Sequence record: MT799840.1
Strand: one strand, 5' to 3'
Length of the DNA stretch: 64,000 nucleotides
The position numbers and the translations under genes were made by a program. Positions 1-64,000 of the stretch are shown here, piece after piece. The number at the start of each line of letters is the position of its first letter. Position 1 is the stretch's first letter. The notes under the pieces were generated by a model, which ran no database searches, had not been told where the DNA came from, and saw only the letters and a program-made list of their open reading frames with translations.

Positions 1-40
1 CGTTTTAGGCCAGTGATATGACTACAACGAGGGACAGCTA

Positions 41-1543
41 ATGCAACAGTATTTTGAAATTCCATCGTTGGACAAGACCATGCGCAAAGCTGTGGTCGAC
101 GGCGTCGTAGAACGTGTGCTAAACGAATCTGGTATTGAACGTGCCAGTGTTGTTTTCACGGATAGCTTCAACACCGCCCATCAGCCAGGCTCTACGCTCG
201 GCGATGAGACACCGGTGGACTATTCAGCACCGAACCGTGTCTACGTCGAAGTGGAAGAAGAACGTGATGAACGCGCACGCATTAACCGTCAAGTTGGGTT
301 AGCGGCAGAGATTCCATTCTTCCATAACCCCGAAGACCAAGTACGCGCCGCTCCTGTCCGCGTAATGTATAACGTGACTATCACGCTCCGGCGTGTCGGC
401 CCATCACGCGACGAATTGTTACGTTGGGCGAACCGCCTGGATTCACTTATCGACATGGGTCGCTATTCAACCATGACGGAATCCGAAGCGTACTACTTGA
501 TTCCAAAACCTGCGCTTAAGCTATTGAACGAATGCTATATCGCCGCAGGGACCCGTGTGCCGAAATACGATGACTTTAAAGATTATCTAAAGGCGCACTT
601 CACACCCGACGTTTTCACCACAGGTAATGTTGCCGGTGGTCAGAATGTCTTAGCGGTACGCTACGCACCAACCCGTATCGAGACGGTTTACGATGTTATC
701 TCTCCTACCTGGGATAACGACGAAAACCATTACGAGACCAGCTTCGTTATACGCTTCTCATATCAGCGACCCGAAGAGGTGGTGATTACCTACCCGTACA
801 TCATCAACCAGACACCGTTGCCTGATGAATGGTGGCCTGAGATAGACCCACCGTTTGTGAGTAATGAAGAGGGCGTGCAACGTCACCAACAGCAAAAGAA
901 CCTTGACGGCACTTGGTGGATTAATGAATCTCGCCAGTTCTTACGCCTACCGTATCTGCTGTCACCGACAGAACAGTTCGAACGTACACACTCGCCGCTA
1001 AAAGCAAAGCTTCTGCATGTGTTCGGCACCGATGTAGCCTTCGGTGAAGAAAACATGATCGACCCTGAGGTTTGTAGTATCGATGATTTACCGTATGTCT
1101 GGAATGCCGACGTGGTTCCTTATATCGAACACTGTCGCACGATAGACCCGACAGGTCAGACTGGCATTATCCGTATGGAATTGTTCGAGAATGGTCAAAT
1201 CATTGAACCACGTTTCTACCATTGGGAAAACGGCGTCTTCTCGCTACGTAACCGTGAAGTTCATGTCGAGAAAGCGTACTACTTAACAGAGTCGGCAATA
1301 CACGACTGGCGTAATCTGGACTTATGGCCACTGCATCTTTATCCAAAAGCGGCAAAAGTGCTTATTGAGTGGTTATTCCCAGATTGGGATTGCCCGGATT
1401 GGTGGTGGGATAAACCTGTGTTACCACCAAGTGTGATTGATGAAATCACGAAGTTCTATCGCCGTGTCCTGTTGACGCAATTTAATACCACGATTATAGC
1501 CATCAGAGGAGCCGATAATGCTCAAGGCGAACAAGAGGGGTGA
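41..1543 (+). CDS. Virion structural protein (neck/tail-junction region of phiKZ-like phages)
   Basis: 500-aa ORF with TATG motif at 17-20; first of an overlapping run of structural-type genes upstream of DnaB/capsid. Function inferred from synteny only. Confidence 0.55.
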   Translation: MQQYFEIPSLDKTMRKAVVDGVVERVLNESGIERASVVFTDSFNTAHQPGSTLGDETPVDYSAPNRVYVEVEEERDERARINRQVGLAAEIPFFHNPEDQVRAAPVRVMYNVTITLRRVGPSRDELLRWANRLDSLIDMGRYSTMTESEAYYLIPKPALKLLNECYIAAGTRVPKYDDFKDYLKAHFTPDVFTTGNVAGGQNVLAVRYAPTRIETVYDVISPTWDNDENHYETSFVIRFSYQRPEEVVITYPYIINQTPLPDEWWPEIDPPFVSNEEGVQRHQQQKNLDGTWWINESRQFLRLPYLLSPTEQFERTHSPLKAKLLHVFGTDVAFGEENMIDPEVCSIDDLPYVWNADVVPYIEHCRTIDPTGQTGIIRMELFENGQIIEPRFYHWENGVFSLRNREVHVEKAYYLTESAIHDWRNLDLWPLHLYPKAAKVLIEWLFPDWDCPDWWWDKPVLPPSVIDEITKFYRRVLLTQFNTTIIAIRGADNAQGEQEG

Positions 1544-2873
1544 TACTAAATTCGTTCCTGTTGAACCTGAGATTCCGATTATCAATAAACCGCAGGACGG
1601 GGTAAAAGAAGCCAGCAACTTGGTAACGATTCCAACCCGCACCACGGTAACGGACTTCGACAGGATTCCGAAACAGTATCTCCTGCAATACAACGAAGGT
1701 TCTGAATGGCCGGTTGATTTTTATCACGCGTTGTCGGGTCGCAACGATCCGAAGACGATGTTCGATACTCAGAATGACAGCCCTACGCAACAGCTGCTTA
1801 AGATTGTTAATTTGTCGCTGCGTGTTAATGCGCCGCTTGACCGTACGCAGGACGAGCAACGTAAGACTTTCGAACTGACCGGGACGTCGACCCTGGTAGC
1901 ATCGATTACACCGAACGAAGGCGACTTCTTCGTTGCCCCAATAGGTGATCATCGACACGGTCTGTTTAACATCACCGCCGTTACCCGAATGTCGAACAAC
2001 AAAATTGCAACGTATCAAATACGTTACACGATGTTGTACGAGATTACACCACAGATTGCAGAGACGATTCGTCTATGCACTGTGAGAACGCTCCACTACG
2101 TCCGTGAGCGCGCGTGGACCGGTGGTGATACCTTACTGACCCCCAACGAGTATCGTACGTTCCTGGAGCTGGGAGACCGCATTAAGGACATTGAGACGAC
2201 GTTTGTTCGCCGTTTCTACGATACCAGTTTAGAAACCCTCGCCTATCCACGTGACTGGAAACTTGACGGGTTAAAGGCAGGTGGCTACTACGACGTCTTC
2301 TTGGCGATGTTTGTGAAGGCTATCGGTCTTCGAACCGTTGGTAAAGATATCCGTATTTACCCACACCCGCCGAAACCTGTGCAAGATATCGAAACGCTGT
2401 TCACGGTGTTGTTAAATCAACAGCCAGGACTACTACCGTACGTCGAGAAAGAATGCAGCGCAGTTAACCCGCGCACGTTCAGAACGATGCAGACCCGCAA
2501 CACCATCGCGTGGTCACAGTTCAGTTCAACGCGCTTCTTTACATCACAGATTCGTCAGTTGGCAACGTACGATGGGGAGTGGCCAGAGTTCGAAGCATTC
2601 GAACCGGTTATGTTCCCTGAGTATCAGGGCAACGCAGGCGAGGATATGGTGGCTTTTCTGCCGTTGACGTATAAACCCTACCTGTTAAGCGAAACGTTCT
2701 ATAGCGGCTCGTACAGCTCGGTTCTGGAGCATTGTTTGTACCTGTATCTGAACAAACAACCGGTACCTAGTGAAGTGGCTGCGCGTTTAGCAGAATTGGT
2801 GCTGGCTTTACCGAAGGACAGTCAGTTCTATTACGTCCCGATGGTCTACGTGATTTTGAAATACGCGAGGTAG
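1518..2873 (+). CDS. Virion structural protein, possibly head-closure/neck (T4 gp14-like)
   Basis: 451 aa; segment PNEGDFFVAPIGDHRHGLFNITAV resembles the P-x-EGD...F-x-I-x-x-V signature of gp14-type neck proteins. Confidence 0.5.
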   Translation: MLKANKRGDTKFVPVEPEIPIINKPQDGVKEASNLVTIPTRTTVTDFDRIPKQYLLQYNEGSEWPVDFYHALSGRNDPKTMFDTQNDSPTQQLLKIVNLSLRVNAPLDRTQDEQRKTFELTGTSTLVASITPNEGDFFVAPIGDHRHGLFNITAVTRMSNNKIATYQIRYTMLYEITPQIAETIRLCTVRTLHYVRERAWTGGDTLLTPNEYRTFLELGDRIKDIETTFVRRFYDTSLETLAYPRDWKLDGLKAGGYYDVFLAMFVKAIGLRTVGKDIRIYPHPPKPVQDIETLFTVLLNQQPGLLPYVEKECSAVNPRTFRTMQTRNTIAWSQFSSTRFFTSQIRQLATYDGEWPEFEAFEPVMFPEYQGNAGEDMVAFLPLTYKPYLLSETFYSGSYSSVLEHCLYLYLNKQPVPSEVAARLAELVLALPKDSQFYYVPMVYVILKYAR

Positions 2874-2875
2874 TA

Positions 2876-3415
2876 ATGTCGGAGAAGAAGCGCAGTGCAG
2901 CATTTATGCTGTTTAAAGCGTGGGTGTTCTTCCGGGTACCGGAATACGCAACCATCACAACCTACGCCAGTCAGGAACACGGATTGTTCTTGCCAGAAGA
3001 CCCGAAGAAACGACAAGCGTTGTTACTGAACATGAAGCCTATCTATCTGCACCCCTCAGAAGCTGCTGAGTATTTAGCGACCGGTGGTGCGTTAGATGTA
3101 CACGACCCGCATGACGGGATTAAAGTGTACGGGTGGATTATGGAACACCTTGCGGACTGGCTGAACTATCTGGAGAACCCGACGCTGATTTACCGGGAAG
3201 TCCCTATCGAAGGGTTGCGTCAGTTCAATGTGCTGGCTTCGAAACTGTTTCCTGTGGCTAACCGCTACGGGTATTTCAAGAAACCCACGGCAACGATGGC
3301 GGACTGTGTTCAGTCGTTATTTGGGCAGGTCCGCCTGGAGTCTAAACTCCACCGTTTTAATGATACGATTATGAAACGTATTGAGTACGCTTATAGAGCC
3401 CGAGGAGGTCGCTAA
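2876..3415 (+). CDS. Hypothetical protein in structural operon
   Basis: 179-aa ORF translationally coupled to neighbours (TAATG overlap at 3413-3417). Confidence 0.7.
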   Translation: MSEKKRSAAFMLFKAWVFFRVPEYATITTYASQEHGLFLPEDPKKRQALLLNMKPIYLHPSEAAEYLATGGALDVHDPHDGIKVYGWIMEHLADWLNYLENPTLIYREVPIEGLRQFNVLASKLFPVANRYGYFKKPTATMADCVQSLFGQVRLESKLHRFNDTIMKRIEYAYRARGGR

Positions 3416-4728
3416 TGTCGTTTGGTCGGTTACAACAGATGGCGAACGGTCACATCGCTAATGCTCGGGGGTTACCGGCTATCGACTACGGGATATTCCT
3501 CACGGTACACGGTGCCCCAGTGACGGTGTTGAAGATGCTGTCTATCATTCACACCGGTCACTTTACGCGTGATATCTGTTTATTGACACATCTCACCTTG
3601 GCTATACCCTACAGCCACATGCGAATGATCACGTCGTCCGCAGAAGGGGATTTGAAGGTAAAGCTGTTATTGCGTCGTGGACAGAAAATCGCGGGGGTCT
3701 TTAACTACCGCGGCATCGTGATAAATAACCGCGACCACAACGCGGAATCACCGACGATGTTCTTGAGTCAGTCTGATGAGAAATCTATCGCTTTGGTAAC
3801 ATTGGAGCTGATGGATGAGTCGATGTGGTTCCTGCGTAATCGTCAAGTGGGCGGTATCTACCACGAAACAGATGGGTTAACAGTGGCACGCTCGATACTG
3901 GCGGATACGTTGCCGGACGGGGTGGCTGCAGAGGGGCAGTTGAAAGGAATTGAATACGACGAGGAAGAACAGCAGGCATATCGGGACATCGTTATACCAG
4001 ACTCCGAAGACTTCTTAAGCGTGTTTGATTATCTGCAGAACCATTACGGTGTTTACAGCAAAGGTATTGGGGTCTTCCAATACCTACAACGATGGTATCT
4101 GTATCGACCTTGGGACTCGTTGAAGTTTAATAACACAACGAAGCCTAAACTGGTCATCTATAATCTGCCTCGTGAACAGGCTGCTCACATTGACCGCACC
4201 ACCGATATCGCGGGTAATGTTATCTATCTGATTTGTGGCGGCGACACCAGTAGTTTGGAATACCGTGACCAGGCCGCACTTAACCATGGTACGGGTTACC
4301 GGGTAGGGTCTGTACGTGTGTTGGATGGGCGTAGTAGTTCATTTACGCCTGGCGACATCAGTATGACCACACCTGATAAATTTGTGGCACAGGCTAACCC
4401 CGCAGCGTATCCCGGTGGCGTGGTTAACGCACCAATCGATCCTGATAAGCACTTTAGCGATACCGATAAACCACAGCGGTCTAAACTGGAGATGAGCCTG
4501 GGTACGATTGTGCAAACAACCTGGAACCGTTCAACGCACGGCATCCTATATCCCGGTATGCCAGTAAAATACGTTTTTGCCAACGAGTATGGGGTCTATA
4601 CCCGCTACGGCACGTTGGTGGGGGAGGTGTTCCAGTCTGCTGTCGACGGTCAAACGATGGCATCAGGACGCTATAACACCCAATCACAACTGAGTCTTTG
4701 GCTCAAAGATGAAAAATTTACAGCTTAG
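3415..4728 (+). CDS. Putative baseplate hub protein (T4 gp27/VgrG-like)
   Basis: 437 aa, beta-rich; layout (GGIYH...ARSIL...DIVIP...FDYLQNHYGVY) and C-terminal barrel-like segment fit hub proteins. Inference. Confidence 0.5.
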   Translation: MSFGRLQQMANGHIANARGLPAIDYGIFLTVHGAPVTVLKMLSIIHTGHFTRDICLLTHLTLAIPYSHMRMITSSAEGDLKVKLLLRRGQKIAGVFNYRGIVINNRDHNAESPTMFLSQSDEKSIALVTLELMDESMWFLRNRQVGGIYHETDGLTVARSILADTLPDGVAAEGQLKGIEYDEEEQQAYRDIVIPDSEDFLSVFDYLQNHYGVYSKGIGVFQYLQRWYLYRPWDSLKFNNTTKPKLVIYNLPREQAAHIDRTTDIAGNVIYLICGGDTSSLEYRDQAALNHGTGYRVGSVRVLDGRSSSFTPGDISMTTPDKFVAQANPAAYPGGVVNAPIDPDKHFSDTDKPQRSKLEMSLGTIVQTTWNRSTHGILYPGMPVKYVFANEYGVYTRYGTLVGEVFQSAVDGQTMASGRYNTQSQLSLWLKDEKFTA

Positions 4729-4740
4729 TCATCTAGTATG
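4718..4740 (+). promoter_or_regulatory. Bipartite promoter TTAC-N15-TATG
   Basis: AAAAATTTAC, then 15 nt, then TATG; 32 nt before ATG 4772. Confidence 0.65.
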
Positions 4741-4771
4741 ACCAGTAAGTAACCTTAAGGAAAATATTGCA

Positions 4772-5569
4772 ATGAAAGCGATTCACACCTTTCGCATGAC
4801 CGGCCAAACTGTTCTCGATATTGACGCGTATGAAGCCGCTAACTTCACCAAACCGACCAAGCTCTGGGATCGCCTGGTTAAGGTACTACCGCAGAGCGGT
4901 GAGGTGCAGTTGGATTTTGTCATGGCGTCGACGTTGGATAAGACAGTAGCAGTTATTTATACTGCTGACGGTGTGCAGAGTAAGAAGGACCTGGCAATCG
5001 AAGATAAAGGCGGGCTGGGCTATCACTTATTCCTGCACTGCGTAACCACTGCACCGATTTCAGCTGCGCTGGCGGGTCAGTACGGTTTCGCGAATGCGTA
5101 TTTCCTGGCACAGAAGCTCGCCGTGAATGTTATTCCGGGTGACGTGACCACTTACCCTGAATACGTACAGCGTATCCTGCCAGAACACTTCGCTGCAGAC
5201 GACTACGATTTCAATGTGTTCCGTTTCGCACTGATCGGCGAATCGCGCGATCCGGAGTACACCGTTGGGCTGCGTGCCTGTCTGCGTCACTCCGTTATCT
5301 CTTCGGACGAAGGGATGTCGAATAACGTGAACGAAGTGTTCCCGATGATGCAAGTCGGTCCGTATATCACTTTCAACTCGTACATTCCGTTCCCGGCACA
5401 GATTCTGCCGCCGCAGAACGATAACAGTGTACTGCCAATCGCCGACAAGTATTCACTGCGTGCGAGCGAAGCAGTTGAAGTGATTAACGATCGTCGCTTT
5501 ACATTGTCAGTGACCAGCGGCATCAGTGAACCGGAAGTTGCGGTCTCACAGAGCCTGGATTTGATGTAA
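4772..5569 (+). CDS. Hypothetical (likely virion) protein
   Basis: 265 aa, SD TAAGGA, own bipartite promoter at 4718-4740, terminator after. Confidence 0.7.
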   Translation: MKAIHTFRMTGQTVLDIDAYEAANFTKPTKLWDRLVKVLPQSGEVQLDFVMASTLDKTVAVIYTADGVQSKKDLAIEDKGGLGYHLFLHCVTTAPISAALAGQYGFANAYFLAQKLAVNVIPGDVTTYPEYVQRILPEHFAADDYDFNVFRFALIGESRDPEYTVGLRACLRHSVISSDEGMSNNVNEVFPMMQVGPYITFNSYIPFPAQILPPQNDNSVLPIADKYSLRASEAVEVINDRRFTLSVTSGISEPEVAVSQSLDLM

Positions 5570-5576
5570 AAGTGTG

Positions 5577-5611
5577 CCTGGTCTCCTTGTGAGACCAGGT
5601 CTCTTTATTTT
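5577..5611 (+). terminator. Intrinsic terminator
   Basis: CCTGGTCTC-CTTGT-GAGACCAGG + T-rich tail. Confidence 0.8.
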
Positions 5612-5662
5612 AGCCCTCTAAACGCACTCACAACCTTCTAAAGCCACTCTAACGGTAGAACG

Positions 5663-5716
5663 ACCCTCTATAGTGATAAAAGCTCTCAAAACGCGTTTGA
5701 GAGCGTTATAGAGGGT
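5663..5716. repeat. Long interrupted palindrome
   Basis: ACCCTCTATA (5663-72) pairs with TATAGAGGGT (5707-16); GCTCTCAAA (5682-90) pairs with TTTGAGAGC (5696-5704). Confidence 0.85.
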
Positions 5717-5735
5717 ATACTCTGAATAAAAATAA

Positions 5736-5811
5736 TTTCAGATATATATTACCTAGGTGATAGAAGACAATCTATCAACACAATCGACTATTAATCTAAA
5801 GGAGTATTGCC
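5736..5811 (+). promoter_or_regulatory. Early (virion-RNAP type) promoter cassette, copy 1
   Basis: TTTCAGATATATATTACCTAGGTGA + hairpin + AATCGACTATT + SD; TATATTAC is the phiKZ early consensus. Confidence 0.8.
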
Positions 5812-5955
5812 ATGTTAACTCGTAACCATAAACGTGCCATCTTTGCCATCGTTGCTGTTGTTGCTTTCGCGGTACTGTCTATCACTGTAACTCAAGATTA
5901 CAATAAGTGTATCGATAACGGTAACTCTGTTGCCATGTGTACAGGTCGCGGCTAA
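5812..5955 (+). CDS. Small membrane protein (47 aa, not in ORF track)
   Basis: Hand translation MLTRNHKRAIFAIVAVVAFAVLSITVTQDYNKCIDNGNSVAMCTGRG; SD AAAGGAG; stop overlaps next ATG (TAATG). Confidence 0.75.
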   Translation: MLTRNHKRAIFAIVAVVAFAVLSITVTQDYNKCIDNGNSVAMCTGRG

Positions 5956-6137
5956 TGGACTTTTCTGATGCGCAGTTTGCCGAGTTCTTATCTCACCCGC
6001 GTGTTAAACGTGAGTGGGATAATCTCACTAACAGTGTTCGTCGTCAGGACGAAGAAGAAATCGTTCACGTTACCGCACAAGTCTTACTCGTCTCACCGAC
6101 AGGTAATGTGTTTCCAATGCAGCAGGAGATTTACTAA
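5955..6137 (+). CDS. Small hypothetical early protein
   Basis: Start moved to ATG 5955 (MDFSDAQ...) by TAATG coupling. Confidence 0.65.
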   Translation: MDFSDAQFAEFLSHPRVKREWDNLTNSVRRQDEEEIVHVTAQVLLVSPTGNVFPMQQEIY

Positions 6138-6325
6138 TGGGTGTTTTAGTTAATTACGATGGTAAAAACGGAATCGTGCTTCGTGAAGTGGAAGATAACG
6201 AAGCAGTAGAGGTGAATCCGCAAACCTCAGAACGTACGTTTATCGTGGGGCCGAAAAGCGCACTACCGAAGCCGGACTGGAAAGAAGAGCTGGCGAAGTT
6301 CCGTGGGGAACTCGGGAAGAAGTAG
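6137..6325 (+). CDS. Small hypothetical early protein
   Basis: 62 aa, TAATG-coupled, followed by terminator. Confidence 0.65.
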   Translation: MGVLVNYDGKNGIVLREVEDNEAVEVNPQTSERTFIVGPKSALPKPDWKEELAKFRGELGKK

Positions 6326-6336
6326 TATAGATAATT

Positions 6337-6366
6337 TAATACCACCTACGGGTGGTATTATTTTTT
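6337..6366 (+). terminator. Intrinsic terminator
   Basis: TAATACCACC-TACG-GGTGGTATTA + T6. Confidence 0.85.
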
Positions 6367-6384
6367 GCCTAAGGAACGTGAAAA

Positions 6385-6801
6385 ATGATTAATGAGAAGC
6401 TCCAAAAGTATTTAAAGAATGACACCGACTGGATGGTCCTTGACCAGTACGGACGATTTGTTCCGCTATCCAAGGATTCCCCTATACCCCGTGACAAGGC
6501 GATTTATATTCCTGACGGTAAGGGCGGTTATCGTTTCTGGGAAGGCCAGGAAGTAAAAGAGGAAATGTTCTACATGGAGCCGAAGTTCCGTGCAGCGTTC
6601 CCATCGAAAAATATCAACGGCTATGTTTACAACGCAATTCCGCCAATTACGCATCCTAACTTTGAGGTTGTGAACTACCCCGCAACTGTTCTGGATTGGC
6701 AACGTGCCATTAGTGAACACTACACGATCCCGCTTGAAGGTGTTTACTTCCCATTCCGTGATATTAGTTTAGATGACTTTATTAACTCTCTTAAGGACTA
6801 A
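6385..6801 (+). CDS. Hypothetical protein
   Basis: 138 aa with SD AAGGA. Confidence 0.65.
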   Translation: MINEKLQKYLKNDTDWMVLDQYGRFVPLSKDSPIPRDKAIYIPDGKGGYRFWEGQEVKEEMFYMEPKFRAAFPSKNINGYVYNAIPPITHPNFEVVNYPATVLDWQRAISEHYTIPLEGVYFPFRDISLDDFINSLKD

Positions 6802-6803
6802 AA

Positions 6804-7664
6804 ATGTACAGCATTACTGATTTCATCAAAAGTTCAGATTTCCCCCTACCTCCCGACCACGAAGTATTGGCTAGCGATCCGTTAACCGATGCGGCCATTG
6901 TCCAGCTGGACCGCGACAAACGTCGTACTTACGTCGTGTTGGTCGAAGGGCAGAGCTACGGCCTGTCTTCTTACGACCTGGAGCAGCAGGAGCGTTTCCT
7001 CGATGAAAACCGCAAAACGTCAATGTATAGCGCTATCTCGCGCGCGTTGTGCAAGGTAATGGCGACGATCACAGACAGCAAAAAGCGCATTGCCGTGCTA
7101 CAGGGTATCAATGCGCTAACGACCAAAATCCAGCAACTTGAAGGTTTCCATTGCCCACGATTGGAAGCCGCACAGAAGGATGCTAAGGGCGATGAGGCCA
7201 TGGCGCTGTTTGAAGGCAATACTGTCTTTGCAACAGCTGAAGCTTGTTATCTCACCTATCCAACTTTTAACTATACGCCAATCAGCGACACCGTAGACGG
7301 GATTAAAGTAGAGAACGTCGTGCAATGGGGTCGCGCAAATCTCAAGTTTGTGATGTCCCATGAAGAAGAAAATCAAGACGGCCTTGGCCAGAAGATTCAA
7401 CGTTGGTTCACGGCGCGTTTGGACGCCGACTGGGAAGCGCATGTTAACGCAGAGCTTCGTAAGTTTCACGCGGTAGTCGCATTGTTAAAAGAAGACGCTC
7501 CCGCCCCGAAACAATCGAAGGCACCAGTGGTTGGCTGGACGTGTTCCGGCTGTAACCGCAACCATGTCGCTACCGTACCGAGAACCCATCGCTACACTTC
7601 GCAGACAATGAACATTGCTTGTCCGGCTTGCGGTAAGATCAACGAAGTTGATTATAAACCGTAG
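6804..7664 (+). CDS. Hypothetical protein with C-terminal zinc ribbon
   Basis: CSGC...CPAC pair near the C-terminus. Confidence 0.7.
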   Translation: MYSITDFIKSSDFPLPPDHEVLASDPLTDAAIVQLDRDKRRTYVVLVEGQSYGLSSYDLEQQERFLDENRKTSMYSAISRALCKVMATITDSKKRIAVLQGINALTTKIQQLEGFHCPRLEAAQKDAKGDEAMALFEGNTVFATAEACYLTYPTFNYTPISDTVDGIKVENVVQWGRANLKFVMSHEEENQDGLGQKIQRWFTARLDADWEAHVNAELRKFHAVVALLKEDAPAPKQSKAPVVGWTCSGCNRNHVATVPRTHRYTSQTMNIACPACGKINEVDYKP

Positions 7665-7666
7665 TA

Positions 7667-7710
7667 GTACCCCTCTTACCTTCGGGTAAGAGGGATTTGT
7701 ATTTATTTTC
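7667..7710 (+). terminator. Intrinsic terminator
   Basis: CCCTCTTACC-TTCG-GGTAAGAGGG + T-rich tail. Confidence 0.85.
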
Positions 7711-7712
7711 CG

Positions 7713-7751
7713 AAAAGAAAATAAAAGGCGCTCTCTCCCGAAGGAGAGAGC
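7713..7751 (-). terminator. Intrinsic terminator for leftward (dnaB) transcript
   Basis: On the minus strand GCTCTCTCC-TTCG-GGAGAGAGC followed by a T-tract. Confidence 0.75.
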
Positions 7752-7777
7752 TTATTCACATCCACTTAGAGGTTAAC

Positions 7778-7924
7778 ATGAATACCTTTATGCAACAACT
7801 GCGTCAGCAACAGCTGAAACAAGTCGCTTTTCAACAACGTCTGCAAGAGGTTACCCGCCAACCGCAGACTTCCACCCGTACCATTAAAGGACTAGGAGGT
7901 GAGATAATACTCAACAAGAGATAA
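7778..7924 (+). CDS. Small Gln-rich hypothetical protein
   Basis: SD AGAGG before ATG 7778; MNTFMQQLRQQQ...; 48 aa. Confidence 0.45.
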   Translation: MNTFMQQLRQQQLKQVAFQQRLQEVTRQPQTSTRTIKGLGGEIILNKR

Positions 7925-8068
7925 CAGGAATATTTGCCTGGAATAATTATACCCGAGTGCTAGAACACTCGGGTAATTCCACGCATATAAATAGTTCGTC
8001 GTATTTTTTTTTGATCTCGGCAGGACGCATAAACTGCCCGTAGGGGAGCCTAAGCTCCCCAGTGTTCG

Positions 8069-9631
8069 TTAGAACAAATCATCACCCATTCCACCGGTGA
8101 AGAAGTTGATAGACGACGCTGTTACGGTTTCTTCTTTATCACAATCCCAAGGCAGGATGCCTACATCCTGGAAAGGTATCACTGTGTAGTGATAAGATTC
8201 TTTAGTATCGATAATGGTGCGGTGTTTACCGCGTTGAACTTCTAAGAAGCTATGGCCGTTGACCACACGCTTGTTAAAATACATTTCACCATCGGCCTCG
8301 TTGTCAAGGCTCGAACAACTATCGTAAAGACCACGACCAGGTAAGTTCTTACAGAAGCCTACCGGGTCTAACGCTTTTAAGCGCTTACCTTCTGGGGAAA
8401 TCTGGTGTGGGGCAATTAAGAACCCACGGTTGCGTACCACTTGAATGTTACGAGCAATACGATAAATTTCTTTGATATCACTCCCGGCAATACCGTTGCC
8501 GTGTCCTGCTTTGCTGATTGTGCCTAAGTAGTCTGCGCGAATGCCAACAACATGATAACCACGACGACGTAAGTCGAGAATAAGGTCGTTGATGTAGTGC
8601 ACTTTAAAATCGGAGTTGGTGTGCTTTTGGAAAACGTAGTCCCAACCGTTTGCGCGAATCTTACCACAGAGGTAATCAGACATTGCTGTTGTGTGTGCTA
8701 ACTTCTCTTCAGCGGTTGCATCCTGTGCAATGGTCATCTGTGGAACTTGTCCTTCAAAATGACCGTACAGAGCTTGATAGCCGTAAGCTAAGTTAACGTC
8801 GAGTTCGTTTTCTAAACTCAAGTCAAGAATAATTGGTTGCAGTGTGCCCTTCACATCCGCCATTACTTTCTCAGGCGTGTTGAAGATAGGAATCGATAAG
8901 CTCAGTAAGAGACTGAACAAAGACTTACAGTTAAAAGGCAACGCCGGCATCAGCCACAGTTCTTCGGTAATCCCTTTGTTACAACCGAGCATTTGGTTAA
9001 TGGCTTTCCAGCCCGTCTGCAAACCATTACCTGCTGCTTTCTTGTTAATCGAGTCGAACACTTTAACAAACGGAGCCCGATTATCTGTAACCAGCTCACC
9101 GACCAATGATGGAATCTTATTATGAGAGCGTTCACCGAACGTAGATAGCGCCTCTTTGAGTTCGAGCACTGCGGTGTTCAGATCAACACGTGTCTCAGTT
9201 CCATTCAATGCCCCGAACGCGCGACCCATTTTTGTTTTGAGTTCGACGCTCTGTAAACATTGACGTAATTGGAAATAATATTGAGACAGTTGTCGATTAA
9301 GATGCTCGGTACGTTTGTCTTCTTCCTCGGGCAAATCGTCTTCGAGGAATTTGGTAATCGTATCGTATAGAGGACGTACTTGAGTGGTGGCCAGCTTCAA
9401 GCGCTTCATAACGCTCGCGTGGTCGTATTCCATGCCGCCGTCTATGATAGATGTGATAATGTCCTTGATCTCGATGAGTGCAAAGCGCTCTTCGCCATCT
9501 TCCGCATATTCCGGAAGCTTGATCTGCATCAGAACTTTTCTTATGACATCATGATCCTTGCTAGGGTCCGTCAGCATAGATTCTGTATACAGTGCGGCTA
9601 AGGCGGTTATCAACATCATTTTACTATTCAT
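8069..9631 (-). CDS. dnaB: Replicative DnaB-like helicase (phiKZ gp118 family)
   Basis: 520 aa; GLQTGWKAINQMLG, variant Walker A ALPFNCKS, LSLEN, Walker B ADYL, PHQIS and KHR motifs of DnaB; position opposite the capsid operon. Confidence 0.88.
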   Translation of the reverse strand: MNSKMMLITALAALYTESMLTDPSKDHDVIRKVLMQIKLPEYAEDGEERFALIEIKDIITSIIDGGMEYDHASVMKRLKLATTQVRPLYDTITKFLEDDLPEEEDKRTEHLNRQLSQYYFQLRQCLQSVELKTKMGRAFGALNGTETRVDLNTAVLELKEALSTFGERSHNKIPSLVGELVTDNRAPFVKVFDSINKKAAGNGLQTGWKAINQMLGCNKGITEELWLMPALPFNCKSLFSLLLSLSIPIFNTPEKVMADVKGTLQPIILDLSLENELDVNLAYGYQALYGHFEGQVPQMTIAQDATAEEKLAHTTAMSDYLCGKIRANGWDYVFQKHTNSDFKVHYINDLILDLRRRGYHVVGIRADYLGTISKAGHGNGIAGSDIKEIYRIARNIQVVRNRGFLIAPHQISPEGKRLKALDPVGFCKNLPGRGLYDSCSSLDNEADGEMYFNKRVVNGHSFLEVQRGKHRTIIDTKESYHYTVIPFQDVGILPWDCDKEETVTASSINFFTGGMGDDLF

Positions 9632-9645
9632 GGAGCATCCTTAAA

Positions 9646-10170
9646 ATGCAAATTCGTTTTAGTCCACCGTGGGAAGTTCAATCTAACATAGATAAAGGGG
9701 CTGGCGTTAAAAAGTTGGAGGAACTCCAAGCAAGCTTCTTTAACTGGTTATATGACTGCTCGTCGGGCTTTAGTTCCATCATACTGCCAGTGAGTGACCC
9801 TATTTCGATTTATAAATCGATTATGGCACCACCTGCACTTCCGACTCTTTATTATGACCAGGTCTTAAACCTGGTTGAGAAAGGTACGAATGAAACCCTT
9901 GCTGATTTATATGGGGAATCATTCGACGGTCGTTTACGTTGGGTGTTCTCACAACGTGGCGATGTTGTTGTGGCGTCTTTTGCAGAAGCTAAATCCGGAC
10001 CGGGTTTTTCTTTAAGTGAAGACCACGCTGCGAAAAAGATGTTCTGCGCAGAACTTTTTAAATATATGCGTCCCAAGACTCGTGTCGTGGATGATACGTT
10101 CAGTACGTCGACGCAGTTTGCTGCGCACGAAGTGCTGACGCAGTTGTACGCATGTCATTTATCTAAATAA
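9646..10170 (+). CDS. Minor virion protein preceding major capsid (phiKZ gp119-like)
   Basis: ATG 9646 after GGAG; conserved position between DnaB and capsid in phiKZ-like phages. Confidence 0.65.
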   Translation: MQIRFSPPWEVQSNIDKGAGVKKLEELQASFFNWLYDCSSGFSSIILPVSDPISIYKSIMAPPALPTLYYDQVLNLVEKGTNETLADLYGESFDGRLRWVFSQRGDVVVASFAEAKSGPGFSLSEDHAAKKMFCAELFKYMRPKTRVVDDTFSTSTQFAAHEVLTQLYACHLSK

Positions 10171-10182
10171 GGTAAACTTGAA

Positions 10183-12483
10183 ATGAAAGATACCCGTATC
10201 GCTAGTCTGGACCAGCTGGTTCAGCAGGGCAATGCTCTGGTCGCTGCTGCCAAGGCAGGCTCTTCCGCTAATGACGTATGGCAAACCGTAGCCGTTGGCG
10301 AATCTGTACGTAAAAATGCTGCCGGCTTCACCAACCTGCGTGACACTGCTCAGCAGCACTACGAAGCTGTAAACCCTGGCAAAACCATGAGCCACGCTGC
10401 TCAGGTTGCTTCTGCGATGATTCTGGCTGCTGCTGGTCACGAAGATGACTTCATGACCCGTGTTGCTGCTGAGAGCGCGAAGCCGGAATACGCCAGCTAT
10501 ATGCCGATCGCTATTTCTGGTGCAGCATCTCTGGCTGCTGACTACGGTAAAACTCCGCTGGTCGCAACCGAATACTACACCAACAAAGACCTGGACAAAA
10601 ACCTGGGTCTGACCTGGACGCTGAACGTGCGTGCTCTGGAAACTCAATCCAAGTTTGCAGAAACCCTGTTCCCGACCATCACTGTGGACACCAACGACGT
10701 CGGCATCACCGTTCGTACCAAAGTTACTACTGTAACTCGTGGTATCCTGAACGCCCTGCTGACCAAAGACGTGGTTGAAGACAACCGTCAGCCGCTGCAT
10801 AACGCGCTGTCTAACCACAAAGTCCTGCAGGACGATGCTATCCGTATCGTACCTTACGTGATGGAAACCGGTGAGAACGCGAAGTTCTTCGTATCCGAAG
10901 ACATCATCGAAAACGAAAACGTTCAGCTGGGTCGTGTGCCGGCGTATCCGACCAACTACCTGAGCTTCTCTGAACGTCGTCTGAACCTGTTCCAGCTGTC
11001 TGCCCATCCGGGTATCGTGCAGGAAGGTTACGATGAAACCGACGAAATCGCACCGGGTGCAGCGCTGGGTAGCCTGCTGCTGTCTGTGCGTAAGCCGACT
11101 GAAGAAGCGAAAGATGGCGCGCTGATCAAACTGAACGTACGCGACATGCAGTTCGCTACCTTCCAGCGTCCTCCTGAAGGTGATGGCCGTGAGCTGGTCC
11201 TGCAGTTCCGTCGCACTGTGTTCTCCCTGAACGCCAAGTCCCTGGACTGGAAAGGTGCTGAAATCCCGGCACTGGCCGCTCTGGCACAGAACGATTACAC
11301 CATTCGTTATTCCATGAACATCAGCATGTCTCTGTTCACCAACGGTCAGTTCTCTGGTCGTGTTGACGTGACTGCACCGTCTCTGGAAATCGAAGGTCTG
11401 TACGACGCAACTGGTACTGCTGTTGATATCGAAAGCGGCACCGGCAAAGTCATCATCGACAACCTGAAACTGGAGCTGCTGGGCTGGCGCTTCGACGGTA
11501 CTCGTACCAACGAGAACCGGAGAACCCAGGGCCTTCTGCTCGACCCGATTTGGGAACAAGAGAACTACAAACTGCAGTACGGTTCTCCGATCATGACCAA
11601 ATCTCCGGTTGGCGTTGAATACGACGACACCGAACGTCTGGACGACCTCGTTTCTGCGGTTAACATCCGTAACGAAATGCTGGCTATCACTCAGACTCTG
11701 TCTTACACCGAAGCGGTTAAGAACGCAGCTGCGTCCATGATCACTCCGTGGGACAAACCTGCTATCCGCGGCCTGGGCCGTCACTGGGTTGCTCCGTGGT
11801 ACAGCGAAAGCGACTACGAAGTGGACAAAGTGATCCAGTCTCTGGATACCAAAGATGCGCTCATCAACGCCCGTCAGGGTCTGGTACAGCGTATCGGTGA
11901 CCAGGTAACTCGTGCTATCCAGGACTCTCGCTTCATGCCGGCTCTGCGCCTGCTGACTGCGGACCCGAACGCACTGCCGAAAGTTGTTATCGCAACTGAT
12001 GAACCGACTGCTGCAATGCTGCTGCTGGTTCAGGGTGACCAGCGTCTGCTGGGCGATCGCTACGAGTACGAAGTTATCACCACCAACGATGACCGCTGGC
12101 GTGTGAAGAACGAAGCTGACGGCAGCTGGACTCGTCGCCTGCAGTGGGTTCTGAAAGTTCCAACCGCTGATGACGGTTCTTACTGTGTTCTGAACTGGGG
12201 TAACCACTTCTGGTCTCCGATCATGGTAACCAACATCAACATCCAGCGTAACGGCGCTACCAGCAAAGAGCTGGCAGTACAGCCTCGTAACGCGCACATC
12301 TGCCACTGCCCGATCACTGGTCTGATCTGGATTAAAGGTATCACCAAGTTCGTGGAAGAGAAACTGGCGTTCAACGTCACTACTACTTCCAACGGCACCG
12401 GCGGTACTAACGGTGGTAATGCTGGTGATGTTGGCGGCGGTGCTACCCAGCCAGGTACTGGCGGTGAAGGCGCTGGCGGCTAA
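10183..12483 (+). CDS. Major capsid protein (phiKZ gp120/SPN3US gp75 family)
   Basis: 766 aa, extreme highly-expressed codon bias, Ala-rich propeptide ending in A-T-E at residue 130, Gly-rich tail, strong terminator. Confidence 0.93.
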   Translation: MKDTRIASLDQLVQQGNALVAAAKAGSSANDVWQTVAVGESVRKNAAGFTNLRDTAQQHYEAVNPGKTMSHAAQVASAMILAAAGHEDDFMTRVAAESAKPEYASYMPIAISGAASLAADYGKTPLVATEYYTNKDLDKNLGLTWTLNVRALETQSKFAETLFPTITVDTNDVGITVRTKVTTVTRGILNALLTKDVVEDNRQPLHNALSNHKVLQDDAIRIVPYVMETGENAKFFVSEDIIENENVQLGRVPAYPTNYLSFSERRLNLFQLSAHPGIVQEGYDETDEIAPGAALGSLLLSVRKPTEEAKDGALIKLNVRDMQFATFQRPPEGDGRELVLQFRRTVFSLNAKSLDWKGAEIPALAALAQNDYTIRYSMNISMSLFTNGQFSGRVDVTAPSLEIEGLYDATGTAVDIESGTGKVIIDNLKLELLGWRFDGTRTNENRRTQGLLLDPIWEQENYKLQYGSPIMTKSPVGVEYDDTERLDDLVSAVNIRNEMLAITQTLSYTEAVKNAAASMITPWDKPAIRGLGRHWVAPWYSESDYEVDKVIQSLDTKDALINARQGLVQRIGDQVTRAIQDSRFMPALRLLTADPNALPKVVIATDEPTAAMLLLVQGDQRLLGDRYEYEVITTNDDRWRVKNEADGSWTRRLQWVLKVPTADDGSYCVLNWGNHFWSPIMVTNINIQRNGATSKELAVQPRNAHICHCPITGLIWIKGITKFVEEKLAFNVTTTSNGTGGTNGGNAGDVGGGATQPGTGGEGAGG

Positions 12484-12513
12484 TAATCCGTAAGGATTAC
12501 GTTGCCTAAGATT

Positions 12514-12551
12514 AGCTTACTCCCTTCGGGGAGTAAGCTTTTTCTTTTTTT
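12514..12551 (+). terminator. Intrinsic terminator after major capsid gene
   Basis: AGCTTACTCCC-TTCG-GGGAGTAAGCT + T-tract; preceded by TAATCC-GTAA-GGATTA hairpin. Confidence 0.9.
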
Positions 12552-12559
12552 CTAAAAAT

Positions 12560-12588
12560 TTATAGATAGATATTATCTTAGGGAGAGA
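12560..12588 (+). promoter_or_regulatory. Variant early-type promoter
   Basis: TTATAGATAGATATTATCTTAGGGAGAG. Confidence 0.6.
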
Positions 12589-12618
12589 GTCATTCGGTTT
12601 TAACTTAAGGAGACAGTA

Positions 12619-12816
12619 ATGGATATCGTTTTAGAGAAATCAAAACTGTCCGCACCAATGTTTGACGGTGCTGGATTTATGGTTCGTACGCACAGGGATA
12701 ACTCGTGGGCCACAAGTTTCGGGGGCGATGCTGACGTTCCTGTAGATAGCCAGACGTCTAATACCCTAAAGTTTTTTACGTTACGGGCACTGGGTATGAA
12801 CCCGTGCCCAAAGTAA
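12619..12816 (+). CDS. Small hypothetical protein
   Basis: 65 aa with strong SD TAAGGAG, between two early-type promoter motifs. Confidence 0.5.
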   Translation: MDIVLEKSKLSAPMFDGAGFMVRTHRDNSWATSFGGDADVPVDSQTSNTLKFFTLRALGMNPCPK

Positions 12817-12842
12817 TCTGAGATAGATATTATCTACGTGAA
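12817..12842 (+). promoter_or_regulatory. Variant early-type promoter
   Basis: TCTGAGATAGATATTATCTACGTGAA upstream of the nvRNAP-containing operon. Confidence 0.55.
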
Positions 12843-12874
12843 TAATTCTTTTGGTATTATTACTGGGATGCTCA

Positions 12875-13879
12875 ATGAACCGTTATGATTTAGACGTTCA
12901 GCCAACGCTAACCCAGCGGCCCATGCACCGTGGTGCCGTGTCGAAGACTATCACGTACGAAAATAATACCGGGTTTCCCATATACGTCACTGAACTCAGT
13001 GGCGGGCATTTTGTTTTAGCCCCGTCGTCCACCACAGCGGCGGAATTTGGGATTGTGATTTACGTGACCTATACGGTGTTTGCGAACGGTGCGAACTTAT
13101 CTGGTTTGCGCGACGCGCATTCGCCAAAGCAGTATGCGCAGATATGTAAGGAATTAACTACGAACGGCGAAACAACGCTGATGTATGTAGTTGATGATAT
13201 CGGTGCGTTAATGCGAGGCGACTTGGTGGTGTTGAAGAAGCTAGGAATGGCTTTCTCTACTCAACCAGTAAAACTCGATTCTGAGGTTATTGGTAAGCCA
13301 GGAGGGGATCGTAAAGAATTTGCCTTGGGCGTGGTAGTTGTGCAGAAGTACGAAGACCCAGCACCTTTAAAGTGGCTGAGGTTCTATACAACGATGTTGG
13401 AAGTCGAACCGATTCGATCGAAGTATTACGACGAGGGTATTTACATGGTAATCGGTGGTGCGGAGTGTGTCGAAGGGGGTAAAATGATAATGTACTCTTT
13501 CGATGACCCGATGTCCCCGTTCCGGGCCTTTACATCTGAAGATGAAGCGAGGCGTTATCGGTGGCTCGATAACATTCCAGAGTTGCGAGATGTTCGTGCG
13601 AAGCTGGAAGCCACGTATCAGGCCAAGTTGCAAGATCTCGATGAGAAAAAGAATCGGCAAGACCTCGATTATCGTACGCAACTTAATAATTTGGCGCTGG
13701 AGAAGGAGAGGATTAACACCCTTAACACAATCCAGACGAATGAGCTTAAGTTGCGTTCCGATGTTCGTAAAGACCAATACGAGTCCCGAGCTTATCAGCG
13801 AAAAGATAGCTCGGAGTTCTTGAAATCCATTCCCGCGTATTTGGCTGCAGGGGTAGCGCTCGTTGGGATGATTCTCTGA
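12875..13879 (+). CDS. Conserved hypothetical protein with coiled coil and C-terminal hydrophobic tail
   Basis: ATG 12875; heptad-rich C-terminal third; ends IPAYLAAGVALVGMIL; coupled to next gene. Confidence 0.7.
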   Translation: MNRYDLDVQPTLTQRPMHRGAVSKTITYENNTGFPIYVTELSGGHFVLAPSSTTAAEFGIVIYVTYTVFANGANLSGLRDAHSPKQYAQICKELTTNGETTLMYVVDDIGALMRGDLVVLKKLGMAFSTQPVKLDSEVIGKPGGDRKEFALGVVVVQKYEDPAPLKWLRFYTTMLEVEPIRSKYYDEGIYMVIGGAECVEGGKMIMYSFDDPMSPFRAFTSEDEARRYRWLDNIPELRDVRAKLEATYQAKLQDLDEKKNRQDLDYRTQLNNLALEKERINTLNTIQTNELKLRSDVRKDQYESRAYQRKDSSEFLKSIPAYLAAGVALVGMIL

Positions 13880-15669
13880 TGGAGGCCGGTGTGTTTAAAG
13901 ATGCGATTAGGAAGATTAAAGAGGCAGGCGAAATAGTGCCTTTTAATCGTGCAATTGCAGAAGGAGTTGGGTACACACAAGCTAAAGATGGGATACATGA
14001 TCGTGTGGCAACCATTCTACGTCGTGAGCTGACGTACGATGAAATTGATAACCCGAAATTACCAGAAGGGTTAACGGTGTTAGGTTGTCGTCAGATGTCC
14101 CCGTTTGAAGCTTTTATCTTTAAGTTATCGAAGTCGGATAACAATTCACGAAATAATCGTGGCCGGTCAATTATTAACATCTCATCCACTGACACGTATA
14201 TGGTAATGGCCTCGTTCCGAGTTCCAGGTGATCCTCGCCCGGTACAACGTCCAATGAGCCTGCCATTTATTCGTCGTGGCGGCTTAATGAACTACTATGG
14301 TACAACGTACCACGTAGCACCTGTAATCCATCAACCTGGTATATGTCGTGAGCACGGTGGTATCTTTATTAACTTTGACTTCACTCGCAAGGTGTCTATC
14401 AAGTTCTGTAAGAAACCAACGAAGATTCTGGTGAATGGTCGCCCTGAGCAGCTGTTCTTGCCAGGTACATCGAATCTGTTTGTCTCAACTGGACAGATTG
14501 GACACGACACCGATGAGAAGCCACTGATGTATTGGCTCTTTGGGCGTTATGGCTTTAAACAAGCCGTGAAGCGTTATGCGGGCATTGATGTGGCGATTTG
14601 GCCGGCAATTAAAGTACGTGATGTGGACTTAACGAAGTATGTTGTGATTCAATCCGGTGAGCCACAACTCGCGAAGACCATCCAGTACGTGCTGTTGGTT
14701 AAACGTGAAGATATGCCTAACACCGATGCAGGGCGTTGGGATCAGAATGAACATCTGTTGCTGGTAGCGACTGCGGCATTCTTCAAAGCGGCGCACTACT
14801 ACGCAGGTAAACAGAACAGTAAGAACGGTCGTGCACCAACACTACCGGGGCTGTTTACACAGATTAATGAAATGGCAATGGACGAAGATATTGCAAACCT
14901 CAACTCTGCAGCGTCTTGGCGTGAAGTGTTGGGCCGCAGTATTCGCGGACTGAAGCCTTCGGATATCGAACTGAGTCGCAGCATGGACAGCCATTTCCAG
15001 GAATGTGAACGCTATGTCAACAGTACCTTCCGTGGTGAGCTGATGGCAAACGATCCGTCCATCCCTGATGATTTGGATATGTTTGATTTCCTCTGGTATA
15101 CCACGCAGCTGATGGTACGTACTCGACTTACCAAGCAAGATGATATTCCGTCTATGTACGGAAAACGTCTCACGGTAACCGATTACCTGTTGTTGGGTCA
15201 ACGTGGCTTTACCACAACGATCTCGAAAATACGTTGGAAGCTGGGGCAGTTGGAACATCGGACTCCAGAGACAGCGGCGAAGTCTATTCGAGACGCACTG
15301 AACAAACAGATCGTGCTCAATCTGGTGATGCGCACCATTACGAGCAACGGCGGTATCAGTTTCTTCAATGCCTCTACAGAATCAATGGTATTGGCAGTGT
15401 CTACGCACGCCATCGGTCAAACCGAAACCGATGCTAAGCGTTCGAAGAAAGGAGGCAAGACCGTTAACTTGAACGACCGTACTAAGCACGCATCTGCGTC
15501 GCATCTGGAATGTGGTAACGTCTACTATATTCCTAAGTCGGCACCGTTTAAGGCAAACATCCTCAACCCGTACATGAAGACCAACCCAAGTTTGGTAATG
15601 ATGCGGAATCCTAAACTGGACCCGTACATCAGACCGACCGAAGAAGACATTGCTAAAATCGGCCGCTAA
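13879..15669 (+). CDS. Non-virion RNA polymerase subunit, beta N-terminal part (phiKZ gp123-like)
   Basis: LPFIRRGGLMNYYGTTYHV resembles beta region B; ASHLECGNVYYIPKSAP resembles region D; known position downstream of capsid. Confidence 0.85.
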   Translation: MEAGVFKDAIRKIKEAGEIVPFNRAIAEGVGYTQAKDGIHDRVATILRRELTYDEIDNPKLPEGLTVLGCRQMSPFEAFIFKLSKSDNNSRNNRGRSIINISSTDTYMVMASFRVPGDPRPVQRPMSLPFIRRGGLMNYYGTTYHVAPVIHQPGICREHGGIFINFDFTRKVSIKFCKKPTKILVNGRPEQLFLPGTSNLFVSTGQIGHDTDEKPLMYWLFGRYGFKQAVKRYAGIDVAIWPAIKVRDVDLTKYVVIQSGEPQLAKTIQYVLLVKREDMPNTDAGRWDQNEHLLLVATAAFFKAAHYYAGKQNSKNGRAPTLPGLFTQINEMAMDEDIANLNSAASWREVLGRSIRGLKPSDIELSRSMDSHFQECERYVNSTFRGELMANDPSIPDDLDMFDFLWYTTQLMVRTRLTKQDDIPSMYGKRLTVTDYLLLGQRGFTTTISKIRWKLGQLEHRTPETAAKSIRDALNKQIVLNLVMRTITSNGGISFFNASTESMVLAVSTHAIGQTETDAKRSKKGGKTVNLNDRTKHASASHLECGNVYYIPKSAPFKANILNPYMKTNPSLVMMRNPKLDPYIRPTEEDIAKIGR

Positions 15670-15700
15670 TTATTACATCTCTTAAGGAGTATTACTTACA

Positions 15701-17371
15701 ATGAGCATTACTGTTGAACAAATCAAAAACGTCATCGTTAAACACCTCGATCAGGACGCGGTACTGTCGCAGTTGAATAACGTGATGCGTAGTCGTAGCA
15801 TTCCGCCAGATCAGGCGTTAAAGATTGCGACGTATGTTGCGGCATGGGCAGCATCCAAAGGGGGTAGTGAAGCACAGGTTATCGCATATGCAGTCGATGC
15901 GTATAAAGCAGCTGCCTATCAGCAGGTACATAACGCAGGCGACGCGTATAACGACGATCGTCACACCAAACTGGTTAATGCTTGGGAACAAGTCGGTAAG
16001 ATTCTTGCCGAAATTCGTTCTCAGCAGTCTGGCGGTTTGGGTGGCAGTGGTGGTTTAGGTGGTGGTAGCAACGCAGGTGGGTTACTGGGCGGTAACAGTT
16101 CTGGCGGTGTTCGTGTTACTGATGGCCTGACCATGTCTTCTGCGCCATCTGGTGGTGTTAAGATTGGTAACACAGATGCGGCACTAACCGTGATTGCTGG
16201 CGGTGAAGGTCTTAACCTGGTCAATGATCCTATTCTGAACCCACAACCGGCGCAAGTAGCCCCAGCACAACAGCCCCGGCCTGAACCAGCACCGGTGCCT
16301 GTACAACCAATGCCGGTGTCTAATGCTACAGTTAATAACCCAGTGCTTTCCCCACTCGGCGCAACAGAAGAAACCGAGAAGGACACTATCAATGGCCCAA
16401 TTAACAACATTCTGCAGGAGATTGATTTGATGGAAGACTACGCACTTCACGAGCTGAAAACCCCCGAGCTTAAAATGTCGATTCCAGCGAAGGAAGCTAA
16501 CAGTCGCATTAAGCAATCTGTTTACGCGGAAACGCGTGATTGGGCTACACCGTTGCAAGATATCTTTAACGGTAATGAAGAGGTTGTTTTCTACGACGGG
16601 GCTGACCTGATTGTGCGTGCACGGGATAGTTATCGCGCGTATCTGGTCGGTGTTAACACTGACATGTGCGAACGCATGAAACAATTCGTTGCTAAGCACG
16701 ATGCGCTGAAATCCGATCTCGACAACCTGGCACTGGTAGAAGATGTTGAAACTATCATGGCTAAGGTGAAGCGTACGATCGATGAACTGCGTAAGAACAC
16801 GAAAGAACTGCACGAATATGCGATTGCGAACAGCAGCGAAGCAGAAGTGGTTATCAGTGAAATTTCTCGCTTTGCTAATGCGTATCTGGCAAACATCACG
16901 TTCCTAGTACACAATGCGTTATCGCTGGGCACTAAGCGCGGTAAAGATGTGCCGAAGTTCAAAGCTATCGATTTCGAACGGAAAATCAGCGATATTGATT
17001 TCTTCGTAAAAGATCTGTTCACAGCAACCGCTGGCGACAACGGCGTAAGTGAATATGAAGACTGGTTCCGTGACCTGTTCCTGATGGTAGCGAACTCTCT
17101 GCGCAAACTGACTATCAAGCTGAGCGATTCTGGCAAGGTGGTTAATCTGATTCAGAGCCAGTTCACCGTCGTGATTCCAGGCATGTACCATTCTGTTGAT
17201 AAACACGACGTAGTTACGGTAGCGTCTCTGGGCAATACCGCAGACCCGGTTGTGTCTATCTACGAAGCAGTACAGGAAAACGTGCCACATGCAATTGTGT
17301 TAATGCAGCTGCCGCAGCGCACCTACCTGCTTCTGAGCAATGGTGAGAAAACTGCACCAGTGTTGTACTAA
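15701..17371 (+). CDS. Conserved hypothetical protein with Gly- and Pro-rich linkers
   Basis: 556 aa, SD TAAGGAG, terminator after. Confidence 0.75.
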   Translation: MSITVEQIKNVIVKHLDQDAVLSQLNNVMRSRSIPPDQALKIATYVAAWAASKGGSEAQVIAYAVDAYKAAAYQQVHNAGDAYNDDRHTKLVNAWEQVGKILAEIRSQQSGGLGGSGGLGGGSNAGGLLGGNSSGGVRVTDGLTMSSAPSGGVKIGNTDAALTVIAGGEGLNLVNDPILNPQPAQVAPAQQPRPEPAPVPVQPMPVSNATVNNPVLSPLGATEETEKDTINGPINNILQEIDLMEDYALHELKTPELKMSIPAKEANSRIKQSVYAETRDWATPLQDIFNGNEEVVFYDGADLIVRARDSYRAYLVGVNTDMCERMKQFVAKHDALKSDLDNLALVEDVETIMAKVKRTIDELRKNTKELHEYAIANSSEAEVVISEISRFANAYLANITFLVHNALSLGTKRGKDVPKFKAIDFERKISDIDFFVKDLFTATAGDNGVSEYEDWFRDLFLMVANSLRKLTIKLSDSGKVVNLIQSQFTVVIPGMYHSVDKHDVVTVASLGNTADPVVSIYEAVQENVPHAIVLMQLPQRTYLLLSNGEKTAPVLY

Positions 17372-17378
17372 GTAATAC

Positions 17379-17411
17379 GGAGACCTTCGGGTCTCCTATT
17401 ATTATTTTTTA
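17379..17411 (+). terminator. Intrinsic terminator
   Basis: GGAGACC-TTCG-GGTCTCC + T-rich tail. Confidence 0.8.
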
Positions 17412-17436
17412 TTCTATCGTGAAAAGGAGTATTAAA

Positions 17437-17703
17437 ATGTCTAGTGTTGAAGCAGTAATCTATTTTGAAAACGATGGGGTTGCAGGGTGTGGCTTCCCGA
17501 AGACAACAGGGGTTAAATCTCTGTTGGCAAAGTATAAAGAAGAGCTTAAGAAAACGGCAGGGCAGAATCCTGGCGTGCCACTGCGTAGTGTTTTTCCTGA
17601 GATGGAGAAGGCCGCAAAAACTGATCCGGTGTTGGGTATGTTCTGCGGGATGATCAAAGAGCGATTCCCTGACATTGATAAGTACCACATTACGCTGGTG
17701 TAA
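17437..17703 (+). CDS. Hypothetical protein
   Basis: SD AAGGAG before ATG 17437. Confidence 0.6.
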   Translation: MSSVEAVIYFENDGVAGCGFPKTTGVKSLLAKYKEELKKTAGQNPGVPLRSVFPEMEKAAKTDPVLGMFCGMIKERFPDIDKYHITLV

Positions 17704-17737
17704 TTATTATAGAGTAGCTCTATAATGAGGTTCGAGC

Positions 17738-18040
17738 ATGGTAAAGTTCATTGTTGTCAACATGGATTTTGAGCGTAGTGTGCGTTTTCGCTTTGAGTTA
17801 CCTGAAAACAAAGCGACTGAAGCTTTCTTAGCCGACTTCCACAAAGCCAAAACAGCGATCAATCATGGACGTCGCTGGCAAATCTTCTATAACGCCCGTA
17901 AAGGCCTCCTGAAGGCGTTAAAAGCAGCAAAGGATACAAAGGTATTGGAAAAGCTAGAACCTTTCCAGAACGACCCTCTGGCGATTGGTATCATGCTCGA
18001 CGAACTGGTTAATAAACCTAAAGCTGCTACAGAAGATTAA
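17738..18040 (+). CDS. Hypothetical protein
   Basis: 100 aa, SD GAGG, ends at bidirectional terminator. Confidence 0.6.
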   Translation: MVKFIVVNMDFERSVRFRFELPENKATEAFLADFHKAKTAINHGRRWQIFYNARKGLLKALKAAKDTKVLEKLEPFQNDPLAIGIMLDELVNKPKAATED

Positions 18041-18101
18041 AAAAGAAAAGGTACCTCTCCCCGAAGGGAGAGGTAAACCTTATTTCTTTTTCTTTTTTTT
18101 G
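18039..18101. terminator. Bidirectional terminator between convergent genes
   Basis: A-tract, ACCTCTCCC-CGAA-GGGAGAGGT, T-tract. Confidence 0.85.
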
Positions 18102-18102
18102 T

Positions 18103-20847
18103 TTAGAGGACGTTGTCGAGGTTGTCGTCGGTAGTCCCTTCACCACCTTCTGTGCCTTCCGTTCCCTCGGTAGTTGTTTCCGTGGTTTCGGTCGACTCAG
18201 TCGTTTCCCCTGTACTATCACCACCGGTTCCGTCATCCGTATCGAGATCGAGGTCTAAATCATCGTCACCCCCACCACCGAGATCTCCTTCACCGCCACC
18301 GGTGTCACCACCCGCATCAAAACCACCACTGAATCCGCCAGCAGATTCGTTAGGGTCAAGGTCAGCATTTTTCGCCAACGTTTCCAGACGACCTGTAAAA
18401 CGTTTCGCCAACTGAATCAGCGTCTTCGAAGCAGCCATCGCTTCATCAGTCATCATGGTGATGTTGTCTTGACGAGATTTATCGTCGTAAACCAGATCGA
18501 AGAAGTCAGTTTCAATGCCTTGTTTACGCAGCCAGTTGCGCGTATAGAAGGACTTGATCATCGTCTTCAGATCGTTCGGGTCCATCGTGATGCCTTCTTG
18601 CTGGAGTTGCGCAGCAATGTCATCCGTTACAACCAGATCAGCCAGCTTCTCAAAGAACTCCGTACGTTTATCGAACAACTCCATCTGCGAAGCTGCTGCT
18701 GAGGTGTCTGGTGGTGGTAAGGTTACTTTCATACCGTTGATGAAAGCAGCCAGATACTCAGAGACCTTTTTCGTAATCTGGTCAGTAGTCATCCCATTAC
18801 CGTTAGCGTTGATGTACTCTGCAATGATTTTAATCATCGCTGATTGCAACGACGGAGAGGCCAACATCCCATTAACTACGTAACGTGTCAGTGGCTTAGA
18901 GAGAATCTCTTGCTTCTTAACAACCTGCTGGGTGACCAGCAACGATTTAGAGAAAATCTGTGAAGCGAATTCGATGTTCTCCGGGGTCATTACCAGGTCG
19001 GGGTCAACGCCAGCGATGTGACAAGTACGACGTAACAGACCTTCGTCGAAGTCCTTATCCGGGTATTTATAATCCGGTGTAGTATCCGACACAGACACTT
19101 TGGTACTACCGTAGTAGTCGTTACCGATAACGTTGAACGCAATACCTGCGTTTGTCGTCATTGCCCAGGTGTCGTTCATGTCCCCCCACATCGGTTGACG
19201 ACGGTTATAGGAGTTCATGATGTCTGTTTTCAACTGGTCAATTGTTTTCTGACCGTTCATGTCATCTGGTGCCAACTCAATGTCGTACTGCATGTGACGC
19301 GCAGAGTTTAACACCGCAGAGTTCATGGTAGCGAACAGCAGCGCCATACGGACAGTAGAGATAACGAACGAACGTTCGGTAATAGACACACCGATCCCGT
19401 CTTCATCAAAGTCCGTGGCAAAATAGCAAAGGTTTTCCGCAGGAATATAAATAACCTGCGTATGACGTTTTGCCAGATGGCGCGCTAACATGATACGGCT
19501 GAACGTTTCGGTTACCGTCATGCTAATCTCAGCACCACCCAACGCCTCACCCAACGCTTTTGTCAGCTGATCTTCAGCAATCTCACCATAACGCGCTGTT
19601 AAGCGGTTAGCAATGTCTGGTGTGATTCGGGTTGTGTTGCCCATCCCCAGATTTGCACGGTTGATTGTTGAATCCACCATACCGTCGTTGTTCAGGTAGT
19701 TCATGAAGTTCGCATCACCGTAAAGTGTGGAGCGCGAGTTAATGAAGTTACCCATTTCGTCAACGATGGCCAGATAACCTATGGGGTTACGAACATCGTC
19801 GCCGATAACGAGCGGGAGTGTGGACTCTGCTGGCAGTAATCGTTCCGTGTATTCGATTTTGTTAGCATCGGAGAAACTCATCTTCGGTACTTCGCCGTAA
19901 AGCTTTTGCTCAGGCGTTTTCTGGTACGCTTCGTTGAGGTCGCCGATGTTGATTAAACCGAGTTTTGCCTTCTCTTGTTCGCTGTCTGTGAACTGGTCAG
20001 CGTTATACGCTGACGCACCTGTCGGTGTAGAAGGTTGTTCATATGCGTACTGCTCTAACTGACCGAACAGGCCGGTGCGAGCATTCTCCTGTGCCACACG
20101 GCGATAAGCCTCTGGTAACAGGGTAATACGCGGGTTGTCGGTGATAACGATATCCAGGGAAGCTAACATACCGTCTGCTTTAAACGGACTGTTAGGGGCT
20201 GCTGCAAAGTTAAGTTTAATGGTTTGTGGCTTGGTGGGCTTGTCAGCGCCACGTGCACGACCCAGAATACTTTCTACACCAACCTTCGGTTTGTTTTCAC
20301 CGCCAATCTTGCCCAGGATACCCAACTGACGTTCAAAGAAGTCAGATTGGCTACGGCGCAACGATTCGGTTGCAACAGACGGCTTTAAGCCGAAGAGTTC
20401 ATCGAATCCGGTATCTGAAATCAGCAACACCGGGCTCGCGCCTTTGGATTTCAGTGCATCGTAAATCCACTGATACAGTTTGTTGGGTAACTGGCGCGTG
20501 TGGTCATGGAAATCACGCACGGGTTCTAACAACTGTTGACGCAGGTCGATCGGGATATCCGCCACGTTGTCGTAAATCAGCGTGGTGTTAATCAAATCTT
20601 TTGTGGACAGGAGCGAGGAGGTCGCGATGGTAACAATGACCTCTAACTCAGGGAGCGCATCAAAGATACGTTCGGCATTTTTAACGGTGCGAATGCGGCT
20701 ACTCGCGATACCTGTGAGTTCTGTACGGGTTGGTGTAACGCCGCCATCTTCACGCTTACCGCGTTGCTGCTGAGCCGACGGGCTCGTGGACTTACGCAGT
20801 ATGGCAGCTACCGCGGGGTCGCCCGTTAATTTACTAATATCTTCCAT
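18103..20847 (-). CDS. Portal protein (phiKZ gp129/SPN3US gp81 family)
   Basis: 914 aa; A-T-E at 161 and A-Q-E at 254 (prohead-protease type sites); acidic Gly-rich C-tail; synteny. Confidence 0.85.
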   Translation of the reverse strand: MEDISKLTGDPAVAAILRKSTSPSAQQQRGKREDGGVTPTRTELTGIASSRIRTVKNAERIFDALPELEVIVTIATSSLLSTKDLINTTLIYDNVADIPIDLRQQLLEPVRDFHDHTRQLPNKLYQWIYDALKSKGASPVLLISDTGFDELFGLKPSVATESLRRSQSDFFERQLGILGKIGGENKPKVGVESILGRARGADKPTKPQTIKLNFAAAPNSPFKADGMLASLDIVITDNPRITLLPEAYRRVAQENARTGLFGQLEQYAYEQPSTPTGASAYNADQFTDSEQEKAKLGLINIGDLNEAYQKTPEQKLYGEVPKMSFSDANKIEYTERLLPAESTLPLVIGDDVRNPIGYLAIVDEMGNFINSRSTLYGDANFMNYLNNDGMVDSTINRANLGMGNTTRITPDIANRLTARYGEIAEDQLTKALGEALGGAEISMTVTETFSRIMLARHLAKRHTQVIYIPAENLCYFATDFDEDGIGVSITERSFVISTVRMALLFATMNSAVLNSARHMQYDIELAPDDMNGQKTIDQLKTDIMNSYNRRQPMWGDMNDTWAMTTNAGIAFNVIGNDYYGSTKVSVSDTTPDYKYPDKDFDEGLLRRTCHIAGVDPDLVMTPENIEFASQIFSKSLLVTQQVVKKQEILSKPLTRYVVNGMLASPSLQSAMIKIIAEYINANGNGMTTDQITKKVSEYLAAFINGMKVTLPPPDTSAAASQMELFDKRTEFFEKLADLVVTDDIAAQLQQEGITMDPNDLKTMIKSFYTRNWLRKQGIETDFFDLVYDDKSRQDNITMMTDEAMAASKTLIQLAKRFTGRLETLAKNADLDPNESAGGFSGGFDAGGDTGGGEGDLGGGGDDDLDLDLDTDDGTGGDSTGETTESTETTETTTEGTEGTEGGEGTTDDNLDNVL

Positions 20848-20858
20848 TGGGGTCTCCG

Positions 20859-23042
20859 ATGCAGAGATTTAACATTTTTCGTGACCAGGCTATCCAGTTA
20901 GCGAAATCCCTGATTGTCAAATCAGAGAGCATCGCCCAACAGATGAACCTGGCAATAACCAAAAACGGCGGTTTCGTTTCCGAGAACCGTGAGACGTGGC
21001 GGTATTACCTACACTTAGCAGGTAAACGACATGCAATCGACAAGCCGATATACATTACGTCACTCGACACGCAAGAGCAGATAGAGTTAACGACGCAGAA
21101 CCTCTCCCGTCATAAAAAGACCTCAAACGTATATCGTTCTAACCCGGAGTATATCGACGACTTAATCGCCGAGTATCCGGACTACGCAGTATACATTCGC
21201 GGTACTTTCAATCCGATTGATATTGCATATGCGATACGTGTCGATGACTGCTCAATTTTGTATTACGATCCTGCTTTAGTTGAACCGCAGGAGACGTCGT
21301 TAATTACACATATTGAGAACTTTATTCGTGCAGCACATGTGCGTTTCATGGCCGATGGCTGGAAAGTTCACAACGACTGTTTCGTACTGGCCTTTTACAT
21401 GCAACAGTACCCGGTGTGGCCGGGGCTTATCATGTACATCCGCAAACGGTTACAGTTTACGACCGAAACGCACTCCTACTACGTGACCGAGTTCTTGGCT
21501 TCGCACCAAGAACTGCACGAGTTCATGCCGTACCTGACTCTCAAGCAGAAATTCACACTGTATCGCAACATCCGTTACTGGGAACGTAACTCTGGTAAGG
21601 AAGAAATCTTTACTTGGATGATTGACACCCTGTTGACGGGTTGGGGTATGCCTGCTGTTGGATATAAGGTCGCCCAGCAGATTCACGACCCGACGACGGG
21701 CAGTGATGATGACCTGACACCACTCCCGATCGGCTACCAGTCATCGCTTAACTATACTGAACGTGACTCGGGTCGTGACCTGGACATTGTTAGCACAACT
21801 GACATCATCCGGAAAGAAATCAATCTGGCGTACAATAACCCAGTGCACGAACCTGACTATCAGGAAGACCTCGATCGGCGTTTGAGCTTGACGCAGTATC
21901 CGAACCTGCCAACGAAGTTAGTTGAGGTGACGGCGATTGACCCAGAGGCCATCGAACGTTGGGAATTTATGCATGGCTTGTTCAACGAGTGGATGCATAT
22001 CGTGGCACGTGGACAGTACAACATTTACCACGAAATTCTTAACCCAACGAACGGGGATACGCTAAAGCTCACTTCAAAAGAGCTGCTGGCACTGTTCTTG
22101 TATGCGAGCTTCAAAGGTTATTCGGGTGTAGCACTGGATAAGATCCCGGTGTGGAACGTGTTTGGTGTGCTAATCAAACGCTGGGTTGGTTTTGATGAGA
22201 TGGAGCAGCATCTGCCAAGCTCATGGCCCGGCCGTTTTAATGCGTTGATTAACTACTACACGGACACACATCATGAAGTTATCGGTAATTTGACGTCTGC
22301 AGATGAGTTGTACGATGAAATCAGCGAAATCATGGTGCAGAAGCGTCGTCGTTACCGTTACTCGTATAATCGACACAAGCTAGCCGACCGTGCTGCTGGC
22401 ACAATGTTGTTTACCTACCACTACCGTGACTATAAGTGCGATCTTGACCTACCTTACCGCGATTACGACGAGTTCTTCAAAACGTTTGGTTTTGATTACG
22501 AGTTAGTCTCTGCGGAAACCTGGCAGGATATCGCCACCGACGCATTAAACGTGGCCACCAATCTGGAAACACGTGCGTCTGTCTCACAAGCTGAAATACA
22601 ACGCGCGATGGTGCGGTTAATGACGAAACTCTCGTCTTATACTGTCCATTTTGCCGCACGTATGGGTTCTGACACCTACGATGTCACCGACCCAGTCATC
22701 CCGATTCTGGATGATATTCTCACAGAGGCTGCCGATACAACAAATATCATTTACCCTCTGACAGACGTGCAGCGTGTGAGCCGCAGTTCATTCATGACGA
22801 CGGATAAACCCATCCCTGTCGCTCCTGTGATAAAGGAAATGGCAATCCCACAACGTATTAAGTTGCGGATGAATGTCTATCCTGGTATCCGTGCGAAGGT
22901 CGAACAGGATGTTGTGGTCGATATGGTACAACCGCCTATCGATGCTATCCGTGTGCGGACGTCATTTGAGGAGTGGACGCTTGCCGAGCGCGTGGTCGAC
23001 CGTGACATGGATGGCTTCCAGCTAGACCAATTACCAAAGTGA
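20859..23042 (+). CDS. Virion structural protein, probable baseplate wedge component
   Basis: ATG 20859; about 727 aa; divergent from portal as in phiKZ-like phages. Confidence 0.65.
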   Translation: MQRFNIFRDQAIQLAKSLIVKSESIAQQMNLAITKNGGFVSENRETWRYYLHLAGKRHAIDKPIYITSLDTQEQIELTTQNLSRHKKTSNVYRSNPEYIDDLIAEYPDYAVYIRGTFNPIDIAYAIRVDDCSILYYDPALVEPQETSLITHIENFIRAAHVRFMADGWKVHNDCFVLAFYMQQYPVWPGLIMYIRKRLQFTTETHSYYVTEFLASHQELHEFMPYLTLKQKFTLYRNIRYWERNSGKEEIFTWMIDTLLTGWGMPAVGYKVAQQIHDPTTGSDDDLTPLPIGYQSSLNYTERDSGRDLDIVSTTDIIRKEINLAYNNPVHEPDYQEDLDRRLSLTQYPNLPTKLVEVTAIDPEAIERWEFMHGLFNEWMHIVARGQYNIYHEILNPTNGDTLKLTSKELLALFLYASFKGYSGVALDKIPVWNVFGVLIKRWVGFDEMEQHLPSSWPGRFNALINYYTDTHHEVIGNLTSADELYDEISEIMVQKRRRYRYSYNRHKLADRAAGTMLFTYHYRDYKCDLDLPYRDYDEFFKTFGFDYELVSAETWQDIATDALNVATNLETRASVSQAEIQRAMVRLMTKLSSYTVHFAARMGSDTYDVTDPVIPILDDILTEAADTTNIIYPLTDVQRVSRSSFMTTDKPIPVAPVIKEMAIPQRIKLRMNVYPGIRAKVEQDVVVDMVQPPIDAIRVRTSFEEWTLAERVVDRDMDGFQLDQLPK

Positions 23043-23049
23043 GAGACTT

Positions 23050-23577
23050 ATGGGATACCGTATAGATTTATCAAAAACCCCGAAACAGATTCTGGTTGAG
23101 AGAATCAATTACGTTTTTAAGTTATCGTATAGTGAAAATAACTACGAGTTTAACCCACGTGGGGTGTGGCCACTGACACGAGCAGAGCGACGCGCTAAAG
23201 GTGTGGAGTCTAAAGTTGCGGCGCGCTTTGTAAATGGGGTACACGGCACTCAAGAGTTTTACCTGACTCGTGCGGACTTAAACAAGTTACTTAAAGACGT
23301 AACGGTTGAAGTCCCGAAGGGTGCGGCAGAATGGAGCCATGAATTAGTTCCGTATATTGTCGATGAGCTGGGTCTCCAGCTTGACACCTATGATATCATG
23401 GTTGAACCGATTACCCCGGAAATGGAATCGTATGAGGCGCGCTTAATCCCGCACCATCTATCTTTCAAAGGCACGATTGCGATTACTTTTGTTGACCCAA
23501 CTCCCCGTAAGCTGGCGCAGCTGGTAACTAAACGGGCACTCGACGGGTTTCGCCCAGGAGAATTTTTAAATGGCTAA
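23050..23577 (+). CDS. Virion protein, stand-alone paralog-family N-terminal module
   Basis: N-terminus and C-terminal LAQLVTKRALDGF motif resemble the 55.9-63.5 kb paralogs. Confidence 0.65.
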   Translation: MGYRIDLSKTPKQILVERINYVFKLSYSENNYEFNPRGVWPLTRAERRAKGVESKVAARFVNGVHGTQEFYLTRADLNKLLKDVTVEVPKGAAEWSHELVPYIVDELGLQLDTYDIMVEPITPEMESYEARLIPHHLSFKGTIAITFVDPTPRKLAQLVTKRALDGFRPGEFLNG

Positions 23578-24457
23578 CACCAAAGTTTACGATGGTAAAC
23601 TGTCAACAGTGACTCTTAACGCGATGCGACTTACGACCGCGTTATTGACAGGTGCTGACGTGCAGTACCCACAGAAATCCACGATGAACGAGTTTTATAA
23701 ACTCATGACCTCGAAAGTTCCCGATGGCGCTACACGTCCGCATTTAGGATACATGTGCGTGGGTAACCGCGGTCACATCGTTGATCAGTCTGATGTTGTG
23801 GCAGACGTTGTTCCTGTCGCGAAATCCCCGATTGCGTCAGGGATGTTCTCGCGCGTACCATTGGTACTGCGTACATTGGATAATGACTTATCTGATGAGC
23901 AACGTAAACAGTACGCTTTCCGTACTCGTGAAACTATCGGCGCGCGGGATTACTGGGCGTATTATCTGAAACGTATCGACATGCGCGCAGTGAAGACCAC
24001 TGACCTGGATATCACTCGCGAAAACGGTGTTGAAACCGTCAAAGATTTCGTCTATACCGATGCGGAACTGAACCCGGTACCGAAAGAACTCCCAGACTAC
24101 GATTACGACGATGACGGCACTGTAGAGATCCCCGACGGTCGTTATGTTGAATCGGGCGCAGACCTGGTGATTCCATGGACTGAGTTTGATGTTCAGGAAT
24201 ACATGAACGTGACGGCGATTCTACGTGGTACGCCACGCAGTTCGATTATCTCTGAAATTGCGCTGTGCTCTGGCGTTGATACCCCTGAAACGGGTGAGTC
24301 GGCTACCGGTTCACAGTTCAGCTACGACGAAGCTATCGGTGTGCAGGCGTTGTACTACATCTCCCTGTTCACTAACCTGGCACAGACCAACGATCGTCTG
24401 TCACTGACCATCCGTATCGGCCAGCCGGCACCGTGGTTCTTAGGGACAGCTAACTGA
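23570..24457 (+). CDS. Virion structural protein (baseplate-associated)
   Basis: 295 aa, coupled within structural operon. Confidence 0.6.
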   Translation: MANTKVYDGKLSTVTLNAMRLTTALLTGADVQYPQKSTMNEFYKLMTSKVPDGATRPHLGYMCVGNRGHIVDQSDVVADVVPVAKSPIASGMFSRVPLVLRTLDNDLSDEQRKQYAFRTRETIGARDYWAYYLKRIDMRAVKTTDLDITRENGVETVKDFVYTDAELNPVPKELPDYDYDDDGTVEIPDGRYVESGADLVIPWTEFDVQEYMNVTAILRGTPRSSIISEIALCSGVDTPETGESATGSQFSYDEAIGVQALYYISLFTNLAQTNDRLSLTIRIGQPAPWFLGTAN

Positions 24458-25107
24458 TGCTGATTCCTGAGCCGAGGTTACCCGACAGTATGGTGAGGAT
24501 TGCGGCTGTTGACCCCGGTACTGCCCATCTTGGGATGGCGGTTATCGACTGGGAATTTGGCCAACCTCAAGGTGAAGTTGTCTGGGCGGGCACGGCTCAT
24601 GTTGCGGACCCTACGCACAATGGCTCTTTTGGTGAGTGCGTAGGGAAACGTGATGCGCGTTTGGTGGAATTAGAAGAACGCTTTCGCGAGTTTTTAAAAC
24701 TGGCAAGGCCGACTTTTGTCGCTACCGAAACTCCATTCATGCGAAGAGCTAAGCTCTCAGCGTACGAGTCTGGGGTGGAGTTGCAACTGATGTTGCGGCG
24801 AACGCTTTGGGACGTGTTTCCCGAAAAATATCTCCATGGGTTTAATCCTATTATTGTGAAGTCGTACGTTGGTGTGGAAGCAAAGGGTACAGATAAATCG
24901 CATATGCAACAAGCGGTGACAAAACTCTACGCGAACCATACCCGGTGCGACTTATCGGTATTGGATGAACACAGTATCGATGCCGTGGCGGTGGGTAATA
25001 TCTTCGTCAGGGTCAACTTATTAAACCTAAATAGTCTCCTTCCGCCCAAGGTTAAGGTTCCTAAAGCTAAGGCCGGTAAGCGGAAAGGAAGACGCCGGAG
25101 GAAATAG
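24457..25107 (+). CDS. ruvC: RuvC-like Holliday junction resolvase
   Basis: RIAAVDPGTAHLG, ATETPF and DEHSIDAVAVG carry the RuvC catalytic D/E/D pattern; basic C-tail. Confidence 0.85.
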   Translation: MLIPEPRLPDSMVRIAAVDPGTAHLGMAVIDWEFGQPQGEVVWAGTAHVADPTHNGSFGECVGKRDARLVELEERFREFLKLARPTFVATETPFMRRAKLSAYESGVELQLMLRRTLWDVFPEKYLHGFNPIIVKSYVGVEAKGTDKSHMQQAVTKLYANHTRCDLSVLDEHSIDAVAVGNIFVRVNLLNLNSLLPPKVKVPKAKAGKRKGRRRRK

Positions 25108-25109
25108 CG

Positions 25110-25682
25110 ATGTCGCAGTCTTTGCAAGAAGCTTCGACGGATGTGTTGGATGTTCTTATCCAGGCGGGCACCAACAAATTAAGCCTGGAAGAGAGCGCCC
25201 GACTAAAAAAAGCCGCCCAGACCGCCTTGGGAAGTGATGTTGAAATTGATGTCACTAAACCTGCTAACGTGATTCTTACTTCTTTACGCCCCCTCATCCT
25301 TGAGCAGGTGGGGAACATGGCGAAAACGTTCGAATCGCAAGCAAAAGCCGCTGTAGAAAGCATGGATGAAAAGCTCGCCAAAGAAACGTTATTGACCCTG
25401 TGGCCAAATTTGAAAGGTCCGCAGAAAGTCCTTATCGTTTTGTTGGTGCTGACCACTGTGGCGATTACTGGCGTGATGGCCTGGGACACACACCTGCATT
25501 ATCCACAAGAGTTAACGGATGTGCTGATTGTGGCGCTCTTACCATTGTTTGCTCAGGCCGTGTTCTTTACATGGCCGATTAAGACGCTTGCTTATAACTC
25601 GATGGCCATTGGTGCCAAAGTTGTTGAATACAAGCTGAATAAGAGCAACGCGAAGCAACAGACTACCGCACCTAAAGTGTAA
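25110..25682 (+). CDS. Membrane protein with two C-terminal transmembrane helices
   Basis: VLIVLLVLTTVAITGVMAW and VLIVALLPLFAQAVFFTW. Confidence 0.7.
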   Translation: MSQSLQEASTDVLDVLIQAGTNKLSLEESARLKKAAQTALGSDVEIDVTKPANVILTSLRPLILEQVGNMAKTFESQAKAAVESMDEKLAKETLLTLWPNLKGPQKVLIVLLVLTTVAITGVMAWDTHLHYPQELTDVLIVALLPLFAQAVFFTWPIKTLAYNSMAIGAKVVEYKLNKSNAKQQTTAPKV

Positions 25683-25685
25683 TTA

Positions 25686-25730
25686 AGCCCTCTTCTCCTC
25701 CGGGAGAAGAGGCTTCTTATTTTTTTTTAT
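25686..25730 (+). terminator. Intrinsic terminator
   Basis: CCTCTTCTCC-TCCG-GGAGAAGAGG + T-tract. Confidence 0.85.
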
Positions 25731-25752
25731 TACGTCTACGTAAATTACTGTG
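25730..25752 (+). promoter_or_regulatory. Bipartite promoter TTAC-N15-TGTG
   Basis: Directly after terminator, before ATG 25780. Confidence 0.6.
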
Positions 25753-25779
25753 TAAGCAAGACCCAAAAGGAATATAAAA

Positions 25780-26418
25780 ATGCAATTACAATTTCGTCAA
25801 CGGTCTGTACTACTACCGTTTAGCGCTATATTAGGCTCATTTACTAAAATGTTATCTGTGGATTTTACTGCTGCTGAGAAAGAAGCGTTGTTATTGTCGG
25901 CGGTTGAAGAAGTGTTGTGGGAAGCGTTTTACGTCGTGCCGTTTCGTAGCTGTTTGAACGCGCCGTATGTCGAGGGGCAATTTGTTAGTGCTCTTTCTAC
26001 TGCGATTACCAAACGTAAACTAAATGCCATGGCACACGTCAAAGAGATCACCGCGCAACGAGGACGGATATTCGCTACCATCAGAAATGTGTTAATTAAA
26101 GAAGGGTTTCTCACAGATGCGCTAGGTCCCGAGGTTCCTTGGGAGCCTGGTCATCCGCCGCGTCAGTTCGACCACGGGTACAAGTTAAGTATAATTATGC
26201 CACGCGGTAAGCGTGACGTCTCATTGGGGAAATGGTTACAGGTAAGTTGGGTTCGTCCTACTATCGATTGGCAAGAAATGTCGGTCAATCGCTATCTGGA
26301 ACACCTGGCAAAAACACCGGCACAGTTTCACCGTTCAACAATCCTGCCGCTGCACATGCTGTTAAAACCGTCCCTGTCATTGGCAGAAGCCAGATACCTG
26401 CTTAGTGGAGAGAAGTGA
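25780..26418 (+). CDS. Hypothetical protein
   Basis: 212 aa, SD AAGGA, preceded by bipartite promoter. Confidence 0.65.
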   Translation: MQLQFRQRSVLLPFSAILGSFTKMLSVDFTAAEKEALLLSAVEEVLWEAFYVVPFRSCLNAPYVEGQFVSALSTAITKRKLNAMAHVKEITAQRGRIFATIRNVLIKEGFLTDALGPEVPWEPGHPPRQFDHGYKLSIIMPRGKRDVSLGKWLQVSWVRPTIDWQEMSVNRYLEHLAKTPAQFHRSTILPLHMLLKPSLSLAEARYLLSGEK

Positions 26419-26900
26419 TGCTTGTTATTAATGTGGTCGAGGATAAGATTCCCGCGAATGTTTATCCTGAACTGGTTGAATGGGTACGCGACTTAAACAG
26501 TATCCGCGAGGAGCCTATTAAACTCACGATGTTTGTTGAGGATGATATCGTGCGGGGAATCATGGCATGGGAACCTGGCCATTTGGTCTATATGGTTGTA
26601 CCTGAGGAATCTCGTCGTGGTGGCGTCGGCAGATTTATGCTTAAGTACCTTCAACAGAACTCCGATCGTAAACACATCAGCTGTCGTGTTCACCCGACCA
26701 ACATTCCCGCGCTTGGATTCTTTCACCAACAAGGCTTCCAGATTGACCGATGGTATATTGCTGCTGACGGCCAACGGTATTTTCGTATGACGAACTACAA
26801 TGTTATTTCGTCACACACGCCACCGGAGGAAAAGCTTTTAACTCATTACGCTGAAAGCGTTCCCATTTTTCTTTCGATGGCAGAAGGTCAATTCGTCTAA
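26415..26900 (+). CDS. GNAT-family acetyltransferase
   Basis: Motif A VVPEESRRGGVGRFML; motif B NIPALGFFHQQGF. Confidence 0.85.
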   Translation: MMLVINVVEDKIPANVYPELVEWVRDLNSIREEPIKLTMFVEDDIVRGIMAWEPGHLVYMVVPEESRRGGVGRFMLKYLQQNSDRKHISCRVHPTNIPALGFFHQQGFQIDRWYIAADGQRYFRMTNYNVISSHTPPEEKLLTHYAESVPIFLSMAEGQFV

Positions 26901-26917
26901 ACGAGCGAGAGTGTATA

Positions 26918-27394
26918 ATGATACGTGTTGCTTACGAAACACGAGATACGGATGGAACCCGTATAAACGTCATCCGCCGTGTGGAGCTTGTTCCTCAGCA
27001 TGAACTGAATATTGCAGACAGTTCGCTTAGGGGCACTCCTGTTAAGATTCTGAATCTTACGAGACGTTCTTTTCATCACAGTAAGACTTCACCAGCAATA
27101 CGGTCCAGTAAAAGAAAAAGTTATGCCGATTTAAAACATCGGTTGTCCCGGCATTTTCGTCGGAGTGCCTGGAAGGCTTTAGTTGAGGTTTTGGTTGACG
27201 AACACCTTATCCAGAAGTTGGAATGGGAAGAGGTTCTCAAGGAAGCGGGCTATCCAACTAAACCTTTCTCTTATCACTGGCATCACTTCAAAAAACAGTT
27301 CCACGATGCCTTACAGGTATCGCCAAACACTCGCAACATGATTCACCGTTTGGAGAAAATGGACTGGCTTCTACCCTATCTGGAAGAGGACTAG
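26918..27394 (+). CDS. Hypothetical protein
   Basis: 158-aa ORF in same operon. Confidence 0.6.
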   Translation: MIRVAYETRDTDGTRINVIRRVELVPQHELNIADSSLRGTPVKILNLTRRSFHHSKTSPAIRSSKRKSYADLKHRLSRHFRRSAWKALVEVLVDEHLIQKLEWEEVLKEAGYPTKPFSYHWHHFKKQFHDALQVSPNTRNMIHRLEKMDWLLPYLEED

Positions 27395-27396
27395 AT

Positions 27397-27786
27397 ATGA
27401 TGCGTGCTGTATTAGCTGTGTTTATAATTTGCGTTACTACGTCAGTATACGCGTTTACTGTTCAGGACTTCCCGCAATACAAACCAATGTGGGAAACTGA
27501 CGCACCTGTGAAATTCAGCGACAAAGATGAACCAGTCGTGACGGTGGAAAATGGTGAGTTTGCCGTGGTTAACTACGGACGTTCTGAACTGTGTCCAGGC
27601 GGTGGCTTTTATCTCGTTAACACAAAGCGTAAGACGTACCAGCCAATAGATGCCGGTACGTGTTCGCCGAAAGTTAAAGCGACAATTGTCCCGACAGTAC
27701 GAAGACATCGCAGCGTTAATACCCACCAGTTAACTTTTTGGGTAGGTAAAGAAATTTCCGCGCGGTATCCTTTGTACGATTACTAA
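27397..27786 (+). CDS. Secreted/periplasmic protein with Cys pair
   Basis: Signal peptide MMRAVLAVFIICVTTSVYA; LCPGGG...GTCSP. Confidence 0.7.
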   Translation: MMRAVLAVFIICVTTSVYAFTVQDFPQYKPMWETDAPVKFSDKDEPVVTVENGEFAVVNYGRSELCPGGGFYLVNTKRKTYQPIDAGTCSPKVKATIVPTVRRHRSVNTHQLTFWVGKEISARYPLYDY

Positions 27787-27794
27787 ACACAGCG

Positions 27795-27830
27795 TATAGG
27801 GGCTTCGGCCCCTATACTGTTTATTATTTT
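27795..27830 (+). terminator. Intrinsic terminator
   Basis: TATAGGGGC-TTCG-GCCCCTATA + T-rich tail. Confidence 0.85.
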
Positions 27831-27876
27831 CCTGTGAAGTATTATGACCCCCTTAATCAAATACCAGGAGCGAGGC

Positions 27877-28494
27877 ATGTCTTTTGTTATTGACTTTAAC
27901 CACCATCACAGTCAAACCTTGCTCGATTTAGTCAATGCTTTTAATGCTGAAACCGTTTATACGCCCCTGACCACAGAACGTATCCGTGTGGAGAGTTATG
28001 GTCCGCCGGAACCAGACGGTCGTGTAAGTGCTTTGCTGACTAATAAGAGTAAGCCGGACGACTATGTGGTTGTGCGTTACCGCAAATTGAGCCTAAATGA
28101 TATAATCACGTTGAAGCCTGAACATCTCACATGGTTTGATTTGTCGAAAGGTAAACCGGCCGATTTGCGCATATGGTCTGAACCTGCAATGGCTAGTTTT
28201 GAATCGGCGTGTGCAGAACGCGGCATCGTTGTAAGTAAGGCGTGGGAAAACCCCGCGCAATGCCACGTAGAGTATGACATCCCGACCGATCGATACGTCC
28301 TCGTCTATGAATGCGAATCATTTGTTTACGAATCACGCACACGTATTACGCTACCGTACCATATCGGCCAAGACTTAACCAAGACAACGCTGCCTGGTCT
28401 GGAATACGACCTGGCTGGTTTCTGGGGGCGTAAGCTGTTAGAAGAAGTGACTATCTCGAAGCTTAACGATTTTCGTTATCGTGAGTTTGTTTAA
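27877..28494 (+). CDS. Virion protein, paralog-family module
   Basis: Start reassigned to ATG 27877 (SD GGAG/GAGG); SQTLLDLVNAFN start and LEEVTISKLNDF end match the family. Confidence 0.6.
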   Translation: MSFVIDFNHHHSQTLLDLVNAFNAETVYTPLTTERIRVESYGPPEPDGRVSALLTNKSKPDDYVVVRYRKLSLNDIITLKPEHLTWFDLSKGKPADLRIWSEPAMASFESACAERGIVVSKAWENPAQCHVEYDIPTDRYVLVYECESFVYESRTRITLPYHIGQDLTKTTLPGLEYDLAGFWGRKLLEEVTISKLNDFRYREFV

Positions 28495-28499
28495 GACAC

Positions 28500-28546
28500 T
28501 ACCCTCGCCCGTTTAGCGAGGGTAGGTATTTATTTTTTTTTTTCTT
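28500..28546 (+). terminator. Intrinsic terminator
   Basis: TACCCTCGC...GCGAGGGTA + long T-tract. Confidence 0.8.
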
Positions 28547-28579
28547 ACGAATCGTCCACTCCGTATAGGAGGTAAGTCC

Positions 28580-29179
28580 ATGAAAAAGATTTATAAAATT
28601 GCGGTAATCGGTTCTCGGAAGACTGATGAAGATACCATGTCTGAAATGTACATGCGATTGTTACGCGGGTTTAATGCGTTGCACGCCAAAGGTTACACGA
28701 TTCAATTTTCTTCTGGCGGCTGCTGGTGTGGCCCAGACCAATTGCAATTCCGATTTGCCCGACAGTGGGCGAATACAATAGACCAGAACACTGGCAAGAA
28801 AGTGGTGTGGGATGACGAGTTCATCTGCTATTTACCCGATGAGAAAAAGCTTTGGCTCAAGAAACAGAACCCCAACGTAGAGTTCCGTGTAATCCCTCAG
28901 GACGACCGCTATCGTGAGATAGTAGGTAAGCTTCATCCCGCGCCAGAAAAGCTCCAGGAGTTCGCCTGGGCGCTTCACGGGCGTAATCTGAATATAATTA
29001 TGGGCGATGATTTAGCAACGCCTGTAGACGCAGTTTATTACTCTGCGCCTTTAGATAAACAAGGTAATCCGACCGGCGGTACTGCCATGGGCGTGAAATA
29101 CGCTAAGCAGTGTGGTATTCCTTGTTACCACCATGCGCTTGAAGGACATCTGTGGCTTGAGAGCTTGTGCTTATTATGA
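28580..29179 (+). CDS. SLOG-superfamily (DprA/YspA-like) protein
   Basis: IAVIGSR, SGGCWCGPD, GGTAMGVKYAKQCGIP motifs. Confidence 0.75.
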   Translation: MKKIYKIAVIGSRKTDEDTMSEMYMRLLRGFNALHAKGYTIQFSSGGCWCGPDQLQFRFARQWANTIDQNTGKKVVWDDEFICYLPDEKKLWLKKQNPNVEFRVIPQDDRYREIVGKLHPAPEKLQEFAWALHGRNLNIIMGDDLATPVDAVYYSAPLDKQGNPTGGTAMGVKYAKQCGIPCYHHALEGHLWLESLCLL

Positions 29180-29209
29180 CCACGTTGCCTTTAATCAGAG
29201 GTCGCTATT

Positions 29210-29482
29210 ATGCAAACTACCAGTTTAGCTCGTCGTTTGTGGGAAGCATTCTTCCCTACGCCGTCAAAACCGATTAAGAAGGTGACTAGCCTTCGCTTGT
29301 TCCCAGGCTCCGAGGATGAGTTCTTCGATTACCTGGAACGCCACGGTTTTGATTCGAAAGTCGCACCACAAGAAAATGACCCAATTCAGACAGTTTACAC
29401 CACGCCGGATACGGGAGAGATATTTGCCTTGTGTGTTCGCTGGCCACATCGCAACTATTACTATACTTTGACGCAGATATAA
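29210..29482 (+). CDS. Hypothetical protein
   Basis: 90 aa with SD GAGG. Confidence 0.6.
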   Translation: MQTTSLARRLWEAFFPTPSKPIKKVTSLRLFPGSEDEFFDYLERHGFDSKVAPQENDPIQTVYTTPDTGEIFALCVRWPHRNYYYTLTQI

Positions 29483-29492
29483 GGAGCAGGGG

Positions 29493-30626
29493 ATGTCGAC
29501 GCTCGATTTAGATTTAGAAGTCCTGACTGACGACTACGATCGCCTGGTCGCACTCGAAGGTCTGGGAGTTAAGCCCGACTTCCCTGCGGTTTGTGCGATT
29601 CGTCAGCGTTGGTGCTTAACCGATGACGGTGAAGATATGTTGGTTGCTCGTGAATCGCGTGAAGCGATGGAGCGTGCTCAGTTTATGACTGATACCGACC
29701 CGCGGGCTGGCATCCATCGCGCAGCAGGGCGCATTACTGCGAAAGCTGTTAAAGGCGCTGGAAAGCTAGTGGGTGCTGGACTAGGTGCAACCGCAAAGGG
29801 TGCGGGTAAACTTTCGAAAAAGCTCGCATTACGCTTTTACGATTTCGCGGAAGCGCTAGCGAAAGAACAAGCCGACCGTTTGAAAGAAATAACTTCGAAA
29901 GCTGCTTTCATGGAACGTAAGCTCAATAAGCTTAAAACGCGAATGTCGCTGCTAGATGACCACAAAACACTCGCTGCAGTTGACGTTCACACGAGCAGCT
30001 GGACGTCTAAAATTTGTTTTGAAGATCGACCCGATTTTGAAGCGTGTGTTCAGTTTTCTAAACAAACAAATGCGTACGAAGGCGTCGTGCAAAAGTACAC
30101 GGTTTACACACGCACCGCTCTGAAGAAAAGCAAAGCATTCGAAGGGCCGGGCTTAAAACAAATCAGCAAGTCCACGAACTGGGCAGTTAAGCGTGCTGCT
30201 GGGTTGCTTGGCATCATCGATCCCTTTAAAAAGGTGGAAGCTTTTCCTGTCCCTGGAAATATCGTTGTGGTTGAGCACCATAGTGGTAAGGTCAGCTGGG
30301 CAATTGCGCGTGACGGTGAGTACGGTGAAACCATTAAATCGCTGGATATGCATCAGTGTGGGAAAGCAATAGAGGCTGTGGAAGCACTTATCAAATCTAT
30401 TGCTGCACGCGGAACAAAGAACCGCGTTGTGGGCTACACTGGTATCTACGAAGAAGTGGAAGCGATGAAGTCCGAGCTTAAGAACCTGGAAGGGGCTGAG
30501 CTGAAGGAAGCTACTCTGCGCTATCGCAATGCAATGGCAATGGAAGACGCATTCACCACGGCACTGGTACGCGTGGCGGAGGGTCTAATGGAGTGGACGA
30601 AGCAATCGCTGGCCGAGGTGAACTGA
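29493..30626 (+). CDS. Probable internal head (protease-processed) protein
   Basis: 377 aa; acidic N-terminus with A-x-E motifs (ALE, ARE, AME), basic helical body. Confidence 0.55.
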   Translation: MSTLDLDLEVLTDDYDRLVALEGLGVKPDFPAVCAIRQRWCLTDDGEDMLVARESREAMERAQFMTDTDPRAGIHRAAGRITAKAVKGAGKLVGAGLGATAKGAGKLSKKLALRFYDFAEALAKEQADRLKEITSKAAFMERKLNKLKTRMSLLDDHKTLAAVDVHTSSWTSKICFEDRPDFEACVQFSKQTNAYEGVVQKYTVYTRTALKKSKAFEGPGLKQISKSTNWAVKRAAGLLGIIDPFKKVEAFPVPGNIVVVEHHSGKVSWAIARDGEYGETIKSLDMHQCGKAIEAVEALIKSIAARGTKNRVVGYTGIYEEVEAMKSELKNLEGAELKEATLRYRNAMAMEDAFTTALVRVAEGLMEWTKQSLAEVN

Positions 30627-31087
30627 TGAAGATTATTACCATAGTGGGGCCAGACACGGCTAACGGCAGGAAATATTCCACAGATATCCTCGCGCTTTAT
30701 AACGAGCTGGACAAAAGCGAAATAGAAAGCTATCGAAAAGAGACGGGTATTAATGTCCGTTTTACGCCGGCTAAATCGTTAGCCGAGCGCTTCCGGGGTC
30801 GTTTACTGGCGGTCGTGGACGACGGTGTCTTGTATGGCTTTGCGCAATACCGCACGATGACTGAAGAGGGTGTGACGATGATGTCGGTATCCTCACTGGT
30901 CGTTAGCAGCAGCGCACGTGGTAAAGGTTACGGCACCGCGTTGATGGATGCGGTAAAGAAATCCGCAACGGAAAAAGGGTGTACAGTTGTTCACCTGTCC
31001 GTGAACGCCGGTAACGCTGCCGCGAAGTCGCTCTACGACAAAGCTGGCTTTAAGGTAGGTGCTTACCAGATGTATTGGAGGGTGTGA
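30626..31087 (+). CDS. GNAT-family acetyltransferase
   Basis: LVVSSSARGKGYGTALM; NAAAKSLYDKAGF. Confidence 0.88.
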   Translation: MKIITIVGPDTANGRKYSTDILALYNELDKSEIESYRKETGINVRFTPAKSLAERFRGRLLAVVDDGVLYGFAQYRTMTEEGVTMMSVSSLVVSSSARGKGYGTALMDAVKKSATEKGCTVVHLSVNAGNAAAKSLYDKAGFKVGAYQMYWRV

Positions 31088-31551
31088 TGAAAATTGTTTT
31101 TGTCACCAAGCCCAACTCTCCGTATGGAAAGAAATACTACGCGGACTTGTTAGGACTACACAACAAGTTATACGACGATCAGAAAATAAAACTTGCCGAC
31201 TTAAACGGTCGTGAAGGGTTTAATCAAATCACAAAACTGGAGGAGGTTTGGGGTGAAGGTACGCTGTGCGCTTGCGCCGTTGATGACCGTGGTGTGGCTG
31301 TTGGCTTCATCACCTTCGGCTACACCAAAAAGGGACAACGTTTCCTCTGGGTATATAACTTTTTTGTAGATGAATCGGTTCGTTCACAAGGCGTTGGCCA
31401 TGAACTGATCGAAGCCGTAGAGAACTATGGCAAATCAAAAGGCTGCGCATGGATGCAGCTTAACGTGCTCGGTAATAACGACCGTGCTATTGCGTTTTAT
31501 GAACGTTTCGGATTCCGAACTGAATACCAGGATATGGTAAAGGAGCTTTAA
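31087..31551 (+). CDS. GNAT-family acetyltransferase (tandem paralog of previous)
   Basis: FFVDESVRSQGVGHELI; NDRAIAFYERFGF; N-terminus similar to the upstream GNAT. Confidence 0.9.
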   Translation: MKIVFVTKPNSPYGKKYYADLLGLHNKLYDDQKIKLADLNGREGFNQITKLEEVWGEGTLCACAVDDRGVAVGFITFGYTKKGQRFLWVYNFFVDESVRSQGVGHELIEAVENYGKSKGCAWMQLNVLGNNDRAIAFYERFGFRTEYQDMVKEL

Positions 31552-31552
31552 C

Positions 31553-32161
31553 ATGGTAGCTGTCCGCAGCGTGCCACATCAGACTGGCTCGCGATATACT
31601 TTTTGTGTAAAGCGTTTTGGGGCAAGAAATCGCCCTGGTTGGAAGGTGGTACGTGCGATGGGACAGTTCTGGCAATTACCACCTGGCACGTTAAAATATT
31701 TTTCAGTAGACAGAATAGCCCAGTTCTTAAATGCGGCCGACCCGAGTCAACGGTCCAGCTTTATGGCAGGGATTGTTTGTCGTCCCGATGGGAAAACACG
31801 CGACGCAACAACTCGCGGAATCTACTGGACAGGACAGAACGCGTTTCAGGTTGGTTTACCTTGCCTGAAGTGTGAAGTGACGCCGTTTAATGGCCCGTAT
31901 GCCAATGCGCATTTCACCGGTATCCTTGTGTCGTTCCCAGACGACCCGTCTTTAAACTACTTTTTATCAGTGGACAAAGACGTCAGTATTGATACCTTCT
32001 ACAAATACTTGTTGTTTTACAGCCGGTATATCCGCGTGACTCCTGTGCATGAAGATTGGTATTATAAAAATCCCTTGAACTATGGGAGGGACAGGAGACT
32101 AGAAGGATGTTCTATCGAGAGCTTCAACTCTGTACCGCAGCGCTCCATGGCGCTAATGTGA
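31553..32161 (+). CDS. Hypothetical protein
   Basis: 202 aa with SD AAGGAG. Confidence 0.6.
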   Translation: MVAVRSVPHQTGSRYTFCVKRFGARNRPGWKVVRAMGQFWQLPPGTLKYFSVDRIAQFLNAADPSQRSSFMAGIVCRPDGKTRDATTRGIYWTGQNAFQVGLPCLKCEVTPFNGPYANAHFTGILVSFPDDPSLNYFLSVDKDVSIDTFYKYLLFYSRYIRVTPVHEDWYYKNPLNYGRDRRLEGCSIESFNSVPQRSMALM

Positions 32162-32478
32162 GCAAGAACGGGGACCTGGAAGACGTCGCGCAAGCCTTAC
32201 GGACCGTGCCAGAGGTTGACCAGGTCGACATCGACGCTAAGTATCTAGGCGACGGCGTAAAGCGTATTCAGTTGACCGTGCGAGCCAAACATGGCAGCTG
32301 CTCGTTACATTTCCGAGTCAGTGCGGATTATTTCCTGGTACTGCGCTCCACATTCAGTCACGATGGTCGGACTCACCGGGTTCGGTGGATGCACGACATT
32401 ACTAAATTTGGCTACCCGCTTGCAGAACAACGTAAAGTCGTTCATGACTTTATGACTGCAGTCGTTGCGGGGTTTTAA
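32107..32478 (+). CDS. Hypothetical protein
   Basis: 123 aa, SD GGAG, overlaps upstream gene. Confidence 0.55.
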   Translation: MFYRELQLCTAALHGANVSKNGDLEDVAQALRTVPEVDQVDIDAKYLGDGVKRIQLTVRAKHGSCSLHFRVSADYFLVLRSTFSHDGRTHRVRWMHDITKFGYPLAEQRKVVHDFMTAVVAGF

Positions 32479-32487
32479 GGGGAAACT

Positions 32488-33087
32488 GTGATGTCTGAGA
32501 TGATTCTCGATTCGCTGTTTTTGATTACGGTTGCAAACATCAATAAAAACGGCAATCTTCCAGAATACGTAGACATAAGTCGTCATGGCTTTAAGCGTCG
32601 TTATCAAATCGGTAAGGTACTAGAGATTGCCTGTTTAGTAACGAACATGCGTAGACCGGTGGAAGGCTGTAGCGTTAAACACGCACAGATGATACTCGGA
32701 CGTGCTATTTCGGAAGTACGTCGTAAGCGTCGTCGTGCACCGTATCGCTTTTATCCTAACTCCACCAAACAGGTGGTGGGCGAAGGTGATGGCGTGGTTG
32801 ATTTGCGTGAGGCTAGTTGTAATGTAGGTGGCATTGCGCGTGACTGGTTAATGAGCATTATCAGTAAGCATCCACGTACACCTACGCCGCAAGAAGGACA
32901 GGCGGTACTCGCACTTATGCGTAAGACCCATTTGGTGATCACCGATACACCGAATCAGGCAGCACGAATGCAGCACTATTTGGCGTGTCGTGGCTTTACC
33001 ACACTCGCGGTGCCTTCAGAATACGCAACTGATATTAAACTTCCGCCAGTCCCCGAGTGGTCTGAACCGAAAGTTGATCATCAGTGA
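32488..33087 (+). CDS. Hypothetical basic protein
   Basis: 199 aa, followed by terminator-like hairpin. Confidence 0.6.
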   Translation: MMSEMILDSLFLITVANINKNGNLPEYVDISRHGFKRRYQIGKVLEIACLVTNMRRPVEGCSVKHAQMILGRAISEVRRKRRRAPYRFYPNSTKQVVGEGDGVVDLREASCNVGGIARDWLMSIISKHPRTPTPQEGQAVLALMRKTHLVITDTPNQAARMQHYLACRGFTTLAVPSEYATDIKLPPVPEWSEPKVDHQ

Positions 33088-33092
33088 GTTAT

Positions 33093-33130
33093 ACCCACTC
33101 CTTCGGGAGTGGGTCGACTCTATTGTTTTT
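33093..33130 (+). terminator. Terminator-like hairpin
   Basis: ACCCACTCC-TTCG-GGAGTGGGT, displaced T-tract. Confidence 0.65.
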
Positions 33131-33155
33131 CGGATAGATATTATTTTAGGGAGAC
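33127..33155 (+). promoter_or_regulatory. Variant early-type promoter
   Basis: TTTTCGGATAGATATTATTTTAGGGAGAC. Confidence 0.6.
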
Positions 33156-33164
33156 GTGCAAAAT

Positions 33165-33187
33165 TTACGTTTCATCCTTAGCATATG
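33165..33187 (+). promoter_or_regulatory. Bipartite promoter TTAC-N15-TATG
   Basis: AAATTTAC GTTTCATCCTTAGCA TATG. Confidence 0.65.
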
Positions 33188-33244
33188 CTAGAAGCCGTTG
33201 TGAGTCGGTTAAAACTCACCAACTTAAACTAAGAGAGAAATACC

Positions 33245-34003
33245 ATGACTGTTAATACTACGAAGAAAGAGTTCCTGTCCGTCCCCACTGCCTGTGGCGA
33301 ATATCGTTATGTATTTTTGTATAACGAAGAGATGATCGGTAAGGGCGGGATGCCGATTATGATAGAGCATAAGCTCATCAGCGCTAAAACAGGCGGTACC
33401 GTTGTACATGGCACGACTGAGTTCTTCGCAACTAACGCAACGCGGGAAGATGTTATTCGCGGGTTGCTGAAAGCACTGCGTGAAGTCTCAGCCAGGATGT
33501 TCTTTAAACACATCGCCCGTAAGCCTGAACTTATCCCCGCGTGGAAAGAGTTCGACTTAGAAGCACTGCGTGAAGCTGCACCACGCTATGTCTTCATTGA
33601 AGAATGCATCAATGCGTATTTTAAAGACGTGATGCAAACCGAGCGATTGGTAAATAAAGCATCCGAAACAGGAAATCGTTTCTTCCGCAGTGTCAAATTT
33701 AAAGAAGACCTCCGGGCTAACTTCAACGATATTGAACTGCGTGTTACCCGCCGCATGACACTGCTGCGTCCCGAATCGGATACGCCGCAGGCCATGTTGT
33801 CTTATTCCTTGGCCCCTTCTGCGTTGTTTAACAAACGCGAAGGCTTCAGTGTAATGTCGCTCAATTTCACTAACAAGTACGCATTAGGGGAATGGCCGTC
33901 ATTAAATGCATTCTTCAAAAGTCCGGGCATCAAGCCGGTCATCGAAGCATGGATTGAGCACACCTGGACACCAGAAATGAAGAACCACAAGGCTATCGAG
34001 TAA
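33245..34003 (+). CDS. Hypothetical protein
   Basis: 252 aa behind tandem early and bipartite promoters. Confidence 0.65.
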   Translation: MTVNTTKKEFLSVPTACGEYRYVFLYNEEMIGKGGMPIMIEHKLISAKTGGTVVHGTTEFFATNATREDVIRGLLKALREVSARMFFKHIARKPELIPAWKEFDLEALREAAPRYVFIEECINAYFKDVMQTERLVNKASETGNRFFRSVKFKEDLRANFNDIELRVTRRMTLLRPESDTPQAMLSYSLAPSALFNKREGFSVMSLNFTNKYALGEWPSLNAFFKSPGIKPVIEAWIEHTWTPEMKNHKAIE

Positions 34004-34016
34004 TAACATCTAATGT

Positions 34017-34056
34017 CAGGCATCCTTCGGGGTGCCTGTTTTATTTTTTTTTCTTT
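34017..34056 (+). terminator. Intrinsic terminator
   Basis: CAGGCATCC-TTCG-GGGTGCCTG + T-tract. Confidence 0.85.
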
Positions 34057-34077
34057 ACGTCTGGTCGCTATATTGTG
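34055..34077 (+). promoter_or_regulatory. Bipartite promoter TTAC-N15-TGTG
   Basis: Upstream of tmk. Confidence 0.6.
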
Positions 34078-34116
34078 ACACCACTACAATTAATTAAACT
34101 CTTGGGGAAGAATAAA

Positions 34117-34740
34117 ATGTTAAACTCAGTGGCGCTGGATGGTCCGGACTTTTCTAGCAAATCAACACTCGCGAAAATGATTCAAGCGATGTTGCGCTCC
34201 GCTGGCGTTAATGTCATCATCGTCAATCACCCGACGAATACCACTGAAGCCGGTATTAGTGCACGTTCTCTGGTTATCCAGCACGCTTCTAACGAACGCA
34301 TTGCTAAAGCGATGTGTCTGGATTTCCAATACACGATGGATTTCGTTGTACCAGAGCACGATGTCGTTATTTTTGACCGTTTTTGTCAATCGACCATTGT
34401 CTACCAAGGCGTCGATGGTAAAGGGGAAGTTTTCCGTTCACGGGTATTAGACCACATTAACGCACCGAAACTTTACGTGGCAACCGATGTATCCTACGAA
34501 ACCGCCACAGAACGCTTTAAGAAGCGCGCAGAGGCCCAGGGCAAGAACTGGGATGATGAGGTACTGACAGCGAAGTATCTGCGCTCACAGACTGATTGGG
34601 ACGCGTTACGCGACCACTACCGTTTTGCTTTCCACATCACCACAGATGGCGGCGATAAGTTCCCGCTGATGCGTGTTACGGCTGACGACGATATAGCGTT
34701 ACAAGCCGCGCGTATCGTTGAACGTATTCTGGCAGGTTAG
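34117..34740 (+). CDS. tmk: Thymidylate (dTMP) kinase
   Basis: VALDGPDFSSKST P-loop, NHP (usual REP), FDRFCQSTIVYQG motif. Confidence 0.85.
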   Translation: MLNSVALDGPDFSSKSTLAKMIQAMLRSAGVNVIIVNHPTNTTEAGISARSLVIQHASNERIAKAMCLDFQYTMDFVVPEHDVVIFDRFCQSTIVYQGVDGKGEVFRSRVLDHINAPKLYVATDVSYETATERFKKRAEAQGKNWDDEVLTAKYLRSQTDWDALRDHYRFAFHITTDGGDKFPLMRVTADDDIALQAARIVERILAG

Positions 34741-34742
34741 TT

Positions 34743-34783
34743 GTACCCCTCTTACCTTCGGGTAAGAGGGTATTGTCTTTTTT
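34743..34783 (+). terminator. Intrinsic terminator (identical core to 7667)
   Basis: 28-nt exact match to 7667-7694. Confidence 0.85.
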
Positions 34784-34804
34784 ACAGATCAGAACAGTCT
34801 TATG
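34782..34804 (+). promoter_or_regulatory. Bipartite promoter TTAC-N15-TATG
   Basis: Upstream of early cassette and HTH gene. Confidence 0.6.
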
Positions 34805-34827
34805 CTTTTTGCTTCCACTCCACTAAA

Positions 34828-34903
34828 TTTCAGATATATATTACTTAGGTGAGAGTTACTACTAAACTCTCTAATCGACTATTAATCTAAAAGGAGTATT
34901 CTA
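34828..34903 (+). promoter_or_regulatory. Early promoter cassette, copy 2
   Basis: TTTCAGATATATATTACTTAGGTGA + hairpin + AATCGACTATT + SD. Confidence 0.8.
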
Positions 34904-35269
34904 ATGCGTTTTAAACATCAAACCGTTGTGTTGGCAAAGAAAGCGTTTTTGGTTCGTCTTTCTTACATTATTACTCGTGTCACTGCGAAGGACGTTACGC
35001 AGAAAGACATTGCGTTATTAGTAGGCTGCTCACCGTCACAAATATCTGCGATTAAAAATGAACGTGAGAAGGCCGTGACTATCGAAACATTGATGCGGGT
35101 TGCTGATACACTGCGCCTGAATTACGAAATCGTCTACCGTTCTATCAACGGTAAATGTCGTCATAGCTTTAAAATTGAATCATGCATCGATTACATGAAC
35201 AACTGTCCTATCCGGGTACGAGAAACAGGACTTAAAGTCATGGCACGTAAACCTTCTGCAGTAATGTAG
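34904..35269 (+). CDS. XRE/Cro-C1 helix-turn-helix protein
   Basis: VTQKDIALLVGCSPSQISAIKNE...VTIETLMRVADTL is a canonical HTH_3 pattern. Confidence 0.85.
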   Translation: MRFKHQTVVLAKKAFLVRLSYIITRVTAKDVTQKDIALLVGCSPSQISAIKNEREKAVTIETLMRVADTLRLNYEIVYRSINGKCRHSFKIESCIDYMNNCPIRVRETGLKVMARKPSAVM

Positions 35270-35280
35270 GGAGCAAACGT

Positions 35281-35667
35281 ATGAATTGGTTTGTAAATGG
35301 TATCACCCGTCGCGTGATGACGGAAGAGGATGATCGATGTAAACATCTTAAAGTGGGCTCTATAGCCCCGCGCTATACGGCAGAGTGCGACCCATGGGGC
35401 CGCGAAACGTATTACATGTGCGAAGACTGCTGGGAAAAACTGCAGGCTGAAATTGCAGCTGAAGAAGTGGTCTGCGACGATTGCAAAGGTACCTTCCCGA
35501 AACGGGATACTGTTGAGTGGAAATGGCACGACTTTGACCCCAGTCAAGGGGATAAAGAACTTTGTATCTGTAATAACTGCGTGTCTTTACCGACACATTT
35601 AAACCGTGTAGAGAATGACCGTCGGGCATTTGAACACGACTTTCCAGAAGCAGCTTTCTGGGATTAA
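35281..35667 (+). CDS. Cys-rich putative zinc-binding protein
   Basis: CEDC, CDDC, CICNNC motifs. Confidence 0.7.
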   Translation: MNWFVNGITRRVMTEEDDRCKHLKVGSIAPRYTAECDPWGRETYYMCEDCWEKLQAEIAAEEVVCDDCKGTFPKRDTVEWKWHDFDPSQGDKELCICNNCVSLPTHLNRVENDRRAFEHDFPEAAFWD

Positions 35668-35693
35668 CTAGTGTAAACCTTAAGGAGTATATC

Positions 35694-36350
35694 ATGGCGA
35701 AGGCCCCTAAAACTGTAGCAAAAGATTCAACGGCAAGCACCGCGACTAAATCTGCAAAAACGTCTACTACAGAATCTCCACGTTCACCTACCATTCCTAA
35801 ACCGGATGTAATTGTACCAATCAGCGAACGTCTGAAAACGATTCACATCGAACGTGAATTTCCGATTGACCTTGGTCAGGAAATCGTTGCGGTTAACCTT
35901 GGTAGCGACGTACGCTTTACCATCTATAAAGGCGCGCATCTGAACAACATGGTGCTAACCCGTGGTGATGAAGTTATCGGTCTGTCTCGTTACGACACGC
36001 AAATCGAAAACATCTATCCGGTGTTTGCAGTAGCGATGTTGCGTTTGTTCATGCAGGATAAAGCCGACCTTTGTGGTCAGCTTGCGGGTATGGCGGATCG
36101 TGTTGGTCATATTCTGCCGACGCTGGTGAAACTGTACCCAGTTACGATTGACGTGGCATTTACTACTGTAGACAACAACCACGGTTATATCGTACTGACC
36201 AAAGACGGTAAAGTTATCGCAGGCAATCTGACTGATAATGAAGTGCAGAAACATATGGACAAATTTGCGTTCATGGTGAATCGCTTGGCGCACGTCAGTG
36301 TCAAACATTCTGAAACTTGGACGACGCTTGTCTCCAAACCTGAACTGTAA
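35694..36350 (+). CDS. Hypothetical protein with low-complexity basic N-terminus
   Basis: 218 aa, SD TAAGGAG, terminator after. Confidence 0.7.
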   Translation: MAKAPKTVAKDSTASTATKSAKTSTTESPRSPTIPKPDVIVPISERLKTIHIEREFPIDLGQEIVAVNLGSDVRFTIYKGAHLNNMVLTRGDEVIGLSRYDTQIENIYPVFAVAMLRLFMQDKADLCGQLAGMADRVGHILPTLVKLYPVTIDVAFTTVDNNHGYIVLTKDGKVIAGNLTDNEVQKHMDKFAFMVNRLAHVSVKHSETWTTLVSKPEL

Positions 36351-36353
36351 TCA

Positions 36354-36390
36354 TTAAGGGGTCTTCGGACCCCTTAATTTTTTGTCTTTT
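36354..36390 (+). terminator. Intrinsic terminator
   Basis: TTAAGGGGTC-TTCG-GACCCCTTAA + T-tract. Confidence 0.85.
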
Positions 36391-36412
36391 TACGCGTTAT
36401 CCTCATGTTGTG
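36390..36412 (+). promoter_or_regulatory. Bipartite promoter TTAC-N15-TGTG
   Basis: Upstream of the GNAT-dam operon. Confidence 0.6.
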
Positions 36413-36439
36413 ACAGCATTACCTTTTGAGGGCATTACA

Positions 36440-37438
36440 ATGAAAACTGTGGCTAAATTGTTTCGCACCAGCATCCGCACTGCCGAGTTCCGAAATAACG
36501 TCGGTACCGATACTGTACGAGCACGCCGCCTAAAAGAGTTTCTAAAGGACGAGACTTATTCTGTTTACGTGGTGAAGAATAAAGAAACCTGGGAGGGTTA
36601 TTTAGTGGCCACCTATCGACACGGTGACCCTACGCTAACCTGTCACTATTTTGAGGAGTTTGTACCTGGGGCATTCGATAAAGTTGGTTTGGCTCTTGTG
36701 CTCGACCATACCGGATTCGAATATATGTCGTGCCCAGCACCTACTGACGATGTTGAACAAAAACTGGTCGAAAAAGGGTTTGTTCTTTCAGATATCGTTT
36801 GGGCATGTCATTCTAAACTGTTTGACAAAGTAATCACCGCATCAGAAATCAAGATTATTTCTGGTGATGCATACGCAGAACTTACCAAGGAAGATAAAGA
36901 CGTTATCCTGAATTTGATTAGCGGTGCAATTTGCGAAGAGCTAGAATACGATATGCGTGGCTACTATACACACATTAGTCCGTTAGCAGAAACAGTAATA
37001 GCAAGAATTCAGCACGCTAATGTGGAGACTGCAATTTGGCGAGACGGTCATGATATCGTCGGTATTGCCCAGATGCGCTTGGTTACACCAGGCGTCGTTG
37101 AACTTTCTGGTTTAACCGTTGCGCCCACGCACCGTAAACGTGGCATTGGCCGCCGGCTAATGGGCGCGCTATTCGATTTCGCACAACGTCATTCCGACCA
37201 AGTCTATATTGAAACAGCTGCTGATAATAATCCAGCAAATCACCTGTACGGTAACATCTTACGTTGCAAGCAGGTACTGCGTACACTAACGTTGAAACGC
37301 GATCCTGAACTTATTAGCTGGAAACGGGTGAATGGAAACCGCGCCGATCGTGTGCTGAAAGAAGAACCTAGCATTCCGGTGGAGACTACAACCAGGCTGA
37401 CTATTAGTGATATGTTTCAATCTGGCATGAGAGGATGA
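36440..37438 (+). CDS. Tandem-GNAT acetyltransferase
   Basis: C-terminal domain with LTVAPTHRKRGIGRRLM and NNPANHLY; N-terminal domain looks like a degenerate GNAT. Confidence 0.8.
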   Translation: MKTVAKLFRTSIRTAEFRNNVGTDTVRARRLKEFLKDETYSVYVVKNKETWEGYLVATYRHGDPTLTCHYFEEFVPGAFDKVGLALVLDHTGFEYMSCPAPTDDVEQKLVEKGFVLSDIVWACHSKLFDKVITASEIKIISGDAYAELTKEDKDVILNLISGAICEELEYDMRGYYTHISPLAETVIARIQHANVETAIWRDGHDIVGIAQMRLVTPGVVELSGLTVAPTHRKRGIGRRLMGALFDFAQRHSDQVYIETAADNNPANHLYGNILRCKQVLRTLTLKRDPELISWKRVNGNRADRVLKEEPSIPVETTTRLTISDMFQSGMRG

Positions 37439-37444
37439 TAACGG

Positions 37445-38263
37445 GTGATAAGACCAATTTTAAAATGGATGGGTGGTAAGAGTCGCGTACTTCCCGAGTT
37501 GCTACAGGTGCTTCCAGATGCTGAGTATTTCGTTGAACCGTTTGTGGGTGCAGGGTCAGTGTTTTTAAACACTAAATACCCGAACTATATTCTCGGCGAC
37601 ACGAACCCAGACTTAATCGAGTTACTGACCATGGCGCGCGATCGTCCGGAAGCGCTGATTCTGGAAGCAAAGGCGCTCTTTGCAAATGGGACGGACCGCG
37701 GTCTGTACATGAAACGACGCGAGGGATTTAACAGCGAAGCAACCACGGGGAAACCTAATCTCCAGCGCGCCGCGATGTTCCTGTATCTTACACGTCATGG
37801 TTACAATGGTTTGTGCAGATACAATCAGTCGGGTGGGTTTAACGTGCCCTATGGTCAACACCCGAACGGTGTCTATTTCCCTGAAGAGGAAATTCTGGCG
37901 TGGGCAAAACGTTGTTCGGAAACCAACGTCGAGCTGCTCTGCGCGGACTTCCGCGATATCCTAAATAAATGCCCATCTAACGCTGTGATATACGCTGACC
38001 CGCCCTATATCCCACTTTCGGATACGGCTAAACATGCGCAGTATCACAGCAAAGAATTTTCACAAGCTGACCACCGCGAGTTAGCGAAACTTTTAAAACA
38101 ACAAGCTGCCGATGGCAATAAGGTCGTTCTGTCAAACGCAGATACGTTACTCACACGCGATATTTATTACGGCTTTACTTGGCGCGAAGTTCAGGTAGGT
38201 CGATATATGTCTGCGGATGCGAATAAGCGTAAAGCGGTGACGGAGCTAATCGGCACCTTATAA
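37445..38263 (+). CDS. dam: Dam-type (D12 class) N6-adenine DNA methyltransferase
   Basis: LKWMGGKS, EPFVGAGSVF, YNGLCRYNQSGGFNVPYG, YADPPY. Confidence 0.95.
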   Translation: MIRPILKWMGGKSRVLPELLQVLPDAEYFVEPFVGAGSVFLNTKYPNYILGDTNPDLIELLTMARDRPEALILEAKALFANGTDRGLYMKRREGFNSEATTGKPNLQRAAMFLYLTRHGYNGLCRYNQSGGFNVPYGQHPNGVYFPEEEILAWAKRCSETNVELLCADFRDILNKCPSNAVIYADPPYIPLSDTAKHAQYHSKEFSQADHRELAKLLKQQAADGNKVVLSNADTLLTRDIYYGFTWREVQVGRYMSADANKRKAVTELIGTL

Positions 38264-38272
38264 GGTACCAAC

Positions 38273-39076
38273 ATGCAACTATTTAATCTATACGGTATGG
38301 ACAAAAACGACCTGACCGTAGAGTTTAGTGGTCGACTGACCACCTTGGGGCAACTCCGTGAACGGATTCAAGATTTGCGACCCGTCGCAGACCAAGAAGA
38401 CGATCATTGGTTAGTGTTGAGCAATAGCGGTCGTGCGCAAATGTATTTTCGTGGATGTCGTTCAGGTATTGTTTACTACATCTACGAGCTGCACGTGCTC
38501 TCCGAGCCCCTGTTCCACGAGTGGAAGCGTTTAACGCGACTCCTGGAAGTGCAGATGCTTGATATTACCTGTTTCCCGCACGACACCGAACACGCAGCAC
38601 TATACCAGCGTCTGGGGTTCGAAGCTGTAACGAAGCGTGTGGAGATTACTGTTAGTCCGAAATACGGCTTTACGTCAGACCCATCGGTTGTCCCGTTGGA
38701 GACATTGTCATTAGAACAAACCCAAGATGTTTGCTATCTGATGCGGCCTACGCTAAAAGACGCAGGAACGCGAGAGATGCTGGGTGAGTTAGCAAATGGT
38801 TTTGTTTCCGCGTTTGTAGGGTTACACGGCCAGAAACCGTTTTCATTAATGCTCTATAAGGAGTTCCCGAAGAGCATCATTACTGAGCAATTCTGCTGCC
38901 AAAGTTTTGACCCGATTGCCTACTCGGTAGAGTTTCTAAAACACTACCACGCTATTTTGCATTTGGCGGGACAGAAAGGTAAAAAGGTCAACATGGGCGT
39001 TGCGATAGAGCACGAGTTTCCTTCTATCGAAGGGTTGGAGTATCGTGTAATCACGCATCACTACACCCTTGCGTAA
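38273..39076 (+). CDS. Degenerate tandem GNAT-fold protein
   Basis: YYIYELHV...DTEHAALYQRLGF retains motif B; motif A glycine loop absent. Confidence 0.5.
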   Translation: MQLFNLYGMDKNDLTVEFSGRLTTLGQLRERIQDLRPVADQEDDHWLVLSNSGRAQMYFRGCRSGIVYYIYELHVLSEPLFHEWKRLTRLLEVQMLDITCFPHDTEHAALYQRLGFEAVTKRVEITVSPKYGFTSDPSVVPLETLSLEQTQDVCYLMRPTLKDAGTREMLGELANGFVSAFVGLHGQKPFSLMLYKEFPKSIITEQFCCQSFDPIAYSVEFLKHYHAILHLAGQKGKKVNMGVAIEHEFPSIEGLEYRVITHHYTLA

Positions 39077-39085
39077 GGAGAGAAT

Positions 39086-39898
39086 ATGCTGAGAGTTATC
39101 GAACGCACGGAGAGGATTCTGGACCGAACGTGGTTGGAAGGCCATAAAGCGTTATCGTTGTTAAATGATATCGATCCTTCCACGTTACAAGATGAACGTC
39201 GTCTTTACTACCGAATCTTTGAAGTATTCAGTCGGGACACAGTTGCGCCAGACGCGATCGTGCTCTGTCTGGACCACGGATACATGTTAGAAGTTATCAA
39301 TATGGTTCGTGCTTTAGACGCCCAGTTAACCTCGCTTGCGGATTCCTTACTTCGTGCAGCTGGGCGTAACTACGCGATGCATTTTACTCGTTCTGAAGGG
39401 GACGAATATGCACGCATGGGCTTTTGTTGCGAAACGATAAACTACCGCAAAATTAATACATTGGTGCCTAGCCACGATGAGGATTTCTGTGGGGATGTCA
39501 GTTCGTTGTTCGATAGTAAGAAAGCGTTCTTGGATTGGGTTAGAATGCTTTACGGTAAAAGCTCTATCTACTCAACGCTCGTTACGGGCGGGAGGATGAT
39601 GTCGTGGCGAAACGCTGATAGCTACAAGTTGACAGTGCTCTCACATCGTGGACAACGCTGGGTTATTGGTGGATGGTTTACCGCAGAAGGGGTGGTTACT
39701 CTAACTCGAGAGGAGTTCGGACTGTTGATGCATTGTATCCAGTCTGAATTACCGGTGGGGGATGAATTAGTTTACACTTACCACCAATATACTGGGGGGC
39801 CAGCCGCAATGTGGTTATTAGAAAACGGTTGGCTACCCGAAAGTTATGTGTACGGACGTGCCCTGAAAACTACTAATGGAGAAGATAATGCAAATTAA
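39086..39898 (+). CDS. Possible degenerate tandem GNAT-fold protein
   Basis: LEVINMVRA...DEYARMGF and WLLENGW end-motifs; size similar to neighbours. Confidence 0.4.
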   Translation: MLRVIERTERILDRTWLEGHKALSLLNDIDPSTLQDERRLYYRIFEVFSRDTVAPDAIVLCLDHGYMLEVINMVRALDAQLTSLADSLLRAAGRNYAMHFTRSEGDEYARMGFCCETINYRKINTLVPSHDEDFCGDVSSLFDSKKAFLDWVRMLYGKSSIYSTLVTGGRMMSWRNADSYKLTVLSHRGQRWVIGGWFTAEGVVTLTREEFGLLMHCIQSELPVGDELVYTYHQYTGGPAAMWLLENGWLPESYVYGRALKTTNGEDNAN

Positions 39899-40166
39899 TC
39901 GTACAGTGTCGAAGTCTAAAGAAGTCGTTTACAACGTTGAAGACGGTGATGTAATGCAGTTTCGTGCCGTCATTGACGAACAGCACGTACTCCAAGTCGT
40001 TTATTCGAAAGAAGAAATGACTCGCGCACATAGCCGCGTGTTAGAAAAACTCGTTGCGAAAGCCAAACAGCGCGACGGTATTAAATCCTACAACGTCATG
40101 TACGGTTATCAGCTACGTGAAGTGGAAGGGGAGTTGCTAATCACCCCTGTTCCGGTAACGGCGTAA
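39888..40166 (+). CDS. Hypothetical protein
   Basis: ATG 39888 after GGAG. Confidence 0.6.
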   Translation: MQINRTVSKSKEVVYNVEDGDVMQFRAVIDEQHVLQVVYSKEEMTRAHSRVLEKLVAKAKQRDGIKSYNVMYGYQLREVEGELLITPVPVTA

Positions 40167-40206
40167 TTCGCCATTGTATGACCCTTAAATACCGTTGAGG
40201 TTAACT

Positions 40207-40689
40207 ATGGATATGATCGAATTAGGTCAGCTCCCTCAGCACGATTTTGATTTAGGCGTGCGTCATGAGGAAGGGGCCGACGCGAACACACTTATGGCCC
40301 GCTACTACGAGCTACTGACCGGTCAACCGTTGGACGATGAGTATATCAACCGTTTTGAAAAACTGTTGGCACAACTCATCACCTCTAACGCAGAACGCAT
40401 TGGCATGTTAAACGAAATGAACTTTGCTGATGTGGAGCCGTCTGACGCTCAGAAGATTCTTATCGATGGTCCTGTGCCAAGCGATGAGGTACAAGACCTT
40501 CTGGCAGGTATCCGTGCAGGCTTCGATGAAGCTGCTGAGAAATACGCGGAAGAGCTGGCAGACGTCGATTTGGCTGCGCCGGTTGACCCGAATCCATCTG
40601 CAGAGGAGACTGCAGCTGCGAAATTGAAACTCGCACGCTTTATCTGTGCTGCTGTCTTGACAGACGACCGTGAAGAAAACCAACTGTAA
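40207..40689 (+). CDS. Acidic hypothetical protein (possibly virion)
   Basis: SD GAGG, TATG at 40177, biased codons. Confidence 0.7.
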   Translation: MDMIELGQLPQHDFDLGVRHEEGADANTLMARYYELLTGQPLDDEYINRFEKLLAQLITSNAERIGMLNEMNFADVEPSDAQKILIDGPVPSDEVQDLLAGIRAGFDEAAEKYAEELADVDLAAPVDPNPSAEETAAAKLKLARFICAAVLTDDREENQL

Positions 40690-40694
40690 GGCCC

Positions 40695-40732
40695 GCCTCC
40701 TTGCCCACGGGTGAGGAGGTCCCTTTTTATTT
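40695..40732 (+). terminator. Intrinsic terminator
   Basis: CCTCCTTGCCC-AC-GGGTGAGGAGG + T-rich tail. Confidence 0.7.
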
Positions 40733-40753
40733 ACATCAGTCCACTAACTTATG
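40731..40753 (+). promoter_or_regulatory. Bipartite promoter TTAC-N15-TATG
   Basis: After terminator, before ATG 40786. Confidence 0.6.
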
Positions 40754-40785
40754 TGAAACAACCCACGTAATGAGGAATTAAGAGA

Positions 40786-41103
40786 ATGTGGTTAAGTGCT
40801 ATTCATCGTGACCTGCCAAAACGTGAAGTGACTCTTTCTGTCGATGCGGAACCGATTACCGTTGGTGTCGCAAACTTCGACCGTATGGAAGAAGGACAGT
40901 ATGTCGTGGTGGACAACGATGAAAACGAATTCATGTTATTCCATCCCGAAGTTGATGCGTCTGAAATCCGCGAGGGTTCTATCTTGTTTTCTTGGCAAGA
41001 CAAAGAAACTAAACAGTGGATGTGGTGCGTTGCTAACACAACCAATGAAAAAGGTACCGCGTATGCCCCAGGACAGCTTCATGTCGAACCTAAACCCCAT
41101 TGA
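40786..41103 (+). CDS. Hypothetical protein
   Basis: SD GAGGA, bipartite promoter upstream. Confidence 0.65.
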   Translation: MWLSAIHRDLPKREVTLSVDAEPITVGVANFDRMEEGQYVVVDNDENEFMLFHPEVDASEIREGSILFSWQDKETKQWMWCVANTTNEKGTAYAPGQLHVEPKPH

Positions 41104-41395
41104 GCCCACACTGACGCACCAGGAACTGCACGTCCGTTTTATGCGGGCGTTCACACCCCCATTGGGTGGTGAGATTTACGATCGTTCTGTGGTTGCGGAA
41201 GTTAAAAGCATCGGCGATGAACTGATAACATTGTCTAATATTGTGACGGGTGTTGAGTTCACGTTACCGTTAAACGTATTCCGGTTTATTCCGCGCGTAA
41301 ACGAAACGCTGCTCATCGACCGTGTACATCATCGGATTATGGCGCAGGTACATCCTAGCCGTAAAGAGTATGTGCGCTTAGAGATGATGGTCTAA
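41081..41395 (+). CDS. Hypothetical protein
   Basis: Start reassigned to ATG 41081 (SD AGGA). Confidence 0.55.
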   Translation: MSNLNPIEPTLTHQELHVRFMRAFTPPLGGEIYDRSVVAEVKSIGDELITLSNIVTGVEFTLPLNVFRFIPRVNETLLIDRVHHRIMAQVHPSRKEYVRLEMMV

Positions 41396-41403
41396 CGCAC
41401 GAC

Positions 41404-41433
41404 TTTTCAGATAGATGTTATTTTACTGAACCT
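41404..41433 (+). promoter_or_regulatory. Variant early-type promoter
   Basis: TTTTCAGATAGATGTTATTTTACTGAACCT. Confidence 0.6.
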
Positions 41434-41457
41434 AACTGTAAAGAAAGGAAAAAGTAG

Positions 41458-41763
41458 ATGGCTAAACAATACACAATTGTTAAACGCGCAGGTACAACTC
41501 TGCTGTACGTGGAGAAAGGTTGTGAGAACACTGCAACCGCCAAGAAACTGAACCTGCAAGGGTTTCTGTATCAAGGTCTCCGCGCGGGTTTGACCATCAC
41601 TTTCAAAGGCTTACCACAGGCGAAGAATCTGCGCGTCGTACGTGCAGACGGTGTAGAGCGTGCCTTGGTAGCCGACACCCCGGTTGATACTATCCCTGCC
41701 AGTAAGAAGGCAGCGAAAGCAACCAAGAAAGTCGTCGATAAACGCAAACGCGTTGTCGCTTAA
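41458..41763 (+). CDS. Small basic protein
   Basis: 101 aa, own early-type promoter and terminator, Lys-rich tail. Confidence 0.7.
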   Translation: MAKQYTIVKRAGTTLLYVEKGCENTATAKKLNLQGFLYQGLRAGLTITFKGLPQAKNLRVVRADGVERALVADTPVDTIPASKKAAKATKKVVDKRKRVVA

Positions 41764-41769
41764 GTAGTC

Positions 41770-41810
41770 CCCTACCTAACTTCGGTTAGGTAGGGTTCTT
41801 TTTATTTTTA
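41770..41810 (+). terminator. Intrinsic terminator
   Basis: CCCTACCTAAC-TTCG-GTTAGGTAGGG + T-tract. Confidence 0.9.
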
Positions 41811-41829
41811 ACCCTCTGAGGGATATACC

Positions 41830-42282
41830 GTGTTTCAATGTTCAGTCGTCAATGATGCGGAATTGGCCGCGTACAAGCAGCGCACAATCCGGGCGCTGGA
41901 TGCTGAAAAACCAGTCGATGTTAAAACGCGTGCAATCATTAGGGCATTTAGCGAATGGCCGAACATCGCAACCGTTTGGGCATTCACGGGAGAAGTTCGC
42001 AAAGACGGAGACAAGCTACGTACACGTAGACACCACAGCTTAACATTTGTGGCAACCGAGGCGGGTCTTAAAGACATTAACCATTTATTAGAAGGATGGC
42101 AGCCGCACGAGTACGGGAAACGTTTTCAGTTAAACTTTACTTGGCTGCGTCAAGAAGGCAATGCGAATCTCTGTTATCCAAGCTGGACGTTTAGACTCAA
42201 CTATCGACCCGACCCAGATGTGATGGAAAGTGTGATGGAGCACTGGCTCGCACTCGCAATTTTTACAGAACATAACCATTAA
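41830..42282 (+). CDS. Hypothetical protein, paralog of next gene
   Basis: VDVKTRAIIRAFSEWPNIATVWAFTGE aligns with VERGVRDACEVICRYPGATTMWSCHGH. Confidence 0.65.
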   Translation: MFQCSVVNDAELAAYKQRTIRALDAEKPVDVKTRAIIRAFSEWPNIATVWAFTGEVRKDGDKLRTRRHHSLTFVATEAGLKDINHLLEGWQPHEYGKRFQLNFTWLRQEGNANLCYPSWTFRLNYRPDPDVMESVMEHWLALAIFTEHNH

Positions 42283-42310
42283 ATGAAGACACCCTTAAGG
42301 AGAATTAAAG

Positions 42311-42781
42311 ATGCCAGTTTTATACGGTGGCGTGGATCTGAAAGTTTTGGATCGGTTTAAACTACGGGCATCCGAAGCGCTCGTAAACGGTTGGGTCGAG
42401 CGTGGGGTACGGGATGCATGTGAAGTTATTTGCCGTTACCCCGGCGCGACGACAATGTGGTCATGTCATGGACACGGACCATATTCTAAAAAGAACTCGC
42501 CAGGGGAGTTCCATGTAGTGTTTGTTCTTGGTGTCGGCTTTGAGCACAAAGCGCATGAGCTAGTTGCTGAGTTAATGAAAGCAGATATTCCACCATTGTG
42601 GGATTTATCCATGACGAGACTCATGTACCCTGATGATGATTTCGTTTATGACCTCAGCGAAATCACCCTGAAAAACACGTATAACGCGTGGAAGATAACG
42701 TATCGTTATCTGCACACCGAACAATCCCTTCGTGAAATTCGTAAAGTATTCCACACAGTTTGCAAAAAGGTTTTTAACTAA
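42311..42781 (+). CDS. Protein with TYW3-like T-x-x-SC-x-GH motif
   Basis: N-terminal pattern resembles the TYW3/Taw3 fold; recalled similarity, not searched. Confidence 0.4.
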   Translation: MPVLYGGVDLKVLDRFKLRASEALVNGWVERGVRDACEVICRYPGATTMWSCHGHGPYSKKNSPGEFHVVFVLGVGFEHKAHELVAELMKADIPPLWDLSMTRLMYPDDDFVYDLSEITLKNTYNAWKITYRYLHTEQSLREIRKVFHTVCKKVFN

Positions 42782-43479
42782 TGGCTAAGCAAAAGAAACC
42801 CCGTAACAAAAAGTATAACCCGAAAGTTGCCACAGAACGTACGGCACACACCGTCGCTGAAAACGCTCTGAATCGTATCACGTTTATCGGCAGTTCGATT
42901 CGTCGCCTCGGGCCGTACGCGGGCCGTGGTTTTCACTTTACGGCAAGTCCCCGTATTCGTGCCATCGCCACAGATATGTTAGTCGGTGGGCTGTTCGACC
43001 AACCGCGACCATGGCATCTTTGGGTGATGCACCTCACTGAACTCGACACCGGTGAAATTGTAACAGAAACCGCAGTTGCCACACTTGACGATTATACTTT
43101 GGCGGACTTCTGCGAACACGCTGAGGAGTTAGTTAAATCGTTACGCCCTGAACAGGAAGAGGGGAAGTATTTCGGTTATGCATTTGTGGCTGCACCGAAC
43201 GAGCGGTACGACTTCAAAGCGGAAGAAGACCAGCTCATTGAAAACTTCATGCATTCTGGACTACTTGATACGTCGTTACATCTGTCGGAAGAACAACAGT
43301 TCGTTAGTCGTGCAGAAATGGCCAACCTGCTCGTTGGTTATACTCGGAAGTTTGACGTGACCGTTGAACATGTCAAAGAAGTACCAGAGATTGTGAGCAA
43401 GAAAGACGAGGTGGTGCTTCCGGTTGACGAGGTTGTCAGTAAAGTAGCGACTGCGATAGGGGCAACGGGGGATTACTGA
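42781..43479 (+). CDS. Hypothetical protein
   Basis: 232 aa, basic N-terminus, TAATG coupling. Confidence 0.7.
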   Translation: MAKQKKPRNKKYNPKVATERTAHTVAENALNRITFIGSSIRRLGPYAGRGFHFTASPRIRAIATDMLVGGLFDQPRPWHLWVMHLTELDTGEIVTETAVATLDDYTLADFCEHAEELVKSLRPEQEEGKYFGYAFVAAPNERYDFKAEEDQLIENFMHSGLLDTSLHLSEEQQFVSRAEMANLLVGYTRKFDVTVEHVKEVPEIVSKKDEVVLPVDEVVSKVATAIGATGDY

Positions 43480-43688
43480 TGAATCTACGTTGGCCGATCG
43501 TGGCTGCTGTGTTGTTTTGTATTTATATCGCCGTCAGCACCAGTACCCGCACTGCAGAACGTCGCGAGACCGCAACCAGTACGTTCAGAATGTGCATTGA
43601 CCGCGTAGACCCGAACAGTACCACTTATCCTGACGCGGTGAATGCGTGCCGTAAAGCAGTTGCTGAGATATTGAAAGAGGAAAATTAA
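43479..43688 (+). CDS. Small membrane-anchored protein with Cys pair
   Basis: WPIVAAVLFCIYIAV transmembrane segment; MCIDR...NAC. Confidence 0.65.
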   Translation: MNLRWPIVAAVLFCIYIAVSTSTRTAERRETATSTFRMCIDRVDPNSTTYPDAVNACRKAVAEILKEEN

Positions 43689-43915
43689 TGGAAAACCTTA
43701 CGCCGATTGAGATAGTGGCGCTATTCGACCGTTACGTATACGGACAAACGCAGGCAAAGAAAATGCTGGCGATTGCGCTACGTAATCGATATCGTGCCAA
43801 CAAACTCAACGTAGTGGACCGTATGTCGGTCCACAAACAGAACCTTTTAATAGAAGGGCCAAGAGGCACGGGTAAAACGGCGTTGATGCGTGAAGAAAAA
43901 CAGAAACAAAAGTGA
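43688..43915 (+). pseudogene. hslU: Truncated HslU (ClpY) ATPase N-terminal fragment, 75 aa
   Basis: LTPIEIVALFDRYVYGQTQAKKMLAIALRNRYR...NLLIEGPRGTGKT matches the HslU N-terminus through Walker A, then stops; next gene starts 8 nt later. Confidence 0.8.
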
Positions 43916-43923
43916 GGTAAAGG

Positions 43924-44931
43924 ATGGCGAAGCTCGTTTCGTTTTCAGCAGGGTTGGATTCCACCTGGATAATGTATCAGCTGCTATGCAAAGCACCGGC
44001 CAATGAAGCACGACATGTCCGTCCTGCGTATTTCTCCATGTGGAATGGAGGTAACGCGAACTTCATGGAAATTCTTTGTAGCGTGGCCATTGTTGAACGG
44101 TTGATGGATAGACACCATGCACAAACCGAACATGTTACATGGGCGGTGCTCGGGGAAGAGAACTTCCCGCCTGTCGTTAGCGCTAGATATGCTAACGGCT
44201 GGTCGCCTCTGGTTCAGCAGGGCAATGTTGTTAACGGTCTCGCTAAACTGATGTGTGGTATTACGCGCAAACAGCACCACGCCTATGCAGTTGTTGGTTG
44301 GAATAAGCTAGATGCGTTGGAGAATAGTCTAGAGCTGGGAGATTGGACATTAGACGAGTACGCTCGCTTAAAGAACCTTTATAGCGAACTGATGTATTTC
44401 CAAGATCATGCCGGCCGCGTTCCACCGCTTCTAACACCTGCGTGGGATAAAGAGAAACTTGAAATGTGGCAGGAGTTGCCGGAAGACATTCGTAGATTGG
44501 TGCAGGTCAGTAACTACAACAACTACGAATTCGCGATAGACCGTGAGAATAACGTGCTCATCGTTTATGCCCATCCGTCGGCAAAGTCGCAGAATTATCG
44601 TAGTCTTGGTATTACACCGTCTGTGGGATGGGAGATTAAAATTAACGATGCTTACAGACGGGTATGGTGTTCTGCTCTCGGTAGTGCTATTTCTGCTATG
44701 GGTTTGGACGTACCGACTTTTGCTAACTTTAAGGACCCGAAAAGAAATCACACAACCTTTACGGTAACTGAAGATACTGAAAGACTATTTATCACGTCAT
44801 TTACAGCAGAAGAGTGGTGCGAATATGCACCGCATTTTAAAGCGCTTCAGGAGAAAGAAAAAGAGAGAGCGAAAAATGCCAAAGCAAGTAAAGCTGTGGA
44901 CGCTCCAACTGGCGAAGTGGCGGATAGCTGA
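43924..44931 (+). CDS. PP-loop (adenine nucleotide alpha-hydrolase) protein
   Basis: LVSFSAGLDSTW is an SGGxDS-type PP-loop; no QueC Zn-cysteine cluster. Confidence 0.65.
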   Translation: MAKLVSFSAGLDSTWIMYQLLCKAPANEARHVRPAYFSMWNGGNANFMEILCSVAIVERLMDRHHAQTEHVTWAVLGEENFPPVVSARYANGWSPLVQQGNVVNGLAKLMCGITRKQHHAYAVVGWNKLDALENSLELGDWTLDEYARLKNLYSELMYFQDHAGRVPPLLTPAWDKEKLEMWQELPEDIRRLVQVSNYNNYEFAIDRENNVLIVYAHPSAKSQNYRSLGITPSVGWEIKINDAYRRVWCSALGSAISAMGLDVPTFANFKDPKRNHTTFTVTEDTERLFITSFTAEEWCEYAPHFKALQEKEKERAKNAKASKAVDAPTGEVADS

Positions 44932-45259
44932 AAAACGGAATTTGCCAAAGCTGGATATAACAGTTAAGTCGGGGCTGAAATATTTGGCACCCGACTGGGA
45001 CTTTCTGATGGACTACAAGAAGTCTGACAAAGGCCCCGACGCAGAAGCTGCGTATACCAAACGCTACCTGCAGAAACTTAGTCGGTTGTTTGATGAAGAC
45101 ACTGATAAGCTGATAGAGATTCTCCGCCGGGGCGAGGTCGTACTAATGTGCTATTGCCCACCGGGGAAATTCTGTCATCGCCACTTGCTAGTTTCTTACC
45201 TTATTGAAATCGGTGAGTGGTTCGGTTATGAAGTAATTTACATGGGCGAGTTATCGTAA
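44876..45259 (+). CDS. DUF488-family protein
   Basis: LAPDW...Y...Y and VVLMCYC...FCHRHLL motifs. Confidence 0.75.
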   Translation: MPKQVKLWTLQLAKWRIAEKRNLPKLDITVKSGLKYLAPDWDFLMDYKKSDKGPDAEAAYTKRYLQKLSRLFDEDTDKLIEILRRGEVVLMCYCPPGKFCHRHLLVSYLIEIGEWFGYEVIYMGELS

Positions 45260-45270
45260 GGAGAGTCCTC

Positions 45271-45666
45271 GTGAAATTGATTATGCCTAAAACCGTTCCT
45301 AATCAGGATATGGTTACGACTACACTATTTTCTGAATCATTACGTAACTCTGTACGTCAGACCGCTTCACGTCTAGACGTGGCAGTTGAAGAACTCGACC
45401 CAGAAGTCTTCATGAAGTATGCGTTTATTGCAGAAGGTTACGCGATCGCCCTGAGTTATGCGCGGTATGTCGATGACGTGACAGAAGCTAAACGTTATTT
45501 AGAAGGCTGTTGTCAAGTTTTCCGTGAAGAAATCACCGAGATGGAGATGGTTGACCGTGGCTTACCTGAATTTGTAAAGGTGGGTTACGATAAGCTGTTG
45601 CAATCCATCGCGGATGAGATCAAACGTCGCGGGTTAACTGTTGCGCACAGTGCTACACTGCACTAA
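45271..45666 (+). CDS. Hypothetical protein
   Basis: GTG start after AAGGAG. Confidence 0.6.
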   Translation: MKLIMPKTVPNQDMVTTTLFSESLRNSVRQTASRLDVAVEELDPEVFMKYAFIAEGYAIALSYARYVDDVTEAKRYLEGCCQVFREEITEMEMVDRGLPEFVKVGYDKLLQSIADEIKRRGLTVAHSATLH

Positions 45667-45679
45667 CAGCGTACGAGTA

Positions 45680-45722
45680 GGCTACCACACGATCATATGT
45701 GTGGTAGCTTATTTTTTTGTTT
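45680..45722 (+). terminator. Intrinsic terminator
   Basis: GCTACCACAC...GTGTGGTAGC + T-tract. Confidence 0.75.
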
Positions 45723-45734
45723 CTGGAGGCGTTA

Positions 45735-46274
45735 ATGGCAGACCGCTATCAGCCCGACCTAACACTGAGTTCAAAAGCGCTAGTCTTAGCGCTTATCAAT
45801 CATGACAATAATCTGTCACTTACTGATAAAGAGATTGTGATTCGGGATATTGATGCGAACGCTTCACCAGACATCATCCCGAAGAACACACAGGCAAGCG
45901 TGGCCAAAGCACGTAAGCCAAATGGGAAAACCGTGACAGTCTATTATGACCGGTTAAGTGCGTCTACCGTGCTAGACAGTTTTCAGCCGCTATTGGTGTC
46001 CTTAGACGGAACCGAAACGGACATTCAGCAAATTGCCAGTGTGATTAACGGTTACTGCGGTACAAACTTGTCAGCAGCAGACTTACAGTCTGCGCCAATC
46101 GTGGTCAGCGACGATTTTACCCTGGTGAATATCACTGGCGATTCCCCAGCATGGCTTGGGACATTTGTCGCAACCCTGTTTACCAAAAATGAGTACGTTC
46201 TTTCAACTGACACTGACACGGTGCTGTGTCTGGATGAGAACACTGTGCTCGTACTGACTGACGAGGAAGAGTAA
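45735..46274 (+). CDS. Virion adaptor, stand-alone paralog-family N-terminal module
   Basis: SKALVLALINHDN, VYYDRL, SPAWLGT match the family. Confidence 0.65.
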   Translation: MADRYQPDLTLSSKALVLALINHDNNLSLTDKEIVIRDIDANASPDIIPKNTQASVAKARKPNGKTVTVYYDRLSASTVLDSFQPLLVSLDGTETDIQQIASVINGYCGTNLSAADLQSAPIVVSDDFTLVNITGDSPAWLGTFVATLFTKNEYVLSTDTDTVLCLDENTVLVLTDEEE

Positions 46275-46759
46275 TGGCCAGCCCAGTTAAAAAGCAAACA
46301 TTTGAGAGCTTACCATTTTATACCGATATCACCAACGTGAAAGATGGGATGTTGTTGTTTATCAAAGATGGGAAAGCGTATCAGTACCCGCTCGAGATGT
46401 TGGGTGTCCAGAAGGTTGCTCAGGGTGTCGTTATTCGTGATGCGGCGTATGAGTTGGAAGCGGCAGCAGCCACTGATTGGTACCTAGGACTGTCGCAACC
46501 GGAAACCGATCTCACTATTAAAAGTGATGGTGTATTGGGGGCATTTCGGTACACGCTCAACCTGACTATTCTTCAGGGAACGGGAGCCAACAAAATTAAC
46601 TGGCCTTCCAACGTGAAGTTCCCCCATGATGCATACCCGGTGCTGTCGTACCAGAAAGGGAAATCGGACATGATTACCCTGACTACAATCGACGGCGGTT
46701 ACACCTGGAAAGGTGGCGTTAGTGGAACAGGATATACAGAATGGGTAGAAACTCCTTAA
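46274..46759 (+). CDS. Tail-fibre-associated small protein
   Basis: WPSNVKFP...PVLS...GKSDMITLTTIDGGYTW is a common fibre-associated beta domain. Confidence 0.55.
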   Translation: MASPVKKQTFESLPFYTDITNVKDGMLLFIKDGKAYQYPLEMLGVQKVAQGVVIRDAAYELEAAAATDWYLGLSQPETDLTIKSDGVLGAFRYTLNLTILQGTGANKINWPSNVKFPHDAYPVLSYQKGKSDMITLTTIDGGYTWKGGVSGTGYTEWVETP

Positions 46760-49758
46760 TCGCAGTACGGACAGGGATTAACAATGCCCTGTCGATGGCC
46801 TACGGTCATCAGGACTTCGTTCGTCGAAATACCGGCTTAACTAACGACGCCCACAATGACCATTATCTGATTAACCCAGAAGGGGTGCTATCTAATAACC
46901 GGCATTTCATTGCTGACTCCATGGCAGTGTATCAACCTAATGGTGACGCCACCACAGAAGGTCAATCGTTGCTGATTATTGGGTATTGCCACATGTACAT
47001 CGCTACCAAAAACCAGATGTGGTTAGATGCGGCGATTCATGCATGGGAAGCGTACGCTACCTACTATTACGCAGGTCAGGCCATTCCCGATTCACCACAA
47101 CGTTGGATTTGTAACTGGCTAGTTAACGGTAAAGAGCCAGTGCTGGCAGACTATCCGGTGCATCCGACCGAGCCAACCCACGGTGGTTATAAGTGTGTAC
47201 CGGTAACGTTTACGAACGGGCGTTGCCAGATACCCCATGGCGCACCATTCTTTGGTGAATATCTGAACAAATTCTTTTCTGCGCATCGCGGCCATCCTAC
47301 TTGGGGTGCGGTTAATGCTGATGTACAGAAAATTAAGGAATCGGAAGACGGGTTAATTGACTGGTCTAAAGTCCCTGATTACTTAATCACCAATCCAGAG
47401 AAACCTTACGATGTAAAAGCGTGGGTGGACTGGAACACGATGCTAAACGACCCAACCGGATATACACCAATATGGGGCGGTTCTACCTCGAAAGGTCCGC
47501 GGTACGAACCTGACTGGTTTGTTGTGTGGACGGGTGAGAAGGTTCAGGATGGCGAGGTCATTGAATCTGGGTTGCCTGATGCCCAGAAAGGAACCGTACA
47601 ATTAAAGGACACCAGTATTAACGGTGTGTATTTGATTAACTACGCTTCCCAGGTACCTGTAGAGCACGGCGGATATTTGTTTGACCGCAATGAGCCGTGG
47701 CACAACCGTCCGGTTCATACCCCGTTAAAAGGGTCTGTTAACCAGATGGGTAACGCGGCAGATGCGGAAGTGTGGTTTATTGATGCCTGTTATCTGCTCT
47801 GGCGTATCACAGGTGAACCGCGCTATAAAGCCGCACTAGACTCTGTGTTCTATACAGCGCATGAATACACGTATATCGATGCGAAGGACAAGTTTTTCCG
47901 ACGTTCTAAGCTAGCCGAAACACCATTTACAGATGGTATCTCGTACGACTATAAATACCCCAGCACTGTTGAGGTCGCTTACAGTCGTGATGAAAATGGT
48001 GATATTGTGTTCCGTTCTGAGAAAGCTGTGCAGAACTTTATGGAACAGCAAGCCGTGCGTTTCAGGATAAACAGTCAATCGAAGTTACGTGTGACGTATG
48101 GCGGTGTTTGCGACAACGGTGATGCGCTTGCGTGTAAAGTGATGGTGGATATTAACCCCGTCAAAGCGGATACTGAGGAAGTAAACTGGTACGGCTGTAC
48201 GCTTCCGGGATCAACATCGATGGAAGTAGAACAGCATGACATCGATTTAGGGCATCTGGCCAGAATGACCAATCCGGCCAACGGCGAAGATTACATCATT
48301 GCCGATGCGCGAGCATGTTCGGACTACGGTGGGTGTACGTGGCAGGAGAAGTTTGAGAACAACATTTACGATGGTCGTTCAGGCACAATCGTAGAAGCGT
48401 TATTCCCGAACGACGATGCGGGTTTCATTATCGGTTTCTGGTTAACTGATGCCGGAGTTGCACCCCCACAGTCAATTGTCTATCGTGCTGATGCTGATTT
48501 CAACTTCCGTTTCGAAGATACCGACAAGTGGCGTTGGTGGTGGATGTTGCCCGCGACTAACGGGGAATGGAGACAGGTTATTATTCGCCCTGAAGACGCA
48601 ACACTCTCGGGCTATCAACCTGACCACGATACCGACGTCGAACCAAAACCGGCTGCGCCAAACTATACAACTATCGATCAGGTAACCATACTGCCCGATT
48701 CGGCTGTGGAGAATGCGCACTTTAGCTGGTATTGCGTAAACGATGTTCCGCCACTGTTTAATGCAGATGATGGCTGGACATTAACGTTTCGCATTGCAAT
48801 TCGGGGAGGTTCCGCATTTACGGGTAAAGTGGGCGATTGTACGATAAAAGATTACCGTCTTGACTCGCTCGCGTATTGTCCAGGAACGATACCGTTCTCG
48901 AACATTTATTCGGAAGGAACGTATCAGCTAGGTGCATGGCACGGGATGCCGTATCCTGGCTATCAGTATCCGTTTATGTACACCATACACACCGATGATC
49001 GCTACAAAGACTGGCTCTTAAATCAGATTCGGTTTATGCGCGATTCACAAACCAACTACCAAGCGCAGATAGGTGAGTTAGGTCCAGGTTGTGCGGCGTA
49101 TATTTGGAACCGCTGGGATAACTACTCTTACGGCCCGGCAGATACGTGGACAACGTTCCATTGGGGCGATGGACATCCGTGGGCAGGTTATCAGCCACGC
49201 GCGTATAACGCCGCTGCGCGTTGTTGGTACGAATTAGTTGTGCGTGGTAAAGAGGTTCCACCAGAGCTAGTAGAGTACGTTGAAAATTGGGCTAAGTGGC
49301 TCGTAGGGTTCTTAGACCGCTTTGACAACCACACGCCGAATGAATTCCCTACGGCACCAAATAAACCGGTATGGGTAGAGAATGATTTCACAGCACATAT
49401 GTGTGCGCTCTGGATAGCAGGCAGCGCTTATGCAGCAATGGCTGGCTGTACAGTGGAAGGGTTGAGCCGTATTATGGATATGGGGATGAAGGAGATGGGT
49501 GACAACTTCACCGTCACCGACATTCCAGGAAAAGCCATTAACGGTGCCTGGTCTCCGTGGGCAAATCCTACCACGGATAACGGTCAGGCTTTTGGGTTTT
49601 ATACTGGAGAAGCGATGCGTGCAATCGGGTTGTATCTCCTCTATAAAGAACACGGCCCAGGACATGATATTTATCGTGACTTGGCAATACCCGACCACAC
49701 AACAGCTTCACTCGATATAACGTTTACTATCCCAGACGATCCGCTCGAAACTAATTAA
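46741..49758 (+). CDS. Large virion fibre/appendage protein with GH8-like glycoside hydrolase motifs
   Basis: TTEGQS (E73) and NAADAEVW...LWRITGEPRY (D341) resemble GH8 SEGQ and SAxDGD motifs; central Trp-rich CBM-like region. Confidence 0.65.
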   Translation: MGRNSLIAVRTGINNALSMAYGHQDFVRRNTGLTNDAHNDHYLINPEGVLSNNRHFIADSMAVYQPNGDATTEGQSLLIIGYCHMYIATKNQMWLDAAIHAWEAYATYYYAGQAIPDSPQRWICNWLVNGKEPVLADYPVHPTEPTHGGYKCVPVTFTNGRCQIPHGAPFFGEYLNKFFSAHRGHPTWGAVNADVQKIKESEDGLIDWSKVPDYLITNPEKPYDVKAWVDWNTMLNDPTGYTPIWGGSTSKGPRYEPDWFVVWTGEKVQDGEVIESGLPDAQKGTVQLKDTSINGVYLINYASQVPVEHGGYLFDRNEPWHNRPVHTPLKGSVNQMGNAADAEVWFIDACYLLWRITGEPRYKAALDSVFYTAHEYTYIDAKDKFFRRSKLAETPFTDGISYDYKYPSTVEVAYSRDENGDIVFRSEKAVQNFMEQQAVRFRINSQSKLRVTYGGVCDNGDALACKVMVDINPVKADTEEVNWYGCTLPGSTSMEVEQHDIDLGHLARMTNPANGEDYIIADARACSDYGGCTWQEKFENNIYDGRSGTIVEALFPNDDAGFIIGFWLTDAGVAPPQSIVYRADADFNFRFEDTDKWRWWWMLPATNGEWRQVIIRPEDATLSGYQPDHDTDVEPKPAAPNYTTIDQVTILPDSAVENAHFSWYCVNDVPPLFNADDGWTLTFRIAIRGGSAFTGKVGDCTIKDYRLDSLAYCPGTIPFSNIYSEGTYQLGAWHGMPYPGYQYPFMYTIHTDDRYKDWLLNQIRFMRDSQTNYQAQIGELGPGCAAYIWNRWDNYSYGPADTWTTFHWGDGHPWAGYQPRAYNAAARCWYELVVRGKEVPPELVEYVENWAKWLVGFLDRFDNHTPNEFPTAPNKPVWVENDFTAHMCALWIAGSAYAAMAGCTVEGLSRIMDMGMKEMGDNFTVTDIPGKAINGAWSPWANPTTDNGQAFGFYTGEAMRAIGLYLLYKEHGPGHDIYRDLAIPDHTTASLDITFTIPDDPLETN

Positions 49759-49763
49759 GTGTA

Positions 49764-49806
49764 TACCAGCTATCCTTCGGGGTGGCTGGTACGCTTTATT
49801 TTATTT
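49764..49806 (+). terminator. Intrinsic terminator
   Basis: TACCAGCTATCC-TTCG-GGGTGGCTGGTA + T-rich tail. Confidence 0.85.
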
Positions 49807-49832
49807 CAGATAGATGTTATCTCAGTGAACCT
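49803..49832 (+). promoter_or_regulatory. Variant early-type promoter
   Basis: ATTTCAGATAGATGTTATCTCAGTGAACCT. Confidence 0.6.
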
Positions 49833-49839
49833 CTGAAAT

Positions 49840-49862
49840 TTACGTTTCAATCAGAGCTTATG
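49840..49862 (+). promoter_or_regulatory. Bipartite promoter TTAC-N15-TATG
   Basis: AAATTTAC GTTTCAATCAGAGCT TATG. Confidence 0.65.
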
Positions 49863-49885
49863 TCATGTATTAAGGAGCAATTAAA

Positions 49886-50218
49886 ATGTCTAAAGTCTAT
49901 CACATTGCGGTATTGCGTCAGGCAACTGACCTTGAAGGCGACGGTGAACTTCGAATGCAGGAAGCCATTCTGAGCACCGTTAAAGAACTTAACCAAGCAA
50001 ACAATTTCGATGCACGCTTCGAAGCGTTACCAGTAAGCCGCAGTGCTTTCTACGGCAGTCAAATACTGGCAACCCAGTATGCGATGGCTTTAAGTGACTT
50101 GCGCAATAACCCTAGTCCTGAAACCGCGGCGAAGATGAACAAGCTGTCGTTATGGATGAATAACCTGGATGTCCCCGCAGCATCCACTGTAAGTGGTTTG
50201 GGGGTGGTTAATGGGTAG
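49886..50218 (+). CDS. Hypothetical early protein
   Basis: SD TAAGGAG behind tandem promoters. Confidence 0.65.
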   Translation: MSKVYHIAVLRQATDLEGDGELRMQEAILSTVKELNQANNFDARFEALPVSRSAFYGSQILATQYAMALSDLRNNPSPETAAKMNKLSLWMNNLDVPAASTVSGLGVVNG

Positions 50219-50546
50219 AGTAATCCGTGTTGCCAGACCAATGCGTCTCAATAGGACGCCGATGATAAATCGTGATATCAGTGAAGCTGTAAAACAGTTG
50301 TCGAATATCGACGGTTACACCTTTAAAGTGATAACACTGTACGACTACCCAGAAGGCAAAGTTCCGCAAGAGGCGCTGGATAAATTCGTTAATGTATTAG
50401 ACGATTGCCTTAAGAGCCCAACGGACGTAAATCTTATCAAACTTAACACCATGTCCCTTGAACTGTACCGGCTGCGTAAAATGGGCATTCATGCTCGCAT
50501 CGGTAAAGGCGACCAAACGTTAGCCGAATACTGGGCTAAACAGTAA
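50211..50546 (+). CDS. Hypothetical protein
   Basis: ATG 50211 overlaps the upstream stop. Confidence 0.6.
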   Translation: MGRVIRVARPMRLNRTPMINRDISEAVKQLSNIDGYTFKVITLYDYPEGKVPQEALDKFVNVLDDCLKSPTDVNLIKLNTMSLELYRLRKMGIHARIGKGDQTLAEYWAKQ

Positions 50547-50573
50547 GCTATTTTAAATCCTAAGGAGCATTAA

Positions 50574-51092
50574 GTGAATATTATCATGAACCTGTATACC
50601 AAACGGGAACGTAACGTTTTAGAATCGGGCGTTGCCCCGGAAGTATTGGCTGCGGGGGATATTAGTATCGACCCATTGAAAGTGAAAGTCGCGGAACTGT
50701 TCCCTCGTGATGAATGGGACATCTGGTATTTCCGTTGTTCGTCGGTATTAAATGCAATCAAACAACTGTCTGATTATCAGCCTGGTCCGTATATCGGTAC
50801 CTGGCACTGGTACGTTCCACGCACACCAAACTTCCTTTACCTGCACGACGATGATAAACGCACTCATATTCGCACTGTAGCGACGCCTGCGCGTTTGGAG
50901 CGTTATCTGGAGCTAATCCACGACCGGCCTCGTAACGAGCTACAGAGCATCGTAGAGGTGCTCAGACAGGTACCTTTAGACGGTATACTGGAACTGGACA
51001 TGAAAATCGCCGATCGTCCGAGACATTACTGGGAATTTTCCTGGGTAGACGCGAAGTACGAAAACCATAACGTTATCTATCTGAAGCGTTAA
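50574..51092 (+). CDS. Hypothetical protein
   Basis: SD TAAGGAG, GTG start. Confidence 0.65.
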   Translation: MNIIMNLYTKRERNVLESGVAPEVLAAGDISIDPLKVKVAELFPRDEWDIWYFRCSSVLNAIKQLSDYQPGPYIGTWHWYVPRTPNFLYLHDDDKRTHIRTVATPARLERYLELIHDRPRNELQSIVEVLRQVPLDGILELDMKIADRPRHYWEFSWVDAKYENHNVIYLKR

Positions 51093-51102
51093 GGGGGACA
51101 GG

Positions 51103-51423
51103 ATGTTGAACTGGTTACTTGCGCTGATTAACAAGCGACAAAAACAACTGTACGAAGAAAACCGAGAATTAGCTGCCGCTAACCGTCGTGTACAGGCCGA
51201 TAACTTGCAGTTAAGACACGACCTCGCGAAACTGGGCGTTAATGCGAGTAGGCTCTGCACGCACATAAGTCGCTGTCACGACATTATCGAACGTATTGGG
51301 CACTACCATCTTACGTCCCCAGCCCGGCGTGCCTATGACGCGGCCGTTCAGGGATTAAAAGATACCAGGAGTGCGTACGACGAGATGTTAGAAGAATTTA
51401 GTAAACGTGAGGATAAAGACTAA
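51103..51423 (+). CDS. Coiled-coil hypothetical protein
   Basis: 106 aa, heptad pattern. Confidence 0.6.
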   Translation: MLNWLLALINKRQKQLYEENRELAAANRRVQADNLQLRHDLAKLGVNASRLCTHISRCHDIIERIGHYHLTSPARRAYDAAVQGLKDTRSAYDEMLEEFSKREDKD

Positions 51424-51806
51424 TGGAAATGCCAATGAACACCGACTTAGCACTGGCAATCGAACACATGAAAAACCATCAGCTGACGTTACTGAATGCA
51501 AGCACAGACGGACAACGTCAAGGGTATGCACTCGTTGCAAAAGCAGCGTTAGAACTTAACAAAATCCTGCTCGCTAAACTCTACAGCCTGGAGAACAGCG
51601 TGCTTCACGCAACGCATCTGGGTGAGGCCAGCGAGCTGGTTACAGACGTGCGCCTATATGCATCGCGCGAAATGGAGCGCTTAGTCAACGAGTGGAACGT
51701 TCAGTGTAACAGTGAGCGTGCTGATAACGATCCACGTAAAGTTGCACTGACGCCAGGCGTGTATATCAAGGACGGTAGCATCAACGAATATACCGGATTT
51801 AACTGA
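51423..51806 (+). CDS. Hypothetical protein
   Basis: TAATG coupling. Confidence 0.65.
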   Translation: MEMPMNTDLALAIEHMKNHQLTLLNASTDGQRQGYALVAKAALELNKILLAKLYSLENSVLHATHLGEASELVTDVRLYASREMERLVNEWNVQCNSERADNDPRKVALTPGVYIKDGSINEYTGFN

Positions 51807-51829
51807 TCGGTAGATAAGGGTAATTGATA

Positions 51830-52255
51830 ATGTTAACCATAGACGTAGCTATCTCTATCGAGCTTCAACGCATCGGTGTAGGTACACTAAAACTTCGTTA
51901 TCGCGATTTACCGCATTACAACAAGATGTTTGATGTTGGGGTGATAAAGTTTTATAACCGGTACGGGCCAAGAGAACTGTGTCTGTGGTTTGTTGAGTTA
52001 GCGATAACCTACGGCGAGTTTTATCATCCTAACATACCGCATGTCAGACATGTGTCAAGAGGGCACCTGGAAACTTCCAGAGAGTTCTGTCAGCGATTGT
52101 ATAGCGCGATGGAGGAGTCCGCACCCATCGACTATGACGTGCCACCTGAACTGTTATTAATCGACCACGAAGGAGAAGCCGGTGTCTATTTCATTACGGG
52201 GACTGACTATTCACGAGATTCAGAAATATTTACTCGAGGGCGGGAAACTGACTGA
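51830..52255 (+). CDS. Hypothetical protein
   Basis: ATG 51830 after AAGGG. Confidence 0.55.
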   Translation: MLTIDVAISIELQRIGVGTLKLRYRDLPHYNKMFDVGVIKFYNRYGPRELCLWFVELAITYGEFYHPNIPHVRHVSRGHLETSREFCQRLYSAMEESAPIDYDVPPELLLIDHEGEAGVYFITGTDYSRDSEIFTRGRETD

Positions 52256-52487
52256 CGACTATCAAACCGCAGATATGTTGCTACAGTCATTTGTACCGTT
52301 ACGTGCTGAGTATTACGAAATCGCGTTCCTGGGCGATGAATATTGTGTCCGTACACAAGGTCGCGAATACGAAGCAGTTCGCGTACCACGAACACTCGGC
52401 GGGGTGATGATACTTATCGCTAATATCGAAGCACTCAATGCGAAATGTGCGTTATACATCGCACAGGGAGGTCGCAATGGATTTTAA
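52182..52487 (+). CDS. Hypothetical protein
   Basis: GTG start after AAGGAG; overlaps upstream gene by 74 nt. Confidence 0.55.
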   Translation: MSISLRGLTIHEIQKYLLEGGKLTDDYQTADMLLQSFVPLRAEYYEIAFLGDEYCVRTQGREYEAVRVPRTLGGVMILIANIEALNAKCALYIAQGGRNGF

Positions 52488-52635
52488 GTGGGAACCATTA
52501 TCGTTAGCAGAAGTTCGTAACAGAATCGATAGAGCTATTGCAAGGAGAAAACATGTTCGGCCTGTTTCAGGAGAAAAAACAATTGCGTCGCCAATTAGAA
52601 ATACTGGAATTGGAACTCAGCCTATCAAAGACTGA
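52477..52635 (+). CDS. Possible small protein
   Basis: SD GGAGG before MDFKWEPL; overlaps next gene by 83 nt. Confidence 0.3.
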   Translation: MDFKWEPLSLAEVRNRIDRAIARRKHVRPVSGEKTIASPIRNTGIGTQPIKD

Positions 52636-52954
52636 GTTGGAAATTTCGAAAGAAGCGTGGAAGAGAAATCTCGATGAATCTTTCGAAGAACGCCGTAAGC
52701 TTACACGATTACTTTCTGAGGAACAGTCTAAGAACCGGAAACTCGAAGATGGGCTACGGGATGCCCGACGAGATGCGGATCTGCGTGACAAGATGTTAGG
52801 ACGGAACCTGGGTGCCCTAATCTATTTCATAGAGCAACGTTGGGAACCAAAAACACTCCTTGAGTTGCTCTATGAAAAACTCTCCTGTGTAGGTAAACGT
52901 TCTGCGGCCATCGAGTATTTCCGTAGTCACGGTTTCGAGGTAAAAGATGAGTAA
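52553..52954 (+). CDS. Coiled-coil hypothetical protein
   Basis: SD AAGGAG before MFGLFQEKK. Confidence 0.65.
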   Translation: MFGLFQEKKQLRRQLEILELELSLSKTELEISKEAWKRNLDESFEERRKLTRLLSEEQSKNRKLEDGLRDARRDADLRDKMLGRNLGALIYFIEQRWEPKTLLELLYEKLSCVGKRSAAIEYFRSHGFEVKDE

Positions 52955-53031
52955 ATTAGAGGTTGGCAGGCTGTTCGTTAATCCTTAAAAGCAACAGTTT
53001 CAAATTAGTTACGACCATAAGGAGTATTCAA

Positions 53032-53835
53032 ATGTTAAAACCACGCAAACAGAAAAGATTACAGTTTGTCAAAATAGTACATCCACAGTCCCGTCGTGTT
53101 ACAGGTGGACGTCTCTACGTGGGTAAACACCGTAGTCGTCTTATCACCTGGTCGGCAATGGCCAACGTAGCCACCCAACTCCAGGCAATGGTTGAAGACC
53201 GTTGCCAGTTAAAAGGGGATTTCTTTCAAGAGAAGAAACCCTATCGTGATATCTTCCGTACACTAAAAGCGTGCTGGGTACTCAGCTGGGTGCCTGGCCG
53301 CGAACAACTTTATTTTCTGCGTAAGTTCCCACGCCCTATGCCGAAGGAAAACATTAGCGTTTTCTTAGACAAACTAAAACGCTTTAATGACATCGGCATA
53401 AACGCTAATAAAGAGCAAGTTTCTGCTACAGTAGCAGCCCGAAAACACTTACGCGATTATGTGGCCGATCGAGATGTTGAGTTCGCTTATATGACGCCGA
53501 CTGTACCGCTGCTAAACGGTGATGCATTGAAAGCGAAGATGGAAGAGATCGCGTTGAAGTTTCCTAACATCAGACACATCGCACCAGACGCGGTACTACA
53601 GCTGAACACTGAAGGCTGCACGCGATTACCGACAGTCTCTGACACGGTGTTAGTATCAACACCTGATGTCCCTGAGGGGAAATCTTTCCTTGAAATGATA
53701 AAGAAACGTACAGAGGGTGGATATCAGCCGGTCTTTCTAGATTCCCTGTCAGAGCATCCTGATGCGAAGCAAGAGTTTAACATGAACACCAACAGCCCTT
53801 ACGACTCACTCTACAAGGATGGTAATGATGCTTAA
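53032..53835 (+). CDS. Hypothetical protein starting MLKPRKQKR
   Basis: SD TAAGGAG before ATG 53032. Confidence 0.7.
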   Translation: MLKPRKQKRLQFVKIVHPQSRRVTGGRLYVGKHRSRLITWSAMANVATQLQAMVEDRCQLKGDFFQEKKPYRDIFRTLKACWVLSWVPGREQLYFLRKFPRPMPKENISVFLDKLKRFNDIGINANKEQVSATVAARKHLRDYVADRDVEFAYMTPTVPLLNGDALKAKMEEIALKFPNIRHIAPDAVLQLNTEGCTRLPTVSDTVLVSTPDVPEGKSFLEMIKKRTEGGYQPVFLDSLSEHPDAKQEFNMNTNSPYDSLYKDGNDA

Positions 53836-54052
53836 ACCGAAGAAAAGAAAGAAGCCCATTAACATCATGCATGGTATATGTGGTGGTGTTGTTGGATATC
53901 GCGGTGATGTTCGTTTTCCAATTGGCCAAGATGCGATTGAGGGCATTCTGCTCATCTACTCACCGTCTGTAAATTACCCATCGGCTCCGAAGGTCGTTAA
54001 TCGTGTGTTAGAATTAGTGAGGACTGGCTATGTTAAAACCAAAGAAACGTAA
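53828..54052 (+). CDS. Small hypothetical protein starting MLKPKKRKK
   Basis: SD AAGGA; ATG 53825 or 53828. Confidence 0.55.
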   Translation: MLKPKKRKKPINIMHGICGGVVGYRGDVRFPIGQDAIEGILLIYSPSVNYPSAPKVVNRVLELVRTGYVKTKET

Positions 54053-54461
54053 AGATGGCGCAGTCATTCTCACTCCGAGAATTTCTGTGGCTGTTGGTAA
54101 GAAACTGGTGGTTCAAGATGGCAAGTGGTTAAGCGACGGTTTCCACAGCTATTCTGCCCATGCAATGGCTGACAATATGCGCGTGATGCACAACAGCCGT
54201 GGCCGCAACCGTCGCGACCAATACCCTAAGCCTATCCGTGTATTGGCGACGTGGTATATGCGCTACATGCAGAAGAATTTCGGTCATGACAAGTCCGTCG
54301 GTAAGATGGTGCACGAGTACAATTTCAAACGTGCGCAAAAAACACTCGCCGGTGGTGAAGTGGTACCACCGCCACGGCGTTTAGGTTACATGTCAGTCGA
54401 CCGTGCTGTTTTTGAACTACAGAATGCGGAAGATAAGGAGAATAACAATGTCGGGGATTGA
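54030..54461 (+). CDS. Basic hypothetical protein starting MLKPKKRKD
   Basis: SD GAGGA. Confidence 0.65.
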   Translation: MLKPKKRKDGAVILTPRISVAVGKKLVVQDGKWLSDGFHSYSAHAMADNMRVMHNSRGRNRRDQYPKPIRVLATWYMRYMQKNFGHDKSVGKMVHEYNFKRAQKTLAGGEVVPPPRRLGYMSVDRAVFELQNAEDKENNNVGD

Positions 54462-54834
54462 AGAACTCGAGAACGGGATGAAGTGCTACACGTTTGAAGA
54501 TGGGACGGTGTTGACTTCGACCACTAACGAACTTGCTGACCTGGTCCCCGACCACAACTATTTCGTCATGGGTAATGAGAAGGTTTATCCCGGTGGCGAA
54601 ATAGGTATTCTCTTTAAATGGTTCGTATGTGATGAAATCACCGACGATGAACGTTACGAACACGTCAGTAAGGCGATGTTCGAGACGGGTGAGATAGAAC
54701 ACACCGGTCGTGTACGTGTCCTTTCGAACGATGGACACGCTGTTGAGCTTGAATGGATCGCGTCCGGGCGTCCGAGACAGAAACACTATTATAACGGCAG
54801 CGGAATCACCACCGTTGCAGAAAGCCTTAACTAA
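54448..54834 (+). CDS. Acidic hypothetical protein
   Basis: SD TAAGGAG before ATG 54448. Confidence 0.65.
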   Translation: MSGIEELENGMKCYTFEDGTVLTSTTNELADLVPDHNYFVMGNEKVYPGGEIGILFKWFVCDEITDDERYEHVSKAMFETGEIEHTGRVRVLSNDGHAVELEWIASGRPRQKHYYNGSGITTVAESLN

Positions 54835-54838
54835 GGTC

Positions 54839-54876
54839 TACCCTACTCCTTCGGGAGTAGGGTTTCTTCTTTTTTT
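54839..54876 (+). terminator. Intrinsic terminator
   Basis: ACCCTACTCC-TTCG-GGAGTAGGGT + T-tract. Confidence 0.9.
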
Positions 54877-54897
54877 GCCTAGTCCGATTACAATTAT

Positions 54898-54974
54898 TTT
54901 CAGATATATATTACTTAGGTGAGAGTTAACCATTAACTCTTATCTAATCGACCATTATCTTAAGGAGTTTTAAC
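54898..54974 (+). promoter_or_regulatory. Early promoter cassette, copy 3
   Basis: TTTCAGATATATATTACTTAGGTGA + hairpin + AATCGACCATT + SD. Confidence 0.8.
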
Positions 54975-55421
54975 ATGTACATTCTGAATAACGAACTTAC
55001 TAAGTACGCTAGCAAAAACCCGATTATGATTTCTTTCCTAATCGTGATGGCGGCCAACAAACAAGACCCTAGCGAATTCACTACTGAGGACTTCGAAGAG
55101 ATTATCGCCAACGCCAAAGAAGCCACGTTCCAGACCACAGAACCTACTCGCGACGAGTTCCCCCTAGGTGAAACCGGCGATGTATTGTTTAACGACATGG
55201 TTGCTTCGTACTACATCAATAGACGTGGTATGGAAATCGAATACGACGAACTTCCTACTAGCAGCTTTGCTGAAATGATTCGTGATTATCGTCGTCAAGT
55301 TGTCTCTGACGATATCGTAAAAAAATACATGGCACAAATCAGCCCATTCAGTCTTGAATTCGAAAACCGCGCGATTGCCTTAGCAACACATCGCCTGCGT
55401 TTAGAAAAAGAAGTACACTAA
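54975..55421 (+). CDS. Hypothetical early protein
   Basis: First gene behind early cassette, SD TAAGGAG. Confidence 0.7.
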   Translation: MYILNNELTKYASKNPIMISFLIVMAANKQDPSEFTTEDFEEIIANAKEATFQTTEPTRDEFPLGETGDVLFNDMVASYYINRRGMEIEYDELPTSSFAEMIRDYRRQVVSDDIVKKYMAQISPFSLEFENRAIALATHRLRLEKEVH

Positions 55422-55482
55422 TAATAACCCGGCGGGCAAAGTCCCGCCAATTCACCCGCAATCTACAAAAAAGGAATATCCC

Positions 55483-55701
55483 ATGCGCAACCTGTTCTCC
55501 AAATCTGAAATCAAACCTGTTGTTGAAACCGCAGCCAAACGTAAGCCCGACATGATTGACCTGCTGCTGAAAATGTCTGCAGTAGAAGCCAAAGCTTTCA
55601 TGAATACAATGAAAGACGACGAGAAAACGATTGACAACGTTGAAGTAACCTACGGTGTTAAAGACCGCCCAAAGAATAACGGCCTTGTGTGGGTCTGTTA
55701 A
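55483..55701 (+). CDS. Small hypothetical protein
   Basis: SD AAGGA, 72 aa. Confidence 0.6.
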   Translation: MRNLFSKSEIKPVVETAAKRKPDMIDLLLKMSAVEAKAFMNTMKDDEKTIDNVEVTYGVKDRPKNNGLVWVC

Positions 55702-55725
55702 TCGACGATTGAGGATATAGTCGTG

Positions 55726-55780
55726 AAGAAAAGGGAGCTTCGGCTCCCCTTCTTTTTTTTGTTTCCTTTTCTTTTTTTGT
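55726..55780 (+). terminator. Intrinsic terminator
   Basis: GGGAGC-TTCG-GCTCCC + long T-tract. Confidence 0.85.
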
Positions 55781-55800
55781 TTGCTCTTGTTCAGATTCTG

Positions 55801-55823
55801 GTACGCGCCACGCTTTTAATATG
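55801..55823 (+). promoter_or_regulatory. Bipartite promoter variant GTAC-N15-TATG
   Basis: Upstream of the virion paralog array. Confidence 0.5.
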
Positions 55824-55881
55824 CTGGCAGGAGGTCTAAAAATCTTACGACCTCAATAATCCCTTAACTCGAGTTAACGCG

Positions 55882-56679
55882 ATGTCTTTTACTTCAAAAC
55901 AGAATCTGCTAAAACTCATCAACGAAGAGAATAAGATAAGCCCACCGCTTACCTTTGACGATGTTGATATCGGACTGCCGGAGGTTGTGTCAGTAGACGG
56001 TCGTGATTCGGAGGTGGTACTAACCTCGAAAATGCGCGGTGATGAAGGTACGCAAGTGATTGTGGACTATCATCGTCGTCCATTAGAGGACTACCTTAAA
56101 GGCGATGTTGTCTTTGGCGACGAGGACGTGCAAACCACGCACGACTTACTCGCGGCGATTAACGAGCGTTTTAATCTGTCTATCTTACCTGAGGATATCG
56201 AAGATAACCCCATTGATGGACAGACTCACACAGTCGTTGCTGTTGAAACTTCCCACGAGTGGTGAAGTCAAGCGGTCATCGAGCTGAAACCTGCTACACC
56301 TCTGGCAGAAGTAATAACCAATACAGAGTTGAGCGGTCTTCTGTACCCGGATCACCAGGACATCCAGTTGGGCCAGGCGTATATCTATTCGCGTGACATC
56401 GATTGTAGCCACATCTCTCGTTTCCTGAGCCTCTTAGCGGTCGGTATCGAAGTAGATGACACGGCGTTAGCAATCGAACTCAACAAATGTGTTCCTGAGA
56501 TTTGGGTGGCTGAAGATGCCCCATCCCCGTATAACTTGCGTGGTGCTACTGTCGTATTCGACGGCGTACCTGCAGACTTACCGGGAGCAAATACGGCGTT
56601 CGCGAAAGTCGTGTCAGTGCAACTGACCGATAAATGTACGAACTTCCAGGGCAGCCTCAACTTACACTTTAACAACTAG
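55882..56679 (+). CDS. Virion paralog-family protein interrupted by in-frame TGA at 56263-56265
   Basis: Track ORFs 55882..56265 and 56329..56679 share a frame; read through, they give a 265-codon protein colinear with its paralogs. Confidence 0.8.
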
Positions 56680-56689
56680 GAGGGTATAG

Positions 56690-57532
56690 GTGTCTATTTA
56701 CGATAAGCCCTCGAAAGAGATGTTGTTAGATGCTATTAACCGACAGAACGGATTAACGGCCAATCCACTCACATGGGAGCAGGTTGCAACTGGCTTCCCT
56801 GAGTCTGTCCAAACGCCTGGCGCTGACCGGAATACACGTGTACTCTTATACGGGTTGAACGGCAAGGGCTACAAAGGCAACGTTACGCTCGAATACGACC
56901 GTATCGAAATGGAAATTCTGTTCAGGAACGTAATACCGGTAGTCGTTGCCGACCCGGTAAATAAACTCTCTGAGTTGTTGCCGTTTCTGAATGCGAAATA
57001 CGGCTTGTCTTTAGTTGCCGATGATATCGTTGACCAGTCAGTAAAAGATTTGGGAGAAAGCTGGTTAATCGATGTGACTATTAAGCCCGGTTGCTTGGCC
57101 TGGCAAGGTGGTTTCCGTTTACGCTTTGCGAAGTTCTTCCCGAACTTGGCGGATGTGGTGACGGATGTTGACCTCAGCGCAATAATCGCACCGTTCGTGG
57201 TTGCCGATAAACCGCAGGCTGAATATGTGGCATACGGCTACGATTGGACTGAACTGCAAAAACAGTTCACTACCGATTGGGCTTACAACCGTGCAATCAC
57301 TGCAGCGGATGTTGAGTTGTTGAATGAAGTGGTGCCATTAAAGTTTGCATATGTGACGGGGGCGAATGCGCAACCTGAGCAAATTGCGCTCCAAGGTGCA
57401 CGATTTATGGGGATAACTTCAGTCACACCGAACGATAGTTACAACCCCGATTATCAGCGTGTGGCGATTATCAAGCTAGCTGCGGACAGCAACTACGCCG
57501 GTAATCTCATCCTTCATTATCTCCCGATATAA
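56690..57532 (+). CDS. Virion paralog-family protein
   Basis: PSKEMLLDAINRQN...YDR...W-x-G...GNLILHY. Confidence 0.8.
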   Translation: MSIYDKPSKEMLLDAINRQNGLTANPLTWEQVATGFPESVQTPGADRNTRVLLYGLNGKGYKGNVTLEYDRIEMEILFRNVIPVVVADPVNKLSELLPFLNAKYGLSLVADDIVDQSVKDLGESWLIDVTIKPGCLAWQGGFRLRFAKFFPNLADVVTDVDLSAIIAPFVVADKPQAEYVAYGYDWTELQKQFTTDWAYNRAITAADVELLNEVVPLKFAYVTGANAQPEQIALQGARFMGITSVTPNDSYNPDYQRVAIIKLAADSNYAGNLILHYLPI

Positions 57533-57542
57533 GGATTTTGAC

Positions 57543-58388
57543 ATGCCACTTTTAGCCACAGCTGAAAAGATTATTATCGCGGAAGTTAACGTCGAAAACA
57601 ATCTCGATTTAAAAGTCGAAGATGTTGTTTTTGGTGTCCCTGCGATTCCGACGTCTGACGAAGACCTGGCAAAAGCTAACGGTCACAACGCGATGGTGCG
57701 CATTCAGGCATTGGCCACGGCTAATGCTATCGGTGCAACTACCGTGTACTACGATCGTGTTGACTTCGCAGACATGTTTACCGATCCGGACGGGATTCAA
57801 CCTTTACGTGTTCCTGCACGTCTCGATGCTGTTTACCAGATGCATGACGTGGTCGGGTTAATTAACCAGTATTACGGTCTCAGCCTTAAACCTGCAGATG
57901 TGGTGAATACCGAAATCGACAGGAAGACATGGCGTGTGGATCTGATTGCCACGCCCTCTTCTTTAGGTTGGATAGGGCAACAACAGGTACAGCTGTTACC
58001 AGGCGATGCGTTGCTTCCTGCAAACTTCGAACCGTTAACAGTGATGCCTTACGAGTATCCGTATTTCAACATCAAGGTCGGTCAAGGTGCAGTTTATTCG
58101 TATCCCTGGCGCTTTGATAATTTCGCGGAGGAATTTCAACGACTAGGTGCTGCGATAACCACAGAACGTCTGGCACAGATTCTCAAAACGGTCACCGGTG
58201 ATAACTGGACAACATACCGTAACCCTATCGACTTTAACCTTCGTGAAGCCGTCGTCGTCTATAACGGGCGTAACAAAGCGGAATTACCAACCAACCCAGC
58301 AGTCGACAACGTGCTGATTGTGGAGCTGTCGTTGTACTGTCTGAATTTTGGCGGGCGTTTGTACTTGCATTACAACGACCCTGATTAA
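57543..58388 (+). CDS. Virion paralog-family protein
   Basis: VYYDRV, SLGWIG, GRLYLHYN. Confidence 0.8.
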   Translation: MPLLATAEKIIIAEVNVENNLDLKVEDVVFGVPAIPTSDEDLAKANGHNAMVRIQALATANAIGATTVYYDRVDFADMFTDPDGIQPLRVPARLDAVYQMHDVVGLINQYYGLSLKPADVVNTEIDRKTWRVDLIATPSSLGWIGQQQVQLLPGDALLPANFEPLTVMPYEYPYFNIKVGQGAVYSYPWRFDNFAEEFQRLGAAITTERLAQILKTVTGDNWTTYRNPIDFNLREAVVVYNGRNKAELPTNPAVDNVLIVELSLYCLNFGGRLYLHYNDPD

Positions 58389-58409
58389 TCCTGAGTAAAG
58401 GAAGTAAGA

Positions 58410-59321
58410 ATGAAACCTTTAAACAAAACGTCCGATAAGCTGGTTCTGGATTTTATTAATGAGAAAAACCCAGACGCAGAACTGGAACTTTCTAAAATAA
58501 CGCTCGGCACACCGACCCCTATTGTCGACGAAGGTGCTGATCGCAATACCAGCATGACCCTGACTGCGAAAAAGAACTCCGGGTACATCGGTACTCAGGA
58601 CGTGACTTATAATCGCCTGGAAGGCAGTGCGCTGTTCCGTAATGTAACCGCATACCTCGACGTTAAACTGCCGAAAACCACCACAGACCTGCTGACGACC
58701 CTGAACACCCAATACGGATTGAAGCTGACCGAAGACGATATCGTTCCGGCGGCTATTCCGGAAAATACCAACCCGCCGCTGACTAACCCGAACGATCCGG
58801 ACCCAGCACCGGTTGACCACGTCATTACCTTCAAAGAAGACTGCTACGCTTATCTGGGCAGCATCCCGGTTAAAATCGGTGCTAAGCCTCAGGTTGGTGA
58901 ACGTCTGAGTCTGGTGGTAACACAAACCAAGCTCGACGGCCTGGTTTACCCAGATGGTCCAAGCGAAGCGAAGGGTCAGGGTTACATCTACTCTTACGGC
59001 GTAGACTGCACAGCAATCGCACCATTCCTGAAAGTACAGGCGAAAGGTGTTATCGCTGGCGACTCTGCATTCCCGGTTGAGCTGAATAAAGTTGTGCCGG
59101 AACTGTGGGTTGCATCTGATGAGCCTGCGGATTATAACCTGAAAGGCGCTAACGTGTTGTACGTTGGTTCTACTACTGACGATGGCACTGCTTCAGGCGA
59201 CGAACCTAAGAAACCGGTTGAAGGCGCAAACACTGCTTACAACCAGGTTCTGCTGCTGCAGCTGGATGACACTCTGTGCACCAACTTCCAGGGTATCATG
59301 TACCTGCACTTTAATGCCTAA
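58410..59321 (+). CDS. Virion paralog-family protein (strong codon bias, likely abundant)
   Basis: TSDKLVLDFINEKN, YNRL, GIMYLHFN. Confidence 0.8.
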   Translation: MKPLNKTSDKLVLDFINEKNPDAELELSKITLGTPTPIVDEGADRNTSMTLTAKKNSGYIGTQDVTYNRLEGSALFRNVTAYLDVKLPKTTTDLLTTLNTQYGLKLTEDDIVPAAIPENTNPPLTNPNDPDPAPVDHVITFKEDCYAYLGSIPVKIGAKPQVGERLSLVVTQTKLDGLVYPDGPSEAKGQGYIYSYGVDCTAIAPFLKVQAKGVIAGDSAFPVELNKVVPELWVASDEPADYNLKGANVLYVGSTTDDGTASGDEPKKPVEGANTAYNQVLLLQLDDTLCTNFQGIMYLHFNA

Positions 59322-59329
59322 TTAGGCCT

Positions 59330-59374
59330 CGCTGGGAGGAGGAAATCCTCCTCCCAGCTACTCCTTTCTTTTTT
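59330..59374 (+). terminator. Internal terminator in paralog array
   Basis: GCTGGGAGGAGG-AAAT-CCTCCTCCCAGC + T-rich tail; follows the most codon-biased paralog. Confidence 0.8.
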
Positions 59375-59390
59375 GGCCGAGGAGGCTATT

Positions 59391-60230
59391 ATGGCTTTAT
59401 ATAGTCTGTCTCAGCGACAATATCTGTACGATGCGATTAATGCCGAAAACCCGGATGCTGTGCTACCGATGGGTTTAGACAATGCTATCATCGGTACGCC
59501 GAAAGCAATCACACCGACAGCAAGCGGTGCCAACACCGAGATTATCATTCGTGGTCGTCAAGGTCGTGGCTATATCGGTCCTCAGACGTTCCGTTATAAG
59601 CGCTTGTCGCTGAACGACTTATTTAAGAACATGACACCTCAGGTAACTGCACCGAATGCCTACGGTTGGTTGAACGTGGAGTCGAAACGTACTGCGTTTG
59701 CGCAGAACCTGAACGGTCGTTATGGATTAAACCTGGTTGCAGATGATATCCCAGAACAATACGTTTATCTGAACGTAAACAACACGATGCGTATTAACGC
59801 TAGCTGTATCCAATACACTGGCAGTATCACCTTTATGTCTGTCCGGGGTAAGAATAACCTCGAAGACCTCGTGGTAAACGACATCTTGTTGGCTTTGAAC
59901 CACCCTGCAGCAGCAAGCACTGGTAAGAAATACATGGGCTTCTTGACGTACGGGGAAGACTTTACTGATGAAGTGCAGGTTATGGCCTCGTTTAAGAACG
60001 GGCGAATGGATGTAGGAAGTAACTTTGATTTGGGTTACACGTCCAATCTGATGGCCACATTGGTCGCACGTGGGGTACCGTCGTTTGATCCGACGAACTG
60101 CACAATTACCCGCTACAAAACGAGTGAGTTGGCGACCGCCAATAAAGCGTACGATAACGTATTGCTGATTACCGGCATTCAGAACGACCCGAAAGTAATC
60201 GGCGAGTGTATGTTGCACTACAACAACTAG
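59391..60230 (+). CDS. Virion paralog-family protein
   Basis: ATG 59391 after GGAGG; YLYDAINAEN, YKRL, GECMLHYN. Confidence 0.8.
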   Translation: MALYSLSQRQYLYDAINAENPDAVLPMGLDNAIIGTPKAITPTASGANTEIIIRGRQGRGYIGPQTFRYKRLSLNDLFKNMTPQVTAPNAYGWLNVESKRTAFAQNLNGRYGLNLVADDIPEQYVYLNVNNTMRINASCIQYTGSITFMSVRGKNNLEDLVVNDILLALNHPAAASTGKKYMGFLTYGEDFTDEVQVMASFKNGRMDVGSNFDLGYTSNLMATLVARGVPSFDPTNCTITRYKTSELATANKAYDNVLLITGIQNDPKVIGECMLHYNN

Positions 60231-60240
60231 GAATTAGCGA

Positions 60241-61128
60241 ATGGCTATTTATCAACCTTCTAAAGACGTCCTGTTGGCAGCAGTGAACGCACAGAACTCG
60301 CTTGCTGTTAAGATGACTGACATCATCTGGTCCACGCCAAAGGACATCCGTGGTACGGAAAAGGAAACGTTGACTAACCGTAACACGCAAATTAAAATTA
60401 CGGCAGATGGGGTAAAGGGCTCTACCTGGTCGGGTAAGAAAAATGTCTTCTACAACCGCATGAAAGTCGAAGACTTGTTAGTGCTGATTGGTGACACGTT
60501 GGCGATCGGCCCATCCAACGAAACCTTGTATGCGGCCATTCCTGGACTGAACCAACGTTACGGTTTTGTTCTGGAAGAAGCTGACCTGCAGGACGCAGAT
60601 ATCGAATGGAACGGTGATAAGACCGAAGGTACTGTGCGTGTTGTTGCACATCCAGAATCTATCGGTTGGGTTGGACAGGCGACATTTAAAGTCGTGAAAG
60701 GCGATGAGTCGTTAGTCTCTGCGGTCACTACTAACGTCCTGACCGGTCTGAAATACCCGAACGGTCAGATGGGTTCCGAAACCGTTACTGCGGTCATTGC
60801 AGAGGTTTATTCCTACCCGTACAACTTCACTAAGTACCGAGATGCTCTGCTGGCATACAAGCCGGGTATTCTGTCTGGACAGCCGTTAACGGATATGGTT
60901 AACCTGCTGAAAGATATCACGGGTACTGCATGGGTAGCGACCACCTCCGCTTCCTACGGTTTGGCGGGTGCGGAGGTTATCAGCGTTGGTCTGAATGACC
61001 CTGTTGCAATGCCGACAAACGCGAAGTACAAGTATGTGCTGGCGTTGAAACTGCCTGTTACCTGTACCACCATCGTCGGAACGTTGTATCTCCAGTTCAA
61101 CGATCTGGACGATCCAAGCGAGGTATAA
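60241..61128 (+). CDS. Virion paralog-family protein
   Basis: PSKDVLLAAVNAQN, FYNRM, GTLYLQFN. Confidence 0.8.
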   Translation: MAIYQPSKDVLLAAVNAQNSLAVKMTDIIWSTPKDIRGTEKETLTNRNTQIKITADGVKGSTWSGKKNVFYNRMKVEDLLVLIGDTLAIGPSNETLYAAIPGLNQRYGFVLEEADLQDADIEWNGDKTEGTVRVVAHPESIGWVGQATFKVVKGDESLVSAVTTNVLTGLKYPNGQMGSETVTAVIAEVYSYPYNFTKYRDALLAYKPGILSGQPLTDMVNLLKDITGTAWVATTSASYGLAGAEVISVGLNDPVAMPTNAKYKYVLALKLPVTCTTIVGTLYLQFNDLDDPSEV

Positions 61129-61959
61129 TTGATGATCAACTATGCTAAGCCGTCAAACGAGTTGGTCTTTGACCTCATTAACCGGGATAACCCGAACCTA
61201 CCTATTAAAGCGTCGCCGGCAAACTGCTACGTGGAGAAAGTGACGCAGGTTCCCGTTAATGCAGCTTCCAACAACCGCAATACGTCGGCACGCTTGCGCG
61301 GTATTCAGGGTTCCGGATTTCGAGACGCAATCACCGTTTACTACGACCGTGTGAACTTAGCGCGGTTATTGCCGTGGGGTCCTTCTGTCCAGGCGCAGTT
61401 CGTCACGTTTGACGCGCCCAACCTCCACTCAGCCTTTTCGGTGCTCTTGGATACTTACGGAGTAAACTTCTCTGCAATCGATATCTATAACCTCCCACTG
61501 GCGGGTCCCAATACCCCAAATTACAGCAATACACAGAACATCGTAGCGCTATCGACATCTCCGGCTTATATCGGTTCTGCGACGTTGCGTTATAACCGTG
61601 GTTTACCGGTACTAGACACTTCGGTGAAATCGGATGTCTTGAATGCGATTCAAGAGCCTATTTCACCGTCTCTCGGTAAGAAGTGTATTGATTTGTTGAC
61701 GTACGGTATTGACTTTACCGCGTATAAAAACCTACTGACAGTAGATGCTTCTGGCCTACCGCAGTGGGCTGGTTTGCGTAAGGTGTTGGATGACCTGGGT
61801 ATTCCGAACTACGCGGGGCCACTGAACAGTAACACCGTTCAGGATGTGCCGACATCCACCGCTCAGTTCGCTAACAAATCGTACGACCGCGTGGTTATCC
61901 AAACGGGTATCGATGAGGAAGGCGTGAAAGGCGTGGCGTACTACCACTATAACAGCTAA
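61129..61959 (+). CDS. Virion paralog-family protein
   Basis: PSNELVFDLINRDN, YYDRV, GVAYYHYN. Confidence 0.8.
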   Translation: MMINYAKPSNELVFDLINRDNPNLPIKASPANCYVEKVTQVPVNAASNNRNTSARLRGIQGSGFRDAITVYYDRVNLARLLPWGPSVQAQFVTFDAPNLHSAFSVLLDTYGVNFSAIDIYNLPLAGPNTPNYSNTQNIVALSTSPAYIGSATLRYNRGLPVLDTSVKSDVLNAIQEPISPSLGKKCIDLLTYGIDFTAYKNLLTVDASGLPQWAGLRKVLDDLGIPNYAGPLNSNTVQDVPTSTAQFANKSYDRVVIQTGIDEEGVKGVAYYHYNS

Positions 61960-61963
61960 GTGT

Positions 61964-61990
61964 AGGGGCTCTTCGGAGCCCCCTCTTTTG
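61964..61990 (+). terminator. Internal terminator in paralog array
   Basis: AGGGGCTC-TTCG-GAGCCCCT + short T run. Confidence 0.7.
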
Positions 61991-62006
61991 GCGATGCGGA
62001 GTCCCT

Positions 62007-63497
62007 ATGCTATTTTACTCGAAGGAGTCGGCACTGCTTGTATACGACCAAGTCAATCGGGATAACCCTGATTTAGTTGTTAAGCTGACGCCGGCTATCG
62101 CTGCTTTAACCGGTGGCCCAACTTCAGTTACGTTAAACCAACGTAACACCAAAGCTGTTTTCACCGGGTATCCAGGGACAGGTGTACAAGGTAATGTTAC
62201 CGTGTACTACGACCGGATTAACCTGGCCACTTTATTTAATTTTGTGCCGACTGTGGCTATCAAAGATACAGTCTTAACGGTACGAGACGCGCTACCTGCA
62301 ATAAACGACGCATTGGGGCTTACATTGGTTGCGTCAGACCTGCAGTCGCCTGATGCAAGTCTACCTAAACCGAGCGCTTCGCCGCAGACGTTGAAATTAA
62401 ATATCTCAGGTAATTGCCCTGCGTTTACAGGCAGCTTAACGATACGTTATACCGTCCCGAGCGGTGCAATTTACCCCGATTCTGGACCTGGCCCTAAAAC
62501 GTTGCTGCAAGGTAACACTATCGCGGGTTATTTCGGAACAACCACAATTGCAGAGTTGTTTACACACTCTCAACTTCTTAATGCCACTATATCGGCCGGT
62601 GCGTTACCACCGGTACATTCTGGTGCCGAAGGTTGGTACAAGTTCTTTTACCAGGGTAGGGTTATTTACCTTCCGATCAGTCCTGTCGCTAGCTCCATCT
62701 CCTGGAATACGTTATATACAAACGGACTCGTTTACGGAACAGATGATAATGGTAAATACCCTGCGGCGACGCCCGTTAACCAGGGACGCATCATTAGCTT
62801 TACAGGCGCAGACAACAAAAGGTTTTACTTCCGTGTTCGTCTACCTAGTGCCGGGAAAGACCCATACGTCAGCGGCACCCCAACTGCCGCTGAGTTAGCA
62901 GGTAGTGAGTTTGAGATGTTCAACTTTCTGTATAATGGAACGTGGGACAAACCGATTAACAGTTACTGGGCGCTGTTCTGTTTATTGAAAGATACACTGA
63001 AGACCAACGTCGCCAATCATCGTATGGCGACGTTGTCTGGAGCCAGTTGGACAAACTTAGAAAAATCATCGAGCGCGGGCAACTACTACTGGTTCCCGGT
63101 GCTAGAGTTGGTGGATAAGTCCACGGTTACCTTGGGCTTAGAAGATATCCACGGCGCGGTAGATTACAGTCTCCAACCGTGCAGCGTGTCCGCAGAAAAC
63201 ACATTTAGTCTCAAGCCGTTAGTGCTCGGTAATCCAGATACTACCGATTTCGAACCGGTAGTTGTTACTTCAGAAAACAGTTTCGCACTGCATCCGCCCG
63301 CATTAATGCTGCCAAAGACTGTCGATTTTCAACCTGTGGCCGTTACTGCGGAAAACAGTTTCGCACTGCATCCGCCCGCATTAATGCTGCCAAAGACTGT
63401 CGATTTTCAACCTATTGCGGCTACCGCTGAAATGTATACGCCGCCTGATAATGTATCGTTAACGACCCTTAATGATGAACTGGACGGCTTTAAGTAG
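62007..63497 (+). CDS. Virion paralog-family protein with extra domain and C-terminal 26-aa repeats
   Basis: Family N-module, GPGPKTLLQGN domain, repeat stalk, terminal LNDELDGFK. Confidence 0.8.
   Translation: MLFYSKESALLVYDQVNRDNPDLVVKLTPAIAALTGGPTSVTLNQRNTKAVFTGYPGTGVQGNVTVYYDRINLATLFNFVPTVAIKDTVLTVRDALPAINDALGLTLVASDLQSPDASLPKPSASPQTLKLNISGNCPAFTGSLTIRYTVPSGAIYPDSGPGPKTLLQGNTIAGYFGTTTIAELFTHSQLLNATISAGALPPVHSGAEGWYKFFYQGRVIYLPISPVASSISWNTLYTNGLVYGTDDNGKYPAATPVNQGRIISFTGADNKRFYFRVRLPSAGKDPYVSGTPTAAELAGSEFEMFNFLYNGTWDKPINSYWALFCLLKDTLKTNVANHRMATLSGASWTNLEKSSSAGNYYWFPVLELVDKSTVTLGLEDIHGAVDYSLQPCSVSAENTFSLKPLVLGNPDTTDFEPVVVTSENSFALHPPALMLPKTVDFQPVAVTAENSFALHPPALMLPKTVDFQPIAATAEMYTPPDNVSLTTLNDELDGFK
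63195..63428 (+). repeat. 78-bp (26-aa) in-frame tandem repeat, 3 units
   Basis: Units start at 63195, 63273, 63351; 63273-63335 is identical to 63351-63413. Confidence 0.95.
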
Positions 63498-63508
63498 AGG
63501 TATCATCT

Positions 63509-64000
63509 ATGTCTTTTACTTTGCGTTGGAAAAATCCAAACGTAATCCCTACGGTAGTAAAAATCTACCGTGATGTTAAAGATATCACACCAAGCGCTTT
63601 GCCTGAACCGATTGCAACGCTCTCAAATGGCGAGACAGAATGGCGTGATACCACCGCCACACCAGGCGCAACTTATTATTACCTTCTGACGGTAACCGCC
63701 AACGGTAAAACAGTGGCGTCGCCTAGCCAGAAATATACCGTTGAGGTAAAACGCGGGATAGGCCCAATGACTATTCTAAACGGTAACGACCGTTTAGGGT
63801 TTATGGGTGCGGTTCCTTACGACGAACAATGGTTACCGTCACAAATGCCACCTGCATTTCTGGCGATGTTCCCTAACCTGTTAACCGATCGTGTGGCGTT
63901 GTATAAATTTACCCGAAACGGGAAGATCTATTACATGCTATCCAACACGTCGCAGTTCCCGAATACGCCTGTGGACTGGGCTTCCCTCTATCAAGCCGGT
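63509..64000 (+). CDS. Virion protein (partial): FN3/Ig-like domain followed by the GPxT..GN domain also in 62007
   Basis: Hand translation MSFTLRWKNPN...WRDTTATPGATYYYLL...GIGPMTILNGNDRLGFMG; runs off the window. Confidence 0.7.
   Translation, partial: MSFTLRWKNPNVIPTVVKIYRDVKDITPSALPEPIATLSNGETEWRDTTATPGATYYYLLTVTANGKTVASPSQKYTVEVKRGIGPMTILNGNDRLGFMGAVPYDEQWLPSQMPPAFLAMFPNLLTDRVALYKFTRNGKIYYMLSNTSQFPNTPVDWASLYQAG

Follow-up and report, generated by a model that had tools for sequence, protein, structure and literature searches.

The Salmonella phage JN03, an SPN3US-like jumbo phage, carries a three-gene unit that we take, on balance, to encode a tail appendage in which a glycosidase-like enzyme with a predicted (α/α)6 barrel docks on the gene 2 protein and cuts a conserved glycan. 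The unit occupies positions 45735–49758 of the 64,000-nucleotide stretch of sequence record MT799840.1 that we analysed (the window), and all of its features lie on the plus strand. Its third gene belongs to a widespread phage family that is already annotated and functionally uncharacterised. A preliminary description of the same DNA had proposed that this gene encodes a GH8 cellulase-like protein, which it is not demonstrably, and had overlooked that the universal partner of the enzyme is gene 2, not gene 1.

A compact three-gene transcription unit

Genes 1, 2 and 3 are the counterparts of SPN3US gp122, gp123 and gp124, in that order. Gene 1 (45735–46274) encodes 179 amino acids (aa) counted from an ATG that has a GGAGG ribosome-binding site 6 nt upstream, and shares one base (TAATG) with gene 2 (46274–46759, 161 aa), which in turn overlaps gene 3 (46741–49758, 1005 aa) by 19 bases. 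The gene 1 frame is also open from a TTG at 45717. A terminator-like hairpin lies on either side of these coupled genes: the first (45675–45714; 17 pairs, followed by a T run and the GGAGG) ends the preceding unit and the second (49764–49791; a 12-pair stem with 6 G–C pairs) ends the three-gene unit. Because the hairpin scan returned 6 sites in total versus 4.4 expected, the weight of the two flanking hairpins comes from their position and length only. The reading frames, the overlaps and the two hairpins agree with the earlier account of three overlapping or coupled genes between terminators. As a whole, the region is best explained as an autonomous late-type transcription unit for a three-protein tail appendage, a reading that we consider somewhat favoured.

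Gene 3 is predicted to form a split helical barrel

The full-length AF2 model of gene 3 (pLDDT 90.3, pTM 0.87) contains about 11 long helices, grouped into three segments that two β-rich blocks separate. Barrel segment 1 (residues 1–110, 46741–47070) contributes helices 2–29, 72–89 and 92–109 and is followed by β-rich insertion 1 (residues 111–335, 47071–47745), which was delimited by DSSP of the model and is conserved across the family. Barrel segment 2 (residues 336–380, 47746–47880; helices 340–357 and 360–378) leads into β-rich insertion 2 (residues 381–740, 47881–48960), made up of several β-sandwich-like units, and barrel segment 3 (residues 741–975, 48961–49665) supplies six long helices in a model of the C-terminal fragment (residues 735–1005, pLDDT 91.2). 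Since the whole architecture of ~950 aa is conserved across the family, the insertions are not recent additions. Insertion 2 includes a Trp-rich autonomous module with an invariant D593 (residues about 517–676, 48289–48768) that matches phrog_23426 (E 3.4e-45) and occurs in the proteins P0181, P0185 and P0188 at middle, N-terminal and C-terminal positions, respectively. The Trp-rich stretch singled out in the preliminary description (residues 597–615) is thus part of a module common to other tail-fibre proteins.

Full-length Foldseek searches returned lectin, discoidin, jelly-roll and glycan-binding matches at low TM, and also Cel48F at probability 1.00. With residues 735–1005 as the query against the PDB, the top 13 matches were all GH48 cellulases (probability 1.00, E 5e-4 to 1.4e-2, TMq 0.42–0.49, 12–18% identity), the structural matches spanning half a barrel at a TM of about 0.45 with modest E-values. 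Below these came GH105, GH76, GH88 and GH8, the last represented by 4q2b (probability 1.00, TMq 0.49, rmsd 4.7) and by BcsZ 7f81 (probability 0.93), and probabilities of 0.98–1.00 were reached by GH105, GH76, GH88, a polysaccharide lyase, YihS and 2-epimerases. GH48, a cellulase family, and GH8 both belong to clan GH-M (CAZy), and GH48 enzymes are large (α/α)6 proteins with big loop insertions; the closest structural neighbours of gene 3 are therefore members of this clan (the top 13 GH48, with GH8 present). Among 49 relatives, the recurring weak Pfam matches were to six-hairpin families only (GH76 in 3, GH127 in 2 and GH47 in 2) and, together with the Foldseek fold, they point to the six-hairpin glycosidase superfamily. 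Gene 3 is accordingly predicted to form a six-hairpin glycosidase-type (α/α)6 barrel built from three segments with two nested β-rich blocks, and the high-confidence AF2 model and half-barrel Foldseek matches lend support to the earlier suggestion of a split (α/α)6-type barrel with two large insertions.

Two invariant carboxylates mark a candidate active site

The candidate catalytic residues are E73 (codon 46957–46959) and D341 (codon 47761–47763). Their motifs lie at residues 69–81 and 338–362 of the 1005-aa protein, as first described, and the spacing, given earlier as about 270 residues versus about 60 in GH8 enzymes, measures 268 residues versus 61 between the invariant E55 and D116 of BcsZ from E. 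coli K-12. Both residues are invariant in 61 relatives with identity down to 45% and persist in 90% or more of a set of 49 relatives whose identity falls to about 18%; in the model, each occupies the N-terminus of the first helix in a helical hairpin. Piecewise hhalign placed E73 opposite BcsZ E55 (E 0.0054) and D341 opposite D116 (E 0.011) in colinear alignments with probabilities of only 3.8–6.7%. The alignment scores of the two motifs (24.6 and 20.7, versus 13.8 ± 2.4 and 13.4 ± 2.6 for column-shuffled nulls) were reached by none of 40 column shuffles, and at the level of sequence the motifs exceed chance; as the GH8 hypothesis came from these same two motifs, the test against BcsZ is not independent. 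The C-terminal piece of gene 3 gave no alignment with the C-terminal half of BcsZ (hhalign E 0.49, off register). In barrel segment 3, D793 is conserved in at least 90% of relatives and is a candidate catalytic base only. Further invariant residues are N52, N53, R54 and H55 and, ahead of D341, R316, N317, H321, N322 and R323.

Gene 2 is the universal partner of the enzyme gene

The gene 2 protein matches phrog_9017 ('tail fiber protein', E 1.3e-31), is 40% identical to SPN3US gp123, which has been detected in SPN3US particles, and also has a counterpart in phi92 gp140. It ends in a domain of ~100 aa (residues about 50–154, 46421–46735; delimited by phmmer), and a domain of this type closes the gene upstream of the enzyme in 13 of the 13 contexts examined, with phmmer E-values of 1e-14 to 1e-29 across the 12 contexts other than JN03. 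Partners of the gene 2 type were found in 516 phage records, at one place in each, and the enzyme in 541, with matching taxon counts. The N-termini of the partners vary by lineage and include Phage_T7_tail (3e-12) and Tail_spike_N (3e-10) domains. These comparisons indicate that the ~100-aa domain stays beside the enzyme gene, whereas the part of the partner protein in front of it is replaced by a virion anchor particular to each lineage, an arrangement that suggests an anchor-plus-docked-enzyme cassette. Judged from synteny, the gene 2 protein may serve as the anchor that receives the enzyme, and the pairing offers a simple rule for annotating both genes.

Gene 1 carries what its sequence identifies as a chimallivirus-specific DUF7941 attachment or filament module. 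It matches Pfam DUF7941 (PF25613; E 4.5e-19, 69.4 bits versus a cut-off of 27), with residues 8–151 aligned to positions 3–154 of 276, the N-terminal part of the profile only, and also matches phrog_2935; the protein is 49% identical to SPN3US gp122. Two paralogues lie in the window, at 61153–61578 and 62196–62435, and with the DUF7941 match above cut-off they substantiate the earlier reading of gene 1 as a 'paralog N-module'. The Goslar paper deals with DUF7941 filaments and presents a baseplate model, with head-to-tail filament formation and baseplate association proposed for gp22; Goslar gp86, gp92 and gp161 combine DUF7941 with fused glycan-binding or hydrolase domains. SPN3US proteomics, which barely detected gp122, assigned DUF7941 paralogues to the head on the strength of their presence in a tailless mutant. 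That assignment is at odds with the Goslar baseplate model, and the location of the module in SPN3US-like virions, head or baseplate, is disputed.

A conserved family with divergent companions

Gene 3 matches phrog_2871 (tail protein; E 0, 1516 bits), has no Pfam family and belongs with phi92 gp141 and SPN3US gp124 to a family of 541 phage records. Full-length alignment with phi92 gp141 (residues 9–992 of 1005) gives 41% identity, the JN03 protein being longer by about 40 residues around 206–247. A review that cites Schwarzer 2012 lists phi92 gp141 as 'Glycosidase', and the BASEL annotation of the Bas61 orthologue is a lateral tail fibre bearing glycosidase domains. The literature searched contained no structure, location or activity for gp141, and no report of activity or binding for any family member.

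Between JN03 and SPN3US the enzyme gene is 97% identical at the DNA level, and the protein is 96.6% identical to that of the SPN3US-type phage SPFM11. Identity to the counterpart in an Erwinia Seoulvirus is 83% for the enzyme, and across these comparisons its two companions are 37–57% identical. By blastn, a block that differs from SPN3US (45842–46779) starts within gene 1, most of which it covers, spans gene 2 and ends after the first 13 codons of gene 3, between flanks 95–97% identical to SPN3US; the JN03 allele of this block is common to the Escherichia phages EC001 and Lh1B. We propose a conserved target because the enzyme is so much better conserved across phages than its companions, and because the BASEL paper considers it likely that glycan-hydrolysing fibre genes which are themselves conserved act on conserved glycans.

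Proposed function and alternatives

In the mechanism that we propose, the gene 2 protein would act as the anchor for the enzyme and, in JN03, the DUF7941 protein would link this pair to DUF7941 filaments or to the peripheral baseplate. The enzyme would cleave a surface or matrix glycan, probably by inversion, with a Glu acid and an Asp helper as in clan GH-M, while the β modules would hold the polymer. The target glycan is probably conserved among gammaproteobacterial hosts and not strain-specific.

It is unlikely that gene 3 encodes instead a non-catalytic receptor-binding protein, with an enzyme-derived fold kept for glycan binding and β modules that serve as lectins. Such a role would agree with the lack of known activity for any family member in the literature searched, with the many β-sandwich modules that have lectin-like or discoidin-like fold matches and with the dispensability on E. 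coli K-12 of several tail-fibre genes of a related Vequintavirus, which may or may not include the homologue. However, a strictly invariant carboxylate pair at helix N-termini, with many polar neighbours and maintained over 18–98% identity, is expected of an active site, and binding alone seldom keeps an acid pair so strictly.

The 0.98–1.00 probabilities of the GH105, GH88, polysaccharide lyase, YihS and 2-epimerase folds raise the alternative of an (α/α)6 enzyme with other chemistry on an acidic polysaccharide, whether lyase, unsaturated-uronyl hydrolase-like or epimerase-like. Weak Pfam matches that include GlcNAc 2-epimerase and C5-epimerase lean the same way, and the invariant Asn, Arg and His clusters might suit anionic sugars. 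We nevertheless think this quite improbable, given that GH48 fills all 13 top places and that the invariant Glu/Asp pair fits the motif positions of clan GH-M.

We likewise think it quite improbable that gene 3 encodes a genuine endoglucanase of family GH8, with carbohydrate-binding modules inserted into it, that cuts the cellulose of biofilms or a different β-glucan. In its favour are the two motifs, colinear with BcsZ E55 and D116 and above the shuffled nulls, the presence of GH8 (4q2b) among the fold matches and the membership of the top-ranked fold, GH48, in the same clan. Against it, Pfam GH8 (PF01270) matched neither the whole protein nor five pieces of it nor any of 49 relatives at E up to 10; hhalign against 21 BcsZ-clade GH8 sequences gave a probability of 0.3% (E 0.2); the C-terminal halves fail to align; and the motif test is not independent. 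Nor did Pfam scans of gene 3 and its relatives return a GH48 profile match, and by sequence gene 3 has no counterpart among curated glycoside-hydrolase profiles or solved structures, a result that also weighs against our own proposal. The AlphaFold and Foldseek comparison with GH8 proposed in the preliminary description yielded (α/α)6-type matches, GH8 included, but ranked GH48 above GH8; membership of GH8 itself, failing every profile test, is not supported.

Virion and tail location

Association with the virion, as had been suggested, is backed by data on the 97%-identical orthologue: mass spectrometry of SPN3US found gp124 in virions with 39 unique peptides (48% coverage) and no head flag. 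Homologues lie in the tail-fibre loci of phi92-like, rV5-like, P2-like, T7-like and Ackermannviridae phages, some are fused to the Tail_P2_I baseplate protein, and in a P2-like prophage the cassette follows the baseplate J and I genes. Weighing against the proposed appendage, a recent structure of the phi92 virion assigned gp141 to no fibre density. A position on the head or neck is very improbable, since SPN3US gp124 is absent from the head-flagged proteins, the cassette keeps to baseplate and tail-fibre loci, the partners begin with anchor domains of tail fibres or tailspikes and fusions to Tail_P2_I exist.

Significance

Most characterised phage depolymerases are trimeric β-helix tailspikes that act on variable capsules or O-antigens. 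The gene 3 family differs in having a predicted helical-barrel enzyme fold and in being highly conserved between phages of different hosts. More than 500 sequenced phages carry it, among them the phi92, rV5 and SPN3US groups, which serve in studies of host range and in therapy work. Knowing the target of the enzyme would reveal a conserved glycan of the cell surface, the first that many phages encounter, and would assign one unplaced component of the fibre apparatus of phi92-type and jumbo phages. More tentatively, phi92 gp141 and SPN3US gp124 might be the founders of an uncurated clan GH-M-type family that rides on a universal ~100-aa adaptor domain in at least 10 lineages, with myovirus, siphovirus and podovirus forms, and acts on one shared glycan of gammaproteobacterial envelopes or biofilm matrices. 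For that glycan, cellulose or modified cellulose is one candidate among several.

Comparison with known systems

Like BcsZ, gene 3 has a predicted (α/α)6 fold and Glu and Asp motifs that align, weakly and in the same order, with E55 and D116; unlike the 1005-aa gene 3 protein, BcsZ is a 368-aa periplasmic enzyme. GH48 cellulases, of which Cel48F and CelS are examples, are the best structural match of the C-terminal half-barrel, at a TM of about 0.45 and with no sequence-profile relation detected. They are secreted or cellulosomal enzymes and not components of virions, and the gene 3 insertions, unlike GH48 loops, are whole β domains of about 585 residues in total.

Among chimalliviruses, the 'fibre cloud' of Goslar (gp22 and gp23; gp86, gp92 and gp161) likewise ties DUF7941 to carbohydrate-active domains, and gene 1 resembles gp23 in having a DUF7941 N-terminal globular domain and a linker. 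In JN03, however, DUF7941 makes up a 179-aa protein of its own that is not fused to the enzyme, and a second adaptor, gene 2, stands between the two genes. The nearest known relatives of the pair belong to the 'Swiss army knife' tail-fibre locus: phi92 gp140/gp141 and their equivalents in rV5 or PVP-SE1. In phi92, gp140 is directly upstream of gp141 and shares the C-terminal domain of gene 2; unlike in phi92, the JN03 pair is preceded by a DUF7941 gene and belongs to a unit that stands by itself, enclosed by terminators and remote from the other tail genes.

Two-component receptor-binding systems with an anchor and a docked enzyme are familiar from the adaptor–tailspike pairs of K1-5 or SP6-type and KP32-type phages. 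As in these T7-like systems, a short anchor with a lineage-specific N-terminal attachment domain precedes a separately encoded enzyme, and the partner in Aeromonas phage Atoyac14 even bears the T7 tail-fibre N-terminal domain. Unlike them, the putative docking domain here is, by sequence, a dedicated C-terminal domain of ~100 aa, and the docked enzyme is a predicted (α/α)6 barrel, not a trimeric β-helix.

Organization of the three-gene unit

The unit comprises three plus-strand genes: gene 1 (45735-46274), gene 2 (46274-46759) and gene 3 (46741-49758), which encodes the 1,005-aa large protein. They correspond to SPN3US_0122, 0123 and 0124, whose respective annotations read 'virion structural protein', 'tail fiber protein' and 'tail protein' or 'tail-associated protein', while the large protein of Proteus phage 7 is labelled 'glycosyl hydrolase'. 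Genes 1 and 2 overlap by TAATG and genes 2 and 3 by 19 bases, and a hairpin scan of the plus strand placed two long hairpins on either side of the unit (45675-45714 and 49764-49791). For gene 1, the annotated ATG at 45735, with a GGAGG ahead of it, is a more likely start than an in-frame TTG at 45717, which lies 18 bases 5' of it within the terminator T run. The open reading frames are as the preliminary description had them, and the motifs it quoted from the large protein fall at residues 69-81, 338-362 and 597-615, with Glu at residue 73 and Asp at residue 341. Just upstream, at 44825-45259, is a gene for a DUF488 protein (Pfam DUF488-N3a, E = 1.1e-11).

The 4.1-kb region matches Salmonella phage JN03 (MT799840.1), of the genus Seoulvirus, at 100% identity. 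It is 97.9% identical to that of Escherichia phages EC001 and Lh1B, and ~97% identical to that of ~30 SPN3US-type phages across only 76% of its length.

A compact family with a predicted six-hairpin fold

The large protein matched phrog_2871 ('tail protein') with an E-value of 0. Searches of Pfam, NCBIfam and PDB sequences with the whole protein, five pieces of it and a 61-sequence profile gave no match; their sole outputs, to GH47 (0.079) and a fluorescent protein (1.3), were dismissed as noise. The family is compact: it accounts for 259 clusters in the 90% database and for 253 representatives in a set of 1.84 billion proteins. An architecture of ~920-1000 aa is intact in nearly all members at 45-98% identity, which makes the beta 'insertions' an ancestral feature of the family. 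E73 and D341, the candidate catalytic residues, are invariant across 61 relatives; in a set reaching down to ~18% identity, at least 90% of sequences retain them, along with Q75, W345 and D793, and D593 is invariant. Within beta insertion 1, ~40 residues of the JN03/SPN3US-type enzyme (~206-247, window 47356-47481) are absent from phi92 gp141.

An AlphaFold2 model using the family alignment as input reached a pLDDT of 90.3 and a pTM of 0.87. Its long helices (residues 2-29, 72-89, 92-109, 340-357, 360-378, 756-777, 817-834, 841-860, 885-901, 908-921 and 952-971) pair into five clear hairpins, in addition to a single helix at the N terminus, and are split by beta-rich blocks at ~111-335 and ~381-740. 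In the model, E73 lies at the N terminus of the leading helix of one hairpin, and D341 occupies the equivalent position in another. Full-length Foldseek against the PDB returned mostly multi-domain beta proteins at TM <0.2, so that barrel families could not be ranked, together with GH116 and Cel48F at probabilities of 0.99-1.00; the beta blocks matched lectin, discoidin and glycan-binding proteins. Foldseek against viral models recovered only family relatives, labelled tail fibre.

A clear barrel ranking was obtained when residues 735-1005 were modelled separately (pLDDT 91.2) and compared with the PDB. All of the top 13 matches were GH48 cellulases (probability 0.97-1.00, and 1.00 in 12 of the 13; E = 5e-4 to 1.4e-2; TMq 0.39-0.49), followed by GH105, a polysaccharide lyase, GH76, YihS, GH88, GH8 and 2-epimerases. 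The GH8 matches included those to the Pseudomonas putida endoglucanase 4q2b (probability 1.00, r.m.s.d. 4.7-5.1) and to BcsZ 7f81 (probability 0.93). On this ranking, the large protein is predicted to have a six-hairpin glycosidase-like fold with clan GH-M as its nearest clan.

Resemblance to GH8

The preliminary description had assigned the large protein to GH8 on the strength of two motifs, those of E73 and D341. We compared it with bcsZ from E. coli K-12 (NC_000913.3, the accession given in PMC5635171) and with a GH8 profile of 21 BcsZ relatives, which at ≥58% identity is shallow and limits the profile test. Alignment of the large protein by hhalign to the single BcsZ sequence, or to TreF (GH37) as a control, gave nothing significant, and the whole-profile comparison placed only the D341 region opposite D116 of BcsZ, at a probability of 0.3%. 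When pieces were aligned to the same shallow profile, the N-terminal piece set E73 opposite E55 of BcsZ (E = 0.0054, probability 6.7%) and the middle piece set D341 opposite D116 (E = 0.011, probability 3.8%), in the same order in both proteins; the C-terminal and beta pieces gave nothing. Both motif alignments outscored all 40 column-shuffled controls. From the aligned pieces and these controls, the GH8-like motif resemblance is probably real, if only a little better than chance, and it was these same motifs that gave rise to the GH8 idea.

A Pfam scan of 49 relatives with E-values up to 10 never matched GH8 and returned only GH76, GH127, GH47 and two epimerase families, all weakly. With no Pfam match to GH8 and a whole-profile probability of 0.3%, GH8 membership of the large protein is not supported; nor is a cellulose label. 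The proposed split helical barrel was nevertheless largely right as judged by the model, and the contrast drawn in motif spacing is correct: E73 and D341 lie 268 residues apart, compared with 61 for E55 and D116 in BcsZ.

A mobile Trp-rich module

Residues ~517-676 (window 48289-48768, plus strand) have a PHROG match of their own (phrog_23426, E = 3.4e-45) and gave nothing against PDB sequences. The Trp-rich stretch recurs at 45-50% identity elsewhere in phage proteins, at the C terminus of one database protein (P0188, 502 aa), in the middle of a second (P0181) and at the N terminus of a third (P0185). A protein of Erwinia phage MM7, likewise 502 aa long and annotated 'tail fiber', matched the Trp-rich part of the model in the Foldseek search of viral models. 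The stretch is an autonomous module, mobile among tail-fibre proteins. Its beta-sandwich character in the model makes carbohydrate binding a plausible function; it may equally serve in fibre-to-fibre docking. Among the proteins that carry the module is a 'proximal tail fibre subunit' of Erwinia phage Roscha1, encoded just 5' of the adaptor and enzyme genes (L010:2071-3579).

Gene 2 as the constant partner of the enzyme

Gene 2 is a more informative partner of the enzyme than gene 1. It matched 'tail fiber' PHROGs and nothing among PDB sequences. In 13 of 13 contexts, the gene directly 5' of the enzyme gene terminates in the gene 2 domain of ~100 aa (E = 1e-14 to 1e-29). These contexts were JN03, SPN3US, an Erwinia Seoulvirus, phi92-like Bas61, rV5-like FV3, Erwinia phage Roscha1, Cronobacter phage GAP52, T7-like Aeromonas phage Atoyac14, Vibrio phage VAP7 (Ackermannviridae), the 347-kb phage SP27, a 53-kb Salmonella phage, a P2-like Pseudomonas prophage and a marine Spongiibacter prophage. 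The N termini of the partner vary among contexts, and those that can be recognized are virion anchors, namely Phage_T7_tail (3e-12, Atoyac14) and Tail_spike_N (3e-10, FV3).

In the phage collection as a whole, 516 records contain the gene 2 domain, one copy each, and 541 contain the enzyme, with closely similar counts by taxon (domain/enzyme: Escherichia 240/242, Vibrio 60/62, Erwinia 33/33 and Campylobacter 23/23). Some enzyme homologues are fused to a Tail_P2_I baseplate protein, and the genes for baseplate proteins J and I precede the pair in the P2-like prophage. We infer that genes 2 and 3 form a cassette of an anchor and a docked enzyme, with a putative contact between the two. In the 53-kb Salmonella phage or prophage, the pair (L005:7378-10958) is flanked on one side by the tail terminator and on the other by two Big_2 proteins plus the tail tube gene, an unusual position for a fibre gene.

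Allele replacement and gene 1

Relative to SPN3US, positions 45842-46779 form a clean replacement block whose flanks are 95-97% identical on both sides. Because of this block, protein identity to SPN3US falls to 49% for gene 1 and 40% for gene 2, while the enzyme gene remains at ~97%; the corresponding values against the Erwinia Seoulvirus are 57%, 37% and 83%. By sequence comparison, then, the companions (genes 1 and 2) are the variable parts and the enzyme the constant one, which speaks for a conserved target. EC001 and Lh1B, both isolated on E. coli, share the JN03 allele of genes 1 and 2, whereas the SPN3US allele is found in Proteus phage 7 and ~30 Salmonella phages. Colinearity with SPN3US breaks a second time at 43731-43881, where SPN3US has additional small genes, one of them a RefSeq head maturation protease, that JN03 lacks or has replaced.

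Gene 1 encodes a DUF7941 protein with paralogues at 61153-61578 and 62196-62435, which bears out its earlier designation as a paralogue module. These two copies are the start of the array known in SPN3US as gp138-154 'paralog family B'. According to a 2026 structural study of phage Goslar, DUF7941 is exclusive to chimalliviruses, builds head-to-tail filaments in vitro, carries fused carbohydrate-binding or hydrolase domains in some proteins and is probably attached to the peripheral baseplate. The literature disagrees on its site: SPN3US proteomics assigned the 20 DUF7941 paralogues to the head, since they were present in a tailless mutant, in contrast to the baseplate-attached filaments proposed for Goslar.

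Virion evidence and comparison with known systems

Display of the large protein on the virion, as previously proposed, is borne out by detection of its SPN3US orthologue gp124 (113.7 kDa) in purified particles (39 unique peptides, 73 spectra, coverage 48%). Its abundance index of 0.64, compared with 0.93 for the 12-copy portal, would correspond very roughly to six to twelve copies per virion, and the list of proteins flagged as head does not include gp124. In a second table of the same study, gp123 was found in three of three particle preparations and gp122, which was hardly detected, in one of three.

In the literature searched, we found no prior description of the fold class, the split-barrel layout, the invariant residue pair, the mobile Trp-rich module or the universal pairing with the adaptor. 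Both the family itself and the label 'glycosidase' were known before. In the BASEL study, the orthologue is annotated as a lateral tail fibre with glycosidase domains, and the conserved part of this fibre locus is considered probably aimed at conserved glycans. Three fibre sets were left without a model in the 2026 virion structure of phi92, a study that considered gp140, with gp141 unmentioned. phi92 gp141, which is 41% identical to the large protein over its full length, is listed as 'Glycosidase' in a review that refers to the phi92 paper of 2012. The unit thus belongs to a known kind: a tail appendage, associated with the virion and predicted to act on glycans, together with its adaptor.

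Follow-up and report, generated by a model that had tools for sequence, protein, structure and literature searches.

The first gene of a tandem array of virion protein genes in the Salmonella giant phage JN03 probably carries a recent nonsense allele. A C-to-T change at position 56263 would have interrupted the JN03 ortholog of SPN3US gp138, which is likely to be a dispensable member of a large paralog family. The window analyzed here is 64,000 nucleotides long and corresponds at 100% identity to positions 62001 to 126000 of the JN03 record, MT799840.1; coordinates are window positions on the plus strand unless another record is named. The frame of the gp138 ortholog opens with an ATG at 55882 and meets a TGA at 56263 to 56265, which is codon 128, in the context TGG TGA AGT. 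Past this stop, a further 137 codons are open up to a TAG at 56677 to 56679, for a total of 265 codons. The stop divides the gene into an N-terminal piece of 127 codons (55882 to 56262) and a downstream in-frame piece of 137 codons plus the TAG (56266 to 56679). A preliminary description of this DNA had recognized the in-frame TGA, the frame open to 56679, and the 265 codons, all of which we confirmed, and had favored programmed readthrough that would yield short and long forms of the protein. Because the change from CGA to TGA is confined to one deposit, we read it instead as an ordinary nonsense allele or a base-call error.

The interrupted gene and its paralog family

A megablast search with positions 55700 to 56800 gave a full-length match at 100% identity to JN03 itself (MT799840.1, 117700 to 118800), matches of 97 to 98.5% to about 35 other Seoulvirus giant phages (SPN3US, SEGD1, EC001, the SPFM and SPLA series, and others), and matches of 78 to 86% to Erwinia phages. 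The gene at 55882 to 56679 is the ortholog of SPN3US gp138 (SPN3US_0138, YP_009153432.1), which opens the tandem array of the head "Paralog family B." In SPN3US, it is an uninterrupted 798-bp coding sequence (NC_027402, 115393 to 116190) that is collinear with the JN03 gene and 97.7% identical to it at the nucleotide level. The two share genome position, length (798 bp), Pfam and PHROG families, and the downstream paralog array; they differ in that SPN3US has CGA (Arg128) where JN03 has TGA, and in that the SPN3US protein has been verified at full length in the head. The JN03 annotation gives 55882 to 56265 as a coding sequence for a 127-amino-acid "putative virion structural protein" (QNI20838.1, 100% identical) and has no coding sequence between 56266 and 56719.

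Both pieces of the JN03 gene belong to the same protein family. The N-terminal piece matched Pfam DUF7941 (PF25613) over model positions 5 to 143 (E value of 7.6e-28, 98.2 bits), and the downstream piece matched positions 151 to 276 (E value of 4.6e-33, 115.3 bits), in agreement with the earlier remark that the downstream half keeps the family motifs. Both scores exceed the gathering score of 27 bits, and the intact SPN3US ortholog scored 229.3 bits against the same model. In PHROGs, both pieces matched phrog_1037, "virion structural protein," and the N-terminal piece also matched phrog_2935. The interrupted gene is followed at 56720 to 61959 by six tandem DUF7941 paralogs, orthologs of SPN3US gp139 to gp144, all of them full length and without internal stops, and it heads the same tandem array in SPN3US. 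Two of these six (56720 and 60241) were scanned against Pfam and PHROGs, and all six were included in the paralog alignment. The open reading frames at 23050 and 45735, described earlier as stand-alone N-modules, are indeed such: they are the orthologs of gp83 and gp122, and they match the first 154 to 170 positions of DUF7941.

Several other differences between records were seen in the vicinity of these family members. The start of the paralog that follows the interrupted gene differs by record, being a GTG at 56690 in the mechanical open reading frame and an ATG at 56720 in the SPN3US and JN03 annotations; a longer, 843-bp form is annotated in EC001, SEGD1, and SPFM4. On the other side, a 432-bp SPN3US gene just upstream of gp138 (114807 to 115238) is absent from JN03, in which positions 55701 to 55882 hold a hairpin and a long T-rich run; EC001 and Lh1B annotate a 135-bp open reading frame at this site. 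The GC hairpin with its run of T residues (55733 to 55757) resembles a terminator and lies between the upstream gene (55483 to 55701) and the gp138 ortholog. The gp122/gp123 region at 45735 to 46780, encoding the DUF7941 N-module protein and a small "tail fiber protein," has divergent alleles, and only its first 107 nucleotides match SPN3US, at 76%.

In SPN3US, Paralog family B has 20 members (gps 83, 138 to 154, 161, and 237), with gp122 as a candidate; gp138, itself of low abundance, is the first of the head protein run gp138 to gp154, and members of the family are mostly of low abundance (PMC5105663; PMC5694885). The family was placed in the head by means of a tailless mutant (PMC5105663), and its size varies from 2 to 20 across related phages (PMC5694885). 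In SPN3US virions, gp138 was detected as a 29.2-kDa head protein with 13 to 18 unique peptides and 78 to 86% coverage, in both wild-type and mutant particles (PMC5694885, supplementary tables). A phage with the sense codon therefore makes and packages one full-length protein.

Codon 128 in relatives and the integrity of the JN03 sequence

Each of the 15 GenBank relatives examined encodes Arg at the orthologous codon, with AGA in EC001 and CGA in the other 14, namely, SPN3US, SEGD1, SaP7, Lh1B, Proteus phage 7, SPLA5c, SPLA3, SPFM4, 1252, MET_P1_082_240, SPAsTU, STsAS, and the Erwinia phages pEa_SNUABM_29 and phiEaH2. The gene is intact in each of the 15, at 798 to 858 bp, including the Erwinia phages at 78 to 84% nucleotide identity. 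A C was likewise found at 56263 in contigs from four of four independent public SRA runs (one isolate and three wastewater metagenomes), one of which differs from the window at 3 of 1,013 bases, 56263 among them, and CGA was present in both of two metagenome-assembled genomes of 242 kb. A query of IMG/VR with an N at the variable base of the site returned SPN3US itself and nothing else. The TGA is thus absent from every other sequence examined. Arg in 15 phages, four runs, and two metagenome genomes is the very result that the preliminary description had set as refuting its programmed readthrough; that reading is thereby refuted, and the evidence supports the alternative named with it, a recent nonsense mutation or a sequencing error.

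The lesion is isolated. Relative to the GenBank set, the gene has three unusual bases, at 56111, 56263, and 56373; those at 56111 and 56373 are common to the run contigs, which leaves the T at 56263 as the single position of the gene without a match in another phage or read set. The stop lies one base from a sense codon (CGA to TGA), and other lesions in the gene are absent. Compared with the GenBank phages and the run contigs, the downstream half contains no amino acid change found only in JN03, which argues that the event was recent and that there has been no time for decay.

The same data have to be weighed against an error in the deposited consensus, in which case the phage would carry CGA and make a normal full-length protein. 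The T at 56263 rests on that consensus, it stands in one record against about 21 independent sequences, and it is a single transition. JN03's own reads were sought among indexed runs, and only relatives were returned, with a best share of words of 0.88; a search for a publication describing the sequencing of JN03 found it cited only as a reference for EC001 and Lh1B. The rest of the record, however, looks clean. Of 91 SPN3US genes, 79 are matched in the window, 71 of them at full length and intact. Alignment gaps in the SPN3US genes mapped to the window are multiples of three only, and the gp138 ortholog has the only internal stop among the matched genes. The gene at 53032 to 53472 has lost its terminal stop and reads on, and the rest of the 79 have partial matches. 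Over the 50 kb of JN03 that follow the window, 39 of 48 genes were clean and full length, 7 were flagged, and 2 had no match; these nine comprise allelic replacements, a small open reading frame, an endolysin whose annotated JN03 start lies downstream of the stop, and the gp151 remnant described below. No frameshifting indels were found in the collinear SPN3US genes of the window and the next 50 kb (about 120), apart from one 89%-identical gene too gapped to score. Gene integrity therefore indicates that the assembly is not error prone, which favors a real mutation in the sequenced stock, and a miscalled consensus base is, at normal coverage, less common than a genuine mutation in a laboratory-propagated stock. 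Taking these points together, we consider a consensus error unlikely, although it is the strongest of the rival explanations. Cross-mapping or gene conversion from a paralog is also an unlikely source of the T, as the paralog proteins are only 18 to 39% identical and have Q, I, L, T, V, or K in this column, never a stop.

Structural differences from SPN3US occur elsewhere in the window. The interval 53032 to 54975 holds about 1.5 kb in JN03 against about 175 bp in SPN3US; the ortholog of a 441-bp SPN3US gene lacks its stop there and runs to 53835 (267 amino acids), and the inserted open reading frames at 54030 to 54461 and 54403 to 54834 gave no Pfam match. At 43688 to 43924, SPN3US positions 103184 to 103669 and most of 103666 to 103998 have no nucleotide match, such that about 800 bp are apparently missing or replaced. 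The SPN3US gene at 103184 to 103669 is annotated as a head maturation protease and is perhaps the truncated protease paralog of Ali et al. (PMC5694885).

A second member of Paralog family B appears to have decayed in JN03. The gp151 remnant (JN03 130866 to 131352, outside the window) consists of 381 nucleotides from the 5' end of the gp151 ortholog. Its frame is stopped at codon 78, and beyond it the sequence joins a different triplet of paralogs across a rearrangement junction that JN03 alone spans in the phage collection. The remnant could be a product of birth-and-death turnover of paralogs or of misassembly between paralogs. Genuine structural decay of another paralog from this family would weigh against a consensus error at 56263; it also fits birth-and-death turnover of the DUF7941 family and supports the hint that gp138 can be dispensed with. 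Among the genes listed as essential in the section consulted on the SPN3US amber-mutant screen, none lies within 138 to 154, and redundancy within the family, of which six intact members lie directly downstream, could buffer the loss of one gene.

Position of the stop in the protein

The residues around the stop, SHEW[stop]SQAVIEL, align without gaps to SIGWVGQATFKV of the 60241 paralog, as the preliminary description had noted. In the alignment with the six downstream paralogs, the stop falls in a conserved W/Y-x-G motif, at the middle residue, which varies. A structure model was made from the natural intact SPN3US ortholog rather than from the joined JN03 pieces, using an alignment of 65 family members collected by an exhaustive HMMER search. 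The AlphaFold model has two domains, with a mean pLDDT of 92.7. The N-domain includes strands at residues 115 to 120 and 130 to 137 and a short helix at 141 to 144, and the sole low-confidence stretch, at about 145 to 162, is the linker. Database proteins delimit the modules in a similar way. N-modules cover query residues of about 4 to 160, whether they stand alone (159 to 193 amino acids) or are joined to C-terminal parts of another kind, and proteins consisting of the C-module only align from about 165, for example, a 113-amino-acid protein covering residues 165 to 264 and a 102-amino-acid protein covering 190 to 264.

The strand at 130 to 137 and the extent of the natural N-modules together place the stop at codon 128 such that it cuts off the final N-domain strand plus everything after it. 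In the model, the stop is about 10 to 30 residues short of the module boundary, and the last beta-strand of the N-domain is predicted to be removed. The earlier placement of the stop at the domain boundary was thus approximate: the stop is near the boundary but falls early. The N-terminal piece holds most of the DUF7941 N-module without its last strand, and the downstream piece holds that strand, the linker, and the whole C-module. To judge from the model, the 127-amino-acid product may have lost its fold and would not be equivalent to the natural stand-alone N-modules.

When the model of the intact ortholog was compared with the PDB by Foldseek, one significant match was returned, chain 0 of 9xqd, and the rest were noise. 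This chain, from the outer peripheral region of the phiKZ baseplate, has 150 residues, the size of the N-module, and it matched with an E value of 3.7e-6 and a TM score of 0.62 by target length over 147 aligned columns, at 17% sequence identity. It belongs to a tail baseplate, whereas family B of SPN3US is assigned to the head, so that the two differ in location.

Under the nonsense allele reading, a single substitution would have made an opal codon, TGA, out of the conserved CGA for Arg128, and translation would mostly stop after residue 127. The resulting fragment, an N-domain short of its last beta-strand and with neither linker nor C-domain, would probably be non-functional. The truncation would presumably be tolerated because the gene is one of about 20 paralogs of a tandem family and is not known to be essential. 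Ordinary near-cognate reading of UGA by tRNA-Trp may still yield a little full-length protein in which Trp replaces Arg128.

Translation past the stop and the phage tRNA-Trp

UGA is read at low frequency by tRNA-Trp, and two features of JN03 bear on how leaky codon 128 may be. One is the base that follows the stop. The preliminary description had called UGA followed by A a leaky context, which agrees with the relatively weak binding of UGAA by RF2 (PMC5373646). The context is inherited from CGA-A, however, the A being that with which the conserved Ser codon after the stop begins. The other feature is a phage-encoded tRNA. Seoulvirus phages encode a tRNA-Trp (PMC8812316), which in JN03 lies at genome positions 2142 to 2217, outside the window, and has the anticodon CCA. 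At the top of its anticodon stem, C27 faces A43, which leaves four standard pairs; this was seen in a ViennaRNA fold and by direct inspection, and the Rfam tRNA model marks the pair as non-standard. The tRNA of SPN3US is identical, and a total of 10 records match at 99% or above. Other alleles at 27:43 were C27-G43, giving a 5-bp stem, in SPLA5c and pEa_SNUABM_29, U27-A43 in Erwinia phage Parshik, and G27·A43 in Caitlin. A search of an E. coli collection for the host tRNA-Trp with the phage tRNA as query gave no match at an E value of 1e-5, and only tRNA-Gln loci at an E value of 10.

The unpaired 27:43 position is of interest since the C27A change in E. coli tRNA-Trp(CCA), which unpairs 27:43, increased UGA readthrough in vivo by a factor of about 2.5 under overexpression of the tRNA (2026; PMC13092985). 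The JN03 and SPN3US tRNAs share the CCA anticodon and a non-standard 27:43 with the tRNA-Trp(CCA) decoders of UGA that have a 4-bp stem, those of Blastocrithidia and ciliates and the E. coli C27A variant. They differ from the latter in that the mismatch stems from A43 rather than from A27, and SPN3US has the same tRNA without having the TGA. By this analogy, the phage tRNA-Trp might act as a weak opal suppressor in infected cells, with the UGA-A at codon 128 appreciably leaky and full-length protein with Trp128 still made; we regard this as quite unlikely in that specific form. Given the UGA-A context and the unusual tRNA-Trp, the allele may nonetheless be leaky rather than null. The tRNA-Trp is not specific to JN03, and leakiness would therefore leave the case for a programmed site no stronger.

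Separate expression of the two halves was also considered, with the N-terminal fragment ending at the TGA and the C-module made by reinitiation. There is no in-frame ATG between the stop and 56679, and the only candidate starts are TTG at 56329, TTG at 56368, and GTG at 56506. None of these has a strong Shine-Dalgarno sequence, as had been stated for the downstream half, and TTG 56329 has no usable one. The least implausible is the TTG at 56368 to 56370, codon 163, a speculative restart site that coincides with the start of the C-module and has AGGA 7 nucleotides upstream. Stand-alone C-modules do occur in databases, as in the 113- and 102-amino-acid proteins mentioned above, and phrog_11456 is a C-module-only family. 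The TTG and its AGGA are nevertheless ordinary coding sequence, conserved in the relatives and no novelty of JN03; start codon and Shine-Dalgarno sequence are both weak, the restart would lie 100 nucleotides past the stop, and the split arrangement is not conserved for this ortholog. We consider such a split very improbable.

With respect to recoding, the stop codons of the 72 mapped window genes were TAA in 47, TGA in 15, and TAG in 10, and the base after the TGA stops was T in 8 of the 15 and A in 1. Genome-wide reassignment of UGA to Trp was rejected, as TGA terminates 15 of the 72 genes and none of the 72 contains an in-frame stop. No stimulatory RNA structure was detected in the 106 nucleotides around and after the stop (56255 to 56360), for which the minimum free energy compared with shuffled sequences gave a z score of +0.16. 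Like the JN03 gene, the coat/A1 gene of Qbeta, another enterobacterial phage, encodes a virion protein and contains an in-frame UGA past which the frame stays open, but the Qbeta stop is fixed and the extension is needed, whereas the JN03 stop has no counterpart in any relative examined and falls within a folded domain. Programmed UGA readthrough of the Qbeta A1 type, with a 127-amino-acid N-module and a minor 265-amino-acid form both in use, could draw on the weak RF2 context, the intact downstream frame with its family motifs, the stand-alone N-modules of the same genome, and the unpaired 27:43 of the phage tRNA-Trp, but it is scarcely credible given that the stop is conserved in no relative, that an open downstream frame is expected after any recent mutation, that the N-domain is cut before a strand which natural stand-alone N-modules keep, and that TGA is an ordinary terminator here with no stimulatory structure beside it.

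A recent nonsense allele of the gp138 ortholog is the reading we prefer, and its first consequence is a correction of the annotation: QNI20838.1 would be the product of a truncated gp138-ortholog allele, representing neither a new short gene nor a recoding site. The allele itself is of little import, and the side observation on the tRNA-Trp could matter more. If the suppressor proposal is true, one Seoulvirus lineage would tune UGA termination in the infected cell, and if the unpaired 27:43 raises the reading of UGA, the phage would be carrying an instance of the "4-bp anticodon stem" mechanism that has recently been shown to operate in E. coli. For the family, the JN03 allele is a small natural hint that gp138, and by extension members of the large DUF7941 family of head paralogs, can be lost without killing the phage.
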